Assembly (NCBI GenBank): GCA_964247055.1
Contig: OZ176057.1
Coordinates: 4,650,001-4,714,000 of the forward strand
Direction: 5' to 3'
Origin: Paragordius varius
Taxonomy: Eukaryota > Animalia > Nematomorpha
Length of the DNA stretch: 64,000 nucleotides
In this document: in pieces, positions 1 to 64,000 of the stretch
How the letters are laid out: the number at the start of each line of letters is the position of its first letter
How positions within the stretch are numbered: position 1 is the first letter of the stretch
The notes under the pieces: model-generated
Database searches by the model: none
Seen by the model: the letters and a program-made list of their open reading frames with translations, nothing else
Told to the model about the DNA's origin: nothing
Made by a program: the position numbers and the translations under genes

Positions 1-299
1 TGTCATTTCACAGTTTATATTATTTTAAATCTTATAAAAAATTTTTTAAATATCCATATATATTTCACGTTGCCTGATTTTCGGGTCGAAAATGCGGCCC
101 TCGAAACCATTTGTGTTGGAAAGCCCTGATTTAAAGTGACCCCAAATTTTTTTATCCTGTGAATGAGTGTGATTTATTACCCATCCTTATAAATAAAAAT
201 AAGCATATAATTTTTTTGATCCTAACTATATCATATCTTTCTTGCTCAATTTTTACAATATATATTATTATATTAACACCTGGATACAACACATTCATT

Positions 300-832
300 T
301 CAATCCTTCGTATTAAATTGGGGTAGTTAAATACCTTAGGCCTGTTTTAGATTAAATTAAAATATGGAAGGAATCGAAACTATGGCAAAATCTTGCACTT
401 ATATAACATTACTAATCCGAAATATATAAAAATTTTATTCAAAAACACTTGATATTACTTATTTTTTAAGCCAAAACCGAAAGGAAAAATTTTAGTCAAC
501 GTGACATGCGTGCAATTGCAAAATTAAAAAATATACAAAATAATCAGCTTTTTCTATTTAAAATGTATTTTAATGAAAAATTAGCTTTAATTTTACCCTT
601 AAAATTAAACAAAGAAGATATTTTGCAAAAAGTTTTTAAAATAAAAATGGTGTCGAAGTAGGACATGGAACTTTTTTTTCAAAACAAAGTTTTATTTAGA
701 TATTTTGGCATATATATAATTTTTTCAGGAGCATAAATTTAAATTGGGACCTTTTCCTTCAGTAGTTTTATAAAAATGCTAACTCAAATTTAGTCTGGGG
801 TATTAGGATACCCCAATTTGAATCGAAGTGTT
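300..832. repeat. Dispersed ~550-bp MITE-like repeat with GGGGTAT...ATACCCC palindromes
   Basis: Direct copy at ~2130..2610 and inverted copy at ~60176..60755. Boundaries approximate. Confidence 0.7.
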
Positions 833-993
833 TATATATATTTTCTTGTTTTTTATGTAATAATGAGAATGATGGCCATTAAATTATATAATAGTATAAG
901 AAATAGTATACCAATCAATCCACTTCTAAATAAATGTAAAATAATATGAAAAACAATAAAATTATTGGAACATATCCATACTATACTTTAGCT

Positions 994-1225
994 TAGGGGG
1001 TGTGCGGACCGCGAAAAATTTGGAAATTGCTAGCAAATGCCATAATTACCAAAAACATGCTCATAAAATCTTGGAAATGAAATTTTTAAACATACTTGCT
1101 ACTAATCCCCAATTCGGATAAGGAAACAATTGGTTAAATAAATATCAGTAAGTAGTTTTTTACACACATAAGTATAAAATTCAATATCAATATTTTATAA
1201 ATGTCCCCACGATAGACAACCCCTG
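994..1225. mobile_element. hAT MITE
   Basis: Ends TAGGGGGTGTG / GACAACCCCTG; TSD CTTTAGCT/CTTTAGAT (7/8). Confidence 0.7.
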
Positions 1226-3728
1226 CTTTAGATTTTTAGCCTGATAAAACCGTTATTTCAAGTTAAATGAGTTACCTTATAAAGTGTGAAAATTTAAAAA
1301 ACTTTATGTTAATACGCCTATATTGGAAATAAATAATAAAAAACCCAAAAATGAATTTAAGATTACCGGCACAAAAAGATTCCAATAAAAATTATAAACA
1401 TAGTATGGAATTTCCTAATACAGAAATGATAAAAAATGTAGAGATAAAATTAAAATATAAATTTAAAATTTTACAATGTTTATCTTATGGTGTTTTGGTT
1501 TAAAATAATTTTATTATATTTCTAATTTGGTTTTGAACTGGGGTCAAAGTAATACATTATCTAACATTACAATTTTTGAAAATTAAAATATTATATTTTT
1601 AACAAAACTTATGTTTAAGGAAAACAACCTGTATAAAATTTAACATTATAAAGAAATTAATTTTGGCTATAGTAAAAATTTAAATTATACCAACAAAATA
1701 AAAAGCTAAAATATTTTGTAAAAGACAACCATACTTTTGAAATCTTGATTTTTCCTACAAAATTTATATTTTAAGTAATGTAATTAATCATAAAATAAGT
1801 CTATCAACAATATCTCAAGGATTATAAAATCCCTATTTAAGTTGAAAAAATATGGCGTCGTCCGTAAAATAGTGTGATATTTAGTTTTTATGTTTTTATT
1901 TATAATTTATAGTTTTTCTTGTAAATTAGGTGTCAACGCCATATGATATAGTGAATGTATGGTTGGTTAAACATCCTATGTCTTCTACAGTGTATATTAT
2001 TTTTATAATGTAATACTGCATATTATGTTTTAACAATTGTTTTATTGTGTAGTAAATGATGTGATTTTAAGGCTTTTCCTGCTAATATAAAAAACGAAAA
2101 TTTAATATAAACATTATTTAACACTCAAATAACATATCCATACTTTATAATGTATTTGATTTTAAATAGGCCTGGGGTATCCACCTACCCCAATTTGAAA
2201 TGAAAATCGAAACCATGGCAAACTTTTGCACTAATATAACATTAAACCGAAATACATAATAAATTTTTTCAATAATATTTGACAATACTTATTTTAAGCT
2301 ATAAAGGTAAAAATTTCAGCAACGAGACATTTGTATGGTAAAATTAAAAAATAATACAAATAAAACCGCTTTTGCAATTTTTATCAATGTTAGATTAGAT
2401 TATTAAATGAAGGCGTTATATTGCAGTAATTTCGTAAAATAAAAATGGCGATAGTTTAAGGAATCTCTTTTTTTTCAAAATTTTATTTTGATATCATGTT
2501 TATAAAAAGCATAAATTTAAATTGGGACCGTTTCCTTCAGTATTTTTTAAAAATGTTAATATAAAATTAGTCTGGGGTATTTGGATACCCCAATTTGTAT
2601 TGAAGTGTTAAGCAAACTGTTTAAGGAGAACAATTATTTATTTATTATTTACTTCAAAAAAAATATTCTCATTTGTTCGCTAATAACTATTTTTTATATA
2701 AAAATGGATTAACTCTCAATTATTTAATAATGATTTTCATTCTTTTAAATATAAAATACGATGCACCTTAATGTTAATCAATTTACATTAAGTTGGATAA
2801 TTAGGGATACAGTAGCGTATGAGTAAAAAACAACAACTGGATGAAATTACCAGAATTATTTTCCTATCTTATACATTAAATTTTTGTAATATATGGACAA
2901 AATTTATTTTATATTTAGCGCTTATGTATTATTAATTGGTTAATAACATTATTAAATGTCCATTAAGTGGCATACTGAACAGTAAAAATTGACATTAAAC
3001 GGAATTCAAAATCAAAAGACAACTTTTCCAAAAGACCGCCGCACGTTTTTAAACTTGATTTTTTTCAAATAATACTCATGATTAAATTGAAAATTATAAA
3101 ATAAGGTTAATTGGTACCACAAGCAATATATATTATACGATTATAATTAAATAAATTTCTTAGCTAAATTTGAAAAAGTACGGTTTTGATTTTTTTTTTG
3201 GCTTTTTGTCTGTTTAAATTTAATTTTTACTGTATATATATTTTATAACAATATCGATCATTAAATCATTGAGAAATAAATAACTTTTATTTAAAATCAA
3301 GCACATATGATGATTATTTTTTAGGGTAAATAATTAATGTGACACAAAATATTTGTTTACTCAAAACAGCTTAAGTTTTTATTGAATATTTTTTTATATT
3401 AGCTAGGAATCAAAATTTCAAATTCTTAATTTAATTAAAAATACAACATTTATGACTCAATAATGCGCTTTATGCAATATTACATTAAAATTATTATGTT
3501 AAAGTAATGTGACCAGATATTTTGAACTTGAACGCACTACAAAATTTAAAACAAACTTTGCCTGTTTTTATACAATCGGGTAATTACACAGTTTCCACTA
3601 AATATCCTGATGAAATATAAATCTTGTGATAGGAAAATATCAGGATTATCATGATGCTTTTGGTTTTCTTGAATTAACGAAGGTAATTTACACTTTTATA
3701 GTAGGTGCTCCTATAAAATTGCATAAGG

Positions 3729-3791
3729 TGCTGATAACTGGGGACGAAAAGTGATGTCAATGGTAAATGGTATATAATATTCTATAATGTA

Positions 3792-3836
<45 letters not shown>

Positions 3837-4033
3837 ATGATAATTGGGTCTAATGTATTTACATATATCAAGGTAAGATGTTTGCTTTAAATTAACTTAA
3901 GGTAAAATAATAATCGTCACACGTGATGATGAGGTTACAATAATATAATAATACTGCACACATATAACTTAAACGGTTAATATAATAGTATGATAAATAG
4001 TTCATTCAACTTAGGTCAGTTACCACTCTAACA
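3729..4033 (-). repeat. Solo LTR related to the 60929..61225 LTR
   Basis: TG...CA ends and similarity to the element-2 LTR. Absent from the homologous repeat copy near 49240..49260 (empty site). The TSD is only degenerate (TAAGG/GTAGC). Confidence 0.65.
3795..3833. repeat. (TA)n microsatellite
   Basis: Pure TA run; similar runs near 10228..10258, 16196..16228, 36136..36170, 48896..48930 and 49365..49395. Confidence 0.85.
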
Positions 4034-4784
4034 GTAGCGCAACTTATTCAAATATGTTTTTTGGTGAAAGCTAAATGCTTGATTTCAAGTATCACTAAAA
4101 TAAAACATAAATAAAATGCTAAAAATATTTTACAATTTTTTAGATAAGGGCTCTGAAAGTCTCAAATTTTTTGGCTCTTTTAAAATAAACGCTTCTCTTA
4201 AAAATTCCGACATTGTGCAATTTTATATACTAAATTTTCACATCAACTAAATATATTTTTTTACAAAAATACACACTTTCAAAAATTTAATTAGCAAAAT
4301 TTTGTTGAAACCATATTATTTTGAGCATGATGGAAACGATATAAACAGTTGACATATAACATTTTATATATATAATTCGATAATGTTTGATTAAAATATT
4401 CGTTCGTTTTCAAGTTTATGTTAAATAAAAATTGAGTTTTTTTACAAAAATTCACAAAAATTTGTAAGACAAACCTCAAAATTAAAATTCTAAACTTATG
4501 AAAATGGTCAACATCATCGATTTATTTAAAGGGATTTTTTAGGTTCATCATAATCAATATCATTACTATTTAAGCTACTTAATATAATTGTCGATATGGG
4601 CTTAAAGCGTTATACCAGATCATACTTTAAAAAAATTACGCTTCAACAAAATATCTCAAAATCGTTTATGCAAAAAAATGAGAAAACTTATAAAAATGAA
4701 AGTTCAGGAAAAAAATTAGTAATATCATACCTCCCACCAAATAAGCATAGAAAACGTAAAACCTAATTTTTTAATACTAAAAGG

Positions 4785-5487
4785 CAGGGCTTGGAACCGG
4801 TGAAAAAAAAGTGGAAGCGGAACCGGGGTGGATCCTGAACAAATAGAACCGGAACCCAATTGGTTCTTTTAAATTTTAGTGGTTCCGTAACCGCTTCTTC
4901 ATATTTTGAACCGGTTATTTTCGGTTTCTGACTTTGGATCAAAGGATTTTACAAAATCATTATAATAATAATCCCAACCAAGATATTAACTATTATAAAA
5001 ACAATTTATTATAGATTGTCAAATGTATAGTGAAATATAGTTTAGCATAATAAATGAAACAAATTATAAAATATAATAGGAAAATGTATAAGTACAAAGG
5101 TATAATGAGTGTTAAATGAAGTATGGCATCTAAAAAAATCTTTATTTAACTTTCAAATTTTTTTGCACCATGCATTTTGCTGTTCAAACCGCTTCTCGGA
5201 TGTGAAAAATAAATTAATGTTAAAACTCCTTTCAACGGACACCAATATAACAAGTGTACTATAAATAACCTTGAGTTATGGACTATTAGTTTTTAAAAAA
5301 ACATCCTGCCCAAAAATTGAGATAATCGCTGATATAATCTTAGTTTTAAGTTTGATGTATTTGATATGTAGTGGATAAAATAAAATTTAATAAATAACAT
5401 ATAGGAGCCTGTAATTAGGAGGTGGAACCGGAATCGGGTTGGTTTTATCCTAATGGAACCGGTTCAAGGTTCCGGTTTCAAGCCCTG
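4785..5487. mobile_element. hAT-type MITE with GAACCG subterminal repeats
   Basis: TIRs CAGGGCTTGGAACC / GGTTTCAAGCCCTG, degenerate 8-bp TSD (CTAAAAGG/ATAAAAGA). Empty site in the homologous repeat near 48330. Confidence 0.85.
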
Positions 5488-6405
5488 ATAAAAGATTATT
5501 TTAAAATCATATGCTATATATAAAAAATTTTATATAATATGTTATGAGAATAAAAATTTTCTATAGAATTTTCCGTTAGATAATTATAACAAAAAATGAA
5601 CTTTTTAAACTTAAACATTTATTTAAATATCTTAAATTAATTTTGTTAATTTTGAATTTTGAGGCACCTCTTGCGGAAGCTTTGAGTGAAAGAATTAGCC
5701 TGATTTATTGTTTCGCCCCTGCCCGAAAGGCTCCAATCCTAAGTTTGTATAATTCAAGCAGAAAATAAAATATTAACCAATTAAAAATAGGCCAATCTTT
5801 GTTTTTACCGCAAAACACACCATTTCTTTACAAATTATGGGGTTATTTATGCTAAATATTAAAATCTAAAATAATTTTTTTGAATTAATAAAAGGTAACT
5901 AATATATATTTTAAAAATTATTTATTTTTTAATTCCAAACAGCAGTACAAAATGAGCGCAGTACTGGCGCAGTTTTTTTCACCATGCACTGCACTGCGAA
6001 GAACAGCCTATCTGGTCACATTATGTTAAACAAGAATACATTCCTTAGTAGTTAAGTAAAGCATTTTTGTAAAAATTATTTGGTATTAATGGTACAATTT
6101 TATAAAACATTTTTTACTGAATTCAATGCCCCTAAAAATCCTTACTGTATCCCTGCAACGAACATATCTGCTTAAATATGGTCAATTATATATTTTGATT
6201 TATGATTTATATTTAAATCCGATTTTAAATAACGGGTTTATCATTTTAGGTTTCATCGATAAATTTTTTTGAAAAAGCTTTAGAGCTAAAATACTGGGAA
6301 CGATTTATAATGAAATCGCAATTCAGTTGGACCTGTGACTAAAATATGAATAAAACACTATCAAAATTTTGATTGAGAAGAATATGTCAGATTCATAATA
6401 TATAA

Positions 6406-7525
6406 CACTGCTCAACAAGGTTTTGCACCACCCCATTATTTTTGCATTTTCTGATACCTAATGGCATGGAAAGGCCAAAACAAAAAAGAAAATTGAGGCC
6501 ACCAATAGGATTTTTCCGAAATTTAATTTTTAAATTTGTTTTTAAATTAAAAATAACAATCATTCCTACATATGTTTAAATATTCAAACGAACAAGTCGA
6601 TACAAGTAATATTCCATGCATGAATAACAAAATTCTAGGCATTAAATAAGATACTAAACAAGCTAAGAGCCAAAGTATTAAAAATCTAAAAGGGGCTCAT
6701 GTATAGTGTGATAGATCCGGGCGGCTACACAAGCTCTGCATATTCCCCAAGCGATCCAATTATGCCAGATATGGCAAAGATAACAATAAGTAATCGTAAA
6801 GCCGATAAGAGAGACTTGCAAGCAAAATCCAGGCAAATTGACATGTCAAATTAACCAATTCACAGAATAAAGTTAGATAAATTACACAATTAAATTGAAT
6901 AAAAAGAATAGGTTACAAATGGTTTAATCCCATAATAGTAAATTCTACTAAAAGTGGCTACACAACATCCATCTGAAATTAAAAATATAAAACAATCAAT
7001 AATTTTAAAAAATAAAGTATATCCACTAGGTATGAATAAAGGATTTTTTGTAAGAACCAACTCAAGAAAAAAAACCTAATAACTCGAAAGGACGAAAACT
7101 AACAAAAAAGTATAGCCTATCTAAAAGCCGAAGGTTTAAACCATAGAATGCCTTTAGTATTTTTTTAAAAATTTTTTTACGTATTAAAAATTCACTTGAA
7201 AGAAAAAGACTAAATTTTGACGTTTAAGTCCGTACTATTTTTTTCTCTCTGATATTTAAATGACATATTTATATTCAAAAGATAGAGTTTAAAACGCTTT
7301 ATTAAATGATATTAAATTTATAATATATTAACATTTTATTATAAAGTTATATTTAATTTTCTCTCGATTTTCTCTTGTTTTTGAAAAATTAAAAAACCTA
7401 TAATATTTCAAAATTCTGATTGGCGGGATCAAAAATTTTTTCACATTCGGTTTTAAAACAAAATTAGTCATAATTTAAAAGTTTGAGTGGTGGTGCTTAA
7501 AAATGTCCAAATTTGTCGACTAGTG
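6406..7525. mobile_element. Tc1-like non-autonomous DNA transposon, copy 1
   Basis: Imperfect TIRs CACTGCTCAACAA / TTGTCGACTAGTG, TA at the right flank, near-identical to 14759..15884. Possible DRSGR helix-turn-helix remnant near 6712. Confidence 0.75.
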
Positions 7526-8924
7526 TAACTTACTAAGATTGATAATTATAATTAATAATTTATTATTATAAACCAATAAATGTAATTTATATTTTATTTA
7601 ATTTTTACGTTGTTTAACAACAAAATAAATTATATTAATTAATATATAAAATTTAATGATATAAAACCCTACATTTCTTAATTAATGATTATATATGGTT
7701 CAAACAAGCGGTGTCCAACAAAAATAGCTTCGCGGCCGAATTTTTGCATCTAAAATTTAATTGAGTCGCAACTAAATATAGTGGAATAATAAATAATATA
7801 TTAGGTTTTAAAAAAAAGTAAATACTATTGTATATTTTAACAATTTTCGCACGTTCATTGCTGAAATCCGCAAAAAATTATTTAAAAAGTTTGTTTAATA
7901 AAATAATTATATGTGAGATTTCCTAAAATTTACTATTTGAAATTTCTCTCGGGCTGCATGAATAATTTGTGTGTTGAGCACCCATGATTTAATTTAGGTG
8001 TATATATTTGTATGAAACACTTATTCACATGTACACAGTCACATATAGTGAATACATAAATAAACCCAAAAAAAACTTTTTAATTAAAAATACTAAACTA
8101 ACATTCATGAAATATTTTGTCATGTGAAATTCAATAAAATTATGTTTATGGGACGCATTATAATTCATACAAACCATGTTTGTGCCATATGCTAATATTA
8201 TTTTTAAAATGTTGTACGTGTTGGATAATTGATGTGATTAAAACAATACCTTTAACATGAATTCATTGTCTTAATTTGTTTATGTGTTAAAATTCTATCT
8301 CACAATGTTTACGAAAACAAGAGAAACATCTAAAAATGAATCTTATTAATAATAGTGCTATAACTAAAGGGTATTTTAATAAATTGAGTTTATATATGTA
8401 TAAATATATATATCATCAACACCGTTTTTATTAAAGTAAAAATCATCTATATTGACCGGGGATATGTTTTTTATGACTGAAAAATGGTATGCATTTATTC
8501 ATATATAGATTTGGTGGTCTACGGCTTTAGGAAAATAAAAAGCATAAAATCTACATAATATTCTTAATACTCGTAGTTTATAGGAATGTTAACTGTATCA
8601 AATGGTTTGACTGAACTGAACCGTAATCAAATTTATTTTTCACTTAGCTCTGCATTACGGACAAAATGTAAAAATTATTTTTAGAGAACAACCATTCTTT
8701 TTTAATCATTTATATATAATTCATTGAATTAGAGGTGTATATTGGTGACAATCAATTAGGCACTTTTTGATTGCTATTAAATGATTATTATCATTATTAT
8801 AGATATTAAGGTTTAAAAAGTAGGGTTGTCTTTTAAAAAAATATTTTTTATATTTAATTTTTGTCCGTATAATTTCAATTTTTATTGTGATATAGCATGT
8901 AATGTTCCGAACAATATATTAATT

Positions 8925-10225
8925 CTATACAGTTTTGTAACAAAATTAGCTGGTTGTTTCAAAAAATTAAATTTTCTTGTGGTTATATGTTTGAATTTGT
9001 AAGTCAAAGATAAAAATACGATTTAATAACTTTATTTAATTTGCCAAATTCCATCGAAAACTTAGGTTTCAGAATGTTAATAATTATATATATATATATA
9101 TAATAAAATATAAATTTTTTTTGTTCTTCTATGACAAAACAAAACAAACCAAGTCATAAATAATTTATGAGTGGTCCGTAGAAATCCATTTAATATTTAT
9201 ACTGTTTTAAAAAAAAGAATTATGTTTTGTTCACTTTTGAAATGTCTATCCTTTAAAATTTCAAAAATTTCATTTACCTCATATCTGTCACACCTAGTTT
9301 TCAAATAAAAATTCTGTAATTAAATAATAAAATTTTCATTTTTTTAAAAAATATTATATTTTAGTGCTTTAGTTTTCTTTCATCTCTGGCTTTTTCCTAA
9401 TTATCTACTTCATTTTTTTAATTAAAAAGTTTGTTTTGATCTAAGTTTATACCTTTATAACAAATCCAATGGTTTATCCATATATATATTGTGGTTTCTC
9501 ACGTAAAAAAATTTAATTATTTCAAGCCAACTTTATAAAGATATCCTTAACTTTAATCGTGGTTTAACCATATTGCTATTTCATATTTTCTATATTTTAT
9601 ATTATCGGAATTAAATATATACGTAAGTCTCTAAAAATTATTGGAAAATTTTTATACGCGCTATTGTATACTTTAATTAAATAATTCATCCATACTATGT
9701 TTAGTGTAATTTCTATTATTTTCGGCGGTTATTTTCGTAACCTCTACCGTTATATCATGCAAAGCAAAAGTGTATAATCTATGTCCTTTTCAAATAAAAA
9801 ATATTTAATCATTTTTTACAGTAAAAATTAAAATTGACAAAACATAAAATTATGAAGACAAATATTTTTTTCCAAAGACAACCATACAACCTTAATTTTT
9901 CACACATAAATTAGTTAAATTGGATTTAATGAGTTACCAGTATACATTTCAATATCAAACTTTACAGTCAAAACAGTGAGTTAAATTAACTCAAGATTTA
10001 AAAAGTAAGTTTTTTTAAGCAAAAACCCCGTATAATTTCAATTTTTACTGTAAGAATCCATAAGTTAGTTTGCAGGAAGAATAATAGTGTTGGCATTCCC
10101 CTACAGCGGCAAAAATGGGAATAGTTTTGAAACAGAATTAGCTAGTTGTTTTAAAAAAAATTTCTTGTGGTTATATGTTTGAATTCGAAAGTCATAGATA
10201 AGAATAAAACTTAGGCGTCAGAATG

Positions 10226-10263
<38 letters not shown>

Positions 10264-11250
10264 TAAATTTTTTTTGTACTTCTATAACCAAATCACGTCA
10301 TAAATATTTTATAAGTGGTCTGTAGATATCCATTTAATATTTAATTGTAAATTAAAAAAAAAAATTTTTTCACTTTTGAAATATATGTCCTTTAAAATTT
10401 CAGAAATTTCATTTACCACATGTCTGTCACACCTAGTTTTCAAAAAACTTTGTAATTAAATAATAAATTTTTCATTTTCAAAAATTATTATATTTTGGTG
10501 CTTAAGTTTTCTTTCATCTCTGGCTTTTTCCTAATTATCTACACTTGATTTTTTTAATTAAAAAATTTGTTTTAGTCTAACTTATACCTTTATAACAAAT
10601 CCAATGGTTTATATATCCATATATATATTTATATATATATATTGTGGTTTCTCACGTAAAAAAATTTTAATTATTACAAGCCAACTTTATAAAGATATCC
10701 TTAACTTTAATCGTGGTTTGACCATATTGCTATTTCATATTTTTTATATTTTGTATTATCGGAATTATATATACATGTAAATCTCTAAAAATTATTGGAA
10801 AATTTTTATACGCGCTATTGTATACTTTAATTAAATAACTCATCCATACTATGTTTGTAATTTCTTTTATTCTCCGCGGTTATTTTCGTATGCTAAACAA
10901 AAGTGTATAATCTATGTCTTTTTAAAATAAAATATATTTAATTATTTTTTAATACAGTTAAAATTAAAATCGACAAAAGACAAATATTTTTTTTCCAAAG
11001 ACAACCATATAACCTTAATTTTTCACATATAAATTAGTTAAATTACAATTGATAAATATATGATTGAATGAGTTACCAGTATACATTTCAATATCAAACT
11101 TTACAGTCAAAACAAATTAATACTCAAGATTTAAAAAGTAAGGTTTTTTGAAAAACCCCGTATAATTTTGATTTTTACTGCAATCCATTAGTTAGTTTGA
11201 AGGAACAGTCATAGTGTTGTCCTTTCCATAAGATTGAGGCATAAATGGGG
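8925..11250. repeat. Tandem duplication, two ~1.15-kb units
   Basis: ~8925..10120 aligns by eye to ~10120..11250 over the full length (e.g. TTAGCT(G/A)GTTGTTT ... AAAACCCCGTATAATTT). Confidence 0.85.
9819..10050. mobile_element. Tc1/mariner-type MITE (abundant family)
   Basis: TA flanks; TIR CAGTAAAAATT(A/G)AAATT. Related copies or fragments near 2980..3233, 8650..8890, 10955..11180, 11765..11995, 35870..35920, 36330..36400 and 59850..59950. Confidence 0.75.
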
Positions 11251-14200
11251 ATTCAAAATATGTCTCATATAGTTAAAAGCTTTACAATAAAGTGTATCGA
11301 AACGATGCATTGTTTTTCTGTATAATAATTGGTAAAAAAACGTTATACAATCTATTATAATTTTTTAGATTTTGTAAACACCGAAGTTAGATAGCTTAGA
11401 AATTTGATTGGAAAACATCTGATTTGATATTATCAAATTTGAAAGCTTTTCATTTGACTTTTGTAGTTTCGATTGGAAAAAAATCCATGTGGAAATCTGG
11501 TGGCAAAGTTTAAGAATGTAAATTATAATATTCAAAATTAATGACTAATGCGCCATATAGGGCTAATGAATGCATATGAAGCCCATTATCTGACATACAA
11601 ATATATTTGAATTTTGGATCGCTTTGGGATACAAACTACCCAAAAAGTATAAATATATTGTATATATGCTTCATAAAAACTTGTGCATAAAATCAAATTG
11701 TGCTTCGATTTAAATAAGTTGATGACCTCACTCCTGTTAATTAGTATTCAGAATAAAACCCGAAATTATACGGACAAAACGTAAAAAATAAAGACAATAT
11801 TTTTTTATAGACAAGATCTTGGTTATTTTAGGTATAAGTGATTGTTTTAAATTGCAAGGTCACGATCAATTTATCTGTATTTAGATGATTATTTTTATAG
11901 GATTATTTTAAGTTAAAAAAAGTATGGTTGTCTTTTGAAAAAAAAGGTTTTTAAGTTTGTACGTTTTGTCCGTATAATTTTAATTATAACTGTTAATCTA
12001 TCTGATTTATAAAAGATGCACTTATATTATATTTCACCAAAATATAAATATTCATTTAAAAATTTTTCAATTTTAGTCACGATTTAACGAATATTGCTGA
12101 AAAACACCCTGTTTATATTTTGTGTTTGCAATTATAATATCAAATTTTTAATGTAAATATTTATCAAAATATATTTTTTAAAAGAAACTTCTTCGATGCC
12201 ATTTGCTTTGGGAAGGCCTGATATAAACAAAAGCAAAAAAACAATATCCAAAACATAACCTCCTTTAATAGTCAAAAATATGATCAATATATTTTACAAT
12301 TGCTAATTTTTATGTTGTATGAAAAAAACACGCAAATTTTGTCATACTAAATGTCATGACAATATAATTAGGTATTCTTAATATCTTAAAAATATTTTAT
12401 TGTATTTATATTCAATGTCTTATTACGCATCAGGCACTCAAGACAAATATCTCTATATATTTTATTATAATTAGGAAATAATAAATAAATGAACATATAT
12501 ATATAATTTTTATAATTCCGAACACAATATATAATGCATACTAATAAATTATATTTTATTAGATAATAAGCCATACTTTTTACATAAATGGACATTTATG
12601 TAAATATAAAATTATTTTAGTCAGGTGGAATTGAATATTTTTAAATAAGTTTTATTTCCCGCATATTAATGCTTGAAAGCAGGGTTCCCAAAAGGGGGCG
12701 GGAAAAATTGAAGACCTTAAATATATGTTAATAAACATATTGTTTACTATTCGGTAATAGTTTTATAAAATATTGTTTAAATTTAATAAATAAGTTACAG
12801 TATTGGAAAGTAATTACTGTTAGATTTTTGACTTCACACATATTGTATCTAATTTTTACTATTAATGATTCTTACTATAAATTATTATAATATAAAAAAA
12901 ATAAAATAGCATTAAAAAGCTGAAATTACAAAGGTCAGGCAGTATAAGAATGTGGATTTAAAAGCCACAAAGCATTATAAAACACTATAAAAATATACTA
13001 GTTTCGGAACTTAAAAAATGTTATGTTTGAGAATGCAGTTCATATATAAAATTATTTAAAACAACTTATCCAATTGGGCTTTATAGTGTCCCATCCTCTC
13101 TTGATTAAAAGTGTTTGTTTTAAAAATAACTCATAATTCCATCCCTGTAATAAATATTAAAGTCCAATCTATATTATTAAAATTAATTGGTTGTCCATAG
13201 TTCGAAGGATGTTCAAGTGTGTTTTAAATAATTTTTACATGTGAATTGCATTCTCACACATACACATACTTTTTTACTTGCTCAATATTTTAGTATTAAT
13301 TACACTAGACAACAAATTTTAACTTTTTTAAACAGCCATTCTTGTAAATTTAAAATTTATTTCATTAAAGTACATAATTAGTATATCTGAAAAGAAAATT
13401 GGTCCTACATGAAAGAATTTTTTTATATTAGAGTTTATCGATAATTTTTGACCCCGATTTAACATTAAACTCGAAATTTCATAAATTTAAAGTTTTAGAT
13501 ATGAAGCCATGTATTTTATATCATTCGAAAGAGCGCAAAAAACTGCATCTTTTAAATGGTAGTAAGTCAATTAAATCCACCGGATGTAAAAGTTATTTGA
13601 ATTTAAATGGTCAAAATTTTCACCCCTTAAATAAGTCAGGAATTTTCACAGACAAACTAATTTTTAAATCATTTAAATTATTTTAATATTATTATTAGGG
13701 TTATATTAGTATTTAATTTAAAAAAAATGTTTGGAAAAGCTTTTGGTTTGCTTTTTTAATAAAAATTGTAATTATCATAAATATTTTACCTAGTGGATAC
13801 TAAAATGCATAGTTATAACTGTAAATTTATTACATAATGGCTATAAAAGATCAAAAATACCTTAAACTTTGTTTTTATTTTTAAATTTTCGAAATTATCA
13901 GCCTTGTATAGAAAATAAATTAATATTGATGAGATGGTAATTTTTAAAAAACAAAAAACTTAAAAATGGCTGTTTTGAGTGACATAAAAGCAATAAAAAA
14001 TGTTTTAATCAAAAAAAACTTTCTTGTGTTATCTTTTTTGGACATTCATCTCCATCTAAACAAAGTTTGAGCTATTTTCATCTATTAGTTTTAAAAATAT
14101 TATAATTAAAAAAAATGCTCTCGCTTCGCGCGTTTGTCGCTCTTTGTGTCCAATATTAACTGTCGATGTAATACATATTAGTATACATTTTATAGAGTTT

Positions 14201-14758
14201 TTAATACTCTTTCGAATGATATATTACAAATGGGCATTACTTGTATACTTTCAAAGAAAAACATTTTTTAGTAAAATTTTGATAAAGAGGGCGCATAATC
14301 TAAAAAATCAAATTATACAAAATTCTTCCAACGAGTTATAATTTTTATTTCAGATTTACTGTTAAAATGATATTAAATATAAAAAAATGCAAAAAACTCG
14401 AGTGGAGAAAAAATTTGTTGTCTAGTGTTATTGATAATGGAATTCCTTTTTGGTTCCAAAGCTAGTGGTTTTTTCTCGTGTTTTATTATACTTTTCTTTT
14501 CAATAAATTATTTTTTATACAAATACAGAAAGCAAATAAATAAATTTTTATTGAATTATAAGACTTGGTCTTGCCCATTTCTCGGTTTATACATTCCACT
14601 TGTATTTTTTAGTCATTAGTAAACATTTTTATTATAATTTATTTGGTTTACCCTTGTTATTTTGAAACCTTTTGGATCAACATATTTATGTGAAACTGTA
14701 TTATCAACCTTGTTTCAATCAAAATATTAATCTAAGAAATCGAATGAGGTCTAAATTA

Positions 14759-15884
14759 CACTGCTCAACAAGGTTTTGCACCACCCCATTATTTTTGCAT
14801 TTTTTGATATACCTAATGGCTTGGAAAGGCCAAAACAAAAAAGAAAATTGAGGCCACCAATAGGATTTTTCCGAAATTTAATTTTTAAATTTGTATTAAT
14901 TTAAAAATAACAATCATTCCTCGTGTACATATGTTTAAATATTCAAACGAACAAGTCGCTACAAGTAATATTCCATGCATGAATAACAAAATTCTAGGCA
15001 TTAAATAAGATAATAAACAAGCTAAGAGCCAAAGTATTAAAAATCTAAAAGGGGCTTATGTATAGTGTGATAGATCCGGGCGGCTGCACAAGCTCTGCAT
15101 ATCCCCCAAGCGATCCAATTATGCCAGATATGGCAAAGATAACAATAAGTAATCGTAAAGCCCGATAAGAGATACTTGCAAGCAAAATTCAGGCAAATTG
15201 ACATGTCAAATTAACCAATTCACAGAATAAAGTTAGATAAATTCTACAATTAAATTGAAAAAAAAGATTAGGTAAATACAAATGGTCCAATCCCATAATA
15301 GTAAATTCTACTAAAAGTGGCTACACAACATCCATCTAAAATTAAAAATACAAAACAACCAATAATTTTAAAAAATAAAGTATATCCACTAGGTATAAAT
15401 AAAGGATTTTTTGTAAGAACCAACTCAAAAAAAAGCCTAATAAGTACTCGAAAGAACGAAAACTAACAAAAAAATATAGTCTATCTGAAAGCCGAAGGTT
15501 TAAACCATAGAATGCCTTTTTTAGTATTTTTTTAAAATTTTTTTATACGTATTAAAAATTCACTTGAAAGAAATTTTGACGTTTAAGTCCGTACTATTTT
15601 TTTCTCTCTGATATTTAAATGACATATTTATATTCAAAAGATAGAGTTTAAAACGCTTTATTAAATGATATTAAGTTTATAATATAATAACATTTTATTA
15701 TAAAGTTATATTTGATTTTCTCTCGATTTTCTCTTGTTTTAGAAAAATTGAAAAACCTATAATATTTCAAAATTCTAATTGGCGGGATCAAATATTTTTT
15801 CACATTCGGTTTTAAAACACTGAAATTAGTCATACAAAAGATTGAGTGGTGGTGCTCAAAAATGTCCAAATTTGTCGACTAGTG
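14759..15884. mobile_element. Tc1-like non-autonomous DNA transposon, copy 2
   Basis: Same-orientation near-identical copy of 6406..7525 with TA at the left flank. Confidence 0.75.
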
Positions 15885-16198
15885 TTATCTAGATTTATCT
15901 CCTGTGTGGAAAAAAATAATTTAACATTCGCAAATACATGGATTTCGGGAGGAGGGGGGGGTTCAATTTGGTGTAAACAAAAAAAGGTTTGAAACCACTA
16001 ATCTAAAATTTATTCTGGGCTAGTACATTTTTGGGCCTTGTGTCGGTTTAAAATTAAACTTCATAAGGGAAAAACGTATTAACAAGTATTAGATGCCTCA
16101 ATACTTTTCCCGAAATTAAATTAATTTTAACAATAATTCTTTATGCATGCCTGGATTATTTATTAATTAATATTTGTATCTAAAATAATGATTATATA

Positions 16199-16229
<31 letters not shown>

Positions 16230-17031
16230 TACAATACATAATAATTGAAATTCAATACATGCAAATGTTATAGTTTTTATTTTATTGTTCAGGATAAACA
16301 ATAATATTTGTCATAATTCTTAAAAACGTTCTAAAAATATTGCATATAAACCTTATTAAATGTTATAATATATATATTAAATAATATGTCAAGAAGCACA
16401 ATTGACTAATAACTAGTCTTTTTATACAAGTAACTTATTATTTTAAAATAATACATTTGTTTAACTTCATTTTAAGCGTGGCTCATTAAATTCTAAATTA
16501 ATTGTTTAAAGAACCTTTAAATAAAAAGAAAATCGTATTTAGTAAAAAATTCTAATTACCATTACAATACTTATTTCTCAGAATAAAAAGAGGAGCTTAG
16601 GAACAACTTCTGATATCTAATTTTGTTTATCAACTATACAGTTAATATTGATAATCCTATTCTCTTAACTATTATGATACGAATATATTACTATTGTTTC
16701 CCCGTTAAAAGTTTAGTTAAAATAGAGATTATGTTTTTTTGCACATTTCTATATACCATACCATATCCCCTCCATTCCATTCCATTCACTTCTTTTTATA
16801 AATACTATTATCTGCTTTTAAATTTTTTTTAAGGGGAAAGATATTAATAATTTTACCTTTATATTTATTTTTTGAAATTTAAATTTTTTCCTATGCCTAT
16901 TTATCGTTAAGATCCATCCAAATTTATCAATTATAAAAATCATGTTAGTTATATAGTATTAATTTATTTTTATTACCAAAAATGTAGTCATTTTTATATT
17001 AAAATCAATTTTTTCCCGTCAAACATATTTA

Positions 17032-19497
17032 ATGTTGATTAACGGCGCCAATTTGAATTTATTATTCATTATTATCCTCAACATTATAATTGGCGTTAGG
17101 GAAAAAGGGGTAGCTCTAAATTCTACAAATTCAATCAAATTATCCATCGCTTCTTTCTTAAACCAAAGTCAAAACAGTCATAAATACATGCGTGAAATTA
17201 TTAAACCATTTCACCTTGAAACTATTTTAATAAAAACAGGACAAAATTTTAACAATATGACACCGCCTATTATTGCTAACAAAAGTATAATGGGCTCAAT
17301 CAGAGAATGTAATAATCAACATGTTTGGATTAACTCTGGTCCGAGGGTGCAAAAATTATGTGTGTTGTTATTCAAAGGAGAGCCAGGAAAGAAAAAATTA
17401 TTATTTTATTGGATAAATTCGGCAGAGTTTCTTTTTACAAAATTTAATTATACTAATGCATTTCTCTATTACCCTTTTAATTATGTGTCTCATTATTATA
17501 ATTACTACGAAAAAAGTTATGTGGAAACATTAAATAATCTTACAATAGACACAAATAGTGAGTTTCCTGAACATAGTTTTGATGAATTTTTTCGCAAAAA
17601 CCTCAAACACAAAAGAGATATCGCAAAAAGCCATAAGGCTAAATCATTTCAATACAATGCCAATGACACATCTTCTCGTTTAATGATGCTATCCAATACA
17701 ACGCCTCTTTACTCTACTAAATTTATTAGTAATAATCATACTACCAATTTAACTGTTAAAAATTCTGCCCGCACCGATTTGCAAAATAACGGAACAATGA
17801 CCAACGTAAGTTTATTAGTGAAACAAGGTGGTGCCGATAACACGTATGGTTATAATTTAAGCACGCGTCAACGGATAACGTATATACTGGCACGAAATCC
17901 TAAAATTAGATATGCCCGTCACATATCTATCATAGCTTATTCCATACTGTTTGCCTTTGGGGCCATGGGAAATCTTATGGTCCTTACTAGTCTTTTATGG
18001 TTTAATCGAAGATCATCGCCATCATCCACAGTCTTTAAAATGAAATATACACCCCCCTTCCCATCGTCCCATTCAACAATCCGAATGTCAAAAACTGGTG
18101 CGAACATGGTGAACAGAAAAATTTGTTTGGAAACGTTGCCACACCTAAACAATGCAAGGCATCATCAACATTTTTATAAAAAGGGTAGCCATTTACGGCA
18201 ACCTGTAAAGCTTGTTATGAATAAATGTTCCCACCTCCCAGATACCCGTAGTTTAGGTAAGCAAAATAATCATAATAATGATATAGATAGTTGCAATATT
18301 AATAAATCTTTAAATATTACTCATAATGGTATAAGGTCAACAATAATGGTTGAAAAACTCCCCATTAATCCTTATGAAACCATTAATGAAAGTAATAAAG
18401 AACAAAATTTTAACCAGAGAAGTACGGTAACTTTTTTAAGTAATACTTTTAATGAAACTAATTGTATCCTTCCTTATACAAATAATAATAACAAAAATAA
18501 AGATTCAAAAAGTGGACATTCCTTTGTTGATTTACAAAAAATGTTACTTAATGGTAACACTTGCCATAATGAAAAAAATAATTTGTCCAAAAATAATTAT
18601 TCAATAACGACAAACATTCAAAATGAATTGTTAAAAAGGAGATCCTCTTTTGGACTAAGCAATGATGATGTATTACACATTAATGAAAACAACATTATTA
18701 ATAATCTTACCAATTCTAAAATAATAAATAAAAATAAATCTAAAAATAATGGGACACAAAACTATCAATCATTGCAAAAAAACTCAATACAAATAGACAA
18801 AATTGAGAATGAAAATACTTTTAGGCCAAATTTGTCTCCAAATTTTGATAGAAAAGACGATACAAATATCGCATTAATACCAAAATATCATAGGATAGAT
18901 ATAAATGCCAATATAGATGAACTTTTTCCATTAATTTCGCCAAAACAGACAAATAAATGCTCATCTGAGACTGAAGTAATCAATTTAGTACAAAACACAA
19001 CGGTTAATAATAAAACAGACATAATTCCTAACGAATTTCAACAAATTAATATGGTAAATGATTACCGGTCTAAGAAAATAGGCCCCTCCCTAACCAAATA
19101 CTCATCAATAACCACAAAGTATGATGGTGAAAAGAAGATCCCAAGAAAAATACATAAAAACAGTCAAAGTATTCGAAGTGTCAGTCGAACCCAAAGCCGG
19201 GTTCGATTACTTATTCTACACCTGTGTATTTCGGATTTACTCGTCATTTTTTGCATGGTGCCCCTAGAGCTAGGTTGGGTCATAACCATTTCATGGACGG
19301 CCGGGCCATTTGCATGTCGATTTTTAACGGTTTTACGTATATTTGGTCTGTATCTAAGCTCCTTAATTCTCATAGTCATAAGTGTCGATAGGTGTTACAC
19401 AGTGTGTCACCCCCTGCGATTTGAACAGCAAACTAAATTGGTGTATGTTATGTTATGGGGTGCATGGATCATAGCCACAATAGCTAGCTTACCCCAG
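17032..19497 (+). CDS. GnRH/AKH/ACP-family class A GPCR, exon 1 (N-terminus, TM1-TM4)
   Basis: ORF 17032.. contains TM1 (ISIIAYSILFAFGAMGNLMVL), TM2 (LHLCISDLLVIFCMVPLE), ECL1 WxxG..C (SWTAGPFAC), TM3 with DRC motif (ISVDRCYTVCHPL) and TM4 (WGAWIIATIASLPQ). Phase-0 donor CAG|GTATTA at 19497/19498. The ATG at 17032 is the most upstream in-frame start; the true start is unverified. Confidence 0.92.
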
Positions 19498-22400
19498 GTA
19501 TTAATACTTTTCTCCCTCAAACAATGATGAATTGATTTTTTCTTGGGAAATATTTTTGTCAGGTTCGAAAATATGTTTTAGACACATTTATTTTTTAGAG
19601 GTATTGACGAGGAGTGTATAATAATTTTAATATGTTATCATGTGTGAGATGGAAAGATTGAGGCATATATTTTAAAAGGTTTTTTTCTAAAATTAACTTA
19701 AAGGCATCCAGTTTTTACCATTGAAACATTATTATTTTTCCCATAACATAACTCTTAAAGTTATTTTAATTAAATTTTCATCTTCTTAACTATATTTTGT
19801 GTTGACTGTTAATTTATGATATATATGTAATAGCTAGAGCTTTATTCATGACTAATTTATATTTACAGTTAATCAAATGATTTATGATAAAAACAATTCT
19901 AATTAAATATTTATGATTTCAGAGGGACAAATTTTATTTTTGTAGTATAATAACATTAATAATTGTTAATTTAAAACTTACAGTAGGTTTTTAAAGTAAA
20001 TTTTTTAAATTAAATTGTTTAGCGTTAATTTTTTAAGCAGGCGTTCAAATTTCCTTATCAAAATTTCAGAAATTCCTGAATTCTTTTTTCTGTTTTTAAA
20101 TCATGTTGTTTTATAGTGATAAAATGTAATTTTGACATTTTAAACAGTGTGCGGACGCATTCAAGGGCAAGAATTAGCCAAATCCTGTCGGTTAATTAAT
20201 AATTCAAATCATAATTTTTACATTCTTAAAAATTGGTTATTTTACGTGTAAGATTAGTATCACTTTGCTAGGAATATATCAAGTTGGTCCAAAACTTTGC
20301 ATATTTAATAAACAATGCGATTCTTAGGTACAAACTCCTAAAAAATAAGTTAAAGCTGGTGTTGTTGATAAAATGTATACCTAATTAACTGTCATCAAAT
20401 ATTTATCAAAAGCTCCATTTTTCCAATCACTTATAGAGAATAAGCAAAATTTTAAAAATTATATATATATATTTTTTTAAACATTAAACATATTTTATGT
20501 CAGTCAGGTTAGTATAATAAATGATTTTCAACACAAAAGAATTATCTAAGGTTTCCTATTGTCTAATTGTTAATGTAAAATAATGTTTAATAGAGGAAAT
20601 TACAAAAATAAAATTTTTTCCTATACTATACTATAATAAATAAATAACAAAAAAAAATAATTGTTCTATATATTCATTATATATATATATATATAATCGT
20701 TTTTTTAATCATTAATTTTATGTTTAATAATTTAAATAATTTTTTTTTACGTTTTTATTTTAAATTTTTTTTTCATGAATTTTCCAATAAATCAATATAT
20801 TATAGTATAGTATATACGTATGAAGGGGTAGTACTGTGACTTAGAGAATATTTATAGTGTCTAAAAATTTTTTTATCATCTTTAAATAAATCCAAATAGT
20901 TAATAATCTTTTTAATCAAAATTTAGTAGGCTTAATTTCCGATTTCCTTATTTTGATAAATTTATATGCAAATGTATATATTGTGGTAATCTAAGCTCTA
21001 AAAATTAAATTGATAATGTCGAATTGTAGATTATTTTACATTTCAATATTCTTGTGGTGTAAAATACATTGGTATATATAATCCCGCCAATTAAAATATT
21101 TTACATGTATCTTAATTAAATAAATATTTAACATTACACAGTATATAAGTTTTAGAATTATAAATAGCCACAAAATAGTCTAAGAGCCGAATTTCAAAAG
21201 ACATATAATAATAAATAATTTGGAGTACAGATATATAAAAAAGTAATATTTAATTTTACTATACTATTTAATTATAATATTTGCCAATTTTAACTATTAC
21301 TAATTCCAAGAAAATTGTTTTTAAAGGTTAGAAAAATTATTCTCTCTTCTAGAAAACTTTTTCAAAAAATTTCGCCCCATTTTATGTTTTTTAAATATTT
21401 AATATCATCGTTTTGAATACCATTTTTATCGCTTTCATAAGGTATAATAGCATAAAGACACAAGTATTTAAATTTAAAGTCATTTTAAAAAATTACATTT
21501 TCCCATTATATTCTTATAAACAAGTAAATATAATGATTTATTCGATAAAAATAATATACGTAATGGTTTTTATATAATAATAATAAATTATTCAAACTTA
21601 AATAACAAATAAATATTAATTACAGTCGAAAGATCAAAGAATGTTAAATAAATATGATATGAATATTAATTTATTATAATGATTTTTAGAATTATTTTTT
21701 TAACAAATTTTTTTTCAAACATCCAACTACAAGTGGGAAAACTACCAAGATCCAATTAAAATGCATGTTGCATGCAAAGTAAAAGCATGGCATCTTAATT
21801 AATAAGTTTAGTATCTATATTGAAATTCTTTATGCACCACCTATAAGTAATTTTAATTTATTTTAAAAAGTCCATTTAAACTCTATAGCACATTTTTCAC
21901 TGGGGGTAGCTTTATACCACAGAGCTATTGCTCAAATATTATCCTTAAATTTTTCGCCTGAGACTTTAGCTTTACAAAAATTTCAAATTTTAAAATCTTC
22001 ATTTCAAACTTTTTCGCTGCCATTTTTTTCTTTTTGATTTTTTATATGGCCAATGCGGCAAGGAAATACGTGTATATTATGGTTAAAAAGTGTAAATAAT
22101 TGTAAAGCTTTTAAATTACATTTTACAAGATTTTAATAATTATTTATTCTAATATGAGTTGTTTGATTCAATCGTGTTTTGGAGCCCTCTAAATTTGGGA
22201 CTTTATAAGTCCATTCAAAAACTGTATAAACTCTAATTTTTTTCTAATAGGGTAGGAGAGTTTTTGAAGATAATTAAATTTTAAACAAAACAACTTTTAA
22301 AATTGTAGATTACTTACTTTAAGCTCTGGCTTTGCCATTCGACTTACAGAGGCATCATTTTTTAAATTGTCTATATTTTGCCAACATGTTAGCCCATTTT

Positions 22401-24465
22401 AATGTGTTAAATCATTTCCCAATGTTTTAAAGAAGTATCAATGCTTCAATACTTTCATATAATAATCGATTGTAGAATAGTTAGGGCGTAAAAAGCTTAC
22501 ATTTACGCTTATAATCGTATTTTTGTTAAATAAAATCTCAGGTAACTTGAATATTTCTTTAATATGATGCAAGTCTACACTTTTTAAAAAGAAAATAACT
22601 CTAAAATGCACAACTATTTAGGTCAAACTTTGGTTAAACCACTAACTACTTTGTAGAAAAAGATTTAGTCATGTGTTATATAAATATTGTTGAAAATAAT
22701 TTTTAACTCCTGTAATACTTGTTTAGAAGTAAAATTTTAATTAAAAGGCTACTTTTTTCAAACATTATATATGACCTTAGGTAAATGGCAAAAAAACGCG
22801 TTTAAATGATTTTTAAAAAATAGATATTTAATAATATATATCTAACTTTCGGCTATATTTGTATATTTTTCAGGATAAAGAAAAAAACGAAATAAAAAAA
22901 ATATAACCGAATATTAGATATTTATTAAATAAATTAACTATTTATTTTTAAAAATCATTTATACGCGTTTTTTTGCCATTTATAACTTGATTTATAAATG
23001 CGTGCTTCCTTACTTTTTTCGATTATATAGTTTGATTGAAACATTACGGGATTCTTCAATTTTTAAACCAAAAAGAAACTTAAAACCAGAAAAATGTTTT
23101 GACATATTTTTTTGTGAACATAACAATTTTAAAACGGTCTTTCTAATACATACAGAAATGAAAATGTATTCTCTTATCATTATCTTTCGAATGTAATTTC
23201 TAAATCGTATAATATTATTATTTAAGGACGTCATTTTAGTGTTTATATTAGTTGTGTGAAATTTATGAGGATGGGAACTTTTTATTTTAATATGAAAACC
23301 ATCAAATTAAAAAAACTTACATAATATAAAAATTAATCTGTCAAATTATGTACACTGTTTATTAACTTTTTTATATAAGGTTTGACAAACCTAAATTGTA
23401 AAATTTAGTCAAACAACACGGTATTTTATCAAATACTCAAATATGATTATAAGCTACATGCTAAATAAATTTATTTAAATTTTAGCAAAAATATTAAAAG
23501 GACAAGACTAAAATACATTAATTAATGAACATACACGTTCGAGGATTTTAAAGGAGAAATAATCAACTTCATCTTGCAAATTATATAAATGCTGACGAAT
23601 TCGGTCATGCCGACACGGCGCTCTTTACTATTAATCAGTGGTACTAATGAAATTTGTTTCAAAGACCACCAAAAATATATTTATCTTGTCTCAAGGGTCA
23701 TTCACCATATAACATTAATAAAAATTTCATAGCTAGTTTATCCATTTTCAGTAATTATACCAAAATAATTCAGGGCCGCAAAAAAAGCCCTTTATTATCA
23801 CTGCTTCAAATGGCTTGAGAAGCAAAATGCTTAAGGAAAATATGATGGCCTCTAAGTTGACATATATGACAAAATAATAAATTCTTATATTTTTTTGCAA
23901 ACTTGTGGTGCATAGCATATGCTTTATTAAATTGGCAAGAAATGAAATTCATTGATTATTTAATTAAATATTAACTTAACTAAGGTAAATTGAAAACAAC
24001 TGGACAAAAAATTTTTAACTATATTAATCTGTCAAAACTAATGAAGTTTAATAATTTATTTTTTGGTAGATAAGACTTAACAATTTTTACTATTTCCGAG
24101 TGTTATCCAAAAATTTAATTAACAAAAAAACAAATTTGACAGTTTTTTACAAACACTTGGTTTGATTAATCATATTTTTCACGTGAGATATGAAATAAGA
24201 TATGACTTTAAACTTTTTATATTATATTATTTTAAGTTATTTTCTTTGAAACGTTATCTTAGGTTTGAAATCACAGACACTAGGATTGCATGTTGGCTTT
24301 TGAAATGTTCGATACCATCTTGTTTACTTAATTAATTGCTTTAAGAATCAAAACCGTAAATTATTAACACCATATAATCTTTTGGGGCAATATTATTTCC
24401 CAAGTCATGTAAAATTTTAATATTTAACAAAAGTATAGTTGTTTATATTAGTTATATCTTTAGAT

Positions 24466-26312
24466 CAGTGATACTCAAACCGCGGCCCGCGGGCCGCATG
24501 CGGCCCTAAGAGTACTTTAAAATTGCCCTATGACCAAATAGATACATAAATTATTTTTTTTGATGAATTTTTAAAATACATATAAACGAATTTTCGCGTA
24601 TTTTAATATTAATTTATTTTCTTTAAATTTAATTTTGGTAATTTTTATATTTTCCATTGAAATGTAGAAAAATTTTCCTACATTAAATTGATTTCAAAAT
24701 TTTGGCACACGTAGTTTCTGTTTCTGTTTTTATTTTATTTTCCATTTTAAAATTTTTATTGCATTCCCTTTTTGTAAAGTAAGCCTTTCACCCAAACTTG
24801 CATATTCTTTTCTAACTTACATCATTTGATACTCATTTCCATAAAATATTTTTCAAATCAACATCATTAAATTTCGTCCTGTTTTTTTATAGCATATTCA
24901 AATTATATCATTTTTTTGAAAAAAATTACATAATATTTAAACATAAATTAAAAGGATGACATCTAATGCTAAACGTAAATTATCCGATGAAAATCGCTCC
25001 TTTAAAAGAGAATAGGAAAAAAATTTTTGTCGTTTTTAAAAAATGTTGGTACCTGCTTTATATGTAAGGACCACATAATTAAATATAATATGGAAAGACA
25101 TCTCAATGTGCGCTCTTCGTGAGATTTTGCAACGACAACATAATCAACGGGTATTTATTTTTACCAATGAATAATACCACGAGAAGAAGTAATTTCCTAG
25201 AAATAATTAGCATTTTCGATAATAAGGGCATATCTATGAAATTGGTTTTGTGCACAGATGGGTGTCCCTTTATCATTGGAACAAACAAAGGATTTATTCC
25301 CCTTTTGAAAAACAAATATAATTTGCAAAATATTTTATCCTTTTACTGCTTCATCAGCAACTTGGTTTCGCGTATAGATGAATCACTCAATTCAGTAATT
25401 AAAACGGTTGTGGATAAAGTTAACCACTTCCGTGGCAAAGAATTCAACAGCCGTAAATTCAAAAACCTTCTGAAAAATATCCACAGTGAATTTGACAATA
25501 TTTGTACACCGCTGTGCGATGGCTTAGCCTTAAAGTTTTAGATAGACTTTTTGTTTCAAGGCATGAAATTTATTATTTATAAATGATAACAGAAAGTTTG
25601 ACGAGCAAATTTACAGGCACAAACAGTGGGTTTTATTAGCCTACCTTTGCGACATTACCGCGAGGTTATCATTTAACATTTTTATCTAATGAGATGAAAT
25701 TCAGAATTAAGAAGAATTAAAAATTGCTTAAACGTTGAAAATCCATGGCATATGAATATATCCAATATTAAGCAACTTGAGCATTTCGGTTTTGACAAGC
25801 GCATATCATTGAAGAATTCGTAGATCTTAAAAATGATTTCATGAGGCTATATTCAGGGAAAATCGTGGGAAAGAAAGATATGTAGAGTTTTGGCAAGATG
25901 TGCCAAATAAATGTGAGAATATAAGAAAATGTTCTCAAGTTATTAACTGTTTTTCCTTTAACTTACACGTGTGAGGCGGCATATTCAAAAATGAAGTGTC
26001 AAGAATACATACAGAAATCGCAAAACCGATGATCATATGGACGACGTATTAAGATTATTCTCTCATGAGGCGAAACCAAATTTGTCAAAAATTATTGGTT
26101 AATATCAAAATAAATGTTAACGAAATATTTTAATTTTTTAAATGGTGCAAAACGAGTTTCATGCAATCCGCAAAATATTCATTGTGCTGATTTAGAGTAT
26201 AAATATGTGCATATGTGTCAAATAGCTATGAAATATTTGCCATTGGTTCCTGGCCCTCAAAAAAATAATATATTTTATTTGGCCCGTCAAATATTTTTGG
26301 TGAGTACCACTG
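24466..26312 (+). mobile_element. hAT (Buster/SPIN-type) DNA transposon, internally deleted, in GPCR intron 1
   Basis: TIRs CAGTGATACTCA / TGAGTACCACTG, perfect 8-bp TSD CTTTAGAT with central TA, GGCCC subterminal motifs. Transposase remnants MTSNAKRKLSDENRSF (ATG 24956) and CTDGCPFIIGTNKGF (ORF 25119..25541). Confidence 0.92.
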
Positions 26313-27076
26313 CTTTAGATAATCTCTCTACCCAATCCAAAAGGCATTTTTAAAAGACAGCAAAATCCAGGAATTGTTTAAAAACCTTATATTTTTTGGA
26401 TAGAGAGATATATAAATATTGATAAAAAAATATAACAGATAATGTGGTTCTGGTTTGGGGGCTTAAGAGTGATCAAAAATTGTTATATGCATTTTAATAA
26501 TAGTTTCATATTAAAAAATCGCAAAATTCACTGTATATCAAATAAAAATTTTCGGTAAAAACTTAATGGTCCATATGAATATCGTTAATCATAGATTATA
26601 TTTAAAGAACAAAGCAGTATTTTTAAAAAATTTAAAACATTAGATCCAAAAGCCGCAAAAACCTCAAAGAGCCAGTTTTCTTAGAAAAAATGCAAATTTT
26701 GAAATTGCGGAAAACAATTTCTTTTAAAAATTGCACCCTTTAATTTGATTTTGGCAGGATTTTATGTTACTTCATGATTTTTAAGCATGATAAAATCTAT
26801 ATAAAAATCTTAGAGACGAAGAACATTTAGATCTCCTCAGAATTTCGTTTTAAACGTAGTAAAATTTCAATAAAATTTTGTAAAAATGAAAACACTATAT
26901 CTTTATCTTCATTTGAAAGCAGAATGACATAGCGAATTTAATGGTATAAGTGTTTTTTAAAAAAAATCTCAATTATGTTAAAAAAACCATGAAGCATTTG
27001 CATGCATCAAAAAATTTTGCCAAAAAAAGCAAAGGTAAGGTATACAAAAAAATATTTTTTTATATCAAAACCTGCC

Positions 27077-27339
27077 TATTATGTATCGAATATAACGAAT
27101 CGGTGATGAAAATACAAAACAATAATAATTTATTAAGAATTTCGATATATTTATACTTTTTGATTAATGATAATTTTAACATGCATGTGCGTCACAATTG
27201 TAAGAATATGTCTTTTATTCTACGAATATATATATAAGAATTCCACGAATAATGACGCACAAACATAAACGTGCGATTAATATGAAAATATATGTAAGAA
27301 AATATAATGATGCAACGTTGTAGTATCCACTACATAACA
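27077..27339 (-). repeat. 3' LTR (263 bp)
   Basis: Direct repeat of 31104..31365; about 4 differences counted by eye. Terminal inverted motif TATTATGTA...TACATAACA on +. Confidence 0.95.
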
Positions 27340-30300
27340 TTCTCTTCCTCCTCTACAAAACGCTTCGGCGGTTTTCGAACTCGGTCTGGATACCGCCTGG
27401 GGGCCTCCCCCTGCTCAACATCCGATCTCAGTTGATCGGCATGTTTTCGCATCTCTTTTCCATCTTCATCCTTTACTTCATAGGATAACGGCCCCGTCCT
27501 TACTTCCACCGTACCCGGTCGCCATCCTCTTGATGTCTCGTTCTTTATAAAAACTGACTGATCCGGTGTGAATTCTCTTAAGGGTCTCGGTGGCGTACTT
27601 TCTTTAGGCGTTTCTTTATCTTGCAACCAATTCAACGGTGTGTTGATGTTTCTCTTCAAAAACAACGATGCGGGGGTCGTCTTAATCTCGTTATGCCATG
27701 AATTACGATAGGCCAATACATTATTTAAAGCCTCCTGACTCTTCACGCCAGGCATCATCGTGGAACGGAATCTCGACTTCAACGTATAAATTACTCTTTC
27801 TACCAAACCATTTGTCCTTGGGTGGTAGGGCGCCGACGTCACATGCTTAATGTTCCAGTTTGTCATCTTATCCCGAAAATTGAACGATTTGAAATAAGTA
27901 GCATGATCAGATACTAGCATTCTTGGAAAACCATAAGCGGAAAACCATTTCTCCAATTGTATCAAAATCACATCAGATGTAATACTGCTAAGTATCTCCA
28001 CCTCCACCCATCTTGAGAACGCGTCAATTAAAACCAACCAATATTTACCACACATGGGACCCGCGATGTCCACATGGAGTCTTTCCCATATTCCCACATT
28101 GAAGTTCCATTTATATACCGGATTCTCAGCAACGTTCGCCCTGTTTCTCTGACAACACTGACAGTCGTGTACTAACTTTTCAATGTCCTTATCCATTCCG
28201 GGCCAAAACACCACCGACCTGGCTGTGTTTTTCATAGCAACGATACCCGGATGTCCAACATGAAACCAAGCCAAAATTCGTCTTCGTGCAGCTGTTGGGA
28301 TAACCAACCGATCACCAACATATACGAAACCATCGGCATGTTTGAGATCATTTCTAACGGGTTTGAATGCGGATAATTCCGGTGTTGACCAATCATTATT
28401 TTTAAGTGCCATACGTAGTCGTTTTAACAGTTTATCCTCCAAACAATCTTTTTTGAATTGCGTTTTATTTAAATTTAAATCCACGAATGCGATTTGTCGG
28501 ATTTTTTCGGCCACATATTCATCATCATTGTCTACGGATGTCTGACTCTTTTCGGGAAGTCTTGAAAACACATCGGCCATGTTTGATGATCCCGCAATAT
28601 ATTTCATATCAAAATCATACGCGGCGGCCTTGTAGATCCATCTTAACAATTTACAGTTTTTAATATCACTTAACTTCCGATTGTTTCCGAATAAATGAAC
28701 CAACGGCTTATGATCTGACCAGACCTCACATTTCTGTCCATAAATATAATAATGGAATTTTTCTAAACCAAATAACAAAGCCTTGGTTTCCAATTCAATC
28801 ACAGAATAATTTTTCTCTGCATTCTGGCATTTTCTTGATGCGAATGCAATTGGTACCATTCTCTTATTTTCCATTTGCAGAAGTACAGCTCCAAAGCCTT
28901 TTGTAAACGCATCCACTTGTATTATTGTTTTATTTATGTTATAAGTGGCAAGTAAAGATTCTCTTGATATTAAGTTTTTTGCTTGCTTGAATTCATTTTG
29001 ATGTTCTTGTGACCATCTCCATTCCTTTTTGGATCCTCTTAGTGCATGTAGATTACTAACTTTGATATATAAACCAGGAATAAAACGTTCATAAAAATTG
29101 AGCAATCCCAAAAATGATCTTAACTCAGTTTTATTCGTGTGTGTTGCACATTTAGCAATGGCGTCGAGCTTATCTTGTACAGGACGGATTCCCTGTTTTG
29201 ATAACTCAAACCCCAAAAATTTTATATTCTTCTGATACAGCTTTAATTCATCCGTTCTTAGTGTAAACCCGCATTGTTGTAACTTTGCTAAGGTCTCGCT
29301 CAGATTTCTATCGTGTTCCTCTTTCGTTTTACCAACAATCAAAACATCGTCGAGATAAGCCATTGTGCCCCTGCAATCTTTGAGTACCTCATCCATTATT
29401 CTCTGGAAAAGCATGGGAGAAACCTTCAATCCAAATGGTAGGCGATTAAATTGGAAATATCCCATCGGGGTAGTAATAACTAAATATTTTTTACTTTCCA
29501 CATCCACCGGAATTTGAAGGTATGCGTCCTTTAAATCAATGGACGAGAACCATGTGGATCCCGCACATTTAGATGCGATCGTGTCAAATGTCGGGATAAT
29601 CTGAGATATGTTCTCCATCAAAGAATTGATAGTTACCCGGAAATCAGCACACACCCTAATTTCCCCATTAGTTTTTACGACGTTAACCGTAGGAGTCGCC
29701 CATTCCACATGGTGTTGTGTTGGATCTACGGGACTCACTATTCCCAGGTCTATCAGTCTCTGTATTTCCATCTCTACTTTACTCTGTAGTGCCAATGGAA
29801 TTCTCCGTGCAGCGAAGACTTTTGGTATTGCATCTGATCGGACATACAATTTGACAGGATCACCGTTGTAACAACCCAATTTCCCGTTAAAGAGTTTTGG
29901 AAATCGCTTGAATACATTGTCATGACCATTATTATTATTAGATGTTATTTGATTAACACTCACGTTATCCGGTAAGGTCATGCCACAACCAATGATCCAC
30001 GACAGCCCAAATATAGGAGATAGCTCTTCTTCCGTTACAAAACATTCTAATTTCTTCGTAATATTTCCCATTGTTACATTGACAACTGTTTTTCCCAAGA
30101 GTTTGATTAGGTTGTTTCCGTAGGAAGTTAATCTGGGAGCACTTTTTAGTAACGGTCCTCCCACCGTCTTCCAAACATTTTTATTAATCAAAGAAGCAGC
30201 AGCTCCAGTATCAAAAACCATACTGACAGCTTGGCCATTAATCATAGCGCAAATGTTCGCTTGTGTGCCCCATTTATTATAATTAGCGTTTATATTATCA

Positions 30301-31086
30301 CTATATCGTTTCTTATGGCGACACATTGCCTGAAAATGATTTTTTTTATTACAATTGTGGCATATTTTTCCGAACGCGGGACATTGTTTTGGTATATGCG
30401 ATTTACCACATTTGCTACATCTCCGCTTCCATTTATTATTATTGCCATCACCATTTTTTTTATATTCCATATTATTACTCTTATGATTATTATTATTATT
30501 ATTATCATTCGACCGATTCTTTTGAATTTTAAGGATACTGCTTGACGACACATGGGAGGCAATATCGGCCCTTGCAAGTTCCTGAGCCAAGGCCATGTCG
30601 ACAATGGTGGTTAATGACACCGCCTTCCCATCACACTTCGCATCGGGGAATCGTGAATAAAGATCCACTTCCAATGATTGCAAGTTTAATCCAGCCACAA
30701 AACTGTCTCTAATTCTCTCCTCCACCTCTGTTTGAAATTCAGCCTTTTCCGCCACACTCTTGACTCTTTGCAAAAATTCCGTGAATGTTTCTCCATCATT
30801 TCTCCGCAGCAAACTCAAACCTTGCAGCGAAGACAGACTTGGCAGGTGAGAAAAGTTTAAGACCAATGTCATGAATTTTAGACCAAGGAGCATCATCAAT
30901 TGATTCCGGAAAAATCATTGTTTCGATCTTATTAATTGTTTTAAGACCAGCTCCAGCCAAAAACAGTACTTTGATATTATCATCATTAATATCAACATTT
31001 TTGGAGATCATAACTCTTTTGACATATCTGATATAGGTGGCAAAATCATAATTGTCATCGTATCCTTCGATTGAAATTTTATCCAT
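27330..31086 (-). CDS. gag-pol polyprotein with one frameshift in gag (~30805..30812)
   Basis: MDKISIEG... (31086) runs to ARFEF, then shifts frame into LRRNDGETF. Downstream: CCHC knuckles (CHNCNKKNHFQAMC), protease VFDTGA, RT (SIDLKDAYLQ, YLDD), RNase H, integrase (H..HPG...C..C, HVDIAGP, VSDHA, NGLVER). The stop lies inside the 3' LTR. Confidence 0.93.
27340..27354 (-). promoter_or_regulatory. Polypurine tract AGAGGAGGAAGAGAA
   Basis: All-purine run directly abutting the TG of the 3' LTR. Confidence 0.85.
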
Positions 31087-31087
31087 C

Positions 31088-31100
31088 GTCTTCGTCGCCA
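31088..31100 (-). promoter_or_regulatory. Primer-binding site TGGCGACGAAGAC
   Basis: Starts with TGG 3 nt inside the 5' LTR. The TGGCGACGA core is common in Mag-type elements. The gag ATG (31086) follows almost immediately. Confidence 0.85.
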
Positions 31101-31103
31101 GAA

Positions 31104-31365
31104 TATTATGTATCGAATATAACGAATCGGTGATGAAAATACAAAACAATAATAATTTATTAAGAATTTCGATATATTTATACTTTTTGATTAATGATAA
31201 TTTTAACATGCATGTGCGTCACAATTGTAAGAATATGTCTTTTATTCTACGAATATATATATAAGAATTCCACGAATAAGGACGCACAAACATAAATTGC
31301 GATTAATATAAAAATATATGTAAGAAAATATAATGATGCAACGTTGTAGTATCCACTACATAACA
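31104..31365 (-). repeat. 5' LTR (262 bp)
   Basis: Direct repeat of 27077..27339, followed on the - strand by TTC and the PBS. Confidence 0.95.
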
Positions 31366-31809
31366 CTGCCTTATATTAAAATTAGTTTATATCGGCTTTT
31401 CATATTCATTTTAAGAATACTAGCCCATTGGCAAATAAAAAAATTATTCTGAACCCAAGGCTAATTGCAAAATAAACATATGTTTTTGCTTTCCCAATAA
31501 CTTTAAATTATATATTTTTATGATTTTTTTGATATGAAGCATTTCCCTTAACATGTGCGCAAATTTTGCGATATTACGATATTGAACAGTCAACTAACTT
31601 TTTTAATTCAATCGCAAGCATCAATACAAAAGATTTTAATGAGCATGATACGTTTTTCTATCAATATATATTTTCATCAGGATATTTTTTTATGGTCATT
31701 GGAGGCAATATATTTATATATATATTGTCATAAGGCATCGATTATGTTTCTATATAAATTATCTTATTTTGAAATTAGGTTATTAAAAATTTTATTTATC
31801 ACATATTAG

Positions 31810-32275
31810 GCCTACATCTTTCATCTCAAAACACATCCAACTTTAACCTGGTTCGAACAATGCGTAACGTTTGATAGTTTCCCCACTCCGACCCATGAAT
31901 TAATTTATAATCTTTTTTCAGCAACTGTTATGTACATCATACCGCTCATAACTGTCATCACCTGTTATTCTATAATTCTAGTCCGGGTTTTAAGGAGAAA
32001 TCACAACTTGGAACGTTTACAATTCAAAAACGAAGGATCTCTTGTAAGTCAAAACACGTCCCCCCTGTCATTTGCTCCAAAAGGTAATGTAAGCAATGCA
32101 AAAATGTTGAACAACACAGATCCAATAAAACATATGGTAGAAAGCCCTAATGGTTCCCCCAATAATTACTATGACGACTCAAAACACATATCATTGATTT
32201 CGAGGTTAAATCAAAACTACAATAATTCCTATCAAATGGGTCACAAAATTGCCAAACAATATTCCCCTGATCATG
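31810..32275 (+). CDS. GnRH/AKH/ACP-family GPCR, exon 2 (ECL2, TM5, start of ICL3)
   Basis: Acceptor ATTAG|GCC at 31809/31810 continues SLPQ in phase 0 into AYIFHLKTHPTLTWFEQCVTFDSFPTPTHELIYNLFSATVMYIIPL, the AKH/GnRH-receptor ECL2-TM5 signature. In frame with track ORF 31930..32286. Phase-1 donor G|GTAAAA at 32275/32276. Confidence 0.92.
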
Positions 32276-33480
32276 GTAAAAAATAGTAATGTGGTTAATA
32301 TTTTTAGCAAAACAATTTTATTTCGTTTTCTTATGCCAAATTATTCAAGATAACCATTCTTGTGTTAATATAAATTGTCCATTTTTCTATTTATTCATCA
32401 AAGAATGTAAAAAAATTAAAACTCAAATATTATTATCCAATAACAATTATTAAAATTTTATAAGACTTAACCTTGGATAAGAACCCGAACCCTAATAAAC
32501 AATTCTCGAAAAAGTAATATTTTAATTTATTTCAATTAACTATGGATGTTAGCACCTTACATTGCTGACACTGTAATATCCTGATGAAATCAATATTTTA
32601 CTATATAATCTATGAGGATTTCATAGTGCTTTTGATTTTGAGCCATAGGAGAAAAAAATACAGTTTGCTAATTGTTCCATATAGAGCGCATGCTCATTAT
32701 TTTTTGGGGTGAAGGTTGGAGGCCTCATTAAAAATATTTTTAGATAATACGATAAGCTACCTCTTTAAGGAAAGTTATTTTATTAAAGTATAAATTTAAG
32801 ATGTGGGCTACGAAAGTTTATTAGTACTTTTATTATGTAAAAAAACGGAAGAATTTCCAGATTGCGCGAGAAATTTTTATTGGCATCAAAAAAAATATTT
32901 TTTAAAGTGCTTTTGCTCAAAAACCTGATTTTGGCAAAAGTATGCTAATAAGTATCCCGTGAATTTTTTAGTATATTAAATATACCTATTCTATTTAGTA
33001 TGATTTGCTGAACTTTTCTACCACCTCGGATATTCTCCATTCTTAAGTTAATTTTTGGTAAATAGACAAATAAAAAAATTCAAAGAAGAAACAATCTGAG
33101 ATTAAATTAATGTTCGGCATTATCGAGTTATATGGATAAAGTATTGTTATAGTAGTATTAATATCGTTTTCAACCTCCAAATACGCTTTAATAAGATCGG
33201 TTAAAAATTAAAGATTTCTCAAAATAGGCATTTTTTCACTCATCAAGCATAACATGGTTAACTCCTTGGCTTTGATGGGTTTAAAAAAGCAAGACGGGTC
33301 TAAATTTTGCGAATTTTTAAAAATTAATATTTATAATTAACATAATAAGGATTTATTAGTGAAATTGATTATATATATAGTTAATAAAGGAGCATCTTCA
33401 CCATTAGTTTACGTATTACATATAATAAGCTAAATTCTTTGAGAAAATTTAAATTTTTTTTATCAATCATTGATATATTT

Positions 33481-33745
33481 CAGAGATGTAGCTAGGGGGT
33501 AGGAAAGGGGGCTGATACACCGGGCGCCATAGCCGGGTTCAGAATTAATTTTATTTCAAAAAATAGGTATTTAAAAGTTAATTTTTTAAATAATACATAA
33601 AAACATAACCCTTTTATGAGTGGTTATGTCTACGGTTTGAATTTGATTATTTTTTAACACGCAAGGGATTGCATGGAAAGGAAAGAAGCGCCATCACGGA
33701 TTTATGTACCAGCCCCCACCGCCAGAAATGCAAACTACCTTTCTG
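33481..33745. mobile_element. hAT-like MITE in GPCR intron 2
   Basis: Ends CAGAGATGTAG / CTACCTTTCTG; TSD ATATATTT/ATAGATTT (7/8). Confidence 0.65.
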
Positions 33746-34127
33746 ATAGATTTATGAAGGCATTTTGAGAATATTGATATATATTTTACGACCTCTCGAT
33801 TTTTATGCATCGTATGTAGTAATTTTAATTTTGTTTACAAATACTTGAATTAATAAAAAATAGTTTTTCTATAAAAGAAAAATTTAAGCGGTTTAAAATT
33901 TTTTCGTACAAAAAAATTTTCGGAAACCAAAAAACCAGCAATCATTTGGAACCGAAACCGTAAATGGTTTTAACTCCTGGCTTAAATCAATGTTTGCATT
34001 GCAGATAAATATATATAATGTATTGGTTTTAAAAAACTCATGCAGCACAGCAAAAGGTGATAACCTTTTTTGTTTATTCTTTTTATATAAAATAATTTTT
34101 TTAAAATAAAATTTAACATTACTATAG

Positions 34128-35227
34128 ATAAACTTATATCAATCACCTCAAAAACGGGAACATTACGGAAATCTGTTCAATTTTCTGGTCAGGATGGTAT
34201 AGTAAGCAAAAATGGCCATTTAGAAAACCATACATTGAATATGCTGCCCCATGCGATGTTAGCAGAAAAGGGCAGAGTTAAAAAGGCACTGTCAACTATT
34301 TCGCACGAGTTGTCCCCTATCGTTGAACATGGAAATATATCTTTGAAATCGAATCCGCTCATTCAAAAAAGCGCTGTGAATTCTTCGGATGCTAAAGGCA
34401 GTATCGCGACATCTTACGTTCTATGTCCCAAGGATTCGCCTATTAAAATGGCGAAAATAGTGCATGAACCAGAGGGAGAAAGCCCCCATATCATGTATCA
34501 TAATTCTTTGATAGAAAACAGTAATATATCTTATAAAGGTAACAACCATCGACCAAGAGCTAATCTATCAATTTCTTTAACACCATCCTATGAGTTATCA
34601 AGCTCTCCCACAATCGAAAATGCAGACCCTAATGATGAGGAAGAACGTATATCGTCATTTACTCAAAGTTCCGATACAGTAAGTCTTGCTAATCCTTATA
34701 ACAAAAGTCCAATATCTCATCGGAGCTATGATCAACGTTTTACATTTAATGAGTTTCAACAAAGGAAAAAACCTTCATCGGAAACTAATAAGTTGTCTCC
34801 TTCTGCAGAAGTCAGTTATCAGCTTGGTGGGCAAGGATCAAGCCCAACCACATTTTTTAAGGCACTTGGTCAACAATCCCGGAGACGATTAAAACGGTTC
34901 ACAAGTACACAAAAACGTAAGCGAATCAAACTCCTGAATGAGGCCACTCGAAGCAATTTAAAATTAATTAAAATGACTGCCCTTATCATAGCCGTATTCA
35001 TATTCTGTTGGACGCCGTATAACATAATGAGTTTTTGGCACTATTTTTCCAAGGAAACGGCCCAAAAAGTAAATCCTATCGTCCAACGTATCCTATTTAT
35101 TTTTGCCGTTTTTAATTCTTGTTTCAATCCACTAATCTATGGCTTGTTTAATGTTAATTTAATTTCAAGTGCCTTAATCCGTGACTACTTTAACCATCTC
35201 AAACGTCGATGTTTACCATATTGGTAA
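34128..35227 (+). CDS. GnRH/AKH/ACP-family GPCR, exon 3 (rest of ICL3, TM6, TM7, C-tail)
   Basis: Acceptor CTATAG|AT at 34127/34128 is phase-1 compatible and open into ORF 34235..35227. TM6 MTALIIAVFIFCWTPYNIMSFW (CWxP) and TM7 FAVFNSCFNPLIYG (NPxxY). Stop TAA 35225..35227. Confidence 0.92.
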
Positions 35228-36132
35228 CGTATTATGATATTAAAATGAATGTAACGAATCAATAAACAAATATATAGAGAGTCCTGCTTTAGATAGACAA
35301 ATAATATATGTGATAAATGTTGAAATGATTAAAATATGTTGTCCAAAATATCTTATATTTTATTATGCTTAAATGTGCAATGTAATAAATAACACGACAT
35401 AAATGTTATTATTCAAAGGAAGAAAAATGGATAATTTAAAATATATTTTTTATAGATATATATTTGAATTTGTGATCATTAATTTATTATACATATAATT
35501 GTGATTTGATCTAATATATATATATATATATATATTTACTATGAGGAGTAAAGTAAGAAAAATAAAATAATGTAAATAAAACTCAATATCTAATATTTTT
35601 ATCATAATAACCATATTTTTATGAATTCTTAATTTTTAATAAATTACTCTATCGTTTTCAATAAACTAAGGAGTAGTAAAGATAAAAGGAGGTAATACTT
35701 CCAATTACACCACATTTTACAATCGCAATACCAATTGGTAGGCCATTTATAAAATTTAAGAATAAAATATTTAATTATTTCTTATTTATGTAATTTCAAA
35801 TAATAATGTTTTGTCTTTATAAATTTAATTATCATTGTAAAATGGTTCAAAAAAATCTATTTTTAAAAAGTATGATTGTCTTTTAGAACTTGTCAATTTT
35901 ACCTTTTGTCCGTATGATTAAAATTTTTATAGATCGCACCTAAAATGCCTACCTTTGATATAAAATAGATATATTTTATATTAATAATTAGATATTGTTA
36001 TTGTCTAATAACTAGCAATCATATATAGTATTTTAGAATGCCTAAGTCAAGTCCGTATATATTTATAACATATTATCCCGCCAATGAGGGAAACAGTAAG
36101 GATTACTTGAGCAAATCAGTTTATAAAAAGCG

Positions 36133-36173
<41 letters not shown>

Positions 36174-36923
36174 TTGGGCAGCTTAGTCAAAATATCAAAA
36201 GACCAATATTATGAAAATTATTTAAAAATAAAGAAAATATACATTTACCACAACGTGGGCGAAATTTTAGCCAATCTTATAAAATATGTGGTATACTAAT
36301 TTGAAACTCACAAAATTACAATAAAATTGAAATTATACCGACAAAAGCGTAAAAATATAAAGACAAATATTTTTTTAAAATACAACTATACATTTAAATC
36401 TTAATTTTTTTTAAATATAATCATTGTTTTAAATTCCAAGTATAGAATAGAGATGTATATTAATAACACAATCAATTACACATATTTTAATTGTTGATAA
36501 ATAATTTTAAAAGAATTAAATAAGGTTTGAAATGTGGTTATTTTTCGATAAAATAAATTTGTCTGTATTTCCATTTTTACTGTACGTTAAGGTAAAAGCA
36601 AAAAAATATATTAAATTATAATATTTTTGCCTAAAAAATGAAAGAACTTTGCTGCTAAAATATATATATATATATACGGCATTTAATTTATTTAAACAAA
36701 AAGTTGGCCCCATTATAAAGGTATAAATATAATTATTAATATATATTACACTTTCAACTTTATAGGTTTTGGATAATAAAACTTTAGTTTTATGGCCAAG
36801 TAAATAAACCGTTTATTGCATAATTAAAAAGAAGAAAGAAAAGTTAAATTACTATATATAACTAAAAAAATTAATAATAAAACTATTTTTTTCTCTAATA
36901 TTTTATAATTGAGTTTGACTATT

Positions 36924-37026
36924 ATGAGTTGGTTATCTTCTTTTTGCTACTTGATATTTTTTTCGTTTTGCATACTCTCTCAAAAAAATTTAGTCAAGTG
37001 TGATGATCACGATTCAGGGGATACAG
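36924..37026 (+). CDS. Orphan secreted protein, exon 1 (signal peptide)
   Basis: ATG 36924 MSWLSSFCYLIFFSFCILSQKNLVKCDDHDSGDT has a hydrophobic signal-peptide-like core. Phase-1 donor CAG|GTAAAA at 37026/37027. Confidence 0.7.
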
Positions 37027-37754
37027 GTAAAATCATAATAAAAATTTCTTTAAAAAATAACGTTTTTTCCATATATTTTTATAAACTTCAAAGGTATACC
37101 CGGATATATGGTATTAGGCTTTTTAACACCTCTGACTGCTTCATATAGTATCAAAACAGGCAATTTTAAATAAAAAATTTTGATATTATTTTCAAAATTT
37201 ATTGCTCTAAATCCGGTTATTTAGTTATGTTTGTTTAAATAAATTTGACCTTCTGGAATATTCGATATATAGCGGCCATTTTTATAGATAGAAGCAAAAT
37301 ATAATTGTATATATCGAAAAATAAATGATATAATTTAAATAGCCTATATATACCACTGTCAGGAGGTTTGTTTTGTTTTGGGATCATTACAGATAAAAAA
37401 TGGGTTAAAATTTCGAAAAATAGGGATAAATTGGTATTAAATGCCAGTAATTTATACGTCACGGTCCATTATAAGAAGTAATTTTAGGGAATTTCAATTG
37501 CAAATTATTATTTATGAAAAATCACTATTTTAAATTAACGAAAAATGATTATACAATTTTAACTTGTTTTTAATGTGCTTTGATCTTTATAAAGTAATGA
37601 GTCTTCAAAATTATTTACAAAAATTAAAATCTCATAAAATTCGAAAAATTATATGGGTATTTATAAAGTGACTTATTTTAATCAACCATTATATCTGTCT
37701 CAAAAAGCTTAATTAACTAGCTTATTGACTATTTTTATTTGCAAAATGTGTTAA

Positions 37755-37890
37755 CCCGTTCGGTCTCCATTAAAAGAACAAATAAGTATTTTTAATCAAA
37801 TAACTTCACTAAACTTAGTTATATATATATATATATATTTATTGTAAAAATTTTATTTAAACTATTTCTCTACTTTAGAAACCGAACAGG
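37755..37890. mobile_element. piggyBac-type MITE
   Basis: TTAA on both sides; TIRs CCCGTTCGGTCTC / GAAACCGAACAGG (11/13). Confidence 0.7.
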
Positions 37891-38189
37891 TTAATCACAT
37901 GTTAAACTAAGTTCATAATCTAGCCTGCTGAAAAGGCCTACAAAATTTACGGAACACATTTGCTTTTTTTCCAAAATCTGATTCTTGGATTTTAGACCTT
38001 TAATAAACACAAGCCTAAACAACCATATAATTGAATAAAACAGCCTACCATAAAAAACAGCTATTCCTAGGTAGTGCAGTACCGAACTACGTAAAACAGC
38101 TCATCTTGTCACTTTATGTCAAATTATTTAATTGTGTCCCCATGATTAAAAAGGTCCATAGGTTTTTAGCCCACATATAATTTTGAAAA

Positions 38190-39080
38190 AAAAATTATTT
38201 TTTATAAAATCCTTCAGCTTCTACACATTTCTCCCATCTCTCTTTTCAACGCATTTAATTTTATTAAATTATTGGTCTGCGAAGATGGCCCATTGATCGA
38301 AGTTGTATTAATCATATGATACGAGGTCAATTCAGGGTGGGGGCCAAAGAATTTTCCATGAAAATAATCTTAAAATGTTTTTTACTGGTTTTGCTGTGAG
38401 AGAAGGAGCATTTAAATGCACCAAAAGACGTCGCCATGTCTTCTGGTTCATTCTGAACGTTTTTCGATTATTGGTTTGTTTGATCATTTGTTTTCGATAG
38501 CCTTGTGTATTAACGGCTCAGGTTTTAAGTTCAGAAATACAGAATAGACCGGTTCCACCAGATCTAGTCCACTAGCATCTTGTCGAAGCCTCATGGAGTT
38601 GTTGTTGACGGAACGGGTTGGCAAGATAAAAGCCTTAATATTTTCGATTTTTTTCACAATAAGTCATTTTTTTCTTTTCGTGACTTTGATGCAGATTTCA
38701 GCCGCCACTTTGCGATTTTTGATTTGACATTATTTAAAATGTGTGGGAGCTATCGAGCTTTTCGTTATTTTCAATACTCGCAGACATCTTTAATTTTTCT
38801 TGTGGTATGTGTGAGGCTTCTGCTAATTGTTGTTAATTTTGAGTTGGATCATCATCCAATTACTCTTGCACTTAAGTGTATTTGCAGTGTGATTTTCTAG
38901 ATCGTCGACGCACTCTTTCATGAAATGGAAAATTTTAATGATTCAAATTAATGATTCACCTGGGTTAATCGATACAGCATTTTCACCATTTATATGTTTC
39001 TGACAACAAAAGAAAATTTAACAATATTTTTTTATAATGTCCATACGCATTTTCACTCAGGAATTTAGACGCAATCACTG
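38190..39080 (-). pseudogene. Degraded mariner transposase in intron 1 of the orphan secreted gene
   Basis: Minus-strand translation gives mariner-type fragments LDDDPTQN*QQLAEA (~38815..38860), LRSMGHL and RWEKCVEAEGFY (38204..38239), with many stops and frameshifts. Boundaries approximate. Confidence 0.75.
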
Positions 39081-40402
39081 AATGATCAAATAATTCTGAT
39101 TTCGACGAACAAAACTTATATTTTTCGTATTGTCAGTTAAACAAAGTGGGGTCTGTAATAATAAACCTGCTATTATACCGGTAATAACTTATGACTATGC
39201 CTTAGCTTTAAAATTGATATTTAACTTAGGGAAGGTAGGAAATTTATTATTCAATTATGTATCACAGATTATTTTATGTTAATTCCCAAAATAAATTTAA
39301 CAAATAATATCTGCCTTGCCTTATTTAAATTTTAATTGAGTTAAATATACCAAATGTCAATTAAAAATAAATTTTTTAAGTAATAACTCATTTGAAAAAA
39401 GAGTGTTAAAAGAAACCCAAATTCAATTAAAAAGAGCGATTTAAAAATCGATAATCAAAAATTTGATGTTAAAAATCAAAACCCTTTATATTTTTTTTAA
39501 CCATCAACTTATGAGAGTGGTTTAGCGAATTAAATATACGATGGCTAAGTAAGTTGATAATTTTATAATACATAATTTAATTTTTGCATATGCTTTGGAA
39601 TGCATATTTTTGAATTTGACTATAATTATATTATATTAATATTTATTCCTATAAAATTAGAAAAAATAAAAGGTATTTTTAGGGCTATATTTAAAGTTTT
39701 AACCTATATGGAAAAATCAGTTTTAGATTATATAAGGCAAAAAAATTAAAAAAATCAGCGGTTTGTCATATATTAATTTTTGCCTTTTATTTGTCTTTTT
39801 TGCCCTAGACGCCTTTTCTCTGGCTAAATGCCCACAATTCACTTAGCTAAAAATTAGGTGTCCCAAAACAAAAAGTTTTATATAATTATGTCAGCATTGA
39901 GTGATTATCTTAAAAGAATAAAAGGCGAAAAATTAAAGGAATGAAGAAATTGATACATCTCCGCACCTATTTTTAAAAAAAATCTAATTTTAGAATCAAT
40001 GCATCATACCTATTAATTTAAAGGTATATGAACAACCAGGCTAATAAACAATATTTTTTGTTAATATTTTGTTGTCATTTTTCTGAAAAAATCAAAAATA
40101 GCAAACTATTAAAGTTTTTTGATTTTAGCTTTTCAAATCAATGTTATCCCAAACATAAAAAATTATTAACTCTAAAATTGTCATAATTTTAAAATTATTT
40201 TTAACTCTTCATATGACATCCAGCTAAATATTGGTCATCATTTTGAAAATGAAGTGTTGTTTAACTATTTTTCATCTTTCTATTATATATATTTATCATA
40301 GTAGATAATTGAATTGAGGCGGAACACACACAAACATAAAATTTTAGCTTGCTACAATTATTTCTTTTTTGTATAAAATATTTATTTAAAATTATTAATT
40401 AG

Positions 40403-41772
40403 GTTTAGTGGATGGTAAAATCTTTGATACCAAAACTATTATGCCATTGGCAAAAGACGACACTGAAACAAGAAATGATGATCTTAATATGAAAAATTTA
40501 TTATCATCAACTATCAGTTATTCAAATATAACTTCAACGTTGGACAGTAATGATAAAAATTATTTAAATGACCATGTAATCGTTTCAACTGACGAATCAA
40601 GCATTATAATGGATTATAAAAATATATATAATAATGAAAACAGTACTAACATGAATATAAATGATGAGAGCCCTAATCCAAAGGAAAAAAATATGGGCAA
40701 ATCTATTAACCGTAAAAAAATGCAAAAAAGGAAAAAAATAGCGACAAAAAAGAACAAAAAACAAATGGCGGCTTTGAGAAAGACAAAAAAATTTGCTATG
40801 TTATCAGAAGATGTATCAGATCCATCTTATATCGATGTAATTGAAAATCAGACACCTATGCAAGTGACAGGAGAAACCATGTTTGAAATACATCATATTA
40901 GTAATGGTGATATAGTCCCCGATAATGGTTTACCAAATAATTTTCTCAATGATCCAAAAGACTTGGAGTCGGAACCTAGACATCATGGCCACAAGGGCGA
41001 TAAAATGCTTAATAATACACTATTACCGGTCCCAGAAAAAAATAATGATATTAAACTAAACAATGTTACCGATGTCAAAGTAATTAATGATAGTAATATC
41101 TTATCTAATGAAAATATCTCTACAAATCTATTAGACAACATAAACGGGAATGTTAAGCCAACAATAAATAAGCCAAGCAATGTCGGAAATATCGACGGGA
41201 CGATAATTAGCAAATTAAGCCCTTTGCAATACACGGATTATAACAATTCAGCCGTAATCGATCTTTCAAACCCCAATAATTTTAAAAATCGATCTGAGGA
41301 AGTAATTTTAAATCCGAATTTCTTTAATACCAATTTCACTACCTTAGTGCCAAAAACTAACAACGACTCTTACATTGTAAATGACATAACATTTGTCAAA
41401 AAAGATATAACAGAGAAAGATTTGCTAACAAATAATATGACAACAATGTTAAATCGGATAGTATCGCAACAAAATTCCTCCCCATCAACCACAGAGAACT
41501 ACTTGATTAAGTTAAATTCAACCGAAGGCACAGTCCTTACCACATATAATATTAAGAGTATTGGCAAAATGGCTAATACAAGCAATTCAAAGGAAGGAGT
41601 TTCCATGTCAAAGAATGGGGTTATTGAAAATTTAATTTCGAACCTATTAAGTTGTCTGAAGATATTAGGCATATCCGAAGGGGAAACCAAGTCCATTAAC
41701 GTGACAAATAGAGGAATTGGAAATTTTACACTGTCATGCCCGAATGTTACTGAAACCCAAGTTCATTTATAA
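40403..41772 (+). CDS. Orphan secreted Asn/Ser/Thr-rich protein, exon 2
   Basis: 454-codon open frame bounded upstream by an in-frame TAA at 40396. Acceptor ATTAG|GT at 40402/40403 matches the phase-1 exon 1. Joined product is 490 aa with many N-x-S/T sequons, a Lys-rich block and 2 C-terminal Cys; no recognised domain. Confidence 0.75.
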
Positions 41773-41981
41773 TGTTAAATTCACAAGTTTATTATATAAT
41801 ATTTTAACACAACGAGTATATTTTATCATTTATAAATATGATATGGAACAATGTTTGTTTAATTATTAGTTAAAAACAATTATTAAAATATTCAATGTTA
41901 ATATAAAATATATTTTTAAAGTATGTAAACAAAATTTTTAGTTTTTTAGTGTAAGTTTAACATATTAATATATACTATTTA

Positions 41982-42231
41982 CAATTCAAATTCACCCTTG
42001 AACAATTCACCTAAAAATAAATTATGAAATATCGGTCCAATATAACTTATCATTAAAATATATATTTTTATGGCAAATTTCAGTATAGAATTATTTAGAT
42101 TACATACAAATTTCTTTATTTAATGAAAAATATAGATAATATTTAATCTTAGAAACACAAAATTTATTTTAGGGTGAATTTAAATTGTGTTCGAGGGTGA
42201 ATTTAAATTGTTTAAGGGTGAATTTGAACTG
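41982..42231. mobile_element. TA-flanked MITE with repeated GGGTGAATT motifs
   Basis: TIRs CAATTCAAATTCACCCT / AGGGTGAATTTGAACTG flanked by TA; an extra right end near 42460..42490. Confidence 0.7.
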
Positions 42232-44930
42232 TAAATGGTATAGTTAAATAGCTTAGACAAAATACCATTAATATATTAGTGGAAAGATGTTTATATTTAA
42301 AATAGTGATTATAAATAATTTGCATGAAACACTTATTCACCAATACACAGTCACATATAGCACATAAATAAAACACCGTTAAAAAGCTTCTAAATTAAAA
42401 ATACCAAACTAATAAAATTGGAAATATTCCATGTAAAATTTAATTAAATTATGTTTAATTTAAATTGTTTAAGGGTGAATTTGAACTGTATAATGGTACT
42501 AGTAACCAGATGCTTACGCATTCATTTATTTTTTGTTGTTTAAGCCAAATAAAAAAAACACATAATCTAAGATGGATCCTTTTAATTTAGCTTTGCCAAA
42601 AAAATTATTTTCCACAATACGCACCCTGTATTTTTTTTATTGGGTTAGAGGCGAAGTAAGCAAACCTTCAAGGCTCAAAACTAAAAGCATTATGTGAGGC
42701 CTAATAATTTTTTAAAATATATTTAATAACTTGATTGTTTTGGATTCACTATTTCTAAATTTACGAGTGCGTGGCATGGTCTATGCCACGAGTATTTAAC
42801 ACGTGGCCCGTGAAAAATTTTCAAATATATAATTTGTAAAAATATGCTTAAAAATCTTGGAAAAATCGATTTATCTCAAAAGGTTTTTTATTTAAGTCTA
42901 CCTAATTGGCGAAAACCAAAAAAAATGTTAGATTGTGTATAATTTTTTAGTCCTATGTTTTAAACCAAATAAATAATTAATGAATGCCCATATTTATTTC
43001 AAATGAGGTGGGCCAGATTTTCTAAGCCAAAAATGAGGCCCGTGATTGCATTTTATTGGACATTCCTGGTCTAAGCGCTCCTTAACACTTCATTACATTT
43101 TCATATCTTTGTATAGGATCACATTTTGACGTAGTTTTGAACTCCAGAGTTTAAAGTAGTTTACAAACTACTGTTTGGATGTTTTTTGGTTTAAATTTAA
43201 TTATCAAGCCCTCTTCACATAAAATCTTGGAATTCTAAAAAATGGATCTTCCATGAATATCAAATAGCCGAAAATTTCAATTAGTATTTTTTAACCATGA
43301 AAATACATTGTTTACCTGTTGTTTTCTCGATTTAAATATAAAATTGAGATAACGGCTAAAAAGTTGGAGATAAGATTATTTAACAATTTTACATTTTTTT
43401 AAAAAAAATTTATCATGCGTAAAAGGCCAAATTCGTCCAATGCTAAATTGAAACTTTAATTTTTGCTCTGAGGTTTACCTCAAATGGTTACGAAGTGATA
43501 AAATAATTAGGCCTACGCGTTTCCTGGTATATTGCATTGAAGATCCAAAAATAATGAGACATTTACAAATATTGAATTTAGGAAAAATCACATGTTAGCA
43601 TATGATTTATAATGTTATATATATAACTTGAGATAATATTCCTACTGTTGCTAAATAAAGATATAAAAGAGTGTTACTTACCAAAAAAAAGTTGAAAATA
43701 AAAGTTATCTATAACGCCGAAAAAAATATAGGTGTGTGATGACACATTTCCAGATATTTATGCTCAAAATAATGAGCTTAAAAAAATTAATAAATAAATT
43801 CAAGGTGGTAAAAAAGCGCTCTAATTGCCGCTAGTGAGTGGCCCGCAGTTTACCGTTTTAATCGAACATTCGAGCAAACTATTATCTCATGAAATTGTCT
43901 ATAATTAATTGATTTTAATTTTTTTCTAGGTGTTGTTACATTACAATACAAAAACATTGGGGTAATTGACTTCCTAGAAAAACTTTAAATTGATACAAAC
44001 TACTAAAGCGTGTATTTATGCCCCCAATTTAATAAAGAACATAACCAAGCCAAAGTAATTTTTATTTGAAAACATATTTAATACTGCTCCAGTTTTATCC
44101 AAAAAATTGTAAAAAATTTGTGCTTTTAGTTCGCAAAATTCAAAAATAAATTTCTATAAATATAAAAAAAAATATCGATAGAAAAAATGATTTAATTTGC
44201 ATCATTTTTAAATTTAGTTATGCAACTCATCAAATTTTTGCCTTTAGACTTATTTATAATGTGATAAATGGAATAAAATATCTAGCATTCTTTTCCATAT
44301 TTTCGTGCATCAATGTTAGATAATCGCAATTTTAAATAAAATGCCTTTGTTGCGCTAATTTTAACATTAATGTGCTAATGGTTGATAGACTGATTATTTA
44401 ATCAAATTTTTAAAAAATCCATAAAACAAGAATAAATTATTGATAAGGTTTTGCATTAAATAAATATAAAGACAAAATTTATTAAAATCACACCGTTTTC
44501 TTTTCATTTGTAGCAAAATAGCACCTAAAAAATAGTGCGCAAAAAAATGTTTGATAAATTAAATTCTTATTTAAAGAGTGAGTCTACATGCTTTACAGTT
44601 TATACAGTCAAATTAATATAATAGGAATTCCTTTGATACAAATTATTAATGACACTATTTTAGAAACAATGAATATATTAATCACATCAATGTCTCGTGT
44701 GCGTTTTATCAAAGGATTAAAATTTGTTGTGTAATTTGTATGATTATATCAAAAATTTAATCAACTTACCTAAAACAAAATATTATATTTATTTAAAAAA
44801 TTAAAAGGAAATAATTTAAACCTTTTTAACATTCCATTACATTTTGGGGGTATATCCCAGAGCGATTTTAAATACTAATATCTAAAAAAGTAATAAGTCT
44901 TAAAAATATGCTTTATTTAATCTTTTAGGC

Positions 44931-46596
44931 CAGGGCTTTTTAAACTATGGGTCGCGACCCCATTTGGGGTCGCGTAGCAAAATTATGGGGTTGAGAGTGA
45001 GGAAAATACAATTTAACAAAAAATTTTTTTAAATTGTAAAATTTTGTTATAAATAAAACAATCACAGATAAATATATCATAAATCTTCTGGTTCGGAAAG
45101 ACTGTTTATACCAGTATTTCTATTCCGATCATTATAATCTATATATTTATAAAAATGGAAAATGCTGGCTATGTGATCTGTTTCCGGAAAACCGGTATAC
45201 CTATGCAAATCCAAATGTCAAAAAATTTAATCATTAATGAATGCCCCGACAATAGCTTCGCCTTTTTTTTGAATTAGGCCCCCATCGCCCCCCCCTCCCC
45301 GTGTAACAAACGGTTTTTTTAAATCGTCCAAAAAAATCGTGTCTTTAATAAAATTTTCCAGAAAACGTGTGGGACCATTCGATTTCAAATATGATTTTTT
45401 TTACTTTTTTCGATTGCGCCGAACATAGTCGGCTTACTTTTTTAATTTAGGCTCTCTTTTTACCAGCTTCCCCCGTAAAATGCCATTTTTTTCATAAAAA
45501 ATAATTTTTTGCCCAGGGTATGAGACCGTTAAAATTCAATGATTCCAGGTATTCCCTGTTAAAAAGCAAAAATTTTTGTTTTGCTTTTTATTAATATTGG
45601 CTGCTGGGTAAACGATGGCCGATAAAACTGCGCCACTATTTAGAAATTGCGTTGTTTTGGAGCTAATTTACAGAAAATTTATGAAGCCATATGAGCTCAT
45701 TAAAATTTTGAAATAGTCGGGCTTTTTTTTATTAGCCGTTAATTTGGGCCTTTATGCCCTAAAGATACGCCATCATATAACGATTATTTAGTGTTGAGGT
45801 ATTTTTTCGAATGACCCATAAGACGATGGTATCAAAGATTATTCCAAATATTTGCCCTATAAAGGCAAAAAATTTAACTCAGCGCTTTTCCCATATAGGT
45901 CTATGGGTAAGAGTCTAGTTTAAAACTGCCATAGAAAATAGGCGTAGTTTTGGAGCTAATTTTCAAAAAACATAAGAAGCAATACGAGTTCAGTTAAACA
46001 CATTTCTGGGGAATTTGTATAATATCATTTTTTCCTTTAAAAAGGGACCACAAATGATTTACTTTTCATATCGCTTGATCCCAGCTGTATGAACCTATTC
46101 AAAATAAAACTTTAAACATGATTTTGTAAAATGAAAATCTTAAAATAAATCCAATGATAGTTGAATATTAACTTTAATAAGAGACAATTAAAATATTGTT
46201 CATTTCGAGTAAACATATTTGAGCCCGTGCAAAAACCCGTAAAAGAATAATTAAAGACATTCTTTTAAATTAATATGTTTTTAATTATTTTTTTATCTCC
46301 ATCAACTCTATATATTGCTATTAAGAATAATTATCGGAGACTAAATCACAGCGAAGCGGGACAGGGACAGCTAGTATCTTGTATAAATTTATTATGAATC
46401 AGAAAATGATGTAGAAATTTATAAAAAATGTAGATTCATTTTTGTCGATCTCTTAAAACCGAAATAATCCTGATAAATAGTATCAACAAAATTAAGTATT
46501 ATTTCGAAGAAACTATTATTTTTCTTTTATATTTGTTGGGGTCGTTAAGCGCAATTATAAATGGGGTCGGGAACTACAAAAGTTTAAGAAGCCCTG
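44931..46596. mobile_element. hAT (Buster-type) MITE carrying a nested Helitron
   Basis: TIRs CAGGGCTTTTTAAACT / AGTTTAAGAAGCCCTG, perfect 8-bp TSD TTTTAGGC, GGGGTCG subterminal repeats. Confidence 0.9.
45138..46374 (+). mobile_element. Non-autonomous Helitron, nested in the hAT MITE
   Basis: A|TCTATATATTTATAAAAATG 5' end and GCGAAGCGGGACAGGGACAGCTAG|T 3' end; A/T target, no TSD. Confidence 0.75.
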
Positions 46597-46721
46597 TTTT
46601 AGGCGCATTATGCAAAAAAATTTTCTTAAAACTGTAAAATTATAAAAATAATCCTCATCTTAAACTTTTTGGGGGCCATTTTTTTCTATAATTTTTTTAA
46701 ATCGCTAATGTAAAAGGCTAA

Positions 46722-47236
46722 TCTATATATTTAGAAAAATGGAAAGTGGTGGCTTTGTGATCTGTTTCCAGAAAACCGGTAGACCCATTCGAATCCAAAC
46801 AACGAAAAAATATAATTAATGAAGGCCCCGGCATTTGCTTCGCCTTTATTTGAAATAGGCCCCCAGTACGGGCCCAATTCGTGTGAAAAACGGGTTTTGT
46901 TTCAAAACAGAAGTCCACAAAAATTGTGTATTTGAGACAATTTTCCGGAGAACGTGTTGGACCATTAAATTTTAAATATGATTTTTGTTTAACAATTTTG
47001 AGTTGCGCCGAACATAGTCGTCTCGCTATTTTAATTTAGGCCTTTTTTTACCCGCTCTATGCCATTTTTTTCAAAAAAAAAACAAAATCCACAAAAATAA
47101 TTTTTTGAATCTATTTTTGCACCGTTTTATTCCTATAAAATCATAGCTATTACATAATGTTTCGAAACCCCCCCCCCCCTTTTCAGAAGTCCGAATGACT
47201 TCCTCGGGCTGCGTAGCAGCACGAGATTTACGCTAG
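46722..47236 (+). mobile_element. Non-autonomous Helitron
   Basis: A|TCTATATATTTAG 5' end homologous to the 45138 element. 3' hairpin CTCGGGCTGC-GTA-GCAGCACGAG followed by CTAG|T. Confidence 0.8.
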
Positions 47237-47771
47237 TAAATGTATATAATGGTTAGAAAATGTTAATAATTCACTTTAAAAAGCTTTCATCGGTATTAAC
47301 TATGTGGATAAAACCTGAATGAATTCAAAATATCAAGCGATACAAATTGTCAATAATAATCCCATAGCATTAAATTTATATTTGTAAATCCAGTTTTTAG
47401 GGCGATTCTTTTAACATACGTATAGAGTTTTATTTTGTGTAAGGTCACAACTTGTATACCATTTCCCAGTCTAAAAAAACATTTTCCGAGAAAAATCTTA
47501 TATAATATATATGAAAAAAAAACGATTATTGATTGGGAAAAAGTTTTTAGCTTAATTAATTTAAGAATATTAAAAAATTATTATTAAAAATGGTATTTAA
47601 ATAAAAACACCGAATATTGTAATTTTACACTAAAAATATATATAACAATGTGTGAACTAACCTAAAGGATCTGATAAAATTTGCCTATTGTAGAACTTAA
47701 AAACATCGACCTTGGTTATGGTTATATGAGTTAAATAAAAAAATATTATGGATTGCCTTTAAGCGTACTGA

Positions 47772-48892
47772 TAATGTACCAGATAGGCTGTTTTTCGCAG
47801 TACAGTACGGAATTTACAGAAAAAAACTGAGACTGTACTGGGCCCACTTTTGTACTGCTTTTTAAATTAAAAAAAAATAATTTTTTATAAATATATATTA
47901 ATTACCTTTTATTTATTCAAAGAAATATTTTAGAATTCGATATAGTACCTTCTGTAAAAATAAGCCCATTTGTAAAGAAATGCTTCATTTTGCGGTAAAA
48001 AACTAGGATTGGCCTATTTTTAATTGGTTAATATTTTATTTTCTGCTCGAATCACACATAAAATTTAATTTTGTCGGTCTAACGGCTTATGATTCAGCCT
48101 TTCGCGCAGTGGCGATATAAATTTCGGACTCCACCGTAAGATTCAGTCTAATGGCTCTTTCACTCAGGGCTTCCGCAAAAGAAATGCCTTAAAATTAACA
48201 AAATTAATTTATATTATAATATATGTGTCAAGAAAGTTTATTTTTGTTATAATTATCAAACGAATATTATATTATTTCCCGTAACATATATTTTAAAATT
48301 TATTATATATGGCATATGATTTCGAAATAACCTTTTTTTGTATTTAAAAATTAGGGGTTTTTACGTTAATGGTCAAATTAAATATCGATGTTGCAAAAAA
48401 AGTCAACGCACAAATAACGCAGAAGATAAAATAAGAACATTAATTCACTGATATATCGAAATTAGGGGCGGCAAGATTCATACTAGCTTAATACCCCAAA
48501 CGCCCAAACTATATTAATCACATAATTGTCAACAAAAATAGAATAATTATTTTTCGTATTTATGATGTTATCCAGCTGCCAAACTAATAACGCAAAAGGT
48601 AAAATAAGTAAACATGAATGCAACTTTAATTTTTTTAGTTTTTTAACTTTTTTGCATAAACGACTTTGAAATGTTTGTTGAAGGTACTCGCTTTGATATA
48701 ATCAAACCCTTTTTCTATCATTCGATGGTGAACATTACTATAGGTTCAAAATTTTAATTTAAAGGTTTGTTTGCTTGCAAATTTCCGTGAATTTTGTAAA
48801 AAAACACAATTTTTTATTTAACACAAATTTGAAAACGAACAATAACAATATTTCAAAAATTCTGATTGAGAAAAATTCATACATTATTATCG

Positions 48893-48933
<41 letters not shown>

Positions 48934-49540
48934 CATCTCAACTATTTAATCGTTTCCATCATGCTCAAAGTATGAAGTATGCTTCAACATTTTTCTAATT
49001 ATTGAAAGTTGCATTAAATATATTTAGTTGATATCAAAATTTGGCATTATTTAAAATAATTGCCCGATGTCGGAACACGTTTAATTTAAGAGAACAGTCA
49101 AAATTTGGGACTTTCAGAGCTCACATCTAACAATTTAAATTTTTTAAAAATTGTTTTAGCTTTTTACATGTAGTTTATGTTATATTTTAGTGATATTTTT
49201 TAAAATAAAGCATATAGTTATCACCACAAAATAAATTTGAAAATATTGCGCTTTTGCAATTTTATACGGAGCACTTACCACAAAAGTTTAAATAACTTTC
49301 TTAATAATTCGTAAAGGTTAAACCAAAAACACCATAATAATTCTGATATTTATCGATCATAATATATATTTATATATATATATATATATATATATAAATC
49401 ACAGGACATTTTTAAATGTGTAATATACCACACCGATGGTGTAAAAACAGGCATAGTATGTTTTAATTTTGTACTGTGTCAAAATTTAAAATATCTGGTC
49501 ATATTAGCGTACTACTAATGTTTTTGTTTTATTTGCATTT
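47772..49540 (-). repeat. Dispersed ~1.7-kb repeat, inverted homolog of ~3480..6025
   Basis: Colinear reverse-complement blocks (CAGCCTATCTGG; AACCAATTAAAAATAGGCCAATC; TGACCAGATATTTT; GCCTGTTTTTA). Lacks the solo LTR and hAT MITE present in the left copy. Confidence 0.75.
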
Positions 49541-52348
49541 GCAAGTAGATTTAAAATTTAACTAAATTTCCAGACGTATCGAAAGCTGTAAAAATTGAAA
49601 TGAATATTTCAAATAAAATGTTTATTTTTGAATTTAAACAAAGTTTAAATTAATTAATAACTTTATTTATACCTTTAATAATCTAAAATATTAAATTCAT
49701 GGAATAATTTCCCCACAACTCAGGTAAAAAACAGCAAATGCAACGAAATTAACTTTGAAATTCTCAGTTTAAAGGTTATTTAATATATATTAGCTTCCAA
49801 ATACACCATAAATGTGCTTGTTATTATTTGGTACTGCCTGGGTATAGATCATACGAATAACAAACTCGTAACCCTCATAACTCAAAGCGCCATATTACAT
49901 ATCGATACTAAACATGTAAAAAAAATTAGTATTTTAAAAATATATTACACTAATTTTCAATCGTTAAATAGACGGAATTCCAAACCTTTAAAACTATTAT
50001 AAAACATCTATATGTTATAGAAAACATACAAATCGTAAAGCATAGCTTTCTAGAAGTGGGATTTTCAAATTTATTTAAACTCTATGAAGTAGTTTTTGAT
50101 TCGACTCAATTAAAGGCTCATATTCGCAGCCCATTTTATTGGTAAATCCATATAGTAGTATATATTATAATCTTGCATAAAATCTTATAAAAACTGCTTC
50201 CGCAATTGAATGGTAATATCTTGATGGAATCTATATATTCTGAGAAAATGATTATTATGTTGCTTTTGGTTTTGGCCCTTACGAGCATAAGAATGTTACA
50301 ATAACGCAATCCAAATCAGAAAATGGCAATATTTTTTCCATAAAAACTACTTTTAAATAATTCTAATTTTGCTTTGGAGTCCCAAATTTCCCTCCTTTAA
50401 AACGGGCTAGTTCTCTTAAAATGAATGCAAAAACACCGTTTCGCTATAAAAACTTTAAATATGTGTTGAATTTTTTAAAAAATGTTGTTCCTAAAATTTT
50501 TTAAAAATCATTGAAGCGTTTGGAAACAATAAACGCTTTAAGATATAAAAAAAATTTCCTATATAAATCGATGATGTAGAACACCTTTATCGCTTCACAG
50601 TTTCAAATAAAGGTATTTGCTTTCAAATCGTATATTCTTGTAAAAAAACACAATTTATATTTGACATACTTTTGAAAACAACGAATATTTAAATCAAAAT
50701 TTTGAGGTGATAGAAATGGTCAGCAACATCCATTACATATATAGATTAAGGGTTTTTAGACCATCATGCCTTAAAATAAAATGAAGAAGGCTTTAACAAT
50801 TATTTGCTAAAATATAAAGTATTTTTAGTGATACCAACATATTAAAATTTTTACCTCTATCTCATTTTTGTTTTTATCTTCAGAGTACTAGCTCATTTTA
50901 GAAAGGCAAAAAAATTTTGTGCTTTTGACTACAAATATTGCTGCCTTATGTACATATAAGTAATATTTTGTGGTATTAAGCATTTAACTTTCAGCTTAAA
51001 AAATGTGTACAAATTTGGTAATTTTCTAGTTTGGAGCAGTTATAGTTGTCTTTAATCACTCATAAGGGCCGAAACTTAAAGCACCATGATAATCTAGATA
51101 AATACTTTCTCCTATCAGAAAATTCGGAATATTTTTTAAGTGGAGACTGTGTAATAAGCAAACATATATAATTTATTTAACAATTTTCCCAAAATGTACC
51201 AAAATTAATAATTTATTGATTTAAATTAAAAAATCATTTTTGTAAATAAAGTTATTTTTAGGTAGTAGTTGAATCCACTGGGCATTCTTTAACAATTATT
51301 TGAAATGCGTGGCGTGCTCCTTTATATTTCCCATGTGTCCATTCGATAACGTCCAAATATGAATTTTTTACTACGATTGGCTCCTGAGGATTTTGAAATT
51401 TTTTCCTCACAATAATAGCTTCAGGGAGTTGGCGAAGCTCTGTCTAAAATATATAAAACATTTGACGTCAAGTAGGAATCATAATTTAGTACGTAATTTG
51501 ATGGTTGGTTATATTACATGAAAGTTGGACAATTTTAAACACAGTAGTGTATCAAAAAACAACAAAATATTCAATAAAATAAACAATAATAAAGGAAAAA
51601 ATTGTTTATTCAACATTTTGTTTTTTTTCATACATTACTGTGTATCGAATCGCCCAACTATAGTGTGAAATAAGCAACCATTAAAATGCATCAAAGAATA
51701 TATACCACGCTATAAAGTGTTTTAGGCTCCATACATTTATTGTGAAGTTGCGAATCCTCATAAGATAATACGCATACTTTGTAGGGGATATCTTTTTTCA
51801 GGACTTTGAGACGTAAATATACCTACAACAGTTTGAATATATTTGGGGAGTGGGCTAAATTTATCTCAATAAGGTAAATATAAATTTGCTTAAAATAGAT
51901 TTGAAATGTTGGCAACACCTAAATAGCCAACTATGTAATGAGGCTGAAATAAACATGGTTTTTGATTGATTTAACATTGTTATGGCACAAAGAAAGAGTT
52001 GGAATGAAACATAGAATATAGACGGAGGGGTTAACGACATTATAATTTGCATGGCAGATTTTTTGTATGCAGCAAAAACGGTGGAGGCCACAGCTCAAAT
52101 TATAAATAACACAACGCCAAAATTTTTTTGAAACATTGATTTAGTAAACTAAATTGAAAACTTTACCAAAAACAATTTATAATATCTAATAAATATGTTG
52201 TTTTGTTATAACGCAGTGTTACAATAGTTTCAAAAAAGAGTATGTTAACACATTTGATAGCTAACTGCCTCAGAATAATAAATATCGAATAGGGTAAAAA
52301 GTTATTTTAATTTTTCTTACCCATCTATCTTTCTCGGAAGTTGGTTAA

Positions 52349-54345
52349 TTAGGTTTTTGAAAATATAAGGGCTCTGATAAACCTTGTGGTCCTGGAGGTG
52401 TGTGATTCGTACATTATTTGTAACAACTTAATATAACTTTCTGGCACCTTTTTACGACGGAGACTCCACCAAATAGTTTCTCTAGGAATCCTGTCAAACG
52501 CCTTCTCTATATCAATCAAAACCCCGTGTAATTCTTTCTTTTTTTCAATGTATTTTTCAATCAACCTCCTAACCGCATGTATAGGATCTACTGTTGACTT
52601 TCCTGGCATGAAACCAAATTGATTTCCTTCTATAGATATCATTTTCCTGATTCGCTTTTCAATTATTTTTTCAAACAATTTCATAGTGTGCGACATAAGT
52701 TTTATCCCTCTGTAGTTACTACATTCATTTATATCACCTTTTCCTTTAAATAAAGGCACAGTTAAACTTTCCTTCCATTCAACCGGGATTTCATACGTTG
52801 AAACAACTTTATTAAATACACGCTTCAAAAAATTTAATCCAGAATTTCCAAGCACTTTCCAACAATTTATATTTATGTCGTCCGATCCTACAGCTTTGTT
52901 GTTTGGCATTTCTAACAAATTAGATTCTACTTCCTTTTGTGTAATTGCTTCTATTGTTCTATCAGTAGCTTCAATTGTATTTAGCAAAAATATCTCGCCT
53001 ACCCCTTCATCTAAACTCACAAAGTACTCTTTCCATCTTTATAATATTTCTATATTTTCGCACAGCAAGCTTCCATCTTTTCCTTTTATTGCAGTCGCAT
53101 AACCTGGCAAATCCATCCTGAGTTTATTCCTTTGCTGCGCAACTTTATACACTTTGTTTAAACCTTGCTTACTATTTAACTCATCATAAAATAAATTCAT
53201 TTTTTCTTTCTTAACCTGGCCGACTAATTTTTTCAATTCCTTATTTAAACTTTTATACTTATCTCTATCATCATCATTCCTTGTATGTCCCCATTTGTCA
53301 AAAGCCTTACCTTTTTCTCGTGACATCAATATTATGCTTTCATCCTAAAGCCAAGCCTCTCTGTATACTTGAGATTTTCCGCCTTTTAATCCACAAACTA
53401 GAGTTCCTGCCTTTTTGATTAACTGACTTACTTTATCCCAATCACCATTTAACCCACCATCCTCGACCGTATTTCTTTTATAAAAGCCTGCCTTTTTTCA
53501 GATAATTTCTCCCACTTAATACTTTTTAATCTCTTTGAATAAGAACCACTTTGTTTAGACTTTTCTTTCACGAAAAATTTACAAATAAGTAAATTATGTT
53601 GCGAACTAACCTCTAAGTTTGGCACCACCTTACGATCTATAAAATCTATTTGAGATTTGTTGATGCCGCTCTTAAAAGTTACCAGATGACTCTCTCTTTT
53701 TTCGAAAAACGTGTTCGCTATCGCCAAATTGTGAGATTGTGCAAATCTAAGCAACTTAATTCCTTCCTCGTTTCTTTCTCCATAAGAATGTCCCCCGTGC
53801 CATATTTCAAAAGATTCCCTTTTTGAACCAAGATGACCATTAAAATCTCCACATAAAAACTTGACTCTGAGCTGAGGGAGAGCGACTATTTTTTCATCTA
53901 GAGTCTCGTAAAATTGCTCCTTTTCTTGTTTCGGTAAACCTATTTGCGGGGCATATATACTAAATACCGTTATGACCTCGTTACCTACCAAAATATCTAA
54001 ATTCATGATTCGGCTGTTATAGCGTCTTACTTCTTTAACCTGATTGGACAATTTGGGATTAATGATAATTGCCACTCCATTTCGTCCGCCACTTTCACCT
54101 GAGTAATATAGTCGATAATTCTCTTCCAAAGTCCTTCCTCCGTTTCCGCGGTAACGAGTCTCTTGTAATGCCAAAATATCAATATGTTTAACTTTCATTA
54201 TTCTCACAATATCATTTAACTTACTTTTCAATGAACCAACATTTAAACTAGCAAATTACAGGCATCTCGTATTCCTTTGCATTCTCTTTGTATTATTGGC
54301 CACAACACCAAAACCGCGGCTGGCCAGGCCTAACCGGTTATTACT
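52349..54345 (-). mobile_element. RTE-clade non-LTR retrotransposon fragment (APE endonuclease + N-terminal half of RT), frameshifted
   Basis: SLNVGSL, DILALQETR, YAPQIG, GDFNGH and SQIDF endonuclease motifs (53449..54231). RT motifs NKAVGSDDI, CSNYRGIKLMSHTMKLFEK, QFGFMPGKST and IDIEKAFDR (52349..53020). No YADD. Confidence 0.93.
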
Positions 54346-55487
54346 ATACACATCAATATTCATTTGACAGCTTTAAACAAACAAAAATAAAAATAATAAA
54401 ATTGAAGTGTCGAACTAATTATGACAAATTGATAGATGTTAAAAAAAACCTAGGCTATAGGTAAAAACGGAAATTATATTTCGCAATAAAAAAATTAATG
54501 CAAAATTTATGTATAAAACAATATAAATCAAGGGTTATTTTATGTGTCACAGTAAAAAATAAAATAAATAGTGCTAAATACTTATCCAAGAATACAATCT
54601 ATATATTTAAGAGAATATTAATAGGCAAATTATAGGAAAAGGCCAACGGTAAGTCCTACGTCCAAAAACAATAAGCATAATCATATTTTATTTTATTGAT
54701 TTAAAACAAATCTTATAAGACTTTTTATTAAACTAAATGGTTGTTGCATAAAATTTAAACAAAAAAATGAATAGTGCGGTAAAAAATTGATTTTTAACCT
54801 ATTAATGCAACTTACAAATCCTTTTAAAAAACGCCTATAAAATACATATTTTCCCATATTCAATGCATTATAACAAGTATTTAATAAATCTTACACGAGA
54901 TTTGTAAAATATTAAAAAAAATTAACTTACATCACTTCGAACCCTTAGTTTAGATTGGGGTAAATGCTTTAACAAAGCACTTAACACCTGAAAACTCTTC
55001 AACGATATGGAATGTTTAAAATCTTGGAAAATTGTTTCGTTTGATTTGACGGGTAGAATTTCATCTGTTATATCAAGGTTGATTATAATTTCTTGATTAC
55101 GTCGTAATAATTGTATCAAGTTAGGTCTATCGAAAATAATGGAAAATATGTGTTAATGTTTTAGACAAATGGTTTAATCAAAACTGATTGGAAAATATAA
55201 AGTAGACACAGTTCAAAACTTTTTTAGTTTTTTTAGATGATAATAATATACTTTTTTATATTAAAAAAAATAATTTTTACGTATTAAAGAGTAATATAGC
55301 CCATATATTTATAAAGCAGGAAAAATGCAAAGTTACATTTTCCTAAACTATTTTATAAATATTATTAGATCCTGATTTGAATAATATTTTTATAAAAATT
55401 ATGCATTTTAAACAATTATTAAAATTTTGTTACTAAATTTTTTATAAATCATGACTTATTCGGAATTAGTAAAAGTACATTTTAAAA

Positions 55488-55657
55488 CAGGGGTGTCCAT
55501 CACAAATATGTTCGCGGCTGCTTTAACAATTTTATGGTTTTTTTATTTATTTTGAGCCCAACTAATTTTGAATTATAACTCATAATCGTTAATTTTTGAT
55601 TGAAATCAAAATTTTGTTTTTTTAACCGCATCGAACAAAGCGTGTTAAACATCCCTG
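55488..55657. mobile_element. hAT MITE
   Basis: Ends CAGGGGTGT / ACATCCCTG; TSD TTTTAAAA/TTTTAGAA (7/8). Related decayed copy near 7705..7985. Confidence 0.7.
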
Positions 55658-55735
55658 TTTTAGAATTTGCTGCATAATTATAATGTGTTTTTCTTTATCA
55701 AAATATCTTTCGTAATTACAATAGATATAATATAT

Positions 55736-56386
55736 CAGGGCTTGGAACTGGTTCAAAAAAAGTGGAACCGGAACCGGGTCGGTTCCGGAACAAGTGGAAC
55801 CTAAACCACGTTGGTTCTTAAGAATTTAAAAATAGAACCAGACGGTTCCTGAACCGCCTTGGTTTCTTAAAAATTAGCGGTTCCGGAACCGGTTTTTTAC
55901 ATTTAAAACCTGCATTTTCGGTTCCACTTTTAATTTAATGTATAAAATTGTTATTATAAAAATACAACTAAAAATTAAATCAAACAATTCATTATGAATT
56001 ACCAAATGAAATAAACTTGAGATATGACTTAGTTTTTTTAGAAGTGTTGAATCGTCCATAATCCAAAGAGAATCGCTAATATTAGCCGCTTAGTTTTAGG
56101 TTTGAAGTAAGTTGTAATGTGTGGTGGTACAATCAAATTTAATAATAAAATAAAATTTTTATAATAAAACCATATGGGAACCAGTAATTAAGGGGGTCGA
56201 ACCGGATGGTTTGATCCTGAACGGTTGGAAACACAACCGGGTTTATTCTTAAAAATTTATAGATAAAACCGGGGTTCGGTACCGGGGTGGTTCCCGGAAA
56301 AGTGGAACCGGGACCGCGTCGGTTCCAACCCAATGAAACCGGTTCTTGTTAAAATCCCAGGAACCGGGTTCCGATTCTAAGCCTTG
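55736..56386. mobile_element. hAT-type MITE with GAACCG subterminal repeats, second copy
   Basis: Same TIRs and GGAACCGG arrays as 4785..5487; degenerate TSD TAATATAT/ATATATAT. Confidence 0.8.
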
Positions 56387-56849
56387 ATATATATATATAT
56401 ATAAGAACAAAGAATATATTAATGAATATCATTGCAAAAAAAAATTTTTGTGAAGTATAAAGTTATTTAATTACACATAAGGCTCGGTTGCCAGGTCTTT
56501 CGAGAGCTCAGAAGTCTCCATAACCATATCCCGTTTAACTATGCAGCATAAATCTCCTACTGGACATTCTATATAATATATTAGTTATAAATGTTTTTTT
56601 GTGGCGTTATAAAAAGTATTTTTAATAATTATCAATATTAACAATAATTAGCTGTTTGTCGAGGTTCTCTCTTCAAGCTTAATAATAAAATTATCTTTCA
56701 TCTAAGCTTTTTAAATTACGAGTTGATAAATAATATTTTGATTGGATTTTCTTACATATAGTAAACTAAGTTGCTTCGAAAAATATATCTGGAAACACAT
56801 GTAAAATCCAAAGTTTTTTTTATAAGGTGTGCAATTGATTTAACCATAT

Positions 56850-58160
56850 TTTTTAGATTTATTTGATGTCATGGCGATTGAAATATATGCGCATTTTTTG
56901 CATATTTAGGATCTGGGACAAAAAAGCATTGTACTTATTTAATAAAAATTTTACTATTAGATGTACAACATATATATATATAGATATATATATATATATA
57001 TATATATTAATATATTTATTGACAATAAACATATGAGATTTAGAACTAATATCTAATTTTTTCGACCTTGCAAGCGTCTAAAAATGATTCTCATTCACGG
57101 TGCACAAATTCGTAGGCTATATAAAATATCCTGATGAGATATATTCTGAGAGAAAAGCATGTTAGGATTATCATGCTTTTGGTTTTGGATCTAACGAATA
57201 ATTTAGAGTTATACCACTTTTGTAGTAATTGTTTTATATCGAAAAGCTGCAAATTAGGCATATTCATAAAAAAATTTTGTTGAAAGCCAAATGATACCCT
57301 TTTGAAATTATCATTCAATTGTGGCATACACTATATTTAAAAACTGGCCCATTTTATAGGCTCCAAAAGTCGCAACTTTTTGACTCCTCTATGGGCCAGT
57401 TTTTCAAAAAAAAGCCGATGTCCGATAATTTTCATATCTAGAATTCCACAATATAATAGAAAATTAAACAAAATTAATACTTTTTTTCTTTAAATTTGGC
57501 AATTTTTTTACCGTATTTTATAATATTTTGGAACGTGATGTAAATAATATATAAATTTTAATATTCCCAAAACACTTTTAATATAAAATTTGGTAATGCT
57601 TACCATTTCTATCACTCAAAAAAATTGCGTTTTGACGGGGAAATATATAGGGGTCTAAAAATATGTGTTTGGGGCCTACGCTTAACATTGTAAATTACAA
57701 TTTGGTTTTCAAATATAGTTTATGTGTTAATTTGATGATATTTTTACAAAAAAGAATTTAACATTCATCAAAAAAATTTATAAATTTGCCTAATATTCAA
57801 CTCTTTGATATAGCCCTTAGCACAAAAGTGGATATAACTCTAAATTATTCGTTAGACCTACCAAAAGCACCATCCTAATTTCTTTCTCAGAATATATTTG
57901 ATTCATCAGGATATTTTTTATAGGCTCCGATTTTGTGCACTGTGGATATGAATCATTTTTAGACGCTTTCAAGGACGATATTAATAATAAATATCATATA
58001 TTTATTGTCAATAAATATATTAATATATATGTTATACATCTTATAGTAAAATTTTTTAAAAATAAATGGGTAGTTCTTCAATGCTTTTGTCCCAACAAGA
58101 TCATCAAAATGCAAAAAGTGTGCAGATATTTCAATCGCCATGACATTTCGCTCAAAATAT
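56850..58160. mobile_element. Foldback-like element with long (~480 bp) imperfect inverted arms
   Basis: ~56850..57335 is the reverse complement of ~57710..58160 (e.g. GTCATGGCGATTGAAATAT / ATATTTCAATCGCCATGAC; CTAACGAATAATTTAGAGTTATA / TATAACTCTAAATTATTCGTTAG). Confidence 0.75.
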
Positions 58161-58573
58161 GGTAATGAATAGTTTTGGCCAATTTAAATAATTTATTTTT
58201 AAAATTTTGTTTTATTTATAGTTTATCAATATCTTTTGTTTTTAACTCATTAGAAGATACTATCATGTATCGAATTTGAATATAATTCAAGTTAAGAAAG
58301 TTGATAAGAATTTAAATTATTATTTTTACTTAGTCTAAGTATTTGATTCAACTGTAATTATAGACAAACTAAAGAAGAATTTAACTCAGCGTCATCTAGA
58401 GTAGCCTCGCGGTCCGCATTTGAAATTATATAAACATTCATCAATTTTCTAGTTAAATACTAATTGTATATACTTATTTGAAAAAAAATGAAAAAGAAAT
58501 ATCAATTCAACAAAGATTTTGTATATTTTTGGAATTATGTCACACGTCTCACAAAATATATTCCAGGAAAGCC

Positions 58574-59182
58574 TCATTTTGAAGACCCCTGATTTAGATA
58601 ACTAAAAAATTGTAATAAAAATGCCTTACTTTTGTTTTTACGTATTTTCCTTCGATTTTTGGTCTCAATCGTATGGTTTTTGTACACATTATTTAAACTA
58701 TTGATAATGCCATCTATGTCATTCGGGTTGACACCATTGGGCTGAGACGGTCCCCTGGTAAAAAGGTTAAAAATGTTAAGGATAAAGGGATCATTCCCAT
58801 TATTGGATTGGGCTTTATTTGATGGCCCTGATGGTGGTGGTGGAAACATAAATTGCCCCAAGACTGCATTATACGGGAATATGAAAATGTATAACGATAC
58901 CACCCAAAACAATGTTGATATAGGGTTATAGGAACTTTTTATCAATTTTTTACTTTTTCGGTTAAATATAGATAAAGTATGTAAAAATTGGATCTTAGCC
59001 AATCGAATTGTAAAAAAAAATGATATAATACGGAAGGATACCCTGATTACCAAGTCAATAAGATTCACAATTAGATTAAATAATAACAAAGTAGCTTTAT
59101 TATTGATAAATGCAAATAAATATAGGCCATTACTGGCTATTTGTTTTGCTATAATAGATGGTAAAGATAATCCGATTAACAT
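58574..59182 (-). CDS. Candidate hypothetical membrane/secreted protein (202 aa); structure uncertain
   Basis: Long ORF for this AT content, with hydrophobic segments followed by QFMFPPPPSG and a basic cluster (NRRKIRKNK). No homology recognised; start and possible introns uncertain. Confidence 0.4.
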   Translation of the reverse strand: MLIGLSLPSIIAKQIASNGLYLFAFINNKATLLLFNLIVNLIDLVIRVSFRIISFFFTIRLAKIQFLHTLSIFNRKSKKLIKSSYNPISTLFWVVSLYIFIFPYNAVLGQFMFPPPPSGPSNKAQSNNGNDPFILNIFNLFTRGPSQPNGVNPNDIDGIINSLNNVYKNHTIETKNRRKIRKNKSKAFLLQFFSYLNQGSSK

Positions 59183-60928
59183 GGATAGATGGATTTACGT
59201 ATATGGATATGTATATATGTTATATATTTATACAATCAACACTATTACTATGTTAAAAATCGGAAACACACAAAAATATACCAGTTTAAGGTACCTATAT
59301 CGTTTATTTATTTTAGAAGGGTATTTTTGCCCATTTACTATTTACTTTAGCTAGGGTGTCCTTTCTTTTGTTATTATTATCATCACATGTCAATATTAAA
59401 CCTTCGAAAACGCTCGTGTGTAGGTTTTTACTGGTTAAGCACCTAAAGTACATTTAGAAATGATAGTTATTTGTTTTTCCTTAATTATATCAAAGGGGTA
59501 AATGATTGTTATGTTTAACAACTCCCTTTTTTAAAATGTAGTTTGTAAAATCTAGTTCAAAATATATTTGTCAAATAAAATAAAAATAGTTATTTTACAA
59601 GCCCATTTTTTATTTTCCTTTCTTTGAATGGAAGGAAGGGGGGGGGGGGGGGTAACGGTGGTTCGAAAGCAATCTATGGCCTTAAATAATAGAATTTGCC
59701 ACAAACCGTAACACAAAAGTTAGTATTATATTTTTAAAATAGAGACATTATGCAACGAGATAATACAAAATTATAAAAGTAGGCCAAATAGATCCCTATT
59801 TTTAAAATTCGTGATTGAGGTATGCCTATGGAAAAATATTTAGTGTTATACAGTAAAAATTAAATTTATACCAACAAAATCTAAAATACATAGACAAAGA
59901 TTATCTTCCAAAAGACAACCTTCTACCTTTTAAACCTTAATTTTTCCCATGTATTATTTAATTACAATCTTAAAATATATAATTGCCATTACCATTTCTT
60001 CATTTTATATTTTGCAAGTTTACAAATTTTAAAAGAATCAACTTTTAAATTTGTATGATTGTATTCTAGAAAAAAATTTGTCTTTATATTTTTAAGTTTT
60101 TTTGTCCGTAGAGCTTTTACTATCAATAATATGTTTATTTCAAATAGCATGTGTGGAAGGACAAATATAAATATAAACACTTCGATTCAATTTGGGGTAT
60201 CAAAATACCCCAGGCCAAATTAAAGTTAAAATTTTTAAACTACTGAAAGAAATAGTCCAAATTTAAATTTATGCATCTATCCTAATACAAATTATATAAA
60301 TAAGCTAAAATATCTTAATAAAATTTCGTTTTGAAATAAAAGTTCCATGTCAAACTACTTGGCCGCCATTTTTATTTTGCAAAATTTTTGCAAAATATCG
60401 TGTTCAATTATTTTTCAAGGTATAATAAAAGCTAATTTTTATTTAAATCACATCTAACAATGATATAAACAGAAAAAGAGGTTTATTTTGTATTATTTTT
60501 AAATTTAGCAAATCCACACATGTCACGTTGACAAAATTTTTACCTTTCGGTTTTAGCTTAAAATAAGTAATATCAAGTATTTTTGAATAAAATTTTTTTA
60601 TATATTTCGGTTTATCAATGTTAGATAAGTGCAAAATTTTGCCATGGTTTCGATTCCTTCCATAATTTTTAATTTATTTAATTTTTAACAGGCCTGGGGT
60701 ATCCAACCCCAATTTGAATCGGAGGAAAATGAATGTGTTGTATCCAAGTGTTAAACAAAAGATAGATTGGATAATTTATTTAGTAAATATTTATTTTCAA
60801 ATTTATTATCCCTATTTAAAACTTAATATATATTATATTTAATTTAGTAGTTTTATAATTAAACATATGTAAATATCATTTAAGAAAATTATAAAGGATC
60901 TGCGATTTTTTTATAAAAAATTTATAAT

Positions 60929-61225
60929 TGCACTTTAATAACTGGGGACGACAATGTAAAGGTAACGGTAAATAAATTTATTATATATTGTACAAGAAAA
61001 TTAGGTTTAATGTATTAACATATATTAAGGTGAGATGTTTGCTTATATACAATTATCTCAAGGTATAATAATTTACAAGTGGTGGAGAGTTATAATAATA
61101 TAATAATAGTACACAGATAAGTTAATAGGTTAATGTAATAATATATACCAAATGTTGTTTGTGTGGTTAATCTAATCGTGTAATAACAGGTCTATTTAAA
61201 TTAGCCTGTCAGTTACATTCTAACA
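60929..61225 (-). repeat. 3' LTR of the second Gypsy element (left boundary approximate)
   Basis: Begins TGTTAG next to the PPT. Similar by eye to 3729..4033 (shared ATAACTGGGGACGA and ...CTAACA ends, ordered internal blocks). Confidence 0.75.
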
Positions 61226-61238
61226 TCACTACCCCCTC

Positions 61239-63979
61239 CTAACGAAAGCGGGCAGGTTTCTGACGGCTTCTTGTCGGGTACCATCGTTCTTGTGTTTTAG
61301 CGGGGGAGTAGATTGTCTCAGGTTTCTGGGTATTATCATTATTTGGACTTTCGGCTGTCGGAGTAATTGGTTCGATTTCGTCCCTTAAATTAATCGTGTT
61401 TGGTTGCGTTTCAGCGATTGTTCCATCATCCGTGGCAGTAGTTACCTTCTCCTCATTTGTGTTGCTGGAAGTGGTCGGCTGTGGTTGTGGTTGTTGTACT
61501 ATTTGGTCAGGGTGTTTCCTCACAACTTTGTCTCGGTCCTTGTCCCATACCTTGTATGAAAATAACCCGGTACGGTCCGTAATCTCTCCGGCGCGCCACC
61601 CTGGACTTAATTCATTTTTAATCATTACCTGGTCATTACTGGCAAACTGCCGTCGGGGGGTCGGTTCATCTAACAATCTCTCCCTACTATTTAACCAGGT
61701 TAAGGGCGTATGGGGGGTACGCTTGAACATTAACTGGGCCGGGGTTTCTTTCGTTGTTGAGTGTATAGAATTTCTATATGCCCATAGGCTAGTGTTAAAC
61801 GCTTCGTGGGTGGATATCCCATTATTTTTTATTCTTTTGTATTTAGTTTTTATTGTACCTACTAACCTTTCTACCATCCCATTACTCTTAGGGTGGTATC
61901 GGGTAACCTTAAAATGTTTCACCCCTAACGTACTTAAGGTTGACGTAAAGTACTCGTTACTGAAATACGAAGCGTTATCGCTCACGATCTCTCTTGCAAA
62001 GCAACCTTGCAAACGTTTCTTCTAATTTGTGGATTATTTTCGCTGCGGTTACCTTTTTCAAAATAAATCCTTCTGCCCATTTCGAGGCACTATCAATTAT
62101 CAGCAACCAATACAAACCGTCTACCGGTCCGGCTCAATATGCAAACGCTCCCATACAGCAACATTTTGATCCCACTGATACGTGGAATTCTGAGTAACAT
62201 TCGGCCTACTACGTTGGCACGATTCGCATTGACTACTGGCTTTTGCCAGGTCATTTTCTAATTCTGACCAATAACACGTAAATCTAGCCATCGCTTTCAT
62301 GGTCTCTACGTTGTTATGCCCGCTGTGTAGGTATCTCACCACCTCTTTTTGGAGGGGTTACGGAATTACTATCCGATCATTTAAACTTAATAAGCCATAT
62401 TGATATGCCAACTCGTCTTTACGGTTTACAAACTTTTCTAATTCTGGAGAACTCCAGTCATGGTTGCTTAACGCTTTAATTACTTTTTGTAATACTGAAT
62501 CTAATGCGGTTTTTTTTCGAATTTCATCTCTGCTTAACCGCACGTTATGACAATTCAAAAATCTCAAATATCTGGTAACCGCATAATCTTCATCATAGGC
62601 AACGATCTCGTCAATTGGCCATCTCGATAAATAATCAGCTCTATTTTGAGCCCCTTTTTGATGACTTATTTCAAAGTCGTATTCATTTATCATATTAATC
62701 CACCTTAGTATTTTAACATTATGTATCTCTTTTAAATTTCGATCTCTATTTATTAACTTTACTAAGGGTAAATGGTCAGTTAATATTATAAATTTTCTAC
62801 CATATATGAAGCTATGAAACTTTCGTAACGCAAATAATATTGCTTTTAATTCCTTCTCTATAGTGGAATAATTCCTTTCAGCGTTGCTACACTTTTGTGA
62901 GGCATACGCTATCGGTAACCTTTCACTATTAACTTCATGACTTAAAATACATCCGAATCCTAAATCTGACGCATCAGTTTCTATTATCAATTTCCTATTC
63001 GGATTATATGGTGTTAAAAACACTTTTTCGCTTAACAAATTATTAGCTGCTACCCAGCTTTTCTCATGTTTCTCAGTCCAACACCATCTCGTATTTTTAC
63101 TAGTTAATTCATGTAAGGGACCAACTATCATTTGTAATTTTGGTATAAAGCGTTCATGAAATGTCAAAAAACCTAAAAAACTACGTAACGACTTTTTATC
63201 TACCGGCCTTTTTAGTTCCTTAATTGCTTTGATTTAGCTTTCACACGGACTTATACCCTTTTTCGAGATTTCAAACCCTAAATAGTTTACTGATTCTGCG
63301 CCTATCATTATTTTATCTTGTCTTAATCCGGCCTTATCGAGACGACTTAATACGTTATTTAAATTGTTAATGTGCTCATTTTCCGTCCTACCAGTCACTA
63401 GAACGTCATCTAAATATACGCAAGTTCCCGGACTTTTAGCCAGCACTTGTGTCATCACTCTTCGGAAGATGATAGATGCCGTGGCCAGTCCAAACGGCAT
63501 GCGTTTGTATCTAAAAAAACCTTTATGTGTTGAGATAGTTAACAATTCTTGACACTCCTCTGCCACTGGCATCTGGAGGTAAGCATCTTTTAAATCAATT
63601 TTCGTGAATGTGGTACCTTCACCTATTTTTGACACCAACTCATCAAACGTGGGGATATGTGGAAGTCTTCTTGCAACCACTTATTAATCGGTACCCGAAA
63701 ATCACTACATATTTTTAATTCGCCATTCGGTTTAAGTACATTAACCGTAGGCGTGGCCCATGTCACAGGTGTGGTGTTAGGATCAACCGGTTCTAAAATG
63801 CCTAACTTTTCTAGCCTCGTCAGCTCTTTCACCACCTTTTCTCTTAATGGAAAAGGCACCCTGCGACATGGCCATACTTTCGGGATCGCATTCGCTGCAA
63901 TGCGAATTTTTACAGGGTCCTTATAACACCCTAACTTATTTTCGAATAAATTTTTAAAATTTTCACAAATCTCATTCAA
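61239..63979 (-). pseudogene. pol pseudogene (RT, RNase H, integrase) split over at least 5 frames
   Basis: Track ORFs 63623..63979, 63234..63680, 62358..63167, 62121..62342 and 61239..62012 tile a Gypsy pol homologous to the 27-31 kb element. Confidence 0.9.
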
Positions 63980-64000
63980 TTTAAGATAATTAACTTTAAC

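Follow-up and report, generated by a model that had tools for sequence, protein, structure and literature searches.

The window, a stretch of 64,000 nucleotides from the genome of the nematomorph Paragordius varius, carries the gene of a class A G-protein-coupled receptor (GPCR) whose first intracellular loop (ICL1), between the transmembrane helices TM1 and TM2, is extended by about 390 residues. We consider it fairly likely that this gene codes for an intact receptor of the GnRH/AKH/ACP type and that the extension is a translated, disordered and lineage-specific insertion in ICL1, which would drift almost freely while its frame is kept by selection; the analysis shows the open frame, the receptor family, the occurrence of a long ICL1 in orthologues and a paralogue, the lack of a conserved sequence or domain and a strand composition like that of coding DNA, while the translation and disorder of the loop and the near-neutrality of its core are what we infer from the observations below.

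The receptor gene consists of three exons on the forward strand, which together provide about 1240 codons without a stop or frameshift and contain all seven helices in intact form. Exon 1 (17032..19497) codes for the N-terminal region, TM1, the giant ICL1 and TM2 to TM4. It ends with ...SLPQ at a GTATTA donor at 19498, in agreement with the end of exon 1 in a second nematomorph, Gordionus sp. m RMFG-2023, and with the conserved PQ/GT boundary. The reading frame containing this exon (17032..19527, 831 codons) is the second longest open frame of the window, after the polyprotein of a retrotransposon. A hydrophobic segment at residues 2-22 (17035..17097, Kyte-Doolittle peak 2.14) represents a possible signal peptide, which would be cleaved off, and the N-terminal region of about 275 residues behind it contains 13 NxS/T sites. 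TM1 (17926..18012) was placed at residues 300-322 by its alignment to TM1 of the relatives and a hydropathy peak at residues 300-318, with N1.50 (residue 314) in the motif GNLMVL. By hydropathy and alignment, the next hydrophobic segment is TM2, from residue 727 onwards; Pfam, structure matches and alignment assign 19195..19497 to TM2 with D2.50 at residue 735, TM3 with the DRC motif and TM4. Intron 1 (19498-31809) separates exon 1 from exon 2 (31810..32043), which begins with AYIFH, codes for the second extracellular loop (ECL2, with WFEQCV) and TM5, and is 63% identical to residues 388-449 of Gordionus P0152. Judging from the phase and the size of exon 2 in Gordionus, its donor is likely CTT/GTAAGT at 32044; beyond this site, the frame stays open for another 80 codons, up to 32286. 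Exon 3 (34193..35227) starts at a phase-0 acceptor (ttctggtcag/G), codes for the remainder of a long ICL3, TM6 (CWTPY), TM7 (NPLIY), a short tail and the stop codon, and is 62% identical to residues 603-708 of Gordionus P0152. In total, ICL3 amounts to about 265 and the N-terminus to about 300 residues. Within intron 1 and antisense to the receptor lies a young LTR retrotransposon (27077..31296, reverse strand), consisting of two LTRs of 193 nt each (27077-27269 and 31104-31296) which are 99% identical, and an open reading frame of 1189 residues with protease, reverse transcriptase, RNase H and integrase domains. The GC content is about 25% across the whole window.

The three exons were searched one by one as separate queries, and all of them matched Pfam 7tm_1, exon 1 with an E-value of 2e-17 and confined to residues 718-826, exon 2 with 2e-5 at profile positions 137-189 and exon 3 with 4.5e-16, so that the receptor spans profile positions 13-260. 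The top solved structure was the GnRH receptor (human and related) for both TM2-4 (E 9e-18) and TM6-7 (E 4e-18), with vasopressin/oxytocin receptors (V1a/OXTR) ranking behind it in both PDB searches. The nearest named proteins are the Aedes ACP receptor (ACPR), a GnRHR/ACPR-like protein of Procambarus and GnRHR2 of Haliotis, and in a tree the window receptor nests among these GnRHR/ACPR relatives, away from the receptors of the same genome that served as outgroup. The class A motifs are all present in the translations, namely GN (N1.50), SD (D2.50), DRC, LWGAW (W4.50), CWTPY and NPLIY as well as the ECL2 cysteine in WFEQCV. A phase-0 intron follows directly behind the PQ of TM4, at the same boundary as in Gordionus, and 42 of the 45 relatives whose open frame ends soon after PQ continue with a Val codon (GTN), as expected if the frame runs on into an intron there. 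Human GnRHR has the same exon boundary after PQ of TM4. By these comparisons, the receptor is a GnRH/AKH/ACP-type class A peptide receptor encoded by an intact three-exon gene, and the family that had been proposed for it before any database search is borne out by the structure matches, the named relatives and the tree.

ICL1 (18013..19194) comprises about 394 residues with a net charge of about +25, is rich in Asn, Ser and Lys (N 16%, S 10.5%, K 9.5%, I 8.8%) and is flanked by the motifs WFNRR from residue 323 and SRVRLL from residue 722. The distance between N1.50 and D2.50 is 421 residues, far outside the range of about 26-35 that goes with a short class A ICL1; in the beta2-adrenoceptor, ICL1 corresponds to F61-T66 (PMC10033409). 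The same distance was determined for the 150 best matches of an exhaustive protein search together with the other members of their clusters, and for three receptors from the same genome, one of them the window gene. Of the 146 sequences that could be measured, almost all being close relatives, 136 gave values of 26-35, with a mode of 28. Over 390 codons, the loop contains no stop in frame 0 and 15-69 stops in the other five frames, and none of 20000 mononucleotide shuffles of the loop was open (mean of 31.6 stops, minimum 14). Given the base composition, the central 275 codons would be open with a probability of 3e-12, and given the codon-position-specific composition with one of 4e-6, which rules out that they are a constitutive intron whose frame happens to be open. 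Because the open frame is not attainable by chance and four further long ICL1s are also open in frame (see below), the loop is almost certainly translated, judging from its coding potential. Both of these points had been raised in the sequence-only reading, which reported about 400 stop-free Asn/Ser/Lys-rich codons at 18001-19200 and argued for translation from their openness across AT-rich DNA; the measured limits are close to those given there, and the shuffles and the additional open loops strengthen the argument.

Long ICL1s are also present in the closest relatives of the receptor, which are tandem genes of Gordionus (CAK9300041.1 and CAK9300042-44.1) and were the two top matches of the exhaustive search. 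TM2-4 of the window receptor are 64% and 59% identical to those of Gordionus P0001 and P0002, and the N1.50-D2.50 distances of the tandem genes are 160 and 161 residues. A paralogue from the same genome as the window (L002), which is 47% identical to the window gene over TM2-4, has a distance of 186 residues and its Gordionus orthologue (P0153, XP_065324001.1) one of 121; in L003 and L004, two more distant paralogues from this genome, ICL1 is of normal length. The long ICL1s of L002 and of Gordionus P0152, P0001 and P0153 have no stop in frame, against 2-20 in every other frame, and like that of the window gene each is contained within a single exon 1. The Gordionus loops are annotated as coding sequence by BRAKER/TSEBRA, and that of P0153 by a RefSeq XP model as well. 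Because the Gordionus models were obtained by BRAKER1/2 and TSEBRA with RNA-seq hints (10.1101/2023.06.26.546503), they hint, as weak evidence, that no intron is used in these loops. With a 250-residue query, the matches were limited to Gordionus, Pycnogonum and a single Logan fragment, none of them a transcript of the same species, and an exact look-up of the window reading frame gave no identical record. Word-index searches with the entire reading frame or its residues 700-831 gave no match, owing to their length filter and word sampling. In a quick IQ-TREE analysis, the window gene grouped with P0001 and P0152 (support 100) and L002 with P0153 (support 97), and the two clades joined each other with a support of 83. 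This grouping of the two clades with long ICL1s suggests that the long ICL1 is probably older than both the duplication of the paralogues and the divergence of the two genera. The branch of the window gene is long (1.08, compared to 0.18-0.28 for Gordionus), which could reflect relaxed constraint.

Giant ICL1s also recur in unrelated receptors of the same genome, which we located in the whole assembly with Pfam and then mapped by hydropathy and motifs. The N1.50-D2.50 distance is 299 residues in an NPFF/NPY-like and 177 in a galanin/kisspeptin-like receptor, so that among the roughly 15 class A receptors measured, four, which represent three subfamilies, have a giant ICL1, and about eleven others have normal distances of 28-29. 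Another receptor contains a giant ICL2 of 165 residues, and ICL1, ICL2, ICL3, ECL2 and the tails are likewise inflated in receptors unrelated to the window gene. The ICL1 of the window receptor is thus the most extreme case of a tendency seen across the genome rather than a singular invention, and the inflation of loops in unrelated receptors points to a mutational or tolerance cause. The initial description of the long ICL1 as highly unusual thus applies to the relatives, nearly all of which have a short one, but not to the worm's own set of receptors.

Because the loop cannot be aligned to those of Gordionus, and because the loops of the two Gordionus tandem genes are only 40% identical to each other and show an omega of about 0.42, the loop is, by sequence comparison, fast-evolving and weakly constrained at best, with the membrane-proximal ends better kept. 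The alignment and dN/dS comparison that had been suggested at the outset was run with Gordionus and produced the latter value for the Gordionus pair, against 0.07 in TM2-4 of the same genes (rough Nei-Gojobori estimates, with dS near saturation). Neither a pairwise comparison (z 0.2) nor a profile, whose score was matched by 39% of the shuffles, detected any similarity of the window loop to the Gordionus loops; a shared PLIS island in a MAFFT alignment of these loops was not significant. Between L002 and P0153, the membrane-proximal end of the loop is conserved (z 8.9). In the window gene, the loop flanks (the first 85 and the last 39 residues) have a GC content of 39-40% and net charges of +13 and +7. 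Because the flanks keep this exon-like GC content and omega of the Gordionus loops is below 1, the loop does not appear to be wholly neutral.

A folded domain was not detected in the loop by Pfam, by an Atlas search or by AF2 on the single sequence. There was no Pfam family at E<=10 and no convincing look-alike in the Atlas (best score 0.79, low recognition), and AF2 returned a mean pLDDT of 33.5, which with single-sequence input is weak evidence for disorder. Hydropathy rules out hidden transmembrane helices, as no hydrophobic segment was found within the loop and the highest 19-residue Kyte-Doolittle mean was 0.28, compared to 1.8-2.4 in the TM helices. As to its origin, the DNA of the loop is single copy in the assembly of 110.6 Mb and has neither a target-site duplication nor a terminal inverted repeat at the boundaries of its core, which excludes a transposon. 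A recent microsatellite expansion is likewise ruled out by the near-absence of tandem or dispersed repeats, since the loop contains merely three tiny TRF arrays (scores 31-41) and no repeat families of note.

The central part of the loop (18257..19081, forward strand) differs from its flanks in composition. It comprises 825 nt or 275 codons with a GC content of 24.7% and 21% Asn, and it is delimited in frame by GT and AG. The GC content falls from 39% in the flank to 22-25% in the core, and a two-change-point maximum likelihood analysis placed the changes at 18263 and 19064. As had been noticed at first sight, with correct coordinates and residue counts, the core begins with a donor-like AG/GTAAGC (GT at 18257) and ends with an acceptor-like ATAG/GC (AG ending at 19081), both in phase 1. 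Removing the 825 nt between them would recreate a Gly codon. Part-time splicing would be possible, since the core has the GC content of an intron, with a good donor and an in-frame AG right at its boundaries. We therefore considered that the core may be an exitron which is spliced from some transcripts and translated in others, giving ICL1s of either about 125 or about 400 residues that possibly differ in coupling, trafficking or desensitisation. The candidate donor TAG/GTAAGC agrees with the general splice consensus at 7 of 9 positions, as do only two other sites of the loop, the length of 3x275 nt and the open frame would fit an intron that is also translated, both candidate sites fall within the 2-lnL support intervals of the change points (18240-18274 and 19047-19082), right where the GC content drops, and the shorter form would approach the loop length of Gordionus (135-136 residues). 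However, the acceptor is weak, with 7 pyrimidines among the 18 upstream positions compared to 12 of 18 at the exon 2 acceptor of the same gene, and the sites were chosen post hoc among 49 AG dinucleotides. The strand composition of the core is also coding-like and different from that of introns: its AT skew of +0.227 (A>T) equals that of another Asn-rich reading frame in the window, and among 207 non-coding windows of 825 nt the maximum was +0.096 and the largest absolute value 0.196, none reaching 0.2; moreover, by codon usage frame 0 scores best (P 0.002 compared to non-coding windows). Together with the open frame, the skew and the codon usage argue against an ordinary intron. Finally, open sequence past a strong donor-like site occurs elsewhere in the gene, as the site at 32044 is likewise followed by 80 open codons. 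An exitron is thus rather unlikely, and we concluded from its composition that the core would be a lineage-specific coding addition that has relaxed to mutational equilibrium. We are still more doubtful of the further conjecture that peptide receptors of horsehair worms have converted ICL1, usually a rigid turn of six residues, to a long regulated cytoplasmic arm, and that in this gene an in-frame exitron toggles it between about 125 and about 400 residues and thereby alters the access of G-proteins or arrestin, or trafficking. If true, such an arm would represent a new mode of GPCR regulation via the first loop, comparable to the recently described autoregulation by ICL3.

The loop may also be a selected functional module in its own right, either a phospho-regulated scaffold, a carrier of trafficking signals or an autoinhibitory tether that tunes the access of G-proteins and arrestin to the receptor. 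Such a role would account for the retention of a long ICL1 in two paralogous receptor lineages and two genera, for an omega below 1 in the Gordionus pair, for the exon-like GC content and positive charge of the flanks and for the conserved membrane-proximal end in L002 and P0153, and a link to cAMP signalling has been reported for ICL1 of mammalian GnRHR, according to the title of Arora et al. (1998) as cited in PMC3431540. Nevertheless, the window loop has no detectable conservation with the Gordionus loops and no domain, fold or look-alike, its three basic-x-S/T sites and single acidic dileucine are at chance level for its composition, and unrelated receptors of the same genome are equally inflated at ICL1 and in other loops and tails. 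We regard such a module as improbable, and the proposal of a scaffold or phospho-regulatory domain that came with the sequence-only reading was not upheld, given the lack of a family match, of conservation in Gordionus and of a confident fold. It is very improbable that the loop is junk in a decaying or unused receptor gene, as might be suspected from the long terminal branch, the young LTR retrotransposon in intron 1 and the lack of transcripts among our matches, because about 1240 codons in three exons have stayed free of stops and frameshifts in a genome of 25% GC, the class A motifs are all intact, the TM regions are 59-64% identical to those of Gordionus, and the retrotransposon is intronic and antisense.

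We therefore return to the reading of a drifting insertion in an intact receptor, for which we propose the following course of events. An ICL1 of about 100-160 residues would already have been present in the common ancestor of the window lineage and Gordionus, and the window lineage would then have added or grown the AT-rich and Asn-rich core of 275 codons. The amino-acid sequence of the loop would be nearly free to drift and its reading frame alone would be kept by selection. The loop stays free of stops and frameshifts because it lies upstream of TM2-7, with TM2 to TM4 following in the same exon, and any break would destroy the receptor; selection on the receptor alone would thus suffice to explain an open frame without sequence conservation. 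The most likely role of the loop would be that of a long, flexible tether in the cytoplasm which connects TM1 with the other helices. Because both ends of ICL1 exit on the cytoplasmic face, a long linker may be tolerated there and the packing of the helices need not suffer. The loop would also be one instance of the inflation that GPCR loops and tails have undergone throughout this genome of about 25% GC. A metagenomic relative (L016) contains a 74-nt intron exactly in ICL1, and it is tempting to speculate that the loop arose by exonisation of such an intron.

ICL1 is among the most length-invariant parts of class A GPCRs, and the receptors described here, which are intact and apparently under selection, carry 100-400 additional residues at exactly this site. 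They represent at least three receptor subfamilies in one genome, and a second genus. A literature search for long or large ICL1s in class A GPCRs yielded no relevant paper, and the long ICL1 has been present, uncommented, in the public proteins of Gordionus. Provided that the full-length receptors are produced and capable of signalling, a tight covalent turn between TM1 and TM2 would be dispensable. Such a dispensable turn would bear on GPCR folding, on the engineering of split receptors and on the choice of sites for fusion partners. These receptors also offer a natural setting in which to study to what extent the loops of membrane proteins can grow under AT-biased mutation before function is lost.

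The receptor may be compared with four known systems. With the GnRH/AKH/ACP receptors of arthropods and molluscs and vertebrate GnRHR, it has the class A motifs and the phase-0 intron behind PQ of TM4 in common, but it departs from them in its N1.50-D2.50 distance, its ICL3 and its N-terminus. It resembles the Gordionus genes in that TM1, a long ICL1 and TM2-4 are contained in one exon 1, whereas the Gordionus loops are one third as long, have an ordinary exon GC content (33-42%) and are not recognisably similar to the window loop, and the Gordionus genes contain an extra intron near TM7. Like exitrons, which are protein-coding introns within exons, the core lies within a coding exon, is bounded by GT and AG, is divisible by three in length and is open; it differs from exitrons in its weak acceptor and coding-like strand composition. 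In very AT-rich genomes such as those of Plasmodium falciparum and Dictyostelium, Asn-rich low-complexity insertions occur between conserved blocks of proteins. The window loop is similar to these in being rich in N, K, S and I, in lying between conserved blocks without homologues, in evolving fast and in belonging to an AT-rich genome of about 25% GC. In contrast to them, it is not homopolymeric and almost devoid of tandem repeats, and it sits at a position where the length of class A GPCRs is among their most constant features.

Enlarged intracellular loops were also present in other class A receptors encoded by this genome. An NPFF/NPY-like receptor (L033, 448-2163; G000:C5 near 1719356) and a galanin/kisspeptin-like receptor (L037, 94-2469; G000:C5 near 5603406) each carry a giant first intracellular loop (ICL1), with N1.50 to D2.50 distances of 299 and 177, respectively. 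Each loop is contained within a single open exon of its gene, and both receptors are unrelated to the GnRH/AKH/ACP-type receptor of the window. In a further peptide-receptor gene (L014, 4013-6340; G000:C4 near 11551372), ICL1 is of normal length, ICL2 is inflated to about 165 residues (from DRH to W4.50) and ICL3 comprises about 270 residues, all within one open frame of 775 aa. The genome additionally contains a more distantly related GnRHR-like receptor whose ICL1 is of normal length, present as two near-identical copies at 5.66 Mb (L003) and 5.93 Mb (L004) of G000:C3. In L004 the coding sequence is divided between two ORFs of 261 and 202 aa, so one copy of the pair may be broken.

The receptor of the window is enlarged in other parts as well. 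Its ICL3 is likewise inflated, totalling about 265 residues (34193-34925), and the N-terminal region ahead of TM1 comprises about 300 residues, including a hydrophobic stretch at aa 2-22 and 13 NxS/T sites. At the modelled end of exon 2, the strong donor-like site CTT|GTAAGT at 32044 is followed by 80 further open codons in the frame of the exon (32044-32286), and the composition of this segment is coding-like, with a GC content of 35% and an AT skew of 0.25. Either exon 2 extends past the model, using an alternative donor near 32277, or the gene contains a second case of a frame staying open beyond a donor.

Intron 1 harbours a young LTR retrotransposon of the Ty3/gypsy order on the minus strand, antisense to the receptor (27077-31296). 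Its LTRs of 193 nt each are 99% identical, and an intact ORF of 1189 aa codes for protease, RT, RNase H and integrase domains; the GC content of the element is 33-39% versus 25% around it. Downstream of the receptor, an Asn-rich open frame of 454 aa is present on the plus strand (40408-41772), whose A>T skew of 0.226 matches that of the receptor loop core.

In a metagenome contig from a small animal (L016, 180-262), a GnRHR-like gene contains an intron of 74 nt located precisely in ICL1, 3' of the sequence VLVIIIR, and in several further relatives the ORF starts just ahead of TM2. Therefore, some members of the family have an intron in ICL1, and such an intron could have been the seed of the nematomorph ICL1 insertion.
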